In this document: piece after piece, positions 1 to 64,000 of the stretch
How positions within the stretch are numbered: the first letter of the stretch is position 1
How the letters are laid out: each line of letters starts with the position of its first letter
NCBI GenBank assembly: GCA_963720755.1
Contig: CAVRGP010000011.1
Span: 448,001-512,000 of the forward strand
Direction of reading: 5' to 3'
Origin: an uncultured Chloroflexia bacterium
GTDB taxonomy: Bacteria > Chloroflexota > Limnocylindria > Limnocylindrales > CSP1-4
Length of the DNA: 64,000 nucleotides
Notes under the pieces: generated by a model
Seen by the model: the letters and a program-made list of their open reading frames with translations, nothing else
Database searches by the model: none
What the model was told of the DNA's origin: nothing
Translations under genes and position numbers: made by a program

Positions 1-1162
1 CATCGATCCCGCGCCAGGCGGCCGCGAACCCCCCGATCAGGCTGCCGGCGATCTGTCCGATCGCGAGGAACACGGAATAGAGACCCATGATCGCGCCTCG
101 ATCGGTCGGGAAGCGCTCGGACAGGTCGGCCAGCAGGCCGAGCGCTGCCGGCGTGGCCCCGGCCAGGATGAACAGGCCGGTGCCCGCCACGACGACCGCC
201 CCGATGAGGACCGCCGTCGGCAGGTCGGCCGAATGGTTCACCACGAGGGCCGCCACGACCAACCCGGCGCCGCCGAAGATCCCGTACCGGATGATCGTCG
301 TCCTGCGCAGGGCTTTGAACCGGTTTCCCCAATACAGCAGCCCGGCACCGAACACGATGGCGATCGCGATCGCGGCGATGGTGATCTGGTTCGCGTCGAA
401 GCCGCCCATCAACACCTGGTCGGGAAACGCCGGATGTGGCCGTGAGAACTGGAACAGGGATTGGCTGAGCCACAGGCCGATGCTGGCGTTGATCGCGATC
501 CAGGTCGGCGCCAGCAGGAGCACGTGGGCGGACCGGACCAGGGTGGCATAGCGACGGAACCCGACGTGCGGTCCGGCCACCGCCGCGACTTCGCCGGCGG
601 GGTCCTTGACCCCACGCCAGTAGATCAGGAATGACACGGCGTAGATACCGGCATTGAGGAAGAAGGCGGTCGGCCCGATCGCCTCGAACAGCTTCGGCGC
701 CACGATGAACCCGACGCCCAGCCCGGCGAGCGTCGCACCCTCGAACCGCGCCGCCGCCTTGCCGCGCAGGACCTCGTTGCCGGCGGTCGCCAGGGCGATG
801 AAACCGAGGATCGATGGGACGCTGGCCGCGGTCGATGCCCCCTCGAACAGGCGGGTCACACCGAGGATCGGCAGGCTGGTCGTCAATCCGGTCAGGATCA
901 CCGCGATCGCCCCGAAGACCGGTCCGTAGAGCATGATCCGATGGTGCCCGTACCGATCCGACAGGATGCCGAAGATCGGCGAGAGGACCAGCTCGGTCAG
1001 GTAGAACATCGCGGCGAACAGGCCGACGACTCGGGCGTCGATGTCCGGGCCACCATGAGCGGGCAGGTCGGCGAGGTACAAGCCAAGCATCGCACCGGTC
1101 AGGCCCGTGCTGAAGCGCAGCGTGAACGTGCCCAGGAGCACGAACCGGAGTGACCGTTGCAT
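1..1162 (-). CDS. MFS transporter (runs off window edge)
   Basis: Minus-strand frame from ATG at 1162: MQRSLRFVLLGTFTLRFSTGLTGAM; multiple hydrophobic helices; MFS motif A GILSDRYGHHR and a second GLLADLSERF copy. Confidence 0.85.
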   Translation of the reverse strand, partial: MQRSLRFVLLGTFTLRFSTGLTGAMLGLYLADLPAHGGPDIDARVVGLFAAMFYLTELVLSPIFGILSDRYGHHRIMLYGPVFGAIAVILTGLTTSLPILGVTRLFEGASTAASVPSILGFIALATAGNEVLRGKAAARFEGATLAGLGVGFIVAPKLFEAIGPTAFFLNAGIYAVSFLIYWRGVKDPAGEVAAVAGPHVGFRRYATLVRSAHVLLLAPTWIAINASIGLWLSQSLFQFSRPHPAFPDQVLMGGFDANQITIAAIAIAIVFGAGLLYWGNRFKALRRTTIIRYGIFGGAGLVVAALVVNHSADLPTAVLIGAVVVAGTGLFILAGATPAALGLLADLSERFPTDRGAIMGLYSVFLAIGQIAGSLIGGFAAAWRGID

Positions 1163-1251
1163 CGTCCGAATCGTAGCGGGTTCGACTCCGTGCTGGACCC
1201 GGCCCGTATCATGCCCGCAACGTCCCGGCAGCCCACCGGAGGAGGAAACCC

Positions 1252-2103
1252 TTGAGCGGTGTCGCGATCTTCACGGATTCCGCGTCGGACATGGATCCGG
1301 ACCAGGCCGCCGCAGAGGGGATCAGGATCGTCCCGCTGATGGTGAACTTCGGCAGCGAGAGCTTCCGGGCGGGTGTCGACTTGTCGACTGCCGCCTTCTG
1401 GGAGCGGATGACCGCGCCAGACGCCCCGTTCCCAACGACCGCCGCGAGCTCGCCGGGCGATTTCAAGTCCGCCTACGAGGCCGCCTTCGGGGATGGCGCC
1501 GACGCGGTCGTGTCCGTCCACGTGGCGGGAACGTTGTCCGGAACGATCAAGAGTGCCCAGGTCGCCCGGGACATGCTGCCCGACCGGGAGATCCACATCG
1601 TCGACTCGCAAGGCGCATCGATGGCGGAGGGGATCCTCGCGAGGATGGCCGTCCAGATGGCCGCCGACGGCCGGGCGCCGGCCGACATCGCCGAGACGCT
1701 CGAGGAGCGGGCGACGGACATCGTCATCTACCTCACCCTCGAGACGCTCGAGTACCTGAAGAAGGGCGGGCGGATCAGCGGCGCCCAGGCCGCGCTCGGC
1801 ACGCTCTTGTCGGTCAAACCGATCATCCGCGTCCAGGACGGGGTCGTCGCCACGATCGACAAGGTCCGGACCAGATCGAAGGCGCGCGAGAGGATGCTCG
1901 AGCTGATCTGCGAGCGTCCGATCGAGCGGCTCGCGATCCTGCATACGATGAGCCCGGACGTGGAGTCCTTCCGGGACGATGTCATCAGGCGGGCTTCCGG
2001 AAGCCTCGACCCGGCTGACGTGACGATCGATCTGGTCGGTGCATCGGTGGGGCCGCACCTCGGTCCCGGATGCGTGGGAGCGGCGATCCTGTACCGCGCC
2101 TAG
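1252..2103 (+). CDS. DegV family fatty-acid-binding protein
   Basis: IFTDSASD, LSGT, IVDS, LEYLKKGGRIS, LLSVKPII and HLGPG motifs; GGAGG RBS before TTG. Confidence 0.93.
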   Translation: MSGVAIFTDSASDMDPDQAAAEGIRIVPLMVNFGSESFRAGVDLSTAAFWERMTAPDAPFPTTAASSPGDFKSAYEAAFGDGADAVVSVHVAGTLSGTIKSAQVARDMLPDREIHIVDSQGASMAEGILARMAVQMAADGRAPADIAETLEERATDIVIYLTLETLEYLKKGGRISGAQAALGTLLSVKPIIRVQDGVVATIDKVRTRSKARERMLELICERPIERLAILHTMSPDVESFRDDVIRRASGSLDPADVTIDLVGASVGPHLGPGCVGAAILYRA

Positions 2104-2242
2104 GGTTGCCGCTGGGTTGCGGGCAGGTTGCCGATCGGGGGCTATACTGCGGGATGGCCGTGCGCCCCGTGGGGTCGTCCGGGAGACGACCCAGACCGAT
2201 GGCGATGCAGGTGATCGCCCGACACGTGAGGACACCCATCAG

Positions 2243-3508
2243 ATGACCACCGAGCAAGTCGCTGCGCAGATCAACGTTTGGGAAGTGGCCCAGCGACAGT
2301 TCGATCTAGCCGCCGAACGGCTTGGCCTGGACGAAGGCATGCGCCTCGTCCTGCGCGAGCCGCGACGCGAGTTCACCGTCCATTTCCCCGTCCACATGGA
2401 TGACGGATCCGTCCAGGTCTTCACTGGCTATCGAGTCCAGCACAATCTGGGCCGAGGGCCTGCCAAGGGCGGCATCCGCTACCACCAGAATGTCTCTCGG
2501 GACGAAGTCAAGGCCCTGGCGATGTGGATGACCTGGAAGTGCGCGGTCGTCGGGATCCCCTACGGGGGCGGCAAGGGCGGCGTCATCGTCGACCCCAAGA
2601 AGCTCAGCCAGAAGGAACTCGAAGGCCTGACCCGCCGGTACTTCACCGAGATCGAGATCCTGATCGGCCCGGAGAAGGACATCCCGGCGCCGGACGTCAA
2701 CACCAACGCCCAGATCATGGCCTGGATGATGGATACCTATTCCATGCATGCCGGCTACACCGTTCCCGGTGTGGTGACCGGCAAGCCGATCAGCCTGGGC
2801 GGGTCGGAAGGACGGAATGAGGCGACCGCCCGCGGTTGCGTTTACACCGTCGTCGAAGCGGCCCGTCACCTTGGCCTGGATCTCACGACGGCGCGAGCCG
2901 CGGTCCAGGGCTTCGGCAATGCCGGCTCGATCGCCGCCCGTTTGATCGGCGAAGAGGGTGCCACCGTCGTGGCCGTATCGGACTCGACCGGCGGGATCCA
3001 CGATCCGTCCGGACTCGATATCGCCAAGGTCGTGGCCTGGAAGCAGGAACATGGGACCGTCCAGGGGTTCCCGGGTGCGACCGATATCACGAACGCGGAA
3101 GTGCTTGAGATCGACTGCGAGATCCTCATCCCCGCCGCCCTCGAGAACCAGATCACGTCACGGAACGCCGGCAACGTGAAGGCACGATTGGTCGCCGAAG
3201 CGGCCAACGGCCCGACCACCCCGGACGCCGACGAGATCCTGTTCCGCAACGGCGTCTTCCTCGTCCCGGACATCCTGTGCAACGCCGGTGGCGTGACAGT
3301 CAGCTACTTCGAGTGGGTCCAGGACCTCAACCGTGATCACTGGAGCGAGGAGGTCGTCAACGCCAAGCTCAAGGAGATCATGGTCAAGGCGTTCGACGAG
3401 ACCCTGGACATGGCCAAGCGCGAGAAGGTGAACATGCGCACGGCCGCCTATCTCGTGGCGGTCAAACGAGTCGCAGATGCGATGGAGATGCGCGGCCTCT
3501 ACCCGTAG
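2243..3508 (+). CDS. gdhA: Glu/Leu/Phe/Val dehydrogenase (glutamate dehydrogenase)
   Basis: GPAKGGIRYH, GGGKGG, DIPAPDVNT, VQGFGNAG and NAGGVTVSYFEWVQ; start trimmed to ATG 2243. Confidence 0.92.
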   Translation: MTTEQVAAQINVWEVAQRQFDLAAERLGLDEGMRLVLREPRREFTVHFPVHMDDGSVQVFTGYRVQHNLGRGPAKGGIRYHQNVSRDEVKALAMWMTWKCAVVGIPYGGGKGGVIVDPKKLSQKELEGLTRRYFTEIEILIGPEKDIPAPDVNTNAQIMAWMMDTYSMHAGYTVPGVVTGKPISLGGSEGRNEATARGCVYTVVEAARHLGLDLTTARAAVQGFGNAGSIAARLIGEEGATVVAVSDSTGGIHDPSGLDIAKVVAWKQEHGTVQGFPGATDITNAEVLEIDCEILIPAALENQITSRNAGNVKARLVAEAANGPTTPDADEILFRNGVFLVPDILCNAGGVTVSYFEWVQDLNRDHWSEEVVNAKLKEIMVKAFDETLDMAKREKVNMRTAAYLVAVKRVADAMEMRGLYP

Positions 3509-3567
3509 GGGTCGCCGGCGACGGGGCGCGGCCTGCAGCGCCGCGCCCTGGTGCTAGCATTCCGCCC

Positions 3568-4173
3568 ATGCTCGATCACGAAGAGAAGTTCCTGTTCAAG
3601 GAGGAGATCCTCCACCTTTCCAACGCCGTGGCGGAGCCGGGCGTCCTGGACAATGTGGAGGATCTCCTGACCGACGTCATCACCAGCCCGCGCTTCGACT
3701 CGGAGGTCTTCACCCTCGAGCGGAGTCTCCAGGTGATGCTGGGTCCTCGCGCCGGCACGACCCTGGTCGGCCTGCTGACCGTCGCGCCGGAGGTGTTCGA
3801 CGAGGTCGCCGAAGTGCGAGTCCCGTCCGAGATCCACGAGCGATTGGTCGCCTGGCGAGCGCGGTTCGGGCTTGCGATCGACAACGCCCTGAACTTCCTC
3901 AACAACCCGGACGGCATCCAGGGTCACAACTTCGCGACCCAGGTCGCCCACGTCGACGACCGGCGCGTCCTGCAAGGCCGGCTGACCCTCGTCCGATACA
4001 ACAACGAGCCGCAGTTCTTCGTTGCCGACGCCAGCGTCTTCCTGGCCCTCGTCGCGGACATCATGGAACGGCTCGGCCCGTACCTCGAGCCGGACACTGT
4101 CGAGGCCGAGACGCTCGCCCGACTGCGCGACGCGATCCAGCTCATCGAGCGCAAGACCGCAACTCGCACCTGA
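3568..4173 (+). CDS. hypothetical protein
   Basis: 201-aa ORF with strong GC3 codon bias between gdh and the Pta-like gene; TAGCAT -10 box 7 nt before ATG. Confidence 0.75.
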   Translation: MLDHEEKFLFKEEILHLSNAVAEPGVLDNVEDLLTDVITSPRFDSEVFTLERSLQVMLGPRAGTTLVGLLTVAPEVFDEVAEVRVPSEIHERLVAWRARFGLAIDNALNFLNNPDGIQGHNFATQVAHVDDRRVLQGRLTLVRYNNEPQFFVADASVFLALVADIMERLGPYLEPDTVEAETLARLRDAIQLIERKTATRT

Positions 4174-4185
4174 TCGGCGACGGCC

Positions 4186-5289
4186 ATGCGCCATGTCTAT
4201 CTGGCCGCGACCGGGCAGAACCGGGGTAAGACCACGGTCAGTCTGGGCGTGCTCGACGGCTTCCACCGGCGCGGCCTCTCGGCGGGTTTCCTGAAGCCGG
4301 TCGGCCAGCGGACGGTGATCGAAGACGGGGCGCCGGCAGATGAAGACGCCGTCCTGGTGAAGCAGGTCTTCGGCTTGCACGAACCCCTCAGTCAGATGAG
4401 CCCGGTCCACATCCCTCGTGGGTTCACCCAGTCGTACATCGATGGCGAAGTCGTCGCCGATCTGCCGGCCCGGATCCGCACCGCCCATGCCGGCTTCGCC
4501 GACCGTGACATCCTGCTCATCGAGGGGACCGGGCACGCCGGCGTCGGTGCGGTCATCGGGCTGTCGAATGCGACCGTGGCGGCGATGTTGGGAGCCCCCG
4601 CCATCATCGTGTCGGAGGGCGGGGTCGGGCGTCCGATCGACGAGATCGTCCTCAATGCCTCCCTGTTCGAACGGCATGGCGTCAAGGTCGCCGGCGCCAT
4701 CGTCAACAAGGTCGACCTGGACGCCAAACCCGGACTGGCGCGGACCCTCGAACGGGGACTCGAACGTCACGGCATCCCGCTCCTCGGGGTCCTGCCGTAT
4801 CGGCCGATCCTGTCCAACCCGACCCTCGCGATGGTCGTCGCGGGCCTGCATGGGGAGACCATCCACGCGGGTCCGAATCTCGACCAGGTCATCGGTGGGA
4901 TCGCCATCGGGGCGATGGAACCCGAGCACATGCTCCGTCGGATCGGCCCGCGCAGCCTCGTTGTGGTGCCGGGCGATCGTTCCGATGTGATCGCCGCGAT
5001 CGTCGACGCCCGGCGGGATGGATCCGACGGTGGGACCGGAGCGATCGGTCTGCTGCTCTCGGGCGGCTACGTGCTCGAGGACGGGATGCTGGCCGAGATC
5101 AGGGCGGCCGACCTGTTCGCGATGCGCGTGGACGAGGACACCTATCAGGTCGCCTCGGAGCTCCACGACCTGCTGGTCAAGACCCACCCCGCGGACGCCG
5201 GCAAGATCGCCGAGATCAAGGCGCTCCTCTGGGAATACCTCTTCATCGACCGCGTCCTCGAGGCTGCCGAGGAGGCACGGTTCGACTGA
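4186..5289 (+). CDS. BioD-like P-loop + DRTGG protein (stand-alone phosphotransacetylase N-terminal region)
   Basis: ATGQNRGKTT P-loop, FLKPVG, LLIEGTGH, IVNKV, then DRTGG-like VPGDRSDV...LSGG; no PTA_PTB catalytic domain. Confidence 0.8.
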   Translation: MRHVYLAATGQNRGKTTVSLGVLDGFHRRGLSAGFLKPVGQRTVIEDGAPADEDAVLVKQVFGLHEPLSQMSPVHIPRGFTQSYIDGEVVADLPARIRTAHAGFADRDILLIEGTGHAGVGAVIGLSNATVAAMLGAPAIIVSEGGVGRPIDEIVLNASLFERHGVKVAGAIVNKVDLDAKPGLARTLERGLERHGIPLLGVLPYRPILSNPTLAMVVAGLHGETIHAGPNLDQVIGGIAIGAMEPEHMLRRIGPRSLVVVPGDRSDVIAAIVDARRDGSDGGTGAIGLLLSGGYVLEDGMLAEIRAADLFAMRVDEDTYQVASELHDLLVKTHPADAGKIAEIKALLWEYLFIDRVLEAAEEARFD

Positions 5290-5381
5290 GCGCGACGCGG
5301 GCGGCCGGCGGTCGCGGGTGCCAGCAGCGGGCTAGTCGCAGGGGCAGCGGTGGTCGCAGGAGCAGCGGGCTAGTCGCGGAC

Positions 5382-5529
5382 GCGGCCATCGCATCCGTGC
5401 CAGATACGAATTCTCGGTCGTCATCGGCGAGGCGGCCTTCGCATCCGTGCCAGATACGAACCTCGGTCGTCATCGGCGAGGCGGCCTTCGCATCCGTGCC
5501 AGATACGAACCTCGGTCGTCATCGGCGAC
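5382..5529. repeat. 49/50-bp tandem repeat x3
   Basis: GCATCCGTGCCAGATACGAA(TT/C)CTCGGTCGTCATCGGCGA(GGCGGCCTTC) at 5391, 5441 and 5490; diverged inverted copy at 5621-5653. Confidence 0.9.
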
Positions 5530-5682
5530 GCGTGAGGCCCTCGGCGGTCGGCTCGTCGTGGGGTTTGCGCGCGCATCCACGCTGGCGAGTTCGCAGATCG
5601 AGTCCTCAAACGCGGCTCGTGTCGCCGAAGACGATGGTGGGTCGTATGTGGCAAGCGCCGTAAACCCAGGCACCGCGGGTGG

Positions 5683-5791
5683 CAAGCACCGGCGGACCGC
5701 AAGCACCACGGACCGCAGGCACCGGCCGACCGCAAGCACCACGGACCGCAGGCACCGGCCGACCGCAAGCACCACGGACCGCAGGCACCGG
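5683..5791. repeat. 33-bp tandem repeat x3 built from alternating 16/17-bp subunits
   Basis: GACCGCAAGCACCACG-GACCGCAGGCACCGGCC repeated three times plus a partial unit. Confidence 0.9.
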
Positions 5792-5820
5792 GCGCCGCCG
5801 AAATGCGGTCGTGACGATGC

Positions 5821-6657
5821 TCAGTCGAGGACGTCGTTGTCGATGAGGCGGGTCGACCCGAAGCTGACCGCCATCGACAGCAAGGCAGGCCCGTCGACCC
5901 GCTCCAACTCTGCGAGCGTGCGGGCATCCGCCACCGAGACGTAGTCGGCGACCGCCAACGGCTCTGCCTCCAGGACCGTCCGCATCGCTTCGCGCAGGGC
6001 CTCCCCGGAGCGCTCGCCGGCCTCCCACCGCTGTCGCGCGGCCAACAGCGCGCGGCGCAGGACCGGGGCGGCGGCGCGCTCGGCCGGCGACAGGTGGACG
6101 TTCCGGGACGACAGGGCCAGGCCGTCAGGCTCACGGACGGTCGGACAGGCGATCACCTCGGTCGGGATGGCCAGATCCCGCGCCATCTGCCGGATGACCA
6201 TGACCTGCTGGGCATCCTTCTGCCCGAAGTACGCTCGGTCTGCGCCAACGAGGTCGAACAGGATCGCAACGACCGTCGCGACGCCATCGAAATGACCGGG
6301 CCGGGCAGCTCCCTCCAGCGGTCCGGCGACGGCACCGACCGAGATCACGGTGTCGAACCCGGGCGGATAGATCTCCAGCGGATCCGGGGCGAAGACGACG
6401 TCGATCCCCTCCTCGTCACAGATCGCGATGTCGCCGGCCTCATTGCGCGGGTACTGGGTGTAGTCCTCGGCGACATTGAACTGGCGCGGGTTGACGAAGA
6501 TCGTCACGACCGTCGTGGCGTCACTCGCCCGGGCCTGGTGCATCAGCGCCCGGTGGCCGTCGTGGAGCCACCCCATCGTGGGGACCAGGCCGATCGGCCG
6601 AGCTGCCCCGGCAAGGGCCTCGCGCAGCTCGGCCCGGGTTCGTGCCAGTCGGGTCAA
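5821..6657 (-). CDS. panC: pantoate--beta-alanine ligase
   Basis: VPTMGWLHDGH, FVNPRQF, RPGHFDGVATVV, YFGQKDAQQ, LALSSRN, RLIDN; TTG start estimated. Confidence 0.95.
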   Translation of the reverse strand: MTRLARTRAELREALAGAARPIGLVPTMGWLHDGHRALMHQARASDATTVVTIFVNPRQFNVAEDYTQYPRNEAGDIAICDEEGIDVVFAPDPLEIYPPGFDTVISVGAVAGPLEGAARPGHFDGVATVVAILFDLVGADRAYFGQKDAQQVMVIRQMARDLAIPTEVIACPTVREPDGLALSSRNVHLSPAERAAAPVLRRALLAARQRWEAGERSGEALREAMRTVLEAEPLAVADYVSVADARTLAELERVDGPALLSMAVSFGSTRLIDNDVLD

Positions 6658-6676
6658 GCGGCGAGCGGTGCGACGG

Positions 6677-7591
6677 TCACAGGTCCCGGTCCAGGGGGAT
6701 CCCGCCGATCGGGATCGAGTCGCTCGAGCGGTCGGACGAACCGCGTCCGAGGACCTCGTCGAGGATCGCGTCGTCCATCCGTACCGTCTGTTCGGGTCCT
6801 GGGAAGGTCCCCGCCCCGACGTCCGCGGCGTAGGCGCCGGCGGCGTCACGCATCTGTTCGCGCAGCCGCAGATAGGGTCGGGCGTGCTTCGGGATGAAGT
6901 CGCCGAGCCCGACGAGGTCGGTGATGATCTGGACCTGGCCGCTGCAGCCGGCGCCGGCTCCGATCCCGATGGTCGGCACGCTGAGGCGTTCCGTGATCGC
7001 TGCCGCCAGCTGCTCCGGGACGAGTTCGAGGACCATCGAGAACGCCCCGGCTTCCTGGACGGCACGTGCGTCCGCGATCAGCGACCGGGCCTGATCGCGG
7101 GTCTTGCCCTGGACCTTGACCTTGCCCGCGGCATTGATCGACTGGGGGGTGAGGCCGATGTGGCCCATGACCGGGATCCCGGCGCGGACGAGCGCCTCGA
7201 TGATCCGAGCGCTGCGCACGCCGCCTTCGACCTTGACGGCCTGAGCGCCAGCCTCGCGCAGGAAGTGTCCGGCGTTCTCGAGGGCCTCGTCCGGCGTCGC
7301 ATACGACAGGAACGGCATGTCCGCGACGATCAGGGCCCTGGCGCTGCCGCGAACCACGGCCTTCGTGTGATGGAGCATCTCGGCCATCGTCACCCGGACC
7401 GTCGTCTCGTAGCCGAGGACGACTTGCCCGAGCGAATCGCCCACGAGCAGCATCGGGATGCCGGCCTCGTCGAGGATCTGGGCCGTCGGGTAGTCGTAGG
7501 CGGTCAGCATCGGGATGCGCTGGCCGTCGGCGTACATCCTGGCGATATCGGCGACGGTCTGGCGACGGATGGTCTCGGCGGTGGCGCTCAT
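6677..7591 (-). CDS. panB: 3-methyl-2-oxobutanoate hydroxymethyltransferase
   Basis: MLTAYD, LVGDSLG, ADMPF, AVKVEGG, GHIGLTPQS, IGIGAG. Confidence 0.96.
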   Translation of the reverse strand: MSATAETIRRQTVADIARMYADGQRIPMLTAYDYPTAQILDEAGIPMLLVGDSLGQVVLGYETTVRVTMAEMLHHTKAVVRGSARALIVADMPFLSYATPDEALENAGHFLREAGAQAVKVEGGVRSARIIEALVRAGIPVMGHIGLTPQSINAAGKVKVQGKTRDQARSLIADARAVQEAGAFSMVLELVPEQLAAAITERLSVPTIGIGAGAGCSGQVQIITDLVGLGDFIPKHARPYLRLREQMRDAAGAYAADVGAGTFPGPEQTVRMDDAILDEVLGRGSSDRSSDSIPIGGIPLDRDL

Positions 7592-8985
7592 GCTGTCTCC
7601 CCTGCGGGGTCGGTCAGGGCACCAGTCTGCGCGGCGCGCTCCCGCGCGTCCAGCGCCACCGCGATGCGGTCGAGTAGCTCGTCTGCGACGGCCCGCTTCG
7701 ACTGGAGCGGCAAGTCCTCCCGGGATCCGTCGGCAGCCAGGATGGTGACCCGGTTCGTATCCGAGCCGAAGCCGGAACCCGCCTCGGCGACGTCATTGGC
7801 GACCAGGAGATCGACCCGCTTGCGGCTGAGCTTGTCGGCCGCTCGGTCGAGAGAACCCGTCTCCGCGGCAAAGCCGACCAGGATCGGACGAGGGGCAAGA
7901 GGCTGACGGGTCGGGCGGCCGTCGCTGTCGAGTCCGCGGGCGATCCGGGCGATCTCGGCGAGCAGGTCAGGTGTCGCCTCCAGTTCGAGCGACAGGGTCG
8001 AGACCCGCGCCAGCTTCGCATCGGCTGGAGCGACCGGCCGGAAATCCGACACGGCCGCGGCCATGACGAGGGCGTCGAACCCGGGCGATCCGTCGGGACG
8101 ATGCGTGACCCTCAGCAGCGCGGCTCGAAGGTCGGCAGTGGACTCGACCCGGATCACGGTCGCATCGCCGGGCGGTGGGACGCTCATATCGGCGGCGATG
8201 AGGGTCACCCGCGCTCCACGATCGGAGGCGGCCTGGGCGATGGCTACGCCCATCTTCCCCGTCGAGCGATTGCCGATGAACCGGACCGGATCGATCGCCT
8301 CGCGCGTGCCACCCGCCGTGACCACGACATGGCGGCCGGCCAGGTCCGCGTCTCGACTTGGCGAGACGATGGGCGGCCGGGAGGCCGGATCGATCGCCCG
8401 GACGGGCCGGCCCTCGACCGCGGCGGCGACGGCATCGACGATGGACGGAAGGTCCGCGAGTCGTCCCACACCCGACTGCCCGGACGCCAGCGCTCCCACA
8501 TCGGGGTCGACCACCGTATAGCCGAAGGTGCGCAGGCGGGCGACATTCGCGGTCGTCGCGGGGTGCGTCCACATGTCGCCATCCATCGCTGGGGCGACGA
8601 TGACCGGAGCCGCGGTCGCCAGGCAGGCCGCCGTGACGACATCGCCGGACAGGCCGGTGGCCATCGCCGCCAACCAATGGGCGGTGGCCGGGGCGACGAC
8701 GATCGCGTCGGCGCTGTCGCCGATCACGATGTGGCCGATCCGGCCGTCGGGCAGGAGGTCGAGCACGTCCGTCTCGATCGGGTGGCTCGACAGGGCGGCG
8801 AATGACAGGGGGCCGACGAACCGGGTCGCCGCCGGGGTCTCGAGGACCGCGACCGCCGCGCCTTCGGCCTGGAGCAGACGGAGCAGTTCGAGAGCCTTGT
8901 AGGCGGCGATCGAACCAGTCACGCCGAGCCCGATCAGCCGTCCCTCAAGGCGTCCTGCGCCGCCGGGACCGGCCCCGCCGGTCAT
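7588..8985 (-). CDS. coaBC: bifunctional PPC decarboxylase / PPC synthetase
   Basis: GVTGSIAAYKA, APATA, TAGGTREAIDPVRFIGNRSTGKMG, AAAVSDF, GFAAET, VANDV. Confidence 0.95.
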   Translation of the reverse strand: MTGGAGPGGAGRLEGRLIGLGVTGSIAAYKALELLRLLQAEGAAVAVLETPAATRFVGPLSFAALSSHPIETDVLDLLPDGRIGHIVIGDSADAIVVAPATAHWLAAMATGLSGDVVTAACLATAAPVIVAPAMDGDMWTHPATTANVARLRTFGYTVVDPDVGALASGQSGVGRLADLPSIVDAVAAAVEGRPVRAIDPASRPPIVSPSRDADLAGRHVVVTAGGTREAIDPVRFIGNRSTGKMGVAIAQAASDRGARVTLIAADMSVPPPGDATVIRVESTADLRAALLRVTHRPDGSPGFDALVMAAAVSDFRPVAPADAKLARVSTLSLELEATPDLLAEIARIARGLDSDGRPTRQPLAPRPILVGFAAETGSLDRAADKLSRKRVDLLVANDVAEAGSGFGSDTNRVTILAADGSREDLPLQSKRAVADELLDRIAVALDARERAAQTGALTDPAGETA

Positions 8986-9794
8986 CGCAGACCCAGTTCC
9001 AGCGGTTCGCCGCCGCCGACCTCGGCATGCAGGATCGCGAGGCCCTTGAGGGTCAGGTCCGGGTCGACCGCATCGATGCCCTCGAGGCTCGCCGCCCACG
9101 GTGCCGCCGCACGTCCACCGGTCAGGATCGCCTGGACCTCGTCCTCGCGCACGCCGTTCGTTTCCGCGAGTTCGGCGCGCAGCCTGCCGAGCAATCCGGT
9201 CACCAGGGCAACGTGGCCGAGGACGATGCCGGATTGCATCGCGGTGATCGTATCCCGACCGATCGCCCGGTCCGGCGCACGCAGCTCGATCCGCGGCAGT
9301 TTCGCCGTCCTGGCGGCCAGCGCCTCGAGGCCGAGCGCCAGGCCAGGCGCGATCGCACCACCGACATAGGCGCCATCGGCTGCCACGCAGTCGAAGGTCG
9401 TCGCGGTCCCAAGGTCGACCACGACGGAGGGTGTGCCGTACAGTCGGGCCGCGGCGAGGGCATTGACCAGGCGATCGGCACCGACTTCGCCCGGCCGGTC
9501 GACCCGAACGGCGAGGGGCACGGACCCCACACCGGCGACGAGGAGCTGGAGGTCGCGCCGGCTGGCGATGGACTCGATGGCAGCCGTCAACGCCGGTACG
9601 ACCGAGGCCAGGGCGATCGCGTCGATGTCAGCGGTGGCCAACCCATCGAGCCGGAGGAGCCCGTCGAGGAGGAGCTCGATCTCGTCGCTTGTCGCCGTAC
9701 GGTCGGTGGCGGCTCGACGAGTCGCCACCAGGGCACCGGCGCGCAGGACGCCGATGGTGACGTTGGTGTTCCCGATGTCGAGTGCTAGCAGCAT
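8982..9794 (-). CDS. coaX: type III pantothenate kinase
   Basis: LALDIGNTN, ASVVP, GADR, VDLGTATTFD, GGAIAPG, ILTGG, LTLKGL. Confidence 0.95.
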   Translation of the reverse strand: MLLALDIGNTNVTIGVLRAGALVATRRAATDRTATSDEIELLLDGLLRLDGLATADIDAIALASVVPALTAAIESIASRRDLQLLVAGVGSVPLAVRVDRPGEVGADRLVNALAAARLYGTPSVVVDLGTATTFDCVAADGAYVGGAIAPGLALGLEALAARTAKLPRIELRAPDRAIGRDTITAMQSGIVLGHVALVTGLLGRLRAELAETNGVREDEVQAILTGGRAAAPWAASLEGIDAVDPDLTLKGLAILHAEVGGGEPLELGLR

Positions 9795-9884
9795 GCGACG
9801 GATGATACGCGGGCGACACGACCGCACAGCGGTGCGGTACCATCGCACCCGTCGTCCCCCTTCCGCCCACCGAGGAGACGCCGG

Positions 9885-10322
9885 GTGTCCAGCCCGCCGC
9901 ACGCCAAGTTCTTCGTCAACGCCGGCGTCGTGACCAGTCGGACGGACATGCTCCACCTGCTCCGGCCCCTGCTCAAACAGACCGTCACGTACCGTTACCT
10001 GCGCGGTCGCGAGGTCGTGTCGCACGGGACCGGCTGGGTCGAGCGCATCGTCGTCGACGCGGATGACACCTCGACCTACTTCACCCCGCTGGCGATCACC
10101 CTGAACATCGATTCGTTCGAACACCTCGAGTTCGAGACCCGACCCGACCAACTCCTGGTCTACGCCCTCGTCCAGGGTGACGAGCGGATCGTCATGGAGT
10201 TCGCCCCGATCGGTCCCGGCGAGGCCGAAGGCTCGCCGTTCGCCCCGCGGCAGCTCACCTTCGATACCAGTGAGTTCGTCCAGATGGAGTTGCTCGGCCT
10301 CGAAGCCCACGAGGACGAGTAG
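9885..10322 (+). CDS. hypothetical protein
   Basis: 145-aa ORF, GAGGAG RBS, typical codon bias. Confidence 0.7.
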   Translation: MSSPPHAKFFVNAGVVTSRTDMLHLLRPLLKQTVTYRYLRGREVVSHGTGWVERIVVDADDTSTYFTPLAITLNIDSFEHLEFETRPDQLLVYALVQGDERIVMEFAPIGPGEAEGSPFAPRQLTFDTSEFVQMELLGLEAHEDE

Positions 10323-10400
10323 CGGAACGGTCAGGTCGGGTGACGATCGGTCCGGCCGCTCACCCGGGACCGCGCTTCCAATCCGGTACCATCGCCTGCG

Positions 10401-11669
10401 ATGTTCGAACGGACCGCGTTGCCTGCCGGCCCCCGCGTGATCAGCGCCCGATTACCCGCCGCCCGATCCGTCTCGATCGCCGCCTACGTGCTCGCCGGGT
10501 CACGACTCGAGCGCCCCGGCCAGATCGGCGTGGCCCACTTCATGGAGCACATCACCTTCAAGGGCACCGCCGCCTTCCCGTCGACGCGGTCCATCAGCGA
10601 AGCGATCGAAGGTGTCGGAGGCTCGTTCAACGCGGCGACCGACCGTGAAACCACCGTCTATTGGGTCCGGGTCCCGCGCCGCGAGCTCGACCGCGCGATG
10701 GATGTCGTCGGCGAGCTCATCGTCCGACCCCGTCTGACGTCCGCCGACATCGACAGTGAACGGACGGTGATCATCGAGGAGATCCGCTCGTACCTCGACG
10801 ATCCATCGGAGTATTGCCAGATCCTGTTCCAGACGGCGATGTTCGGCGACGGGCCGCTCGGCCGCGAGATCTGCGGCGACGAGTCCGGCATCCGGGCACT
10901 GCCGGCGGCGGCCGTCCGCGACTTCTGGCGGACGACGTACCGGCCGAGCAATATCGTTGTCGCGGTCGCCGGCGATCTGTCCCACGACGAGGCGACCAGC
11001 CGGGCGGCGACGACGTTCGGGACCGGCGAGGGACCGATCCCCGGGGTCGCGCCGGCGCCTGTCCTGCCGGCCGGTGAGCGAGTCCGGATCGGGAAACGTG
11101 CGACCAGCCAAGCCCAGATCTGCCTCGGGGTGCCCGCCCTCCGTCGCGATCATCCGGACAGCTGGACCCTGGCGGTCCTCAATGCCGTCCTCGGCGACGG
11201 CATGAGCAGCCGTCTGTTCCTGTCGGTCCGGGAGGAGCTCGGACTCGCCTATGACGTCTCCTCCGGGTTGGTCGACTACGCCGATGCCGGCGCCCTCGAG
11301 GTCTCGGCCGGGATCGATCCGGCCGGACTCCCGGCCGCGCTCGACGCCATCCTGGTGGAGCTTGCTCGATTGCGCGACGAGCTCGTCCCGGCGGATGAAC
11401 TGGCCAAGGCAAAGCGGTACCTGGCCGGCGGCCTGGAGCTCCGGATGGACGACAGCCGGCACGTGGCGTCCTGGATCGGCGGGCAGGAGGCGCTCCACGA
11501 TCGGGTCCTGACCCTCGATGAGGCGCTCGAGGCGGTCGATGCTGTCGAGGCGACCACGATCCAGCGACTCGCCACCGACTTGTTCTGCGACGAGTCGCTT
11601 CGGTTGGCGGTCGTGGCGCCCGCACGTTATCTGCGTGGCCTGGAGCGAAGGCTCAGACTCCCGTCATGA
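10401..11669 (+). CDS. M16 (pitrilysin/insulinase) family zinc peptidase
   Basis: HFMEHITFKGT (HxxEH), FNAAT, GMSSRLFLSVREELGLAY. Confidence 0.93.
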   Translation: MFERTALPAGPRVISARLPAARSVSIAAYVLAGSRLERPGQIGVAHFMEHITFKGTAAFPSTRSISEAIEGVGGSFNAATDRETTVYWVRVPRRELDRAMDVVGELIVRPRLTSADIDSERTVIIEEIRSYLDDPSEYCQILFQTAMFGDGPLGREICGDESGIRALPAAAVRDFWRTTYRPSNIVVAVAGDLSHDEATSRAATTFGTGEGPIPGVAPAPVLPAGERVRIGKRATSQAQICLGVPALRRDHPDSWTLAVLNAVLGDGMSSRLFLSVREELGLAYDVSSGLVDYADAGALEVSAGIDPAGLPAALDAILVELARLRDELVPADELAKAKRYLAGGLELRMDDSRHVASWIGGQEALHDRVLTLDEALEAVDAVEATTIQRLATDLFCDESLRLAVVAPARYLRGLERRLRLPS

Positions 11670-12772
11670 CCTCGGACACGGACCTCGGCCCCGCCGTCCC
11701 GCCTGACCCGTCGGACAGGGCCGTCGAGCTCGTTCTCGCCCGGATGCACCTTCGATCTGGTCTCCTGACCCTCGCGCGCTCAGAGCTCGAAGGCCTGTCA
11801 GACATCGATGCGATCGATCCGATGGGGCTCGCCGACCTGGCCGAGGTGCGCTGGAGGACCGGCGAGCTGGTCGGCGCGGGCCGGGCGGCCGACGCCGCCC
11901 TTGAAGCGGGGATCGACGATCCGGTCGCGCTGGTCGTCGCCGCGGAAGCCGCCGTCGATCTCGGTCGCCCGAGCGAGGCGCGGCGCGTGGCGGCACGAGC
12001 GGTCGACACCGCACCCGCCACGATCGATCGGATCTTCGCCGGGATGCCGCGCTCGGCGATCTGGCCGCCCGACGCCCACGAACCGCTGCCGACCGCGCCG
12101 ACACTGTTCGATCGTGCTCCCGGGGTCGGGATCATCGTGACCGAGCCGTTGCCCGACGGCGAGGGGCAAGCATCGGCGGCCCTCGATGACCGGTCGGAAC
12201 ACCCGATGACGCTCGGTCTGTGGGCGGGCAACGAGAGCGAAGATCCGGCTCTGCCGACCTTGCCGGATCCGGCCGATGCCTTCGACATCGGGCGGATCGC
12301 GCTGATGGAGGGCGCATTCGACGAGGCGGCATTCCAACTCGGTCTTGCGCTGCGCCTCGCCCCGGCCCTCGCCCCGGCCGTCCTTGAGGTCACGGACGGA
12401 GCGCGCGCCAGGGGCCTGACGCTCGTTCGTGGAGACGCATACCGGCTCGCCGGCCACGAGAGCGAAGCCCGGCAGGCGTATGCGCTCGCGGCGCGCGGGG
12501 GGCTCCCGGAACGCCGGTCGCGGGTTCGCGTCAAGTCGAACATCTCGGGCGCGACCGCGGTCAGCACAGCAGGCCCGGTGGGCGGGGCGGTGGACCACAG
12601 CCCCGCCGGTGTCACCGAGGCGGACGAAGCGGCAGCCGACGCCACGGAGCGTATCGAGTTGGGATCGGTCATGGACATGGAGACGGGACCGATGGTCGAG
12701 GACGAGCCCGATACGGCCGTCGATGCGGAACCGGGACCGACGGCCGAGGACGAGCTCGCGGAGGATCCGTAG
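11666..12772 (+). CDS. hypothetical helical (TPR-like) protein with acidic disordered tail
   Basis: Ala/Leu helical repeats ([20 protein letters not shown]); ATGA overlap with upstream gene. Confidence 0.65.
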
Positions 12773-12833
12773 CCGGCGGGCGCTATCCGATACAATCCGG
12801 CCCGTCCACGTCCGACCGTACCCCAAGGAAGTC

Positions 12834-13301
12834 ATGCCAGGCACAGAACGGACCCTCGTCCTCGTCAAGCCCGACGGCGTCCAGCGCCAGCTGGTCGGCC
12901 GCATCCTCGCCCGCTACGAGTCGCGCGGGCTCAAGATCGTCGGGCTCAAACTCGTCCAGGTCGATCGCGGCCTCGCCGAGCGCCACTATGCGGCGCACCG
13001 CGAGAAGCCGTTCTTTGCCGGATTGGTCGAGTTCATCACCTCGGCACCCCTCGTCGCTCTCGCCCTGGACGGCCCCAACGCGATCGCCGTCGTCCGGGCG
13101 ATCAACGGTGCGACCCGGCCCCATGAAGCGGCGCCCGGAACCATTCGGGGCGACCTCGCGCTCGAGACCGCGCAGAACATCGTCCACGCATCCGATAGCC
13201 CGGAGGCGGCCGGGACCGAGCTCGCGCTCTGGTTCCAATCCAGTGAATTGCTCGACTACGAGCGCGACATCGATCGATGGGTACTCGCTCCGGGCGAGTA
13301 G
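12834..13301 (+). CDS. ndk: nucleoside diphosphate kinase
   Basis: [29 protein letters not shown]; AAGGA RBS. Confidence 0.97.
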
Positions 13302-13349
13302 CGCGGATCGTCGTGGCCAGGGCGGCAGCCGCTGACGGCGCTGGCGCGG

Positions 13350-14807
13350 CTACCGCGGTGGGGCCTCTGGCAGTGACCGCTCGAGGGCCGGCGGTCGTCC
13401 GGCTGCATCGGCCGGTCCCCCGAAGGTCCCGAGTGACGTGGCGACCGCGAGGCCGGCCAACAAGACGGCGACGGTGGCTGCCCCGAACGTTCGATTGGCA
13501 CGTCCGGTCAGCCGCAACCACCCCAGGATGTCGGCCCGGTCGATCGGCGTGAGACGTGGTCGCCATGGGTCGACACCGGGAGGTACCCGATCCGGAGCCT
13601 CGAAACCGACCACCAGCAGGCGTCCGTAGTAGGCGATCGGCGCCAGCGTACCGAGCAGGACCAGGACGGTGAGCGGCCCGTCCACGGCCAGATCGACGAT
13701 CGTCGATCTGGCCTCGAAGGCCACCGTTCCGGGGAGACCGACGCTCGCGAACACGACGGCGACGAGCGCGACACCGAGCAGCGGCGAGCGCCGGGCCCAA
13801 CCCCGCAGGTCAGCCACGCTTCCGGTCCAGAATCCGGCGCGGATGCCGGCGACCCAGGCCGCGAACGCACTGCGAGATGCCACGAAGACGAGGATCCACG
13901 TCCTCGCCGGGGTCCAGACCGCGGGGTCGAGTGATCCCAGGGCGAGGATCACGACGCCGGCATCACCCATGATCGAATACCCGAGGACGTGCTCGATGTC
14001 GTCCTGTGCGAAGGCCGCCACGGCAGCCAGGACGATCGTGGCGATCGCGATCGTCTCGATGATCGCCTTGGCCGGACCAAGGTCGACGAGCGTCGGCGAG
14101 ATCATGGCCTCGGTCCAGGCAAGGGCCACGACCGCGAGCGTGGCGGGCGCGATGGCCGTCACGAAGGGCAGGGCCGTCTCGGGGACGGCGTCCGCCAGGC
14201 GAGCGGCCCACAGGTGGAACGGGATGGTCCCGAACCGCAGCGCGACAGCCAGGGTGAACGCGAGATAGGCGGAACCGAGCACCACGGGCTGCGCGGTCTC
14301 GCCATCGAGGTTTCGGCCGAACCACGCCGTCGCGAAGATCGCCAGTACGCCCGCGATGACCACGACCCGCGCCTCGCGGATGCCGACGTCGGCGCTCGGC
14401 GCGCCCCCGCCCGGTGACAGCGTGACCAGGATTCCGAACAGTCCGCCGGTGGTCGCGACGATCACGGCGGCTTGTGGGTCGCGGAGGCCAAGCGTCAGGC
14501 CGCCGGCGGCAAGGACCAACATCGTCATCGCGAGGGCATCGCGCCGAGTCCCCGCGGCCAGCCCGAGGATCCCCAGGCCGAGACCGACGACCGAACCCAG
14601 GACCAGGAGATGTCGCAGGTAGTTCGTCGTGGCGAGCCCGGTGCCGGCAAGGTCGACCATCTGTCCGGGAACGATGGCCACGGCCGCCGCGCTGGTCGCA
14701 CACAGGCCCACCAGCCCGATGACCGTGGCCGCCCGAGTCCGAGCTCGCAGGGCGAGCACCAGCCCGGCTCCGATCATCGCCACGGCCGTGAACACGATCA
14801 GGCTCAT
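13350..14807 (-). CDS. proton-conducting transporter membrane subunit (NuoN/MrpD/HyfF-like)
   Basis: About 14 TM segments; LRFGTIPFHLW, LGYSIMGDAG, LRGWARRSP, ASVGLPGTVAF. Confidence 0.75.
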   Translation of the reverse strand: MSLIVFTAVAMIGAGLVLALRARTRAATVIGLVGLCATSAAAVAIVPGQMVDLAGTGLATTNYLRHLLVLGSVVGLGLGILGLAAGTRRDALAMTMLVLAAGGLTLGLRDPQAAVIVATTGGLFGILVTLSPGGGAPSADVGIREARVVVIAGVLAIFATAWFGRNLDGETAQPVVLGSAYLAFTLAVALRFGTIPFHLWAARLADAVPETALPFVTAIAPATLAVVALAWTEAMISPTLVDLGPAKAIIETIAIATIVLAAVAAFAQDDIEHVLGYSIMGDAGVVILALGSLDPAVWTPARTWILVFVASRSAFAAWVAGIRAGFWTGSVADLRGWARRSPLLGVALVAVVFASVGLPGTVAFEARSTIVDLAVDGPLTVLVLLGTLAPIAYYGRLLVVGFEAPDRVPPGVDPWRPRLTPIDRADILGWLRLTGRANRTFGAATVAVLLAGLAVATSLGTFGGPADAAGRPPALERSLPEAPPR

Positions 14808-15400
14808 CGTGGACCCGCGGGGCGGACGACCTCGTCGGACCTGGCGGCGGCGAGGAGGAGCGCCACCGCGCCGCCCAATGTCGCCACGAGGCCGCCGATC
14901 AGCACCTGGTCGAATGACCCGGGCGTCCCACTCAGTCCGGTCAGGATGAGCAGCGAACCGGCAAGCAGCAGGCACAGACCAAGGCCCACGCGCAAGGTGT
15001 CCCGCCCGGTCACCACCGGCAGGACGGCCAGGCCGGCCACGGCGAAGCCTGCAGCGGTGGCCGATACGGGGCCGTCGACGGATACGCCAAGGCCGTGGCT
15101 TCCGTAGCCCGCGGCGGCTGCCGCCACGGCGAGGAAGACTTCAGTGGGCCAGCCGATCTGCGACCCACCCGTCTCCACGCGATCGCCACGAGACGCGATC
15201 CACAGGAGATACGCGGCCAGGACAGCACCGACGATCCGGGCAGCCAATCCGAGGGCTTCCGGGATCGGGGCGGCGATCGCCGGCGACAGGACCATGACGA
15301 TGACCAGCCCGAAGATCGCGGTCCGTGCGTTCCTGGCGGAGGCCGTCACCACGGCTCCGGCGACGACCGCGAGCGCGACCCCCGCCAGGGCCGGGTTCAC
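14804..15400 (-). CDS. integral membrane protein coupled to the antiporter-like subunit
   Basis: 198 aa, about 7 TM segments, ATGA overlap with downstream gene. Confidence 0.7.
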   Translation of the reverse strand: MNPALAGVALAVVAGAVVTASARNARTAIFGLVIVMVLSPAIAAPIPEALGLAARIVGAVLAAYLLWIASRGDRVETGGSQIGWPTEVFLAVAAAAAGYGSHGLGVSVDGPVSATAAGFAVAGLAVLPVVTGRDTLRVGLGLCLLLAGSLLILTGLSGTPGSFDQVLIGGLVATLGGAVALLLAAARSDEVVRPAGPR

Positions 15401-15410
15401 GGCGTCGGAC

Positions 15411-16010
15411 TCATGGCGTCGCTGGCGTCAGTTCCGGGTAGGTCGGCGTCTGGAGGATCCCGAAGCCGTCGAGGGGCCAGTAGCGCAGCCATGCGCGGCC
15501 GATGACCTGCTCGACGGGGACTGGACCGAACGTGCGTGAATCCGCCGAATTGGCGCGATGGTCGCCCATGAGGAAGAGTTCGCCGGCAGGGATGACCCAC
15601 GTGCTCTGGTCGTCCGGGACCGTCGTCGGTTGGGGTGGCACGTTCGGTGCGACCGAGTACAGATACGGCTCGTCGATCTGGGTACCGTTGATGTAGACAT
15701 TCCCGTCGTGGATCGACACAGTGTCTCCGCCGAGTCCGATGACGCGCTTGATGAACGGGGTGTCATCCTGCTGCACCCAGTCCGCAGGCGGCTTGAACAC
15801 CACGATATCGCCCCGATCGTAGCTGTCGAATCGGGGTGTCAGCTTGTCCACCAGAACGTACTGATCGGGCTCCAGCGTGTGCTCCATCGACTGCTGCTGG
15901 ACCTTGTACGGCTGCGCGATGAACGTCTGGATGACGAAGAAGATGATGAGCGTGAGGACGAGCGTCTCGACGATCTCGAAGAGACACCCGAAGATGGGTC
16001 GTCGGGTCAC
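15411..16010 (-). CDS. lepB: signal peptidase I
   Basis: N-terminal TM, QSMEHTL (catalytic Ser), FIKRVIG (Lys), MGDHRANSADSRTFG. Confidence 0.95.
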   Translation of the reverse strand: MTRRPIFGCLFEIVETLVLTLIIFFVIQTFIAQPYKVQQQSMEHTLEPDQYVLVDKLTPRFDSYDRGDIVVFKPPADWVQQDDTPFIKRVIGLGGDTVSIHDGNVYINGTQIDEPYLYSVAPNVPPQPTTVPDDQSTWVIPAGELFLMGDHRANSADSRTFGPVPVEQVIGRAWLRYWPLDGFGILQTPTYPELTPATP

Positions 16011-16090
16011 AAGCGGGCAGTATAGGGGCTGACCTGACGGACCGCCGCGGGTCGGGCCGGATGTTCGCCGGCGCCGCTGCGCAAACGAGT

Positions 16091-16120
16091 TTGACCCGCC
16101 TTCTCGCGCCTTGCTACACT
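16091..16120 (+). promoter_or_regulatory. sigma70-type promoter of hppA
   Basis: TTGACC-18 nt-TACACT with TG extension. Confidence 0.55.
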
Positions 16121-16258
16121 CGCCGCCGACTTGCAGGGTCTCGCCGCCATCGACACCTGGAGATCCCGGCAGGTACTCCCCAGTCGTTCGCGCCGGGGCG
16201 GCGCACGCCGCGAGCCCGGATCCGGTCACCAGCCCCAGATGGAGGACCCCCTGTCCTG

Positions 16259-18490
16259 ATGGACGCCAGTCAGCTGCAACTGATCATCCTGCCGGCGGGC
16301 ATCATCGCCATCCTGTTCGCGCTCTATCTGGCCCGCGATGTGCTGGCCCGCGACACGGGGACCCAGGCGATGCAGGACGTTGCCGGGACCATCTACGAGG
16401 GCGCTGTGGCCTTCATCCGGCGCCAGTACACGACGATCGGGATCCTGGCCGTCGTCGGGGCGGTGGTCATCGGCATCGTCATCGCCATCGTCGAGTCGGC
16501 CGAGGTCGCGGATGTGCCGAAGCTCGCCGGCCTGCCGATCGGTGTCATGACCGGGTTCGCCTTCCTCGTGGGCGCCGCTTGTTCGATGGCATCGGGGATC
16601 ATCGGCATGCTCATCAGTGTCAAGGCCAACGTTCGCACCGCCTCGGCGGCACGTCGCAGTCTCGTGGAGGCGGTCCAGGTCGCCATGCGTGGCGGGGCCG
16701 TGTCGGGCTTCCTCGTCGTGGCCCTGTCGCTCCTCGGCGTGTGGGGCATCTTCACCTTCTACTCGACCTTCATCGGGGAGGTCACCGTCGCCGAAGCGCC
16801 GTTCCTCATCGTCGGGTTCGGGTTCGGCGCCTCGTTCGTCGCCCTGTTCGCCCAGCTCGGCGGCGGGATCTACACCAAGGCGGCGGACGTCGGATCCGAC
16901 CTCGTCGGCAAGGTCGAGAAGGGCATCCCGGAGGACGATCCACGCAATGCGGGCGTCATCGCCGACCTCGTCGGTGACAATGTCGGTGACTGCGCTGGTC
17001 GTGGTGCCGACCTGTTCGAGTCGACGGCCGCGGAGAACATCGGCGCCATGATCCTGGGGGTCGGCGTCTACGCGATCGCGACTGCGGCCGGCTGGCCGAA
17101 CCCTCAGGCCTGGATCTTCTTCCCGCTCGTCGTCCGTGCCTTCGGGCTGCTGGCCACCATCGTGGCCATCTTCTTCGTCCGCGGCAAGGAAGACGAGAAC
17201 CCGATGAACATGCTCAACCGCGGGTACTGGGTCACCACCCTGCTGTCCGTCCTGGGTCTGTTGATCACGACCGTGATCATGATGGATACGAATGGCGGGA
17301 CCGGGAACGGCGGGTTCCCGACCTGGGTCTACTTCTTTGCCGCGGGCCTGGTCGGCCTCGCGACCAGCGTCGCGTTCGTGTACATCACCCAGTACTACAC
17401 GGCTGGCTCGTACCGCCCCGTGCGCGAGATCGCGGAGGCCTCCAAGACCGGTCCCGCCACGAACATCATCTCGGGCACCGCGATCGGCTTCGAGACCACG
17501 GCCGTGACGGCGATCACGATCGGGATCGCCCTGTTCGTGAGTCATTGGCTGGGTGAACAGGCAAACCTCGAGTCATCGACCGGTGTCAACGTCGGCGGCA
17601 TCTTCGGGACGGCAGTCGCCACCATGGGCATGCTCATGACGACGGCCTACATCCTCGCCATGGATACCTTCGGCCCGATCACGGACAACGCCGGCGGCAT
17701 CGCCGAATTCAGTCGGATCGAGGAAGGTGCCCGTGAGATCACCGATCGCCTCGATGCGGTCGGCAACACGACCAAGGCACTCACCAAGGGCTACGCGATC
17801 GCGTCCGCCTCCCTCGCGGCCTTCCTGCTGTTCAGCGCGTACATCGACAAGATCAACCTCATCCAGGGTCGCCGGATCGAAGCCGGTGTCCCCGGGGCTG
17901 AACTTCTCAACTCGGTCAACCTGGCCAATGTGAACGTGTTCATCGCGGCGCTGCTCGCGGCCACCCTCGTGTACTTCTTCAGCTCGCTGGCGATCCGTGC
18001 GGTCGGCAACACGGCCCAGTCCATCATCGTCGAGGTCCGTCGACAGTTCCGGGAGATGCCCGGGATCATGGACTACACCCAGCGCCCCGACTACGCCAGG
18101 GTGGTGGATATCACGACCGCTGCCGCGCTCCGCCAGATGATCCTGCCGGGTGTCGTGGCGGTCGCCACGCCGATCGCGATCGGCGTCGTCCTCGGGTTCG
18201 AGGCGGTCGCCGGCATGCTGATGGTCGGGACCATCGCCGGCGTCCTCCTCGCGACGGTCCTCAACAACGGCGGCGGCGCCTGGGACAACGCCAAGAAATA
18301 CATCGAATCGGGCAACCTCAAGGACGACGACGGAAACATCCTGGGCAAGGGATCCGAGGCCCACGCCGCCGCCGTCGTCGGCGATACCGTCGGTGACCCG
18401 TTCAAGGACACGGCCGGCCCGTCACTCCACGTCCTCGTCAAGTTGCTGGCCACGATCTCACTCGTCCTGGCTCCGCTCTTCATCCGGTAA
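16259..18490 (+). CDS. hppA: membrane-bound pyrophosphatase, K+-independent H+-translocating type
   Basis: GGIYTKAADVGSDLVGKVE, EDDPRN, DNVGD, GPITDNAGG, GNTTKA (Lys marks K+-independent enzymes), GGAWDNAKK, GDTVGDPFKDT. Confidence 0.96.
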   Translation: MDASQLQLIILPAGIIAILFALYLARDVLARDTGTQAMQDVAGTIYEGAVAFIRRQYTTIGILAVVGAVVIGIVIAIVESAEVADVPKLAGLPIGVMTGFAFLVGAACSMASGIIGMLISVKANVRTASAARRSLVEAVQVAMRGGAVSGFLVVALSLLGVWGIFTFYSTFIGEVTVAEAPFLIVGFGFGASFVALFAQLGGGIYTKAADVGSDLVGKVEKGIPEDDPRNAGVIADLVGDNVGDCAGRGADLFESTAAENIGAMILGVGVYAIATAAGWPNPQAWIFFPLVVRAFGLLATIVAIFFVRGKEDENPMNMLNRGYWVTTLLSVLGLLITTVIMMDTNGGTGNGGFPTWVYFFAAGLVGLATSVAFVYITQYYTAGSYRPVREIAEASKTGPATNIISGTAIGFETTAVTAITIGIALFVSHWLGEQANLESSTGVNVGGIFGTAVATMGMLMTTAYILAMDTFGPITDNAGGIAEFSRIEEGAREITDRLDAVGNTTKALTKGYAIASASLAAFLLFSAYIDKINLIQGRRIEAGVPGAELLNSVNLANVNVFIAALLAATLVYFFSSLAIRAVGNTAQSIIVEVRRQFREMPGIMDYTQRPDYARVVDITTAAALRQMILPGVVAVATPIAIGVVLGFEAVAGMLMVGTIAGVLLATVLNNGGGAWDNAKKYIESGNLKDDDGNILGKGSEAHAAAVVGDTVGDPFKDTAGPSLHVLVKLLATISLVLAPLFIR

Positions 18491-18532
18491 GGAGGTCGGA
18501 GCGGGCGCCGGCGCGTCCACTCACACGATCCG

Positions 18533-19354
18533 ATGGACCCGATCTTCCAGGCACTGATCATGGGGATCGCCCAGGGACTCACCGAGTTCCTGCCGATCTC
18601 CTCGTCCGGTCACCTCATCGTCATCCCGTTCCTGTTCGGCTGGACGGATCCGTTCATCGACTCGCTGGCGTTCAGCGTGATGCTCCACGTGGGGACGCTC
18701 GCGGCTCTGCTCGTGTACTTCCGGGCGGACTGGATCCGGCTCGTCCCGGCCGGGTTCGCGGCGATCCGCGATCGATCGCTGGGCGATCCGGACCGGCGGC
18801 TCGCCTGGTTGCTGGTGGCGGCCACCATCCCGGCGGCGATCGCTGGCTACCTGCTGAACGACCTGATCGAGACGGCGTTCCGTGACGCCGGCCTGGTGGC
18901 CGTGACCCTGGTGGTCGGCGCGGCGATCCTGTGGCTCGCCGACGGCTGGGGCGGACGGGACAAAGGCGTCGAAGACGTGACGTTCCCGGTTTCGATCGCC
19001 ATCGGCGCAGCCCAGGCACTCGCCCTCGTTCCAGGGATCAGCCGGTCGGGAGTCAGTATCTCGGCCGCCCGGATCGCCGGTCTGGACCGCGCCGCCGCGG
19101 CTCGGTTCTCATTCCTGATGGCGACGCCGATCACCCTCGGGGCGGCCATCTTCGAAGCGCGAAAGCTGATGGCGGGCGAGGCCGGCGTCACGATCAGCTA
19201 CGGTCCGCTGATCGTCGGGATGCTGGCCGCCTTCGGAGCCGGGATGCTGGCCATCAGCTTCATGCTCCGGTACCTGCGAACGCGCTCCCTGACGATCTTC
19301 GTGGTGTATCGCCTCGTGCTTGCGGCGATCGTCATCGTGGTCTGGTTGCGGTAG
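18533..19354 (+). CDS. uppP: undecaprenyl-diphosphate phosphatase
   Basis: QGLTEFLPISSSGHL, PGISRSG, ARFSFLM. Confidence 0.96.
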   Translation: MDPIFQALIMGIAQGLTEFLPISSSGHLIVIPFLFGWTDPFIDSLAFSVMLHVGTLAALLVYFRADWIRLVPAGFAAIRDRSLGDPDRRLAWLLVAATIPAAIAGYLLNDLIETAFRDAGLVAVTLVVGAAILWLADGWGGRDKGVEDVTFPVSIAIGAAQALALVPGISRSGVSISAARIAGLDRAAAARFSFLMATPITLGAAIFEARKLMAGEAGVTISYGPLIVGMLAAFGAGMLAISFMLRYLRTRSLTIFVVYRLVLAAIVIVVWLR

Positions 19355-19375
19355 GGGACGGCGGCCTCGCCACCG

Positions 19376-19843
19376 ATGGAGCGCATGAAGGAGCATCGCC
19401 AGCGCGCGATCCGCGACGTCGTGGCCCAGCGGCCGATCCGAACGCAGCTCGAGTTGGCGGCGATCCTGCGGGATCGTGGATTCCAGACGACCCAGGCGAC
19501 GGTTTCGCGCGACGTGGCCGAACTCGGTCTGGTCAAGGTCACCCGCGATGGATCGACGGTCTATGCGTTGCCGCCCCGGCTGGTCGAGGCCGAGGTATCG
19601 GGCGAGGATCGTCTGCGCACGTTGATGGACGACCTGCCGATCGAGATCCATGAGGCCGGCCTGTTGCTGGTGATCCGGACCCTCCCTGGTTCCGCCCACG
19701 CCATCGCCGCCGCGCTCGATCGTGCCCGCTGGCCCGAGGTCGCCGGCTCGATCGCCGGCGACGATACGGTCTTCGTTGCCTGCGCCAGCCGGGGAGCCAT
19801 GCAGCGGATCCGGCGTCATTTCGCTCGTCTTTCCGAAGGCTGA
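19376..19843 (+). CDS. argR: arginine repressor
   Basis: TQATVSRD HTH, RTLPGSA, GSIAGDDT. Confidence 0.95.
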   Translation: MERMKEHRQRAIRDVVAQRPIRTQLELAAILRDRGFQTTQATVSRDVAELGLVKVTRDGSTVYALPPRLVEAEVSGEDRLRTLMDDLPIEIHEAGLLLVIRTLPGSAHAIAAALDRARWPEVAGSIAGDDTVFVACASRGAMQRIRRHFARLSEG

Positions 19844-19894
19844 GCCGGGCGACGCCCGAACGACCCAGCCACGCCGTACGGCGAGGCGGAGGCT

Positions 19895-19923
19895 TTGACA
19901 CGCCCATCGGCTGCGACTACCAT
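19895..19923 (+). promoter_or_regulatory. sigma70 promoter of greA-lysS-serS
   Basis: TTGACA-17 nt-TACCAT. Confidence 0.75.
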
Positions 19924-19936
19924 TCGCACCCGGTCG

Positions 19937-19988
19937 GAACTTCAGGCGCGCGAGAGGGATCGCAGCTTGCCTGGAGTTCTTTCCTTTA
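19937..19988 (+). terminator. terminator-like hairpin in the greA 5' leader
   Basis: GAACTTCAGGC...GCCTGGAGTTC stem followed by TTTCCTTT, between promoter and start codon. Confidence 0.6.
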
Positions 19989-20050
19989 TCGACAGACCGC
20001 AACATCGGTCTACCCACAGCCCGACCGATGACACGTGGGGGTCCCTGACC

Positions 20051-20515
20051 GTGAACAACAAGCCCACCTATCTCTCCAAGGATGGCCTCGCAAAGCTGCG
20101 ACTCGAGCTTGACGAGATGACCTCGGTCAAGCGCCCCGAGGTCGCCAACCGGATCCACGATGCCAAGGAACACGGTGACCTCTCGGAGAACGCCGAGTAC
20201 GAAGACGCGAAGAACGAGCAGGCGTTCGTCGAGGGCCGGATCCAGACGCTCGAAGCCCTGATCAAGAACGCCACGATCATCGAGGAGAACACCTCGACCG
20301 ATCATGTCCAGATCGGTTCGACCGTCGCGGTCGAGAGCTCGGATGGCAAGGAAACTTTCACCATCGTCGGGTCGGCCGAGGCCAAGCCGGCCGAGGGCCG
20401 GATCTCGAACGAGAGCCCGGTCGGACGCGCGCTGCTCGGCAAGAAGAAGGGCGACAAGGTCACCGTGAAGGTGCCGGCCGGCGACTTCGCCTACAAGATC
20501 GTCGGGATCAGCTAG
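20051..20515 (+). CDS. greA: transcription elongation factor GreA
   Basis: HGDLSENAEYEDAK, ISNESPVGRALLG; GTG start estimated. Confidence 0.96.
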   Translation: MNNKPTYLSKDGLAKLRLELDEMTSVKRPEVANRIHDAKEHGDLSENAEYEDAKNEQAFVEGRIQTLEALIKNATIIEENTSTDHVQIGSTVAVESSDGKETFTIVGSAEAKPAEGRISNESPVGRALLGKKKGDKVTVKVPAGDFAYKIVGIS

Positions 20516-20530
20516 ATCCCAGGAGGGCCC

Positions 20531-22126
20531 ATGGACTGGGCGGACGAGCTCGCCTCTCGGGTCAGTGGCCCGCAGGTCGTCAACGACTCCAAGACGCCAT
20601 CCGGGACGGTCCACGTCGGGAGCCTGCGCGGTCCGGTCATCCTCGACGTCATCACCCGCGCCCTTCGCGCGACGGGACTCGAGACGACCCTGCTCTACGG
20701 CGTCGATGACCTCGACCCGATGGACGCCCAGGCGCTCTTGACGCCGGATGCCATCGAGCGCGAGATGGGCCGCCCGCTCGCCCATGTCCCGGATCCCGTC
20801 GGCGACTGCCACGAGAGCTACGCGCGGCACTTCGCCGGGATCTTCATCGAGGTCTTCGCCGGGCTCGGGATCCACCCCGATCGCTACTACTGGATGAGCG
20901 ATATCTACCCGACCGGCCAGATGGACCCGTTCATCCGGCTCGCCCTCGATCGGGCGGCCGTCGTTCGCGAGATCTATCGTCGGGTGGCCAACGTCCAGCA
21001 CCCGGATACCTGGCACCCGATCGGCGTGATCTGTCCGACTTGCGGCAAGGTCGGGACGACGATCGTGACGGATTGGGATGGCGACCGGGTCTACTTCGAG
21101 TGTCGGGCCGATCTCGTCGATTGGGCGACGGGCTGCGGATCGTCCGGCTGGATCAGCCCGTTCGGCGGCGCCGCGAAGCTGCCATGGAACCTCGAATGGG
21201 CCGCCCAATGGTCGCTTTTCGGCGTGACCATCGAACCCGGCGGCAAGGACCTCTCGACCGCGGGCGGGTCGCGAGACCGCAGCGACGCCATCGCCCGTGA
21301 GGTCTTCGAGCGGGAGCCGCCGATCAACGTCCCGTACGAATTCCTCAACATCGCCGGCAAGAAGATGTCGACCTCGCGCGGTCGAGGCGCGGCCGCCCAT
21401 ACGATCGCCGAAGTGATCCCACCCGAACAACTCCGGTTCCTGTTCCTTCGACCGCGACCCAACCAGGCGATCGAGTTCGCTCCCGACGGGACGGATGCGA
21501 TCCCGCGCCTGTTCGACGAGTTCGATCGGTTCGCCATGGCGACGGCTGGCCGAGAGGTCAAGGGCGAGATCTCACCGGGCTATGAAGCGACGTTCCGATA
21601 TGCGCTGCTCGACCCAGCGGCCGATGTCGCCACCGAAGCTGCGGCCTTCCGGCCGGCGTTCTCCCACCTCGCTCTGCTCGCGCAAGTCCCGGGCGTGGAC
21701 ATCCCGGCCCGGATCGAAGCGGAGAAGGGGAGTGGTCTCTCCGGACACGAGGCCGACATCCTCGACGAGCGCCTTGCTGCCGCCCGGGGCTGGCTCGAGG
21801 TCTACGCTCCGGAACGCGCTCGGTTGTCTGTGCGGCGGGACGGCCTTCCCGCCGAGGCAACGGCGATCGAACCGGATCAGCGGACGTTCCTGGCCTCGCT
21901 CGCGGAGGCCGCCGAGAACCGGGTCCCGGCGGATGGGGACGCCTGGCAGGCAGCCATCTTCGACGTCGCGAACGGGCTCGGGCTCGCGGCAGGACGGGCG
22001 TTCGCCGCCCTGTATCTGGCGTTCCTCGGCCGGACCAACGGACCGCGCGCAGGCTGGCTCCTGGCAAGCCTCGAGACGGACCTGGTCCTCGAGCGACTGC
22101 ATGCGGCAGCGGGAGAAGATCGATGA
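20531..22126 (+). CDS. lysS: lysyl-tRNA synthetase, class I
   Basis: MDWAD, TPSGTVHVGS (HIGH-like), CPTCG, KLPWNLEWAAQW, GKDL, KMSTS (KMSKS-like), GPRAG. Confidence 0.93.
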   Translation: MDWADELASRVSGPQVVNDSKTPSGTVHVGSLRGPVILDVITRALRATGLETTLLYGVDDLDPMDAQALLTPDAIEREMGRPLAHVPDPVGDCHESYARHFAGIFIEVFAGLGIHPDRYYWMSDIYPTGQMDPFIRLALDRAAVVREIYRRVANVQHPDTWHPIGVICPTCGKVGTTIVTDWDGDRVYFECRADLVDWATGCGSSGWISPFGGAAKLPWNLEWAAQWSLFGVTIEPGGKDLSTAGGSRDRSDAIAREVFEREPPINVPYEFLNIAGKKMSTSRGRGAAAHTIAEVIPPEQLRFLFLRPRPNQAIEFAPDGTDAIPRLFDEFDRFAMATAGREVKGEISPGYEATFRYALLDPAADVATEAAAFRPAFSHLALLAQVPGVDIPARIEAEKGSGLSGHEADILDERLAAARGWLEVYAPERARLSVRRDGLPAEATAIEPDQRTFLASLAEAAENRVPADGDAWQAAIFDVANGLGLAAGRAFAALYLAFLGRTNGPRAGWLLASLETDLVLERLHAAAGEDR

Positions 22127-23460
22127 GCGTCGGACTCCAGCGGCTCCGCGAGGAACCAGATGCCATCCGTGACGGGGCGATCCGCAAGGGCGAGGATCCA
22201 GCCCTCGTCGACAGGGCGCTCGGTTTCGATACCGAGCGGCGCCGATTGCTCGCCGAGAGCGAGGCTCTCAAGGCCGAACGCAACACCGCGTCGAAGCGGA
22301 TCGGGGAGGCGATCAGGAACGGAGCTGCGCCGGATGGCCCGGAAGTCGCCGACCTCCGGGCGGCGTCGACCACCGCCGGCGATCGGATCGGCGCCCTCGA
22401 CTCGGCCCTCGCCGAGGTCGAGCGGGAGCTCGACGACCTCCTGCTTCGCATCCCGAACCCGCCGGATCCTGATATCCCGGTCGGCGGCGAGGAGGCGAAT
22501 GTCACGATCCGGGTCTGGGGTGACCCGCTGGCCCACGCTGCACCCATGACCGGCGAGGTCGGAGCGGCCGCCCCGGCGAGCGGCGAGACATGGACCCGAA
22601 AGCCCCACTGGGAGCTCGGTGAGGCCCTCGACATCATCGACAATGCCCGCGGCGCCAAGATCGCCGGGTCTGGATTCCCCGTCTACAAAGGTGCCGGGTC
22701 GACGCTCCAGCGCGGCCTGATCAACTGGTTCCTCGACGTCCACACCCGGGAGAACGGGATGACCGAGGTGTGGCCGCCGGCGGTGGTGAACACGGCGAGC
22801 GCCACCGGGACCGGCCAGATCCCGGACAAGGAAGACCAGATGTACGTCGTCACCCGTGACGAGCTGTACCTCGTCCCGACGGCGGAGGTCCCGGTGACCA
22901 ACCTCCACCGCGACGAGATCCTCGAGGCCGCCGAGCTGCCGATCCGGTACGCCGCGTACTCGCCCTGCTTCCGCCGCGAGGCCGGGGCCGCCGGGAAGGA
23001 CACCCGTGGGATCCTTCGCGTCCATCAGTTCGACAAGGTCGAGATGGTCCTGTTCGAGCGTCCGGAGGATTCGGCCGCGGCCCTCGAATGGATGACCGGC
23101 CGTGCGGAGATCCTGCTCCAGCGTCTCGGCCTCGCCTACCGGGTCCTGTTGATGAGTACCGGCGAGATGGGTTTCACCCAGGCGCGCAAATACGACCTCG
23201 AGGTCTGGGCGCCTGGCGTGGAGCGCTGGCTCGAGGTCAGCTCGTGCTCGAACTTCGGCGACTATCAGGCTCGACGGATGGCCATCCGCTATCGGCCGGA
23301 ACCGGGCGCCAAGCCGGAACTCGTCCACACCCTCAATGGTTCCGGGCTCGCACTCGCGCGGATCGTCGCCGCCTTGCTGGAGACGTATCAGCAACCCGAT
23401 GGCTCGGTCGTCGTCCCGGAGGTCCTTCGAGCGTACGTCGGCCGCGCTACCATCGACTGA
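22123..23460 (+). CDS. serS: seryl-tRNA synthetase
   Basis: N-terminal coiled coil, LVPTAEVP, CFRREAG, RVHQFDKVE, EVSSCSN, HTLNGSGLA. Confidence 0.97.
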   Translation: MSVGLQRLREEPDAIRDGAIRKGEDPALVDRALGFDTERRRLLAESEALKAERNTASKRIGEAIRNGAAPDGPEVADLRAASTTAGDRIGALDSALAEVERELDDLLLRIPNPPDPDIPVGGEEANVTIRVWGDPLAHAAPMTGEVGAAAPASGETWTRKPHWELGEALDIIDNARGAKIAGSGFPVYKGAGSTLQRGLINWFLDVHTRENGMTEVWPPAVVNTASATGTGQIPDKEDQMYVVTRDELYLVPTAEVPVTNLHRDEILEAAELPIRYAAYSPCFRREAGAAGKDTRGILRVHQFDKVEMVLFERPEDSAAALEWMTGRAEILLQRLGLAYRVLLMSTGEMGFTQARKYDLEVWAPGVERWLEVSSCSNFGDYQARRMAIRYRPEPGAKPELVHTLNGSGLALARIVAALLETYQQPDGSVVVPEVLRAYVGRATID

Positions 23461-23498
23461 ACAGGACCGCCCGTCCTGCCAGCGGAGGGAGCCCATCC

Positions 23499-23981
23499 AT
23501 GACCTACTCGATGGACACGTCGCAGACCGGCCGACCGGGCGACGAGCCGGCACCCGCGATGGAGCTCGCCACGCCCGGCTCGAGGCTGGTCGCGTTCATC
23601 CTCGACATCGTCGTGCAGTTCGTGTTCGTCCTCCTTCTTGCCGGAGCCGCCCTGATCCTTGGGGCGATCTTCTTCCCGTTGTCGGCCATCCCGGCCCTCG
23701 GGATCATCGCCGTGACGATCGGCTACTTCCCGTACTTCTGGACGCGCAGCGGCCAGACGCCGGGGATGGCCGCGATGAAGATCAAGGTCGTGCGCCAGGC
23801 TGACGGCGGGGGGTTGACGGCAGGCTCGGCCATCCTCCGTTTCATCGGTCTGTATATCGGGATCCAGGTCATCTGGATCGGCGTCCTGTGGATCTTCGTC
23901 GACAAGCAGCGGCGTGGCTGGCAGGACCTGTTTGCCGGGACGATCGTGGTCGCGCTGCCGCCACCCGCCTACACGTCCTGA
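23499..23981 (+). CDS. RDD family membrane protein
   Basis: RLVAFILD, GQTPG, QRRGWQDLFAGT. Confidence 0.88.
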   Translation: MTYSMDTSQTGRPGDEPAPAMELATPGSRLVAFILDIVVQFVFVLLLAGAALILGAIFFPLSAIPALGIIAVTIGYFPYFWTRSGQTPGMAAMKIKVVRQADGGGLTAGSAILRFIGLYIGIQVIWIGVLWIFVDKQRRGWQDLFAGTIVVALPPPAYTS

Positions 23982-24042
23982 CCGGCGCTCCACTCGCGAC
24001 TCGCCTGGGGCGACCGCTCGCCTCGCGATATCCTTGCGCCCT

Positions 24043-24130
24043 GGAGAGGTGGCCGAGCGGTTGAAGGCGGCGCTCTTGAAAAGCGTTGAATCGCAAGATT
24101 CCGTGGGTTCGAATCCCACCCTCTCCGCCA
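24043..24130 (+). tRNA. tRNA-Ser(TGA)
   Basis: GGAGAGG acceptor, CT-TGA-AA loop, long variable arm, GTTCGAATC, encoded CCA. Confidence 0.96.
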
Positions 24131-24157
24131 CCCGAACGAGCCGGGTCCGGGCCGGCC

Positions 24158-24187
24158 TTGACGCCTGAGCCGACCGCGACCCATACT
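24158..24187 (+). promoter_or_regulatory. promoter of trp leader
   Basis: TTGACG-18 nt-CATACT. Confidence 0.6.
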
Positions 24188-24204
24188 CCGCGGACATCAC
24201 GAAC

Positions 24205-24510
24205 AGATGGCTGTGAACGGGACGAGTACCCGTCGCGCGTCGATCCAGAGATCCGGCGGTCGGTGTGAGCCGGAGCGACGACGACAGGGAATGGCCCCGG
24301 GAGCCTCCGGACCGAACGCGAGGCGGCGTCTGCCGCGGTCGTCAGTAGGCTCCGGCGCAGAGCGCCAGCGATACAGGGCAGCGCCGATCGGCGGTGGTGG
24401 CGGATACCGACACCAGCCGACCTGTCGGTCAGGCAGAGTGCGGCATCGCCGAATGAGGGTGGCACCGCGGAAGGCACGACCTTTCGTCCCGGGACGAATG
24501 GTCGTTTTGA
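24205..24510 (+). ncRNA. Trp-specific T-box riboswitch with terminator
   Basis: Stem I with GAGTA, AGAGA and GGTGTGA motifs; specifier GAA-TGG (Trp) at 24292-24294; T-box AATGAGGGTGGCACCGCG at 24452; antiterminator partner CGTCCC; terminator CGACCTTTCGTCC/GGACGAATGGTCG-TTTT. Confidence 0.92.
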
Positions 24511-24530
24511 TTCTCCCGAGGCGCCGACAG

Positions 24531-26162
24531 ATGACGACAACAGATCCGATCAGCCTGGCCCAGGCGCAACGCCTGGCCTCGAGCGCCGACACGATCCTCG
24601 TGCGCGCCACCCGTTCGGCCGACCTCGAGACACCGATCGGCGCATTCCTCCGACTCGATGACGGTGGCCCGGCCTACCTCCTCGAATTGGTCGAGGGCGG
24701 CGAACGGCTCGGGCGCTACTCATTCCTCGGCGTCGGGCCGCGGCGGCTCCTCGAGGTCCGGGATGGCGTCGCCCAGGTCCAGACCCGCCCGGTCACCGAG
24801 CCCGTCTACTCGGCCGACCTGCCCGTCGAGACGATGCCGGCTGCGGACCCGTTGGCCGCCATCCGCGCCTTCGTGCCGCGCCGTCGTGTCCAGCCGACCG
24901 AGGGGATGCCACGGTTCACCGGGGGCGCGGTCGGGGCGCTCGCCTACGACGCTGTCACCGCTTTCGAGACGACGGTCCCGCTCCCCGAGCCGGACCCGGT
25001 CGGTGTCCCGATGGCGGCCTTCATCGAGACAGACCTCGTGTTGGTCTTCGACCACCTGACCCACACCTTGTCGGCGATCGCGTCACTCCACACGGACACA
25101 CCGAACCTCGAGGCGCGCTATCGGATCGCCGAATCGGCCATCTTCGAGGCCCTCGAGCGGACAGCCAGGCCGACCGCGGCCGAGCTTGCCGGTCCGCCGA
25201 AACGACCGGCGGCGCCGGCCGCTGCGGACCGCCTCCCCGAGCCGGTCGACACGAGCCTCGGTCGCGACGGGTACCTCCATGCGGTCGAGACCGCCAAGGA
25301 GGCGATCGCGGCCGGGGAAGCCATCCAGGTCGTGCTCGCCCGCCGCCAGTCCTTCGGATTGCCGATCGACCCGGCGACCGGCGAGGCGCTCGACGGGATC
25401 GGCCTCTATCGGGCGTTGCGCCGGGTGAACCCGAGCCCGTACCTGTTCTTCACCCGAACGCCGACCTTCGAGGTCGTGGGCGCCTCGCCCGAGCTCCTCC
25501 TCCAGGTGGAGGGCGACCGGCTGACGACCCACCCGATCGCCGGTACCAGGCCGCGCGGTGTCGACGCCCGAGCGGACGCCCTCCTTGCCGAGGAGTTGCA
25601 GGCCGACCCGAAGGAGCGTGCCGAACACGTCATGCTCGTCGACCTCGGCCGCAACGACCTCGGCCGGGTCGCTCGACCGGGGACCGTGACGGTCAGCAAG
25701 TACATGGAGGTCGAACGCTATAGCCACGTCCTGCATCTCGTCTCGCATGTGGAGGCGCGACTGCAGCCGGGGCTCGACGCGCTGGACGCGCTCCGGTCCG
25801 TATTCCCGGCCGGCACGTTGTCCGGGGCGCCGAAGATCCGGGCGATGCAGCTGATCGCCGCCGCCGAAGGCGAGCGTCGCGGCCTGTATGGCGGCGCTGT
25901 CGGGTACCTCGGCTACGACGGCAATCTCGACACGGCGATCACCATCCGGAGTGCGGTGCTCAAGGACGGCCAGGCCCACATCCACACAGGCGCCGGGATC
26001 GTCGCCGGGTCCGTGCCTGACAAGGAATTCGAAGAGACCGAGCACAAGGCGGCGGCCCTGCGCCGCGCCATCGAACTCGCCGCGGGCGTGGCCGAAACGC
26101 CACGGGCCGGTGACGCGGTGACGGACGACACCGCCGCGGATGAGGTCGCCGCCCGGCCATGA
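24531..26162 (+). CDS. trpE: anthranilate synthase component I
   Basis: DLETP, GRYSFLG, NPSPY, PIAGTRPRG, KERAEHVMLVDLGRND, GTLSGAPKIRA. Confidence 0.96.
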   Translation: MTTTDPISLAQAQRLASSADTILVRATRSADLETPIGAFLRLDDGGPAYLLELVEGGERLGRYSFLGVGPRRLLEVRDGVAQVQTRPVTEPVYSADLPVETMPAADPLAAIRAFVPRRRVQPTEGMPRFTGGAVGALAYDAVTAFETTVPLPEPDPVGVPMAAFIETDLVLVFDHLTHTLSAIASLHTDTPNLEARYRIAESAIFEALERTARPTAAELAGPPKRPAAPAAADRLPEPVDTSLGRDGYLHAVETAKEAIAAGEAIQVVLARRQSFGLPIDPATGEALDGIGLYRALRRVNPSPYLFFTRTPTFEVVGASPELLLQVEGDRLTTHPIAGTRPRGVDARADALLAEELQADPKERAEHVMLVDLGRNDLGRVARPGTVTVSKYMEVERYSHVLHLVSHVEARLQPGLDALDALRSVFPAGTLSGAPKIRAMQLIAAAEGERRGLYGGAVGYLGYDGNLDTAITIRSAVLKDGQAHIHTGAGIVAGSVPDKEFEETEHKAAALRRAIELAAGVAETPRAGDAVTDDTAADEVAARP

Positions 26163-26845
26163 TCCTCGTCATCGACAACTACGACAGCTTCACGTTCAAC
26201 CTCGTCCAGGCCCTGCAGGCCGCGGGAGCCGACGTGCGAGTCGTCCGCAACGACGCGTTGGACCTCGACGCCGTGGCTGCGCTGGCCGATGATCCGGCAG
26301 CCGGGCTTCGTGGGATCGTCATCTCCCCCGGTCCCGGCGATCCGGACGATGCGGGGATCTCGGTCGGGACGGTTCGGATCGCGGCCGACCGCGGCCTGCC
26401 CCTGCTCGGCGTCTGCCTGGGGATGCAGTCGATGGCCGCGGCCTTCGGCGCGACGATCGTGCGAGCCCCGACGCTCGTCCACGGGGAGGCGACCGAGGTC
26501 ACCCATGACGGCGCCGGACTGCTGGCGGGCATGTCGCCGGCGTTCATGGCTGCGCGCTATCACTCCCTCGCCGTCGATCCGGCAACGCTGCCGCCGGAGT
26601 TGCGGGTGACGGCGATGAGCGAAGTCGATCGCGTGGTGATGGGCATCCGCCACGTGGACCTGCCTCTCGAGGGGGTCCAGTTCCACCCGGAATCGGTTCT
26701 GACTCCGGAGGGACCGCACCTGTTGGCCAATTTCCTGCGCCTGGCCGGTGAGGGTGTCGCGTCGCGTCTCGATTCGGTCGCCGGCTCGTTCGCGACGGCC
26801 GGCCTGGCGGAGTCGGACCAGGCAGTCGCGGAGGCTCCCAGGTGA
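26159..26845 (+). CDS. trpG: anthranilate synthase component II
   Basis: IDNYDSFTFNL, SPGPG, GVCLG, RYHSL, QFHPES. Confidence 0.96.
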   Translation: MILVIDNYDSFTFNLVQALQAAGADVRVVRNDALDLDAVAALADDPAAGLRGIVISPGPGDPDDAGISVGTVRIAADRGLPLLGVCLGMQSMAAAFGATIVRAPTLVHGEATEVTHDGAGLLAGMSPAFMAARYHSLAVDPATLPPELRVTAMSEVDRVVMGIRHVDLPLEGVQFHPESVLTPEGPHLLANFLRLAGEGVASRLDSVAGSFATAGLAESDQAVAEAPR

Positions 26846-27891
26846 GTGACATCGTCCGCTCCGCCCTTGAGGTGATCGTCGATGGCGGGACGCTGCCGAT
26901 GGATCAGGCGAGCGCGGCGATGGGCGCGGTGATGGATGGCGAGGCGACGCCGGCCCAACTCGCGGCGCTCCTCATGGGCCTTCGGATGCGCGGTGAGACG
27001 GTCGATGAGCTGGCCGGGTTCGCGCTGGCCATGCGTGATCGTGTGGTGCGAGTGGAGGCACCGGCCGGCGCGATCGACGTTGTCGGAACGGGCGGTGACG
27101 GCAGCGGGACGTTCAACATCTCGACCACCGCGGCGCTGGTCGCTGCGGCGGCCGGCATCCCGGTCGCCAAGCACGGCAATCGAGCGATGACGTCCAAGTC
27201 TGGGTCCGCCGACGTGCTCGATGCGCTCGGCGTTCGGATCGACCACGACGCCGTGTCCGCGGGTCAGGCCCTCCGGTCCATCGGGTTCGCGTTCCTGTTC
27301 GCACCGAACTTCCATCCGGCGATGCGCCACGCGGGGCCGACCCGGCGTGAGATCGGGGTTCGAACCGCATTCAACCTCCTCGGTCCGCTGACGAATCCGG
27401 CCGGCACGAAGCGCCAGTTGCTCGGTGTCGGGGACGCATCGGTCGCCGCTCGCATGGCCGAGGTCGCCCGCCGCCTCGGGACGGATCTGACTTTCGTCAT
27501 CCACGGCGACGGGGTCGACGAACTGCCGCTCGACGGGAGCGGGGTCATGTACGTCATCAGCGAGAGAGGCATCGAGCGTCGTTCGATCGACGCCGCCGAC
27601 CTCGGGATCAAGCGCGCGACGACGGCGAAGCTTGCCGGCGGGTCGGCGGCCGAGAACGCGCGGCTGTCCGAGGCGGTCCTCCGCGGCGAACCGGGGGTCC
27701 GGCGTGACGTGGTCCTGCTCAACGCCGCGGCGGCGCTGCTCGTGGCCGGCGCCGTCGGCGACCTGGAGGAGGGTATCGATCGAGCCGCGCTGACCATCGA
27801 CGCCGGACTCGGCGTCGAGCTCCTCGCCGCCCTGCGGGCCGAGCGCCGCGGGGCCGATGGCCGTCCGACCGGTGCGGAGGGCTCCGCGTGA
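26842..27891 (+). CDS. trpD: anthranilate phosphoribosyltransferase
   Basis: GTGGDG, FNIST, KHGNR, SGSAD, FNLLGPLTNP. Confidence 0.96.
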   Translation: MSDIVRSALEVIVDGGTLPMDQASAAMGAVMDGEATPAQLAALLMGLRMRGETVDELAGFALAMRDRVVRVEAPAGAIDVVGTGGDGSGTFNISTTAALVAAAAGIPVAKHGNRAMTSKSGSADVLDALGVRIDHDAVSAGQALRSIGFAFLFAPNFHPAMRHAGPTRREIGVRTAFNLLGPLTNPAGTKRQLLGVGDASVAARMAEVARRLGTDLTFVIHGDGVDELPLDGSGVMYVISERGIERRSIDAADLGIKRATTAKLAGGSAAENARLSEAVLRGEPGVRRDVVLLNAAAALLVAGAVGDLEEGIDRAALTIDAGLGVELLAALRAERRGADGRPTGAEGSA

Positions 27892-30707
27892 ACGTCCTCA
27901 CCGAGATCGCCGCCGAGCGCCGGATCGACGTCCTGGCCGAGACGACGGGCGTCGACCGTGGGTCGATCGAGGCCGCCGCGGCCGATGGTCCGGCACCGAG
28001 GCCGATCGTCGACCGGCTTGCGGCGCCCGGACTCCATCTCATCGCCGAGATCAAGCGCTCGTCCCCGTCGGCGGGTCGGATCGCGGCTCCGGACGAGGAC
28101 ATCGTCGCGCGAGCACGGGCCTACGAGGCTGGTGGCGCGGCCGCCATCTCGGTCCTGTGCGAGCCCCGGCGCTTCGGCGGGTCGGTCGACGATCTCCGAG
28201 CCGTCCGGGCCGCCGTCGCGATCCCGGTCCTGGCCAAGGACTTCGTGGTCGAGGCCGTCCAACTGCCGTTGTTGCGAGCGGCTGGAGCGGATCTCGTCCT
28301 GCTGCTGGCCGCGTTGCACCCGGCCAAGCGACTTGCAGGGCTCGTCGATCGCGCGCTTGCGCTTGGGCTGGAACCGTTGGTCGAGGTCCACGACCCGCGT
28401 GAACTGGAGCGCGCGCTGGCCACGGATGCGCGGCTCATCGGGCTGAACAATCGGGATCTGCGGTCCCTCGAGGTCGATGTCGAGTTCGCGGCGCGGACCC
28501 GGGCAGCGGTCCCGGACGATCGGCTGGTCATCGCCGAATCGGGTGTACGGGATCCGGCCACGATCCGACGCTGGCGCGCGCTCGGGTTCGATGGGGCGCT
28601 GGTCGGCGAGGCGCTCGTTCGAGCCGGCGATCCGGCCGCAGCGTCGCGGGCGTTCGCGGCCGCCGGGCGGCCGTCCTCCGATCCGGCAGAAGTCGCTCGC
28701 CGCCCGTTCGTCAAGATCTGCGGGATCACCGATGCCGCCGGGATCATCGCCGCCGTGGCGGCCGGCGCCGACGCGATCGGGTTGAACGTCGTCCCCGGAA
28801 CGCCCAGGGAGCTGTCGCTGGACGAGGCGGCCGATCTCGCCCGACTCGCCCGGAGCGCGGCAGTCGGCGATCGGCGACCCCGCATCGTCGCAGTCACGGC
28901 CGACGCGAGTCCGCGACACCTTGCGGCGATCTCCGCGGCGTTCGATCCAGACGTCATCCAACTCAACGGGGACGAGCCGCCGGCCGCGGTCGCGAACGTC
29001 GGCCGCCGGACGTGGAAAGTCCTGCATCTGCCCGGGGAACCGCCAGCCGACCCGTCTGCCGCCGCCGCCGAGCTCGTGTCGCGCGGCCATGCCTACCTCA
29101 CTGGCGGTGTCGAGCGCCTCCTCCTCGACACCGCCGGTGGGCCCTATCCGGGTGGGACCGGGCAACGAGCCGACGTCCGTCTGGCCGCCGCGGTCGCCCG
29201 CGAACTTCCGGTCACCCTGGCCGGCGGCCTTCGGCCAGGCAACGTCGCGGGCGCGTTGCGCGAAATCCAGGCGGTCGGGGTCGATGTCGCCTCGGGCGTG
29301 GAACGGCCCGCGGGCGCCGGCGGGCGCCCGGTCAAGGATCCGTTCCGGGTGGCGCTGTTCATCAAACGCGCCCGGGCAGCCCGTGATGACCGCCCGAACC
29401 TGCCCTTCGGCCCGACCCCGGTCCACGCCGGCCTGCTCGACGCCGACGCAGCCGGGCGGTGGGGGATGGAAGGCGACTTCGGCGGCCGGTATGTGCCGGA
29501 AACGCTGATGGCGGCCCTCGAACAACTCGAGGAAGCCTACGCCGTCGTCCGACAGGATCCGGTGTTCTGGGCGGAGCTGCGCGATCTGCTCGGATCGTTC
29601 GCCGGCCGGCCGACGGCGCTCTATCGGGCGGATCGCCTGGCCGACGCCGCTCGGACCGAAGCCGCGCGTCTCGCGAGCGGTGCCGATATCCCGCGTCTTC
29701 GCCTCTACCTCAAGCGTGAGGATCTCGCCCACACGGGCGCCCACAAGATCAACAACGCGCTCGGTCAGGCGCTGCTCACCCGTCGCCTCGGCAAGTCCAG
29801 GGTGATCGCCGAGACCGGGGCCGGACAGCACGGCGTGGCGACGGCGACGGCCTGTGCGCTCCTCGACCTGCCCTGCGTGGTCTACATGGGCGCGGAGGAT
29901 ATCGAACGTCAGGGACCGAACGTGCTTCGGATGCGTGCCCTCGGCGCCGAGGTCCGTTCGGTCACGTCCGGGACCGCCACCCTCAAGGACGCCGTCAACG
30001 AGGCCATGCGGGACTGGGTGACGAACGTGCAGGACACCCACTACGTGCTCGGTTCGGCCATGGGTCCGCACCCGTATCCGACGATCGTCCGGGATCTCCA
30101 GCGCCGGATCGGCGACGAGGCGGCGGCCCAGATGGTGGCGATCGAAGGGCGGCTGCCCGACCTGGTCGTCGCCTGTGTCGGCGGCGGGTCGAACGCGATC
30201 GGCCTGTTGTCCCGGTTCATCGGCGAGCTGACCGTTCGGCTGGTCGTCGTCGAAGCGGCCGGCGACGGGATCGACACGGGACGTCACGCCGCGGCGATCC
30301 TGGGCGGGACGCCCGGCATCCTCCACGGGTCGCGGTCCCTCATGCTCCAGGACGCCGACGGACAGGTGATCGAGGCGCACTCGGCCTCGGCAGGACTGGA
30401 CTATCCCGGCATCGGGCCACAGCTGGCGGCCCTCGCGGAGGGCGGTCGCATCGGGGTCAGCGCGGCCACCGACCGCGAAGCCGTCGCGGCGATGAAGGCC
30501 ACCACCCTGACCGAAGGGATCCTGCCCGCGCTCGAGACCGCCCATGCGGTCGCGGCGCTCCCCGGGCTGCTGGCCGGTCCCGGCCGGGTCGGCGACCCAT
30601 GGCCGGATGACATCCTGGTCCTGCTCGGATTTTCGGGTCGTGGGGACAAGGACCTCGCGGCCCTGGAGCGGTTCGCGGACGTCGCGCCCTGGGCCGCCGT
30701 CCGATGA
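27888..30707 (+). CDS. TrpC-TrpF-TrpB triple fusion (IGP synthase + PRA isomerase + tryptophan synthase beta)
   Basis: One 939-aa ORF: IAEIKRSSPS/GLNNRDL (TrpC), VKICGIT/LAGGL/GVDVASGVE (TrpF), LKREDLAHTGAHKINN/ETGAGQHG/GLDYPG (TrpB). Confidence 0.93.
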   Translation: MNVLTEIAAERRIDVLAETTGVDRGSIEAAAADGPAPRPIVDRLAAPGLHLIAEIKRSSPSAGRIAAPDEDIVARARAYEAGGAAAISVLCEPRRFGGSVDDLRAVRAAVAIPVLAKDFVVEAVQLPLLRAAGADLVLLLAALHPAKRLAGLVDRALALGLEPLVEVHDPRELERALATDARLIGLNNRDLRSLEVDVEFAARTRAAVPDDRLVIAESGVRDPATIRRWRALGFDGALVGEALVRAGDPAAASRAFAAAGRPSSDPAEVARRPFVKICGITDAAGIIAAVAAGADAIGLNVVPGTPRELSLDEAADLARLARSAAVGDRRPRIVAVTADASPRHLAAISAAFDPDVIQLNGDEPPAAVANVGRRTWKVLHLPGEPPADPSAAAAELVSRGHAYLTGGVERLLLDTAGGPYPGGTGQRADVRLAAAVARELPVTLAGGLRPGNVAGALREIQAVGVDVASGVERPAGAGGRPVKDPFRVALFIKRARAARDDRPNLPFGPTPVHAGLLDADAAGRWGMEGDFGGRYVPETLMAALEQLEEAYAVVRQDPVFWAELRDLLGSFAGRPTALYRADRLADAARTEAARLASGADIPRLRLYLKREDLAHTGAHKINNALGQALLTRRLGKSRVIAETGAGQHGVATATACALLDLPCVVYMGAEDIERQGPNVLRMRALGAEVRSVTSGTATLKDAVNEAMRDWVTNVQDTHYVLGSAMGPHPYPTIVRDLQRRIGDEAAAQMVAIEGRLPDLVVACVGGGSNAIGLLSRFIGELTVRLVVVEAAGDGIDTGRHAAAILGGTPGILHGSRSLMLQDADGQVIEAHSASAGLDYPGIGPQLAALAEGGRIGVSAATDREAVAAMKATTLTEGILPALETAHAVAALPGLLAGPGRVGDPWPDDILVLLGFSGRGDKDLAALERFADVAPWAAVR

Positions 30708-31576
30708 CCCGCGTGGCCGCCGCCGAGTCTGCTTCGCTGGGCACGAACGAGACCTACGGCGCCCACAGGATCGCGGCGGCCTTCACCCGGGCCCGCGATG
30801 AGGGTCGCGCTGCGCTCATCCCGTACGTCGTGGCCGGCTACCCCGATGCCGACACGAGCTTCGAGATCGCGCTCACGGCAGCCGACGCCGGCGCCGACCT
30901 GCTCGAAGTGGGTCTCCCGTATTCGGACCCGCTGGCCGACGGTGCGACGCTCCAGCGGGCGTCCGGGATCGCACTCGGGGCCGGCGCCACGCTCGAGCGA
31001 TCGCTCCGGCTCATCGAACGGATCGGAGCGGCCCGGCCAGATCTCCCCCTCGTCCCGATGGGCTATGCCAACCAGGTCATCGGCGGTGGTGACGGTGCGG
31101 CGGTGGCCAGGCGGCTGGCTGGAGCCGGAGCGGCCGGGCTGATCGTCGCCGATCTGACGCCGGACGAAGGCGCACCGTTCGAGGGTGTCGCCCGCGAGTC
31201 CGGGCTCGCTGTCGTCTACCTCGTCGCGCCGACGACCTCGCCCACCCGACGCGCAGCCGTGGCCGCGCGAAGTGGCGGGTTCCTGTATTGCGTGTCGCTG
31301 GTGGGGACCACCGGTGCGCGAACGGCGCTGCCTGCCAGCATCGGCCGGCTGGTCCGCGATGTCCGGGCGAGTTCACCGATCCCGGTCGCGGTCGGGTTCG
31401 GCGTGAGTCGGCCGTCTCACGTCCGCGCGATCGCCCGGGCCGGGGCGGACGGGATCATCGTTGCCTCGGCACTCGTCGACGCCCTCGGTCCGGATGGCCG
31501 GGATATCGGGGCGCTGGCCCGCCTCGTCGCGGGCCTTCGCGCGGCGACGGCGATGCCGGGTACGATCAAGACATGA
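30704..31576 (+). CDS. trpA: tryptophan synthase alpha subunit
   Basis: LEVGLPYSDPLADG, LVAPTT, GTTG, VGFGVS, ADGIIVAS. Confidence 0.96.
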   Translation: MTRVAAAESASLGTNETYGAHRIAAAFTRARDEGRAALIPYVVAGYPDADTSFEIALTAADAGADLLEVGLPYSDPLADGATLQRASGIALGAGATLERSLRLIERIGAARPDLPLVPMGYANQVIGGGDGAAVARRLAGAGAAGLIVADLTPDEGAPFEGVARESGLAVVYLVAPTTSPTRRAAVAARSGGFLYCVSLVGTTGARTALPASIGRLVRDVRASSPIPVAVGFGVSRPSHVRAIARAGADGIIVASALVDALGPDGRDIGALARLVAGLRAATAMPGTIKT

Positions 31577-32178
31577 GCACATTCGACGATCGCGCCCGCG
31601 ACTGGGACGACACGGAAAAAGTCGAACGGGCGGCAGCCGTCGCCGCGGCCATCCGGCGTGCCGTGCCCCTCGATCGCACGATGCGCACGATCGACCTCGG
31701 TGCCGGGACAGGGCTGCTCGGCCTCGCACTCGCCGATGACGTCGGCGAACTGGTGCTGGCCGATCCATCCGAAGGCATGCTGGCCGTGGCGCGAGACAAG
31801 CTGGCCGCGAGCGCTCGACCGGCGACCTCGGCGGTCCGGCTGGACCTGGTGGCGGATCCGCCGCCGGGTGAGCCATTCGATCTGGCCGTGTCGCTGCTCG
31901 TCCTGCACCACATCGCCGATACCTCGGCCGGGCTCATGGCGGTCCACGGCCTGTTACGACCGGTGGCTCGGATGGCGCTGGCGGACCTCGACACCGAGGC
32001 GGGCACCTTCCACGATCCGGATGCCGAAGGGATCCATCACCGTGGCTTCGAACGTGCCGCCATCGCCGGGCTGGCGCGCGACGCCGGTTTCGCCGACGTG
32101 GCTGTCACGACGGCCACCGAGATCACCCGGGATGGTGTGACCTATCCGCTCTTCCTCCTCCTCGGTCGCAAGCCGTGA
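31573..32178 (+). CDS. class I SAM-dependent methyltransferase
   Basis: FDDRARDWD, IDLGAGTG, LVLHHI. Confidence 0.88.
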   Translation: MSTFDDRARDWDDTEKVERAAAVAAAIRRAVPLDRTMRTIDLGAGTGLLGLALADDVGELVLADPSEGMLAVARDKLAASARPATSAVRLDLVADPPPGEPFDLAVSLLVLHHIADTSAGLMAVHGLLRPVARMALADLDTEAGTFHDPDAEGIHHRGFERAAIAGLARDAGFADVAVTTATEITRDGVTYPLFLLLGRKP

Positions 32179-32837
32179 GTCACTCGGGCGACGTCATCGC
32201 CGTCTCGATCGAGACGGGGTCCAAGAAGGTCTTCGCCCGGGCCATCGACTGGCCGGGATGGGCCCGATCGGGCAAGAGCGAGACCCTGGCTCTGTCGGCG
32301 CTGGCGGCGTACGCACCTCGCTATGGGGTGGTGGCGTCGTCGGCCGGGGAACCGTTCGATCCGACCACCTACGACGTCGTCGAACGATCGTCCGGCGGCA
32401 CCAGCACCGACTTCGGCGTGCCTTCGGCGATCACGGACGTCGACCGGCGGCCGATCGCGGACGATGAAGCCGCCCGCCGGGCAGCGGTCGTCGCCGCCGC
32501 CTGGGCCGAATTCGATCGCGTCGCCGCCACGGCACCCGTCGAGCTGCGGAAAGGACCGCGCGGCGGCGGGCGGGATCGGGACAAGATGATCGGACACGTG
32601 ATCGGAGCGGACCACGCGTACGCACGTGAGATCGGCCATCGCGGACCGGAACCGGATCCCCACGATGTTCCCGCGGTCGCCGCCGAGCGCGCCGCGGTCC
32701 TGGCGATCCTTCGCCGGCCGTCCGACGGATCCGCCCTGGACGGCCGCAGATGGACGACGCGCTATGCCGCGGCGCGGATCGCCTGGCACGCCCTCGACCA
32801 CGCCTGGGAGATGGAAGACCGGTCCGACCCGGGCTGA
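32175..32837 (+). CDS. hypothetical protein (HicB-like N-terminus, DinB-like C-terminus)
   Basis: FARAIDWPGWARSGK N-terminus; C-terminal RIAWHALDHAWEMED His motif. Confidence 0.7.
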   Translation: MSHSGDVIAVSIETGSKKVFARAIDWPGWARSGKSETLALSALAAYAPRYGVVASSAGEPFDPTTYDVVERSSGGTSTDFGVPSAITDVDRRPIADDEAARRAAVVAAAWAEFDRVAATAPVELRKGPRGGGRDRDKMIGHVIGADHAYAREIGHRGPEPDPHDVPAVAAERAAVLAILRRPSDGSALDGRRWTTRYAAARIAWHALDHAWEMEDRSDPG

Positions 32838-32852
32838 CGTTCCGACCCTGGG

Positions 32853-33677
32853 TCAGGGCGGTCCGGACCAGCCGATCGCCTCGGCCGCGCTCGCGACGAT
32901 CTCGGCGGCCGAGCGACCCGCGGCTCGAAGATCGCGGACCGAGGTGTCCCCGTCCGCCTTCGACAACTTGCGGCCATCAGCGCGTCGGACAAGTCGATGG
33001 TGGGCGAAGGTCGGCGGCCGTGCCCGGCCGAGCAGGCGGCCGAGCCGGATCTGTTCTCCCGTCGCACTCAGCAGGTCCCGTCCGCGGACGACCAGATCGA
33101 TCTCGCCAAGCTGGTCGTCGACGACGACGGACAGCAGATAGGTCCAATTCCGTGCCCGGTCACGGATGGCTGGATCGCCGTGCGCACCGACCTCGGCCAC
33201 ACAGGGCCCGACGAGTGCGTCCATCCACGCCTCGGAGCCTCCGCCGAGGGCGACCCGCAGCGTCGGGCCAGGGACTGCGCGATCGCGACAGGAGCCCGGA
33301 CAGCCGGGACCGCTCCAGGCGCGTCCGCGTTCCTGTGCCCAGTGTTCGATGGTGGTCCGCGAACAGTCGCAGCCGTAGACGACACCTTGTTCATCGAGTC
33401 GTGCCAGGGCGGCCGCATAGGGTGCGTCGTCGTCGCTCTGGCGGACCGGGCCCGCATCGGGAACGAACCCCAGCCAGGCGATGTCGTCGAGGACGGCGGC
33501 ATCGTACTCGGGGCGGCAGCGCTGCCGGTCGTGGTCCTCGATCCGGAGCAGCACGTGGCCCGTCGCCGCCCGCGCCATCGCCCAGACCGCGACGGCGTTG
33601 GCGACGTGGCCGAGGTGCAGGTAGCCGGTCGGGGCCGGGGCGAACCGGGTCCGTGCGCCGGGCTCGACGACGCTCAA
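32853..33677 (-). CDS. gluQ: glutamyl-Q tRNA(Asp) synthetase (GluRS catalytic-domain paralog)
   Basis: RFAPAPTGYLHLGH, LRIED, VVRGRDL, KLSK; no anticodon-binding domain. Confidence 0.85.
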   Translation of the reverse strand: MSVVEPGARTRFAPAPTGYLHLGHVANAVAVWAMARAATGHVLLRIEDHDRQRCRPEYDAAVLDDIAWLGFVPDAGPVRQSDDDAPYAAALARLDEQGVVYGCDCSRTTIEHWAQERGRAWSGPGCPGSCRDRAVPGPTLRVALGGGSEAWMDALVGPCVAEVGAHGDPAIRDRARNWTYLLSVVVDDQLGEIDLVVRGRDLLSATGEQIRLGRLLGRARPPTFAHHRLVRRADGRKLSKADGDTSVRDLRAAGRSAAEIVASAAEAIGWSGPP

Positions 33678-35278
33678 GGCTCGGGCGACGACAGCGCCGA
33701 GGGCGTCGGGACCGAGGAATAGACGAACGTCGGCACGACGCGCAGGTCAAGGGCGACCGCCGTCCCCATGGCCTCGTCCAGCGCGGCCTGGAGGTCGGCA
33801 GGATCGGGCGGCCGGTCGGGACCCGCGACCGCGACATCGACCTGGCCGTCGATCACGTCGAGCGTCACGATCGTGAACCCCGGGACCGGCGCCAGCCATT
33901 CCTCGACGATCCCGGTCACGAGTTGGGTCTCGTTCGCGACGATGATCGCCTGGCGTCCGCCGACCGTCAGCGGGATCAGCAGCAGGATGCCTGCCACCGC
34001 GAACGTCGCGAACCAACCCTGGGTGCGCTCGGCATTCTGGGCCAGGCGCCCGATCGGGACGACGCCGACCAGGACGAAGACGACGGACGCGGCGACGACG
34101 ATCGACACGAAGTTGGTGATGAACAGCAACATCGCTCCGCTCGCGAGCGACCAATCGTTGTGGCTGATCAGGATCCCGGCGGTCGCCAGTGGCGGGACGA
34201 GGGCGATCGCGATGGCGACTCCCGGCAGCGAGTCGGCGACCTTGCTGTTCGAGGCGGCATAGGCTCCGGCCGCCCCCGCGGCGAGGGCGACGACGAGATC
34301 GAGGATGTTCGGCGATGTCCTCGCGAGGATCTCACTGTTCGCGATGACCGACGGGGCGCTGCCGAGCCATGCTCCCATCACGAACCCGATGACCACCGTC
34401 AGGCCGATCCCCAGGATCGACACCATCAGGCAGCGAACGGTCCGGGATGGCAGGCCCGTCACGATCCCGACGGCGATGCCGACGATCGGTCCCATGAGCG
34501 GCGCGATGATCATCGCTCCGATGATGCTTGCGACCGAGTTCCCGATCAGCCCGGCGCTGGCGATGACCGAGGCAAGGATGAGCAGGATGGAGAACCGCGC
34601 CAACCGCTCGCCATCGGCCGGATCGTAGTCGTACGCGGTCAGGATCTGGTCGCGGAAGTCGTCGCCGATGTCCCGCCGGCTGAGCCACCCACTGATCACG
34701 TCGGCCACGCCGTGCGGCGGGCTCGGGTCGTCCGGCTGCGTGCGGTCGGCCTGGCCGGATCCGACGATCTCGATCGTGCCGATCGCGATCCACCCGACGG
34801 CGGCCACCAGGAGGACGATCCCGAGCGCCACAGCGGGGACGACGACGAGGACGAGGGCGACGGCGGTGGCGAGTGCGGCCCGGATGGCCCGGATCCGTCG
34901 CGTGCCCGGGACGGTCGCATGCCAGCTGGCCCAGCCATCCACCACGGCCAAGCCGGCGAGGGTGACCGCCAGGACCTGCGTCTCGAGCGTGGACCCGCCA
35001 CGAGAGGAGGCGAGGAGCGCGACGCCCACACCGACCCCGGTCACGGCCCAGATCCCGCGGCGCCGATGGCCGCGGACGGTCCGCGACGGATCGTCCGGTG
35101 CCTGCGGGATGGCGAGTTCCAGGAGGCTCGCGATGATCAGCGCGATACCCAGGATCAGCGGCGCCGCCTCGGGCCGGAGCAGCGACAGCGTCCCGGCCAC
35201 GATCCCGATCCCGCCACGGATCCTGACGACGGATCGCCGGCGGACCACCGTGGGATCGTCGTCAGGCCTCTGGGTCAC
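33674..35278 (-). CDS. DUF389/TIGR00341-type membrane protein with extra N-terminal TM domain
   Basis: IIGAMIIAPLMGPI, EILARTSP, LPGVAIAIALVPPL. Confidence 0.85.
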   Translation of the reverse strand: MTQRPDDDPTVVRRRSVVRIRGGIGIVAGTLSLLRPEAAPLILGIALIIASLLELAIPQAPDDPSRTVRGHRRRGIWAVTGVGVGVALLASSRGGSTLETQVLAVTLAGLAVVDGWASWHATVPGTRRIRAIRAALATAVALVLVVVPAVALGIVLLVAAVGWIAIGTIEIVGSGQADRTQPDDPSPPHGVADVISGWLSRRDIGDDFRDQILTAYDYDPADGERLARFSILLILASVIASAGLIGNSVASIIGAMIIAPLMGPIVGIAVGIVTGLPSRTVRCLMVSILGIGLTVVIGFVMGAWLGSAPSVIANSEILARTSPNILDLVVALAAGAAGAYAASNSKVADSLPGVAIAIALVPPLATAGILISHNDWSLASGAMLLFITNFVSIVVAASVVFVLVGVVPIGRLAQNAERTQGWFATFAVAGILLLIPLTVGGRQAIIVANETQLVTGIVEEWLAPVPGFTIVTLDVIDGQVDVAVAGPDRPPDPADLQAALDEAMGTAVALDLRVVPTFVYSSVPTPSALSSPEP

Positions 35279-35588
35279 CGCCTGCCTCCTCCGGATCGTG
35301 GCGGTCGACGCGTTCGACGGCCCGGGTCGCGGCGATCAGTCGCCGATACAGCGCAAGGAGGTCGGCCTGGGGTAGTGGCCCCTCGTTGGCGATCGTGACC
35401 CGGAGGAGCACCTCGCGCTCGCGTTCACGGTCGCGGATGGCCCGCCAGCCGCTGGCGGACTTCTCGCGTCCGACCAGGCGGGCGAGCTCCGTTCGTTCGT
35501 TGAGCAGTTCGACGATCCGACGATCAAGCGCGTCGATCCGATGTCGGAGCCGGCGCAGTTCTGCCGTTTCGATCGGCTTGTCAGGCAT
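35262..35588 (-). CDS. chorismate mutase (AroQ class)
   Basis: LRHRIDALDRRIVELLNER...K...IRDREREREV. Confidence 0.9.
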   Translation of the reverse strand: MPDKPIETAELRRLRHRIDALDRRIVELLNERTELARLVGREKSASGWRAIRDREREREVLLRVTIANEGPLPQADLLALYRRLIAATRAVERVDRHDPEEAGGDPEA

Positions 35589-36021
35589 CGTCGTCCTTGG
35601 CTCGCCGAGCGACCGTCTCGAGGGCGAGGATGTAGCCGGTCGGGCCCTGACCGACGATCAATTCCAGGGCGATGTCGGACAGGAAGTTGACCTGGCGGAA
35701 CGGTTCCCGCTTTGCCGGGTCGGACAGGTGGACCTCGATGAACGGGCGCTCGACGGCAAGGAGGGCGTCGCGGAGCGCCACGCTCGTGTGCGTCAACCCG
35801 CCGGCGTTGACGATCGCGATGTCGAAATCGCGCCGGTGCAGCCGATCGATGAGCGCACCCTCGTGGTTGGACTGGAAGAAGTCGAGGATCAAGCCGAGAT
35901 CGATGGCTCGAACGGCCATCGCATCGTGGATGTCCTCGAGCGATCGGCGACCGTAGATATCCGGTTCGCGGGTCCCGACGAGGTTGAGATTGGGGCCTTG
36001 GAGGACGAGGACGGTCGTCAT
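35581..36021 (-). CDS. aroQ: type II 3-dehydroquinate dehydratase
   Basis: QGPNLNLVGTREPDIYG, FQSNHEG, THTSVALRDA, IEVHLS. Confidence 0.95.
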   Translation of the reverse strand: MTTVLVLQGPNLNLVGTREPDIYGRRSLEDIHDAMAVRAIDLGLILDFFQSNHEGALIDRLHRRDFDIAIVNAGGLTHTSVALRDALLAVERPFIEVHLSDPAKREPFRQVNFLSDIALELIVGQGPTGYILALETVARRAKDDDA

Positions 36022-37673
36022 CGGGCGTTCGCCACGGGGTCGACCAGCTGGCTCGCGGCGGCCCGTGCGACGACGGCAGGATCGATGTCGTCGCGAACGA
36101 CCACCCCGTCGCCGGTCGGCAACACCCATCGCTGTCGACCGGCGACACGCTTCTTGTCGGCAGCGAGATGGTCCATGACCGCGGTGAGCGGATAGGGGAG
36201 TGGGTCGCTCGGCAGGCCGCATGCATCGAGCAGGCGTTCGATGCGCTGCGCCCGCTCCGCCGGCGTCACGCCGACCTCGAGTCCGATCCCGATCGCCGCG
36301 CGAAGACCGTACGCGACCGCCTCGCCGTGGAGCAGGTCGCCATACCCGGCAGCGGCCTCGTAGGCGTGGCCGAGGGAGTGCCCAAGGTTCAGGGTGATCC
36401 GGCCACCGCTCGGGCCGCGCTCTCGCTCATCCGCCACCACGACCTCCACCTTTGCCCAACTGGCTCGCTCGACGACTTCGGCGAGGACACCTCGCTCGAA
36501 CACACCCGGGTCGGAACGGGCGATGGCCGGCCCCTCCGCTTCGAGGAGCTCGAACAGGCGCGGATCGCCGAGTACCGCCATCTTGATCGCCTCGCCGAGC
36601 GCAGCCCGGAGCTGGCGCTCGGGCAGCGTCTCGAGGACGTGGAGGTCGATGACGATCGCAGCCGGCTGATGGAAAGCCCCGATGAGGTTCTTGCCGTCGG
36701 GCAGGTCCACGCCGGTCTTGCCTCCGATCGACGAATCGATCTGGGCGACGAGGGTCGTCGGGACCTGGATGTAGCGGATGCCGCGCAGGTAGGTCGCGGC
36801 CAGGAACCCGGCGGTGTCGCCGAGGGCGCCACCCCCGACGGCCACGATCACGTCGCTGCGCTCGATGCGGTTTCGGGCCAGCTCCCGGGCGGCCGTCTCG
36901 ATCACCGTGAGGCGCTTGGCGTCCTCACCCTGCGGGATCAGGATCTCGACGACCTCGATGCCCCGCCCGCGAAGCCCATCCGCAAGCTCCTGGCCATGGG
37001 CGGCCCACGCGCCGGGCTCGCTGACAACTGTCGCCCGTCGCGTGCCGAGGCGGGTCAGTTCCCCGGCGATGGCATCGGGCGCGATGCGATCGCCGATGAC
37101 GAGTCGTCCGATCGAGGTGTCCGCCCGGAGCAGGGTCGTCGCCCCGGACCCACCGTCGAAGCCCACCAGCCGGCCGTCGACGGCATCCACGACCGCGTGG
37201 ACGTCTGACACCCCGGACTGGTGGATATCCGCGGCGGCGTAGAAACGCTCTCGCTGGACGGCCAGCTCGCGGATCGCGCCGATCGGGTCGCGTCCCGTCA
37301 CGAGCGGTCGGACGTGCGGGGATCGACGCAGGCGCTGGGCCAGGACCTCCGGCCGGCCGTCCAGCCAGACCGATCGCCGCCCACCAAAGAGCATCCATCG
37401 ATTCTCGGGATCGACCACCGCGCCTCCGCCGGTCGAGATGACCCGACCGATCGCCGTCGCCGGGTCCGCTGGTCCGAGATCGGCGATCGCGGCTCGTTCC
37501 AGGGCGCGGAACGCAGCTTCGCCATCGTCCTCGAAGATAGCCGGGATCGTCCGACCGGCGGTCGCCTCGATCCGCTCGTCGAGATCGACGAATGCCGCTC
37601 CGTGTCGTCCGGCCAGCCGCCGGCCGACGACGCTCTTGCCGCTCCCGGGCAGACCGACCATCACCACGTCCAT
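36018..37673 (-). CDS. aroKB: bifunctional shikimate kinase / 3-dehydroquinate synthase
   Basis: GLPGSGKS and STGGG (AroK); VGGGALGD, PTTLVAQIDSSIGGKTG, LNLGHSLGHA (AroB). Confidence 0.94.
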   Translation of the reverse strand: MDVVMVGLPGSGKSVVGRRLAGRHGAAFVDLDERIEATAGRTIPAIFEDDGEAAFRALERAAIADLGPADPATAIGRVISTGGGAVVDPENRWMLFGGRRSVWLDGRPEVLAQRLRRSPHVRPLVTGRDPIGAIRELAVQRERFYAAADIHQSGVSDVHAVVDAVDGRLVGFDGGSGATTLLRADTSIGRLVIGDRIAPDAIAGELTRLGTRRATVVSEPGAWAAHGQELADGLRGRGIEVVEILIPQGEDAKRLTVIETAARELARNRIERSDVIVAVGGGALGDTAGFLAATYLRGIRYIQVPTTLVAQIDSSIGGKTGVDLPDGKNLIGAFHQPAAIVIDLHVLETLPERQLRAALGEAIKMAVLGDPRLFELLEAEGPAIARSDPGVFERGVLAEVVERASWAKVEVVVADERERGPSGGRITLNLGHSLGHAYEAAAGYGDLLHGEAVAYGLRAAIGIGLEVGVTPAERAQRIERLLDACGLPSDPLPYPLTAVMDHLAADKKRVAGRQRWVLPTGDGVVVRDDIDPAVVARAAASQLVDPVANAR

Positions 37674-37681
37674 CCGCGGTC

Positions 37682-39001
37682 TCAGTCGTCGCCGCCGGAT
37701 CCGGCCTCGTCGGTGCCGGTCAGGCCATGGATCATGGAGGCATCCGATTGCGCACCCGCGGGACCCCGCCGCCCGCCCGCGACCGGCGCCTCCGGTGGCT
37801 GTGCGATGCGCGCCCGGTAGCTGGCCAACCCGGTTCGCACGTCGTCGATCGTGTCGCCACCGAACTTCTCGAGGATGGCCGCCGCCAGGGTCAACATCAC
37901 CATGGCCTCGGCGACGACACCGGCGGCCGGCACGACGCTGATGTCGCTCCGCTCGTAGTGCGCCTTGTCGACGGCTTCACCGGTGATGAGATCGGCCGAC
38001 GGGAGCGGTTTGGCCAGCGTGGAGATCGGCTTGACCGCGCCCCGAACGACGAGGGGCTCGCCGTTGGTGACGCCGCCGGTGAGGCCACCAGCGTTGTTCG
38101 ACCGGTGGATCCAGCGACCGTCGGACTCGCGGCCCTCGATGACGTCGTGGACGCTCGAGCCGAACCGGCGCGTCTGTTCGAATCCGAGGCCGAACTCGAC
38201 CCCCTTCACGATGTTGATGCTCATGACCGCGGCCGCCAGCGCGCCATCCAGACGTCGATCCCAGTGGACGTAGGATCCGAGTCCGATCGGCAGGCCGTGC
38301 ACGACGACTTCGAAGACGCCACCGACCGAGTCGCCGGAGGATCGCGCCTCGTCGATCCGGGCGATCATCGCGGCCTCGGCTTCCGGGTCGGGGCAGCGCA
38401 GCGGCGATTCGTCGGCCGCGTCCCGTGACCGCGTGCACCGATCCGGATCGACCGCGACGCCACCGACCTCAGCGGTGAACGACCAGGTCTCGATCCCGAG
38501 TTCACGCAGGAAGGCCCGCGCGACGCCGCCAGCCGCCACCCGGGCGGCCGTCTCTCGGGCGGACGCCCGTTCGAGGACGTTCCGGACGTCATTGAAGCCG
38601 TACTTGAGGGCGCCGGCGAGGTCGGCGTGGCCGGGCCGGACTCGGGTCACCGGGGTCGCCCGCTTGTTCCCCTCGACGGACGCCGCGTGGAGGGCCGCCG
38701 CCGCTTCGTCGTCGAGCGGCTCGACGGACATGACCTGGGTCCAGTTCTCCCAGTCCCGATTGCGGACCACGAGCAGGATCGGCGAGCCGAGCGTCAGCCC
38801 GTGACGGACGCCGGCGAGGATCTCGGCGCGATCCTGCTCGATCGTCTGGCGAGCCCCGCGTCCATACCCGCGTTGTCGGCGAGCGAGGTCGATGGCGATC
38901 CCGTCGGCACTGATGGCAAGACCAGCCGGGACACCCTCGATCGTCACCCCGAGGGCAGGGCCGTGCGACTCGCCGGCGGTCAGGAATCGGAAGGCGCCCA
39001 T
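37682..39001 (-). CDS. aroC: chorismate synthase
   Basis: TAGESHG, RPGHAD, ERASARETA, KPIST, ERSD. Confidence 0.96.
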   Translation of the reverse strand: MGAFRFLTAGESHGPALGVTIEGVPAGLAISADGIAIDLARRQRGYGRGARQTIEQDRAEILAGVRHGLTLGSPILLVVRNRDWENWTQVMSVEPLDDEAAAALHAASVEGNKRATPVTRVRPGHADLAGALKYGFNDVRNVLERASARETAARVAAGGVARAFLRELGIETWSFTAEVGGVAVDPDRCTRSRDAADESPLRCPDPEAEAAMIARIDEARSSGDSVGGVFEVVVHGLPIGLGSYVHWDRRLDGALAAAVMSINIVKGVEFGLGFEQTRRFGSSVHDVIEGRESDGRWIHRSNNAGGLTGGVTNGEPLVVRGAVKPISTLAKPLPSADLITGEAVDKAHYERSDISVVPAAGVVAEAMVMLTLAAAILEKFGGDTIDDVRTGLASYRARIAQPPEAPVAGGRRGPAGAQSDASMIHGLTGTDEAGSGGDD

Positions 39002-39044
39002 CGTCGGTCCGTCGGGTCCGCTGGTCGGTCCGGGTCCCGGTCGG

Positions 39045-39956
39045 TCAGTCGACGGCGCCGGCGGCCGAGGCGACATCGTCCGCCTCGACGCCCGTCGCTT
39101 CGCCTTCGGCAGAACGGAGCCCGTCCGCCCTGGCCGCCGCCAATCGTTCCTGCATCAGGTCGAGTGGCGCCGGTTGCCCGGTCCACAGGCTGAACGCAGC
39201 CGCGCCCTGGTGGAGGAGCATCAACTCACCGTCGGCGACCGACGCGCCGGCCGCCGCCGCGTCACGGAGCAACGTCGTTCGGGCGTAGATGAGGTCAAGC
39301 ACGAGCAGGTCCGCATGGAGCACCTCGGCCGGGACGGGGCTTTCGGAATCCGTGAGCCCGATGGACGTCGCATTGACCAGCACCCGCGTCTTGGCCAGCT
39401 CGGATTCGATGATGGACTCGTGCCAGGGCATGGCTCGCAGTTCCATGTGCGCGGCGCTCCGCCCGAAATGCTTGACCAGGCCCTCGGCGCGATGGAGATG
39501 CCGATTGAACACGACGATCCGCTGGAAGCCCTCGGTGATCAGCCCGTAGACGACCGCGCGGGCGCCCCCGCCGGCGCCGAGGACGACCGCCTGTCGCGGC
39601 ATCTTCTGCTTGCCGACGAGTCGATCGAGCGCGAACTTGAAGCCGGGCACGTCGGTGTTGTGGCCGATCAGGCGCTTGCCCTCACGGGTGATCGTATTGA
39701 CCGCCCCGGTGACGTGGGCCTCGTCGGTCGAGCGGTCGATCATCGGGACCACTCGTTCCTTGTGGGGGATCGTGACGTTGGCACCGAGGAAGTCGTCGCC
39801 GCGGAGGCTGTCGATGGCCTCCGGGAGGTCCATCGGCGACCGATCCCACAGTTCGTACGTGGCATCGATCCCGGCCGCGTCGAAGGCCGCTTGCTGCATC
39901 GCGCCCGACAGAGAATGGGCGACCGGGTGCCCGATGAGGACCACGCGCTTCGTCAT
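39045..39956 (-). CDS. aroE: shikimate dehydrogenase
   Basis: GHPVAHSLS, NVTIPHK, GAVNT, NTD, LGAGGGARA, NATSIG. Confidence 0.95.
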   Translation of the reverse strand: MTKRVVLIGHPVAHSLSGAMQQAAFDAAGIDATYELWDRSPMDLPEAIDSLRGDDFLGANVTIPHKERVVPMIDRSTDEAHVTGAVNTITREGKRLIGHNTDVPGFKFALDRLVGKQKMPRQAVVLGAGGGARAVVYGLITEGFQRIVVFNRHLHRAEGLVKHFGRSAAHMELRAMPWHESIIESELAKTRVLVNATSIGLTDSESPVPAEVLHADLLVLDLIYARTTLLRDAAAAGASVADGELMLLHQGAAAFSLWTGQPAPLDLMQERLAAARADGLRSAEGEATGVEADDVASAAGAVD

Positions 39957-41317
39957 GCTCGTACCCTTTCGAGGTCATCGAAGAATCCTGGATAAGAGAT
40001 CGTGGCGGCGTCGGGCCGCTCGATGGCCGTCTCGCCTGCTGCGGCCAACCCGGCGATGGCGAAGGTCATGACGAGCCGGTGGTCGTCGAGACCGTCAGTC
40101 GCGGCTCCGTGAAGCGTCTTGCCGCCGATGATCCGGAGGTCGTCGCCGTCGATGTCCACCCTGGCTCCCATCGCCCGCAATCCGGCGGCGGTGCCCGTCA
40201 TCCGATCGGATTCCTTGTGACGGAGTTCGCCCGCGCCTCGGATGACCGTGGTCCCGGTCGCGGCGGTCGCCGCGAGGCACAGGATCGGGATCTCGTCGAT
40301 CGCGGCGGCGACGTCGACCGGGCTCAGATCGATCGCGTGGAGCGACGAGGAACGGACGATCAGGTCGGCGATCGGTTCGCCCGCGCCGCGATCCGCTTCA
40401 TCCGCGCTCGCGTCCGTCGGCCGTTCTTCGATATCGGCACCCATCGAGCGGAGGAGATCGATGATCGCGCGTCGCGTCGGATTGACACCGACACCACGGA
40501 TCACGAACTCGGCGTCGGGGTGGATGGCTCCGGCAACGAGCCAGAACGCAGCGGCCGAGACGTCGCCCGGGACTCGTTCCGTCACCGCTTGCACCGGTAT
40601 CCCTCCTTGGACCGTCCAGCCCACCGAACCGTCGGTCGCATCGGTGCGATCGACCGGCACGCCCCTCGCCCGTAGCATCCGTTCGGTGTGATCCCGGGTC
40701 GCCACCGACTCATGAACCGTCGTCCGCCCCTCGGCTCGCAACCCGGCCAGCAGGATCGCCGACTTGACTTGCGCGCTCGGGACCGCGGTCGTGTGATCGA
40801 TCGCCCGGAGCGGGGAGTGGCCGACCACGGTCACTGGAGGGAGGGTGTCGCCTTGCCGGCCATGGAGGTCGGCGCCCATCGCACGGAGTGGCTCGATGAT
40901 ACGGGCGACCGGGCGCCGACGCAACGAATCGTCGCCGTCCAGGGTGGCCGTGACAGGCGATCCGGCGAGGACGCCGGCGAGCAGCCGAAGACTCGTCCCG
41001 GAATTCCCGCAATCGAGGACGGTCGTCGGCTGGGCCAACCCGGCGACACCCGCCGATTGGACGCGGTAGTCGACCGTCGAACCGCCGCCCGGCGACCGCT
41101 CCACCGTGACCCCGAGTGCGCGCAGGACGCTCGCGGTCGATCGCACGTCGGCTCCGTCGCCTGCGCCGTGGATCCGGCTTTCGCCGCTCGCCAGCGCGGC
41201 CAGGATGAGCGCCCGGTGGCTGATCGACTTGTCACCGGGCAGGCGCAGGTCGCCGCGCAGGCGACGGGCATGGCCGACCCGGGCCGCGGTCGGTCCGGTG
41301 GCAGACGAGGCGGTCAC
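39953..41317 (-). CDS. aroA: EPSP synthase
   Basis: PGDKSISHR, DCGNSGT, SAQVKSA, RDHTE, ELRHKESDR, DHR. Confidence 0.96.
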   Translation of the reverse strand: MTASSATGPTAARVGHARRLRGDLRLPGDKSISHRALILAALASGESRIHGAGDGADVRSTASVLRALGVTVERSPGGGSTVDYRVQSAGVAGLAQPTTVLDCGNSGTSLRLLAGVLAGSPVTATLDGDDSLRRRPVARIIEPLRAMGADLHGRQGDTLPPVTVVGHSPLRAIDHTTAVPSAQVKSAILLAGLRAEGRTTVHESVATRDHTERMLRARGVPVDRTDATDGSVGWTVQGGIPVQAVTERVPGDVSAAAFWLVAGAIHPDAEFVIRGVGVNPTRRAIIDLLRSMGADIEERPTDASADEADRGAGEPIADLIVRSSSLHAIDLSPVDVAAAIDEIPILCLAATAATGTTVIRGAGELRHKESDRMTGTAAGLRAMGARVDIDGDDLRIIGGKTLHGAATDGLDDHRLVMTFAIAGLAAAGETAIERPDAATISYPGFFDDLERVRA

Positions 41318-41321
41318 GGGG

Positions 41322-42356
41322 TCACCCCTGCACCGCGTAGACGGACCGGATCTGCTCGTGGAGCGGAACGACCGCCGCCATCATGTCGCGGAACTGGTCG
41401 AGCGTGAGTTGCTGGTCGGCGTCCGACAGCGCTGCGTCGGGATCCGGATGGACTTCGACCATGATCCCGTCCGCGCCGACGGCGACCCCACCGAGGGCCA
41501 GCGGTTTGACCAGCCATCGTTTCCCGGTGGCGTGACTGGGATCGACCACGACCGGCAGGTGGGTCAGGCGGTGGAGGAGCGGGACGGCGGCCAGGTCCAT
41601 CGTGTTGCGCGTATAGGTCTCGAACGTGCGGATGCCGCGCTCGCACAGGATCACCCTGGGGTTGCCGGAGCTGACGATGTATTCGGCGGCCATCAGGAAT
41701 TCCTCGATGGTCGCCCCGTAGCCGCGCTTCAGCATCACCGGTCTGGCCACCCGGCCGACGTCGCGCAGGAGCGAGTAGTTCTGCATGTTCCGGGTGCCGA
41801 TCTGGAGGATGTCGGCGTACTCGGCCACGATGTCGACCTGGCTCGGCTCCATCACCTCGGTGATCACCGGCAGTCCGGTCCGCTCGCGCGCCTCGGCCAG
41901 GAAACGGAGGCCGCCGATCCCGAGCCCCTGGAACGCGTAGGGCGACGTGCGCGGCTTGAACGCCCCGCCGCGCAGGATGGTCGCGCCGGCGGCCTTGACC
42001 GCGTCCGCGGTTTCGAACAGTTGGTCCCGACTCTCGATCGAGCATGGTCCGGCCATGATCGTGAGGGAGCCGTCACCGATGGCCGTGTCGAGAACCTGGA
42101 TGACCGTATCCTCGGGATGGAACTCTCGCGAGGTCAGCTTGAACGGCCGGCTGAGCGCGGTGACCGATGCGACCCCGGGCAGCCCACCGAACCGAGAGAT
42201 CAGCGCCGGCTTGCGCGCGCCGATCTCGCCAACGACTGCGACCGTGGTCCGGCCATCACTGACGTGATCGAACGGTGTCAGGCCCTCGGACAGGATCTGG
42301 CTCTTGACGCCGAGGATCTCGGCTTCGCTGGCGCCGACGCTCATCACGACGATCAT
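41322..42356 (-). CDS. aroF: DAHP synthase, type I-beta with N-terminal regulatory domain
   Basis: [50 protein letters not shown]. Confidence 0.95.
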
Positions 42357-42390
42357 CGCGCTGGTGTCTCCCTCAGTCGGTCGCGCCGGC

Positions 42391-42425
42391 ACAAAACAAA
42401 AAAGCAGAGGTCTCGCCTCTGCTTC
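42391..42425 (-). terminator. attenuator terminator upstream of aroF
   Basis: Minus strand GAAGCAGAGG-CGAGA-CCTCTGCTTT followed by TTTGTTTTGT. Confidence 0.88.
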
Positions 42426-42472
42426 GTTTGCCCGGCACGACCCGTGCCCCCGGTCTCAGCGACCGGGAAGCG

Positions 42473-42508
42473 TCATGCCGGGCATCGAAAGTAGAAGGTG
42501 TGGCTCAT
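42473..42508 (-). CDS. aro operon leader peptide MSHTFYFRCPA
   Basis: GGAG RBS, ATG, tandem TTC-TAC-TTT (Phe-Tyr-Phe), TGA; lies between promoter and terminator. Confidence 0.82.
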   Translation of the reverse strand: MSHTFYFRCPA

Positions 42509-42521
42509 GTCTGTGCTCCGG

Positions 42522-42550
42522 ACGGTATCGATTGGCGCCCTCGATGTCAA
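42522..42550 (-). promoter_or_regulatory. sigma70 promoter of aro operon
   Basis: TTGACA-17 nt-TACCGT on the minus strand. Confidence 0.8.
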
Positions 42551-43131
42551 CGCGCGGCCCCGTTCGCGCCGGCCGCGAGAGCCTGCGTGACGATCGCCTC
42601 CACGACCTCGCCCTTCGCATCGGCGTAGTCCTGCACGAATGTCCAGTGACGGGCAGCCAGCTCGCGCTTCGTTCGAAGGTACCGGTCCCGGTCGTCGTCG
42701 TGGTTCCTGAGCCAATCGCGGAACGCAAGCATCCGGTCGATCTCGGGCGAGTCGGCGCTGAACACATGCAGGTTGAGGTCGGCGTCCGGCCCCTTGAACA
42801 CCCGGTGTTCGTGCCAGTCGGGTTCGCGGATCCGGAGCACGTACCCGGCCGCCTCCATCGGGGGGACATAGGCGGGCTCATCGGCCGAGTCGGCCACGCC
42901 GAGGACGATATCCACGATCGGCTTGGCGGGGAGACCCGGCACCGACGTCGACCCGACGTGCTCGAGCCGCAGGACCCGCTGGCCAAGTGCGCTCCGAACG
43001 CGCGCCGCTTCGCGTCCATAAAGCCTGGGCCACGACGGATCGTAGTCGGCGAGCAGGATCGGTCCGTCGATCCGCAGCCGCGGGCCGATCGTGACGGCTC
43101 GCATGTAGTCGTCACGACCCGTCGGCATCAC
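42547..43131 (-). CDS. GrpB family nucleotidyltransferase-like protein
   Basis: DYDPSWP, LEHVGSTSVPGLPAKPIVDI, NLHV, AFRDWLR, YADAK. Confidence 0.92.
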   Translation of the reverse strand: MMPTGRDDYMRAVTIGPRLRIDGPILLADYDPSWPRLYGREAARVRSALGQRVLRLEHVGSTSVPGLPAKPIVDIVLGVADSADEPAYVPPMEAAGYVLRIREPDWHEHRVFKGPDADLNLHVFSADSPEIDRMLAFRDWLRNHDDDRDRYLRTKRELAARHWTFVQDYADAKGEVVEAIVTQALAAGANGAAR

Positions 43132-43608
43132 CTACTCGAACGCGTCGAGCTGGGTCTCCGCCTGGAACAGGTTGATGCCGCTGTCGATCAGATCGACGAT
43201 GCGCTGGAGCTTCGACTCCTCCTCGGTCTGCTCCTCGATGAACCATTGCAGGAACTGCAGACCCCGATGGTCGCCCTGGGCGGTAGCGACGCTCGCCGCG
43301 CGATCGAACTGCCCGGTCACCGAGCGCTCCGACTCCAGGGCCCGACGCGCCGCCGCCGATGGCGACTCGAACCGGGTCGAGGTCGCCTTGAGCGCCGGCA
43401 GGTCGAACTCGACGTCGTTGTCGACGAGGAAGTCGATGATCCTCTGGGCGTGCTGGGCCTCCTCGACCGACTGCCCCCGGAACAGCTTGCCCCAGCCGTC
43501 GAGGCTCTGGCGCTCGAAGTAGATGGCGATCGCGAGGTAGAGCTGGTGGGCGGCAAGCTCGTTGCCGACCTGGGCGATCAGGAGCTTGCGGAGATCGGCG
43601 CTGAGCAT
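43132..43608 (-). CDS. ftnA: ferritin
   Basis: NELAAHQLY, EEAQHA, FLQWFIEEQTEEE ferroxidase motifs. Confidence 0.9.
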   Translation of the reverse strand: MLSADLRKLLIAQVGNELAAHQLYLAIAIYFERQSLDGWGKLFRGQSVEEAQHAQRIIDFLVDNDVEFDLPALKATSTRFESPSAAARRALESERSVTGQFDRAASVATAQGDHRGLQFLQWFIEEQTEEESKLQRIVDLIDSGINLFQAETQLDAFE

Positions 43609-43688
43609 GTCGGCTCCTTCGGGTTCGGCGGGACTGGTGGGCCGGGGTGGCAGAGCCTCCATGATAGGATTCCGGCCGCTGTCGCGAC

Positions 43689-43780
43689 GGAGAGGTCGCA
43701 TAGAGGTCTAGTGCAGCGGTTTGCTAAACCGCCATGTGGGGTAACCTGCATCGAGGGTTCGAATCCCTCCCTCTCCGCCA
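43689..43780 (+). tRNA. tRNA-Ser(GCT)
   Basis: GCGGT-TTGCTAA-ACCGC anticodon arm, long variable arm, CCA. Confidence 0.96.
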
Positions 43781-43849
43781 TATTCACGCTCAGATCGAGC
43801 CCTGACGGCCCTCCTTCGGGATCCCCGCGTCGTCGTCCGGCGGACCACT

Positions 43850-43872
43850 TGACGCCCAATCTGACCACCAAT
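43850..43872 (+). repeat. putative integrase arm-type site pair (left)
   Basis: TGACGCCCAATC-TGACCACCAAT; 16 bp identical to 45920-45935. Confidence 0.65.
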
Positions 43873-43977
43873 AGGCCGTCGCGCCGCATCGCGGGCAGTC
43901 GGCCCGTGGCGACTCTGGCCGGGGGACGAGGGCCATATCGAGGCGGCGCTCCTGTCGATCCCGGGAGCGCGTCTGAC

Positions 43978-44306
43978 GTGAAGCCGATCCTCGTCGTCCG
44001 GATCCCCGAGGTCGGCGAGGTCCGGTGGATCCGGTCGGCTGTCGGACCTTCCGTCCGGCTCCGGGATCGGCGAACCGGACCTTCGCGTCGATCCGGGCGA
44101 TCGAACGGGCGATGATCGACCGCTGCCGACGGGAAGCCTCCCCGAAGGAGCAGATCGAGGCCCTCCTCGCCGCGTTCCCGGGCTCGTCCGTCGGGGTCCT
44201 GACCGACGACTTCTCCGAAGCTCCGAAGCCGACGTATGCCGGCCGCTGGCAGAGCCGATGGGGCGCCACGCGCCGGCGAGTCCCTACGAGCCGATGGCGC
44301 GGGTGA
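43978..44306 (+). pseudogene. frameshifted small hypothetical gene in island
   Basis: VKPILVVRIPEVGEVRW continues in another frame near 44028 as DPVGCRTF...LLAAFPGS...SEAPKPTYAGRWQSRWG. Confidence 0.45.
44214..44282 (+). repeat. direct repeat copy 1 (69 bp)
   Basis: Matches 44740-44823 except two substitutions and a 15-bp indel. Confidence 0.9.
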
Positions 44307-44694
44307 CGCCGTAGCCGATCAGAGCCACCATCAGGAGCAGCGCGCCGAGGAGCGGGATCATCACCATCAGGATGGTCGAATTCAGGACGTCTCGATCGAG
44401 CCGTTCGATCTCTTCACTGTCCGCACCCGCCGCCGCTCGTCGAGCGCGCGCACGAGTCCGCCAGACGGCCGCAATGACAATGGCGACGACGAACACGAGG
44501 GCGGGAATGTTCACGAGCGGGTTCGAGCCCACATTCGTGGCCAGTGAGATTACAGCGAAGCCCCCACCAATGATGATCGGAGCCGCCATCAGTGCCGCCA
44601 GTCGCTGGTCGCCGCGCATGACACCAACGAACCCTACGATAAACAACGCCATCGATACGACGACGATGGGGACGAAGAGATCCTTGCCGTCCAT
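44284..44694 (-). CDS. small 4-TM membrane protein between direct repeats
   Basis: MDGKDLFVPIVVVSM..., hydrophobic, visibly more A/T-rich codons; own promoter-like TTGTCT-17-CACACT 7 nt before ATG. Confidence 0.7.
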   Translation of the reverse strand: MDGKDLFVPIVVVSMALFIVGFVGVMRGDQRLAALMAAPIIIGGGFAVISLATNVGSNPLVNIPALVFVVAIVIAAVWRTRARARRAAAGADSEEIERLDRDVLNSTILMVMIPLLGALLLMVALIGYGVTRAIGS

Positions 44695-44739
44695 GGTCGG
44701 CAGTGTGCCCTCGCGGACGTCAAGAGACAAGGTCGGTCG

Positions 44740-44823
44740 TCCGAAGCTCCGAAGCCGACGTATGACGGCCGCTGGCAGAGCCGATGGGGCGGGCAGCTAC
44801 CAAGCGCCACGCGCCGGTGAGTC
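44740..44823 (+). repeat. direct repeat copy 2 (84 bp)
   Basis: TCCGAAGCTCCGAAGCCGACGTATGACGGCCGCTGGCAGAGCCGATGGGG...CGCCACGCGCCGGTGAGTC. Confidence 0.9.
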
Positions 44824-44978
44824 GCAGCTAACCGGGGCCCTGTAGGCTGTCAGGGGCGATCCTCGCCGGACGGACCGGCGGGCGTCAGGAGGGAGTCGAT
44901 CCGGTCGACCCGACGGGCCTCATCACGGCCCTGATCGGCGTCGTCGACCGGGCCTTCGGGCGGCGACAGCGGATCCGC

Positions 44979-45278
44979 ATGCGCGCCGACACGGCGGAGC
45001 GGATGCTCGCGTCGTTCTACCCGTACGACGACGCCTCGACGCTGATCACCCGCTACGGGCTGATCCTCGTCTACAACGGCGGCCCGGGGCGGGTGACGAT
45101 CAATGAGGCCGGGTGGGAGGCGAAGGATGGGAGCCGTGTCGAGGCGTTCGTCCGACACGAGAGGACGATCGAACCGGGGAGCCCGGAGTTCGAGGCGACC
45201 GGCGACGCGACGGCGATCGTGAAGGCGCACGACGAACACGGCGGGCTCGTCCGTATGTACGTCCCTCCTCGCGGGTGA
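44979..45278 (+). CDS. hypothetical protein (frame extends upstream to about 44895 without a start codon)
   Basis: 99-aa ORF with typical codon bias; upstream in-frame hydrophobic segment LITALIGVV after a GGAGG. Confidence 0.5.
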   Translation: MRADTAERMLASFYPYDDASTLITRYGLILVYNGGPGRVTINEAGWEAKDGSRVEAFVRHERTIEPGSPEFEATGDATAIVKAHDEHGGLVRMYVPPRG

Positions 45279-45366
45279 CGAGAAGCCGCGCCGTCGAGAT
45301 CTCCCGGGCGACTGGATCGAGAAGGTCCGGGCCCTAGCCGAGAAGGACCGCCGACGGCGACGGTAG

Positions 45367-45882
45367 CTAGTCGTCGAGTTCCTTCATCGCCTCGTCGGGC
45401 GTGCCGATCGACAGGCGGACCCCGAAGCTCCCGCGATCGCCTCCGCCTCGATCCCACCCGCCGCTGACACTCGCCCGACAGGCCGCGACCTTCCCGTCCG
45501 CCGCAAGCCGGTCGATCACCGGCCGGTAGGCGACGGCGTTCTCCCGGGACAGGTAGCCGATCGTCGCGCCGTCACCGTTCGGTGCGACAAGGAGGACTCG
45601 GACGGCGTTCACGTCATAGGGGTTCGACGGCTCTAGTAGGAGGATCGCCGTGTGATCTCGGATCTTCGGCCCGTCGATCGTGCGCCCTCCCGCGAGCCGC
45701 TCGAGGGAGCCCTGATAGTGCGACTCGCCGACGACGTCGACCATCTTCGGGGTCGGTTCGAACAGGACCGCCGGGAGGCTAGTCGAGAAGCTCGCCGAGC
45801 TATCCGGCCATGACGTGATCGGGCCGGGCGGAGGCCACGACACTTGCGGAGTTCCACCGAGAAGTCGCTTCAGGAAGCCCAT
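45367..45882 (-). CDS. stand-alone HIRAN-domain protein
   Basis: VDVVGESHYQ, EPSNPYDVNAVRV, IGYLSRE. Confidence 0.8.
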   Translation of the reverse strand: MGFLKRLLGGTPQVSWPPPGPITSWPDSSASFSTSLPAVLFEPTPKMVDVVGESHYQGSLERLAGGRTIDGPKIRDHTAILLLEPSNPYDVNAVRVLLVAPNGDGATIGYLSRENAVAYRPVIDRLAADGKVAACRASVSGGWDRGGGDRGSFGVRLSIGTPDEAMKELDD

Positions 45883-45919
45883 GCCGCCCCTCCGTGCCCA
45901 TGAGCGAGAGCGTCCGCCC

Positions 45920-45942
45920 TGACGCCCAATCTGACGCCCGAA
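45920..45942 (+). repeat. putative integrase arm-type site pair (right)
   Basis: TGACGCCCAATC-TGACGCCCGAA, about 105 bp before attR. Confidence 0.65.
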
Positions 45943-46046
45943 CCGGCGAACGTCAACGGACAGGAGCGGACGGATAGCGGCCCGGAAGCCCGTCGATTAC
46001 ACTCCGGCGGACGTTGGAGGACGCGGAAAGACGGGCGGTAGCCGAG

Positions 46047-46106
46047 TTGCTAAACCGCCATGTGGGGTAACCTGCATCGAGGGTTCGAATCCCTCCCTCT
46101 CCGCCA
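46047..46106 (+). repeat. attR: duplicated 3' half of tRNA-Ser(GCT)
   Basis: TTGCTAAACCGCC...CTCTCCGCCA, identical to 43721-43780; no 5' half. Confidence 0.93.
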
Positions 46107-46123
46107 GTCCTCGTCGGCATCGT

Positions 46124-46199
46124 GCGCCCGTAGCTCAGTGGATAGAGCGTTAGGTTGCGGACCTAAAGGTCGTGGGTTCGAGTCCCGCCGGGCGCGCCA
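46124..46199 (+). tRNA. tRNA-Arg(GCG)
   Basis: GCGCCCG/CGGGCGC acceptor, TTAGG-TTGCGGA-CCTAA anticodon arm (GCG at 46157-46159), GGATA D-loop, CCA. Confidence 0.94.
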
Positions 46200-46247
46200 A
46201 GACCGCAACGTCGCCGCCGCCTGACCCACGCCGGCTACACTTCCGCC

Positions 46248-47114
46248 GTGCGGACGTTGACGACGCTGCTCGACGTACCGATCCGGTTCGATGTGGGCGA
46301 CAGCGTGACCCATGCACCGATGGTCGATGCGCGGGTCGCCGGGCAAAGCACCCGGATGATCCTCGATACCGGTTCGACCGATCACGTGTTGACGATCGAC
46401 CTCGTTCGTGCCGCGGGTCTCCCGCACCGCCCCGACGTACCCGGCACGGACCACGCTGGCGCCCAGGTGGATTCATGGTTCGTCGGTGACACCGGCGCCG
46501 AGATCGACGGGACCGGGCTCGCGCTCCACGACGTCGTCGCGATCACCGGGCCGGAACCGTTCGCGGGATGGGGCGTGGGAGGGTTCCTGAGCCCGCAGCA
46601 CCTCCATCCGACTGCACATGCGGTGATCGATCTCGTCGAGGACCGGCTGGTCCTCATCGACGGAACGGAGGCCGATCTCGTTGCGTGGCTCCGAACACGT
46701 ATGCCGGACCAGGACGTCCTCGAGCTCGAGCGCGATCCCGGCGAGGGGACGCCCGTGGTCCCGGCGGCGATCGAGCCGTTTGCGCCCGTCGCCGCCATGC
46801 TCAATACCGGTGGCCGCGGGACCGAGTTCGCGGCCGCTGCCGTCCCGGGTCTGGTCGGCTCACCGTCGGCCGATGCGGGCAAAGGCGTCGGCGGCGCTCC
46901 AGTGCTCGGTACCGTCGTCGAAGACCGCGTCCTCCGCGTGGGTGGGGCGCGACTGCCTGTCGGCACGCTCCTTATCCGGGACGAGATCGACACGATGCTG
47001 GGGCTGATCGGGATGGACGTCCTCCGCGGCACCGTGCTCGTCGTCGGCGCGGACCGATCTCGCCCGGTCCGGTGGTCGGTGCCCTCAGACCGTCTATCGG
47101 ACGGCGGCACCTGA
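46248..47114 (+). CDS. retropepsin-like aspartyl protease (two lobes)
   Basis: MILDTGS...GGFLS and MLNTGG...GLIGMDVL. Confidence 0.8.
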   Translation: MRTLTTLLDVPIRFDVGDSVTHAPMVDARVAGQSTRMILDTGSTDHVLTIDLVRAAGLPHRPDVPGTDHAGAQVDSWFVGDTGAEIDGTGLALHDVVAITGPEPFAGWGVGGFLSPQHLHPTAHAVIDLVEDRLVLIDGTEADLVAWLRTRMPDQDVLELERDPGEGTPVVPAAIEPFAPVAAMLNTGGRGTEFAAAAVPGLVGSPSADAGKGVGGAPVLGTVVEDRVLRVGGARLPVGTLLIRDEIDTMLGLIGMDVLRGTVLVVGADRSRPVRWSVPSDRLSDGGT

Positions 47115-47146
47115 CCGGCGACTGACGAACCAGTCCAGTGGGTCAT

Positions 47147-47532
47147 ATGCTGTCGTCGCCGCGAGTGCGGCACGCGCCGGGCGCGCCAACATTGGATGTC
47201 CGAGATCGAATGGTCGACTCTGCACAGGATCTTCGAGCACGGGCGATCGCCGTTCCCTCGGTCTGGATGGTGGCCGTCTTCTCGATCGCCGAGCTGGCCG
47301 ACCCGCTGACCGCCCAGGCGACGGCCCTTGAGTTGAACCCATCGCGGCCCACCTCGTGGCCAGGCCGATCCTCGGACTCGCCCTCAAACTGGCACTCGTG
47401 GCGTTCGTCGTCGCCGTCGCCGACATCTGCGATCGGCAGCGGCCGGGTCTCGCCAGAGTGGTCCTCGGCGCCGGTGCGGTCGCCGGGATCTTCGGGGCGT
47501 TGACCAACGCGTTCGGCGCTCCGTTCAGTTGA
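47147..47532 (+). pseudogene. frameshifted small membrane protein (DUF5658-like)
   Basis: ...ELADPLT...ELNP, then a 1-nt deletion near 47340; continuation IAAHLVARPILGLALKLALVAFV...NAFGAPFS*. Confidence 0.6.
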
Positions 47533-47693
47533 TCCCGCTCGACATCCGATCGAGACACGTCGCCGCCGGTGCGCCTTGAGACGATGGCCGAGGCGCCCCG
47601 CCGGCTCTGATCGGGTGCCGGCGCGGGTCGAGCGACCAGCCGAAGGGCTGGTTTGCTAGGCTGCCTCGACCGACCGATGCAGGGGGTGATCGA

Positions 47694-48761
47694 GTGCAGC
47701 TTCATCCGCACGATCGACGGGTCGTGGTCCGCGGGGACCCGTTCAACGCCGAGGCACCGTTCGAGGCGCTGGATTCGTTCATCACCCCGATCGATGACTT
47801 CTACGTCCGCAGCAACTTCCCGGTGCCACCGATCGAACCCGGTACCTGGGAGCTCACGGTCGACGGCCGCGTCGCGCGGTCGCTGCGGTTCTCGCTCGAC
47901 GATCTCGAGGCTCGCACCCAACGGACGGTCGCGTGCACGTTGGAGTGTGCCGGCAACAACCGGACGCGCCTGGCCCCGATCCCAGAGGGTGAACCGTGGG
48001 GCCTCGGGGCCATCTCGACCGGGACCTTCACCGGCGTGAGCCTGGCCGAACTGCTCGACGAAGCCGGGGTCGACCCCGAGGCCGTGGAAGTGCGCTTCGA
48101 GGGCGCCGACCGTGGCACGCCCCGCGGCCAGATCCCGGAGATCTCGTTCGAGCGCTCATTGCCGATCGATATCGCGCGCCGCGACGACATCCTGCTCGTC
48201 CTTGGCATGAACGATGCCCCCCTCACCCCGGACCACGGCGCGCCGGTCCGTCTCCTCGTCCCGGGCTGGTATGGGATGGCCTCGGTCAAATGGTTGCGCC
48301 GGATCGAGGTTCTCGGCCACGCCCTGGAGGCACATTTCCAGACGCGCCAGTATCGGTTCCACGAATTGACCGGATCCACTGACGACCAGCCGGCTCCCCC
48401 GGTCACGGCGATCCGAGTCAATTCGATGATCACGAACATCGGATCGGGCGGATCGCTCCTCCCCGGCGGCCACGAGATCCTTGGAGTCGCCTGGTCGGGC
48501 GACGCCCCCATCGCCGCGGTCGAGGTGAGTGCGGACGCCGGCCCATGGACGCCCGCGACCCTGATCGGCGAGGCTGTGCCGTTCGTCTGGCGTCAGTGGC
48601 GGTTCGACTGGGCGGGTGCGCCGGTCGGACGGCATTCCCTTCGGACTCGAGCGACGGCCGCCGACGGATCGATCCAGCCCGATCGACCCGACTGGAACCG
48701 TCTCGGATATGGCAACAACGCCGTCGCCGTGACCCTTGTCGAGATCGTGGCAGAGGTCTGA
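47694..48761 (+). CDS. sulfite oxidase family molybdoenzyme
   Basis: FYVRSN, LECAGNNR (Mo-ligating Cys), FERSLP, HGAPVRLLVPGWYGMASVKWL, WNRLGYGNN; no Tat signal. Confidence 0.92.
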   Translation: MQLHPHDRRVVVRGDPFNAEAPFEALDSFITPIDDFYVRSNFPVPPIEPGTWELTVDGRVARSLRFSLDDLEARTQRTVACTLECAGNNRTRLAPIPEGEPWGLGAISTGTFTGVSLAELLDEAGVDPEAVEVRFEGADRGTPRGQIPEISFERSLPIDIARRDDILLVLGMNDAPLTPDHGAPVRLLVPGWYGMASVKWLRRIEVLGHALEAHFQTRQYRFHELTGSTDDQPAPPVTAIRVNSMITNIGSGGSLLPGGHEILGVAWSGDAPIAAVEVSADAGPWTPATLIGEAVPFVWRQWRFDWAGAPVGRHSLRTRATAADGSIQPDRPDWNRLGYGNNAVAVTLVEIVAEV

Positions 48762-48855
48762 CCGAGCGAGGGCGACGGGCTCGTCCTGCTACGCTTGTCG
48801 GGACGCCGGAGCCCGGCAAAAGGGGCTCTTGTCGCTCCCACCAACGAGGTCTGCT

Positions 48856-63489: not shown

Positions 63490-64000
63490 ATGACGATCGT
63501 CGAGCCCGAGGCGTCCGCCCGCCCGCCGACCGAGGAGGCGCCGACGGTCGAACCCGACGCCAGCGCCATCTGCCCGTACCTAGCCTCCGCCGACGGGTCG
63601 TGGCGGAGTAGCACCGCCGCTCGCGATCATCGCTGTGGTGCAGTCGCTCCCGCTGCGCCCCTCGCCGTCGAGAAGCAACGCCGTCTCTGCCTGTCCGCTC
63701 GATATACGAGATGCGCGACGTTCGAAGCTGCCCAGGCGAGCCGACCCACCGGTCGGGAGCGCGATCCGCTCCACCGCCGGCCGTTCGCCCGGACGACGCC
63801 GCTCATCCTCGACCGAGGTCGGATCGCGGTCGCCATGCCGGCATTGCGGGCCGATCGACGGTCGGGACAAGCGGTCCTGATCGGACTGCTTGTGGTCGCC
63901 TTCGCCGCGATCGTCCTGGCCAGGCTGACGGGCGGCGGCGTTCCGGGGAGCACCGTGGCCCCATCGCCGGTCGCCGGAAGCATCGCCTCGGCGCTTCCGT
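63490..64000 (+). CDS. membrane-anchored protein with N-terminal Cys/His cluster (runs off window edge)
   Basis: MTIVEPE...ICPYL...DHRC...RLCL...RCATF, then TM AVLIGLLVVAFAAIVLA and a Ser/Pro linker. Confidence 0.7.
   Translation, partial: MTIVEPEASARPPTEEAPTVEPDASAICPYLASADGSWRSSTAARDHRCGAVAPAAPLAVEKQRRLCLSARYTRCATFEAAQASRPTGRERDPLHRRPFARTTPLILDRGRIAVAMPALRADRRSGQAVLIGLLVVAFAAIVLARLTGGGVPGSTVAPSPVAGSIASALP

What the first reader, a model, noticed from the sequence alone, without database searches (positions are those of the whole stretch)
46124..46199. tRNA-Arg with GCG anticodon in the slot normally held by tRNA-Arg(ACG)
Seen: a well-formed Arg tRNA with loop TT-GCG-GA lies directly after the tRNA-Ser(GCT) 3' end (the attR copy). 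Known: Ser(GCT)-Arg(ACG) is a widespread bacterial tRNA pair, most bacteria decode CGU/CGC/CGA with ICG made by TadA, and G34 is the archaeal or minority-bacterial solution. Inference: an A34-to-G switch made inosine unnecessary, matching the inactivated TadA 6.8 kb away. CGA codons are used in these genes, so a tRNA-Arg(TCG) is predicted elsewhere in the genome.
Basis: partly seen in the sequence, partly recalled or inferred. Interest (0 to 1): 0.72.

Follow-up and report, generated by a model that had tools for sequence, protein, structure and literature searches.

The report
Inosine-free arginine decoding with fossil TadA
The arginine tRNA with a GCG anticodon is real but is the normal state for this whole bacterial phylum; the less ordinary part is that the now-unneeded tRNA-editing enzyme next door has lost its catalytic residue yet has been kept as a conserved protein.

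Summary
The tRNA-Arg(GCG) at 46124-46199 is confirmed (ARAGORN; Infernal 71.6 bits). It is not a recent local A34-to-G switch. The same gene follows tRNA-Ser(GCT) in 28 of 29 relatives' loci. G34 is also the common state across the phylum, which relatives' record titles name as Chloroflexota: 75 sampled genomes show GCG and 5 show ACG.

The assembly (93.6% complete) has no tRNA-Arg(ACG) and no active TadA. It also lacks the predicted tRNA-Arg(TCG), but 5 of 5 near-complete congeners have it, and CGA is used at 11.8 per 1000 codons.

The TadA homologue at 52966-53406 (HAV in place of HAE) sits at the same locus as active TadA in two sister families. Catalytic Glu is absent in all 133 unique clade sequences (V 130, L 2, T 1). 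The zinc ligands are kept, but several canonical TadA residues are lost. It evolves under purifying selection (dN/dS about 0.18-0.20), and the genome-reduced sister family has lost it (0 of 19 genomes).

Within the class, ACG goes with HAE and GCG goes with HAV or no TadA.

Verdict: known kind of decoding (I34-free CGN box). The new variant is a conserved, free-standing pseudo-TadA of unknown role.

The parts
46124..46199 (+). tRNA-Arg, anticodon GCG (G34 at 46157); loop TTGCGGA, G37 after G36
   Evidence: ARAGORN; Infernal 71.6 bits; sequence; identical or nearly identical in relatives
43689..43780 (+). tRNA-Ser(GCT), the usual immediate upstream neighbour of tRNA-Arg(GCG) in relatives; its 3' 60 nt (43721-43780) is the left copy of the direct repeat
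   Evidence: ARAGORN; repeat D1; adjacency in 28 of 29 relatives' loci
43781..46046 (.). about 2.3 kb inserted between the two tRNA genes in this genome only; no integrase found; one ORF (45367-45882, -) has a HIRAN domain
   Evidence: relatives have 7-46 nt between the two tRNAs
46047..46106 (+). right copy (attR-like) of the tRNA-Ser(GCT) 3' 60 nt, 100% identical
   Evidence: the repeat finder D1
52966..53406 (+). TadA-derived pseudo-deaminase (146 aa): H52-A53-V54 in place of HAE, P81-C82-x-x-C85 kept
   Evidence: clade-wide conservation
53455..53540 (+). tRNA-Ser(CGA), 49 nt downstream of the TadA-like gene; the same neighbour follows active TadA in sister families
53695..53782 (+). tRNA-Ser(GGA), the next member of the conserved tadA-Ser-Ser arrangement

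Best explanation
This organism, and its whole lineage, decodes the four CGN arginine codons without inosine. tRNA-Arg(GCG) reads CGC and, by G-U wobble, CGU. tRNA-Arg(CCG) reads CGG. tRNA-Arg(UCG) reads CGA; it is seen in congeners and is presumably in the unassembled part of this genome. This replaces the usual bacterial pair ICG + CCG, so A34 deamination by TadA is not needed.

The gene at 52966-53406 is the positional orthologue of tadA (just upstream of tRNA-Ser(CGA)-tRNA-Ser(GGA)). On the stem of three families it lost the catalytic Glu (HAE to HAV) and several residues that are near-invariant in canonical TadA. It kept the fold, the zinc ligands and the active-site shell, and it has since been held under purifying selection. 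It is therefore a pseudo-enzyme with some selected, non-essential role, and the genome-reduced sister family has deleted it.

Shown: the tRNA set, the motif states, the co-variation, the selection and the locus orthology. Inferred: the wobble assignments, the loss of deaminase activity, and that an ancestor of these families once had an A34 tRNA-Arg served by an active TadA.
For: tRNA set: ARAGORN on the whole genome gives Arg = GCG, TCT and CCT, and no ACG. A CCG gene lies at C8:99837-99965. Infernal finds 47 tRNAs and no extra Arg gene.

Relatives: 30 of 30 loci carry GCG, and 28 of 29 relatives' loci have Ser(GCT) directly upstream. In the class sample all printed rows are GCG for f1 (44 of 61 genomes matched), f2 (5 of 5) and f4 (46 of 52). 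ACG appears only in f3 (7 of 21 matched). In the phylum sample, 75 genomes show GCG and 5 show ACG, of 131 (my count of the printed rows).

TadA: Pfam and PDB matches to TadA (E 7e-27), with HAV aligned to HAE. The AF2 model has pLDDT 96.5 and TM 0.95 to B. subtilis and S. aureus TadA. The only other CDA-fold protein is RibD.

Motif census: f1 80 of 80 HAV (retrieval biased towards HAV); in the unbiased f1 sample the 30 best loci give 28 HAV, 1 HAT and 1 HAE; f4 28 HAV + 2 HAL of 30; f3 20 of 20 best hits HAE. Among 133 unique clade sequences, position 54 is V 130, L 2, T 1, and 39 of 146 positions are at least 98% invariant, including DPTAHA and EPCxMC.

Selection: dN/dS is 0.18 (f1), 0.20 (f4) and 0.28 for active f3 TadA.

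Locus orthology: HAE TadA in f5 and f3 lies just upstream of tRNA-Ser(CGA).

Outside the class: 5 of 5 ACG genomes have full-length HAE TadA (E about 1e-36). None of 10 GCG genomes has a hit better than 6e-19.

f2: 0 of 19 genomes have the domain.

TCG tRNA: present in 5 of 5 congeners.

CGA usage: 9455 codons, 11.8 per 1000.
Against: tRNA-Arg(TCG) is not in this assembly by ARAGORN, blastn or Infernal, and its flanks in congeners are not syntenic. Its presence here is therefore inferred. The assembly also lacks at least two CAT tRNAs, so it is incomplete for tRNAs.

The direction of change is unresolved. This GCG tRNA is closer to GCG tRNAs of other classes (about 6 differences in 77 nt) than to the ACG tRNAs of its own class, and the TadA tree does not place f3 next to the HAV clade (weakly resolved).

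Exceptions exist. G214 (f4) and G431 (f1) carry an HAE gene as well as the HAV gene, G431's on a 1.5-kb contig. G183 (f3) shows GCG and no TadA hit. One ACG-type row appears in G272, which is 63% complete. These may be bin contamination.

The pattern census misses 41 of 131 genomes. dS is near saturation under strong GC3 bias, so dN/dS is rough. Nothing shows what the HAV protein does, or that it is expressed.
Confidence: 0.8

Rival explanations
1. G34 is ancestral for most of the phylum. On this reading, TadA together with an ACG tRNA was gained, perhaps horizontally, by a few lineages including an ancestor of this class. Families f1/f2/f4 later dropped the ACG gene again and kept the vertically inherited GCG gene. 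The HAV gene would then be the relic of that episode, rather than of an in-place A34-to-G34 point mutation.
For: GCG is seen in 61 genomes outside the class and ACG in 5, of 117. This GCG tRNA is about 92% identical to GCG tRNAs of families f8 and f18 in other classes, but very unlike f3's ACG tRNAs. In f3, ACG sits beside TCG and not after Ser(GCT). f3 TadA does not group with the HAV clade.
Against: A published ancestral reconstruction places TadA at the bacterial root with frequent later losses (PMC6063277, passages read). HAE TadA (f3, f5) and HAV TadA (f1, f4) share one locus upstream of tRNA-Ser(CGA), which fits vertical descent within the class. An ACG tRNA (G297) and a GCG tRNA (G350) share identical anticodon stems, which shows that in-place switches do occur.
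Confidence: 0.3
2. The HAV protein is still an enzyme. Another residue, for example Asp41, which replaces the canonical Asn, would take over proton shuttling, and the protein would deaminate a new substrate.
For: The zinc ligands and the DPTAHA / EPCxMC shell are 100% conserved. Asp41 is found in 125 of 133 sequences, where 99% of canonical TadAs have Asn. Purifying selection is strong.
Against: Position 54 tolerates V, L and T, as expected for a dead site. The same Glu-to-Val change defines the non-catalytic ADAT3 (PMC7713142, passages read).
Confidence: 0.07
3. A recent, genome-specific A34-to-G34 mutation, with tadA now decaying as a pseudogene.
For: HAV replaces HAE and no ACG tRNA is present.
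Against: The same G34 tRNA and the same HAV motif occur across two orders and more than 40 genera. No stops were seen in the 139 full-length copies examined, and dN/dS is about 0.18.
Confidence: 0.03
4. Artefact: a base-call or assembly error at 46157, or a contaminant contig.
For: The genome is a draft of 15 contigs with 2.7% contamination. Another Arg tRNA locus (C8) looks garbled.
Against: The contig is 968 kb. The gene is 100% identical in 11 other genomes. No variant is listed at 46157 in 4 runs.
Confidence: 0.01

Closest known systems
Mollicutes of the Pneumoniae group (e.g. Mycoplasma gallisepticum): 'life without TadA' (Yokobori et al. 2013, PMC3711424; abstract and passages read)
   Same: [quoted passage not shown]
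   Different: There tadA is deleted, tRNA-Arg(CCG) is also lost, and the genomes are tiny and AT-rich. Here the genome is 3 Mb at 68% GC, CCG is kept, and the tadA gene survives as a conserved protein without its catalytic Glu.
Bacterial groups reported to carry tRNA-Arg(GCG) instead of ACG: Thermotogae and Spirochaetes (PMC8007984, passages) and the Candidate Phyla Radiation (PMC8629427, passages)
   Same: The GCG + UCG + CCG set for the CGN box, a lineage-wide trait.
   Different: Those passages do not name Chloroflexota, and none mentions a retained dead TadA. Rafels-Ybern et al. 2019, which they cite for 'deeply branching bacteria' without inosine, is not held in the library, so I could not check whether it lists this phylum.
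Eukaryotic ADAT3/Tad3, the pseudo-catalytic subunit of the tRNA A34 deaminase (PMC7713142, passages)
   Same: A TadA-derived domain in which the HxE glutamate is replaced by Val while the zinc site is kept, and which is conserved by selection.
   Different: ADAT3 works as a heterodimer with catalytic ADAT2 and has an extra N-terminal tRNA-binding domain. Here the protein is a single 146-aa domain. No catalytic TadA-like partner is present in the genome, and no A34 tRNA exists to act on.

Membership tests
tRNA-Arg (CGY-reading isoacceptor with G34) | Cloverleaf scored as tRNA by two independent programs | tested here: met
   ARAGORN; Infernal RF00005 71.6 bits against a gathering score of 29
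tRNA-Arg (CGY-reading isoacceptor with G34) | Anticodon GCG, with C35 and G36, and A20 in the D-loop (arginine identity elements; the rule is recalled and comes from no call) | tested here: met
   Sequence: D-loop AGTGGATA, with A in the GGA-TA position; loop TTGCGGA
tRNA-Arg (CGY-reading isoacceptor with G34) | Charged with arginine; G34 unmodified and reading only CGC/CGU | not testable with these tools
   Needs tRNA sequencing or mass spectrometry
TadA, tRNA adenosine(34) deaminase (NCBIfam NF008113) | CDA fold with His/Cys/Cys zinc ligands | tested here: met
   H52, C82 and C85 aligned to TadA; AF2 pLDDT 96.5, TM 0.95 and rmsd 1.0-1.3 A to 7cph and 2b3j
TadA, tRNA adenosine(34) deaminase (NCBIfam NF008113) | Catalytic Glu of the H-A-E motif | tested here: not met
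   Val54; none of 133 unique clade sequences has Glu
TadA, tRNA adenosine(34) deaminase (NCBIfam NF008113) | Score above the curated equivalog cut-off (150 bits) | tested here: not met
   113.4 bits. Five other HAV proteins score 105-121. Two full-length HAE TadAs of the same phylum score 168 and 172. Three f3/f5 HAE proteins, trimmed to the aligned part, score 130-139
TadA, tRNA adenosine(34) deaminase (NCBIfam NF008113) | Residues near-invariant in canonical TadA outside the zinc site (Asn41, Arg93, His123, the C-terminal Phe-Phe pair, Gly26, Tyr76) | tested here: not met
   Changed to Asp, Asp/other, Arg/other, absent/other, Ala and Phe in the HAV clade, against 86-99% conservation in 107 HAE proteins. 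That these residues contact RNA is recalled, not tested
TadA, tRNA adenosine(34) deaminase (NCBIfam NF008113) | A substrate tRNA-Arg(ACG) encoded in the genome | tested here: not met
   None found by ARAGORN, pattern, blastn or Infernal in the 93.6%-complete assembly
ADAT3-like pseudo-deaminase | Glu-to-Val in HxE with the zinc site kept | tested here: met
   the ADAT3 description comes from PMC7713142
ADAT3-like pseudo-deaminase | A catalytic ADAT2/TadA-like partner encoded in the genome | tested here: not met
   PF14437 gives 1 hit, the HAV gene itself. PF00383 gives 2 hits, the HAV gene and RibD
ADAT3-like pseudo-deaminase | An extra N-terminal tRNA-binding domain | tested here: not met
   146 aa, a single domain spanning residues 2-142 of TadA structures
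Inosine-free CGN decoding set (GCG + UCG + CCG, no ACG, no TadA) | GCG present and ACG absent | tested here: met
Inosine-free CGN decoding set (GCG + UCG + CCG, no ACG, no TadA) | tRNA-Arg(UCG) present | tested here: inconclusive
   Not in this assembly; present in 5 of 5 near-complete congeners
Inosine-free CGN decoding set (GCG + UCG + CCG, no ACG, no TadA) | tRNA-Arg(CCG) present | tested here: met
   C8:99837-99965 scores 56.4 bits by Infernal, but the locus carries a partial tandem duplication and ARAGORN does not call it
Inosine-free CGN decoding set (GCG + UCG + CCG, no ACG, no TadA) | tadA gene absent | tested here: not met
   A TadA-derived gene is retained. It is absent only in family f2 (0 of 19 genomes) and in the 10 GCG genomes of other classes that were tested

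The most novel reading that the evidence does not exclude
The HAV protein is a free-standing bacterial pseudo-TadA that has taken on a new role still tied to arginine decoding. For example, it might bind the anticodon loop of tRNA-Arg(GCG), or another RNA or nucleotide, through its intact zinc pocket without editing it. That would make it a convergent counterpart of eukaryotic ADAT3, but without a catalytic partner.
Probability: 0.15. Interest if true: 0.7.

Novelty: new variant of a known kind. Interest (0 to 1): 0.5.

Why it matters
Loss of wobble inosine in bacteria is known, but in the described cases tadA simply disappears. Here a large free-living, GC-rich clade (two orders, more than 40 genera of soil and freshwater Chloroflexota) shows a different state. 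The substrate tRNA is gone and the catalytic residue is gone, yet the protein is held by selection as tightly as the active enzyme in a sister family. In the genome-reduced sister family the gene is deleted.

This gives a natural series for asking how an essential tRNA-modification enzyme is retired and what else a TadA fold can do. It is also a practical warning: automatic annotation will call these genes 'tRNA adenosine deaminase' and may infer I34 decoding where none can occur.

Tried and rejected
- **Back-translated motif pattern.** The question was answered from Pfam and protein-id searches plus loci.
The origin of P0063 (the HAE sister of the HAV clade) and of P0046 (a separate HAV protein, 43% identical) stays unknown.
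- **Synteny around tRNA-Arg(TCG).** The 8-kb flanks in three congeners have no counterpart in this genome. I cannot tell an assembly gap from a true loss.
- **CGA usage.** f1 10.4, f4 10.7 and f3 7.1 per 1000 codons, from small samples. No clear signal.
- **Net charge and pI.** The HAV clade has a median charge of -6 and pI 5.2; HAE proteins have -3 and 6.1. This is a small shift and not decisive for loss of RNA binding.
- **DNA search with an f3 ACG tRNA** in 5 genomes found nothing at E 1e-8. The tRNA-Arg of f5 (G189) was not found by patterns either.
- **Sequencing runs.** No RNA holder is listed, so nothing can be said about expression.
- **Earlier findings of this scan.** Nothing was returned.
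- **Literature.** The searches were TadA + tRNAArg + GCG + inosine, tadA + Chloroflexi, Limnocylindria + tRNA, 'expansion of inosine', 'wobbling forth', TadA + catalytically inactive/pseudoenzyme and I34 + Chloroflexi. They gave no statement on tRNA-Arg(GCG) in Chloroflexota or on a conserved dead bacterial TadA. Supplements were not opened and may bear on this.
- **Complex prediction** (homodimer) was not run.

Full report
**Observation.** ARAGORN finds seven tRNA genes in the window, including tRNA-Arg(GCG) at 46124-46199 on the + strand. Infernal's tRNA model scores it 71.6 bits. The sequence shows the loop TTGCGGA with G34 at 46157. The gene begins 17 nt after a perfect 60-nt copy (46047-46106) of the 3' part of tRNA-Ser(GCT) (43721-43780), with the two copies 2326 nt apart. 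So a 2.3-kb insertion at tRNA-Ser(GCT) separates two tRNA genes that are otherwise neighbours. The insertion holds no recognisable integrase, and one ORF has a HIRAN domain.

**The genome.** The window lies on a 968-kb contig of a 3.01-Mb, 15-contig, 68% GC draft that is 93.6% complete with 2.7% contamination. Record titles of the closest relatives of its TadA-like protein name them Chloroflexota, many as 'Candidatus Limnocylindrales' or 'Limnocylindria'.
- ARAGORN over the whole genome gives 52 calls. Four over-long ones look like coding sequence.
- The Arg genes are GCG, TCT and CCT.
- A CCG gene lies at C8:99837-99965 in a garbled, partly duplicated form that ARAGORN skips but Infernal scores at 56.4 bits.
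- No ACG and no TCG gene is found by ARAGORN, a pattern, blastn or Infernal.
- Only one CAT tRNA is present, so the assembly lacks at least two essential tRNAs. Absences must be read with that in mind.

**CGA and the predicted TCG tRNA.** In 2014 long, high-GC3 ORFs, CGA is used 9455 times: 11.8 per 1000 codons and 13.9% of Arg codons, more than CGT. A decoder must therefore exist. A strict pattern found tRNA-Arg(TCG) in only a minority of 81 congeners, but that pattern was too narrow. A T-arm-anchored pattern found the same TCG anticodon arm in 5 of 5 near-complete congeners, and ARAGORN confirmed tRNA-Arg(TCG) in the three fetched. Its flanks are not conserved and have no counterpart in this genome.

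**How far the G34 tRNA reaches.**
- *Close relatives.* The 76-nt gene is 95-100% identical in most of 36 congeners and 99% identical in a sister family (f2) with genomes of about 1.1 Mb. All 30 fetched loci carry GCG, and 28 of 29 relatives' loci have tRNA-Ser(GCT) 7-46 nt upstream; the 29th starts at a contig end.
- *Order.* A pattern with N at position 34 returned only GCG, CCG and TCG among the 150 rows printed, of 270.
- *Class.* With R at position 34, every printed row is GCG for f1 (44 of 61 genomes matched), f2 (5 of 5) and f4, a family of another order (46 of 52). ACG appears only in f3 (7 of 21 matched); f5 gave no match.
- *Phylum.* By my count of the printed rows, ignoring rows without a complementary stem, 75 genomes show GCG and 5 show ACG, of 131. 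Outside the class the figures are 61 and 5, of 117.

These counts include genomes that the tool marks as unpublished: G231 and G249, and G317. Leaving them out changes nothing. G34 is thus the usual state of this phylum, not a peculiarity of this genome.

**The TadA-like gene.** ORF 52966-53406 (146 aa) matches the deaminase Pfam families and solved TadA structures (E 7e-27). H52-A53-V54 aligns to H-A-E, and the PCxxC motif is intact. The only other CDA-fold protein in the genome is RibD. An AlphaFold model is confident (pLDDT 96.5) and superposes on B. subtilis and S. aureus TadA at TM 0.95 and rmsd 1.0-1.3 A. Against NCBIfam's TadA equivalog (cut-off 150 bits):
- this protein scores 113 bits;
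- five other HAV proteins score 105-121;
- two full-length HAE TadAs of the phylum score 168 and 172;
- three f3/f5 HAE proteins, trimmed to the aligned part, score 130-139.

**Co-variation of the motif with the tRNA.**

| Group | tRNA-Arg for CGY | TadA state |
|---|---|---|
| f1 | GCG | 80 of 80 loci HAV (retrieval patterns included the HAV motif, so biased). In the unbiased Pfam search 94 of 100 genomes have a hit, and the 30 best loci give 28 HAV, 1 HAT, 1 HAE |
| f4 | GCG | 28 HAV + 2 HAL of 30 |
| f3 | ACG | 20 of 20 best hits HAE |
| f5 (one genome) | not found | HAE |
| f2 | GCG | 0 of 19 genomes have the domain; the stretch between Arg(GCG) and Ser(CGA) holds unrelated genes |
| Other classes, ACG genomes | ACG | 5 of 5 have full-length HAE TadA, E about 1e-36 |
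| Other classes, GCG genomes | GCG | 0 of 10 have a hit better than 6e-19 |

The single HAE locus in the f1 sample is on a 1.5-kb contig of G431, a genome that also has the HAV gene. So ACG goes with active TadA, and GCG goes with either no TadA or the HAV form.

Exceptions that I could not resolve may be bin contamination:
- G214 and G431 carry both forms.
- G183 (f3) shows GCG and no TadA hit.
- One ACG-type row appears in G272.

**The HAV gene is not decaying.**
- Among 139 full-length copies (133 unique), position 54 is V 130, L 2, T 1, and never Glu.
- 39 of 146 positions are at least 98% invariant, including DPTAHA and EPCxMC.
- Pairwise Nei-Gojobori dN/dS is 0.18 in f1 (3158 pairs) and 0.20 in f4 (435 pairs), against 0.28 for the active enzyme in f3 (190 pairs). 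dS is high under strong GC3 bias, so these values are rough.
- Residues that are 86-100% conserved in 107 HAE proteins have changed in the clade: Val23, Gly26, Asn41 (to Asp), Glu54, Tyr76 (to Phe), Arg93, His123 and the C-terminal Phe-Phe pair. From memory, several of these contact the anticodon loop in the S. aureus complex; I did not test that.
- A search of 1.84 billion representatives found 11526 relatives at E 1e-3. In the top 150, every protein at least 50% identical is HAV-type, and the HAE proteins lie below about 48%.
- In a quick maximum-likelihood tree, the 45 HAV/HAL rows form one group (SH-aLRT 93) on a long stem (0.49), with one divergent HAE protein (P0063) as sister. A separate HAV protein (P0046) lies elsewhere.
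- HAE TadA in f5 and f3 and HAV TadA in f1 and f4 all lie just upstream of tRNA-Ser(CGA). The HAV gene is therefore the positional orthologue of tadA.

**Direction of change.** The relic implies that an ancestor of f1/f2/f4 had a working TadA and hence an A34 tRNA. Several observations complicate this:
- This GCG tRNA is closer to GCG tRNAs of other classes than to f3's ACG tRNAs.
- In f3, tRNA-Ser(GCT) stands alone (13 of 13 loci) and ACG sits beside TCG.
- An ACG and a GCG tRNA from two other families share identical anticodon stems, so in-place switches do happen.

I cannot decide between an in-place point change and replacement by a vertically kept GCG gene.

**Comparison with what is known.**
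- Mollicutes that lost tadA replaced ACG by GCG and gained UCG (PMC3711424).
- Thermotogae and Spirochaetes (PMC8007984) and the Candidate Phyla Radiation (PMC8629427) are reported to use GCG.
- TadA is reconstructed at the bacterial root with frequent later losses (PMC6063277).
- Eukaryotic ADAT3 is a TadA-derived domain with Val for the catalytic Glu and an intact zinc site, but it works with catalytic ADAT2 (PMC7713142).

For each of these papers I read only the passages returned by searching within it, and no supplements. My literature searches found no statement on Chloroflexota using tRNA-Arg(GCG) or on a conserved dead bacterial TadA. Rafels-Ybern et al. 2019, which may cover the former, is not held in the library.

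**Verdict.** The tRNA itself is ordinary for its phylum and belongs to a known minority decoding scheme. The variant worth noting is the retained, selected and catalytically disabled TadA orthologue, whose role is unknown.

Noticed in passing
G000:C8:99837-99965 (outside the window): The tRNA-Arg(CCG) locus is garbled. The first 57 nt of the tRNA are followed by a second start of the same tRNA that lacks 4 nt in the anticodon arm. ARAGORN does not call it, and Infernal reads it as one tRNA with an insertion. It could be an assembly artefact from mixed strains or a real partial tandem duplication.
   Followed up: partly
window 43781-46046: A 2.3-kb insertion at the 3' half of tRNA-Ser(GCT) is bounded by a perfect 60-nt direct repeat. 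It has no integrase, contains internal 52-nt and 31-nt direct repeats about 530 nt apart, and has one HIRAN-domain ORF (45367-45882, -). It is probably a degraded integrative element. Depth in the soil-run contigs is lower inside it than at its edges.
   Followed up: partly
whole genome G000: Only one tRNA with anticodon CAT is assembled, so the initiator and/or tRNA-Ile2 genes are missing from the draft. Four over-long ARAGORN calls (93-99 nt) look like coding sequence and are probably false.
   Followed up: no
G000:C11:75899-75995 (outside the window): A tRNA-Sec (anticodon TCA) gene is present, so the organism probably makes selenoproteins.
   Followed up: no
L245-L253 (second deaminase hits in several family-f1 genomes): Some relatives, but not this genome, carry a separate deaminase with H-G-E and S-P-C-D-M-C motifs. 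It resembles the yeast-type cytosine deaminases among the PDB hits and is unrelated to the HAV gene.
   Followed up: partly
P0046, P0066, P0069, P0125: Other TadA-like proteins in the public library also lack the catalytic Glu (HAV, HAP, HAA, HPI) and lie outside this clade. Dead TadA-like genes may therefore have arisen more than once. Their organisms could not be looked up.
   Followed up: no
L148, L149, L152, L158 (family f4): In f4 the HAV gene lies only about 1 kb downstream of Ser(GCT)-Arg(GCG) and just before Ser(CGA)-Ser(GGA). The enzyme gene and its former substrate's slot were probably once in a single tRNA cluster. In this genome 6.8 kb of other genes lie between them.
   Followed up: partly
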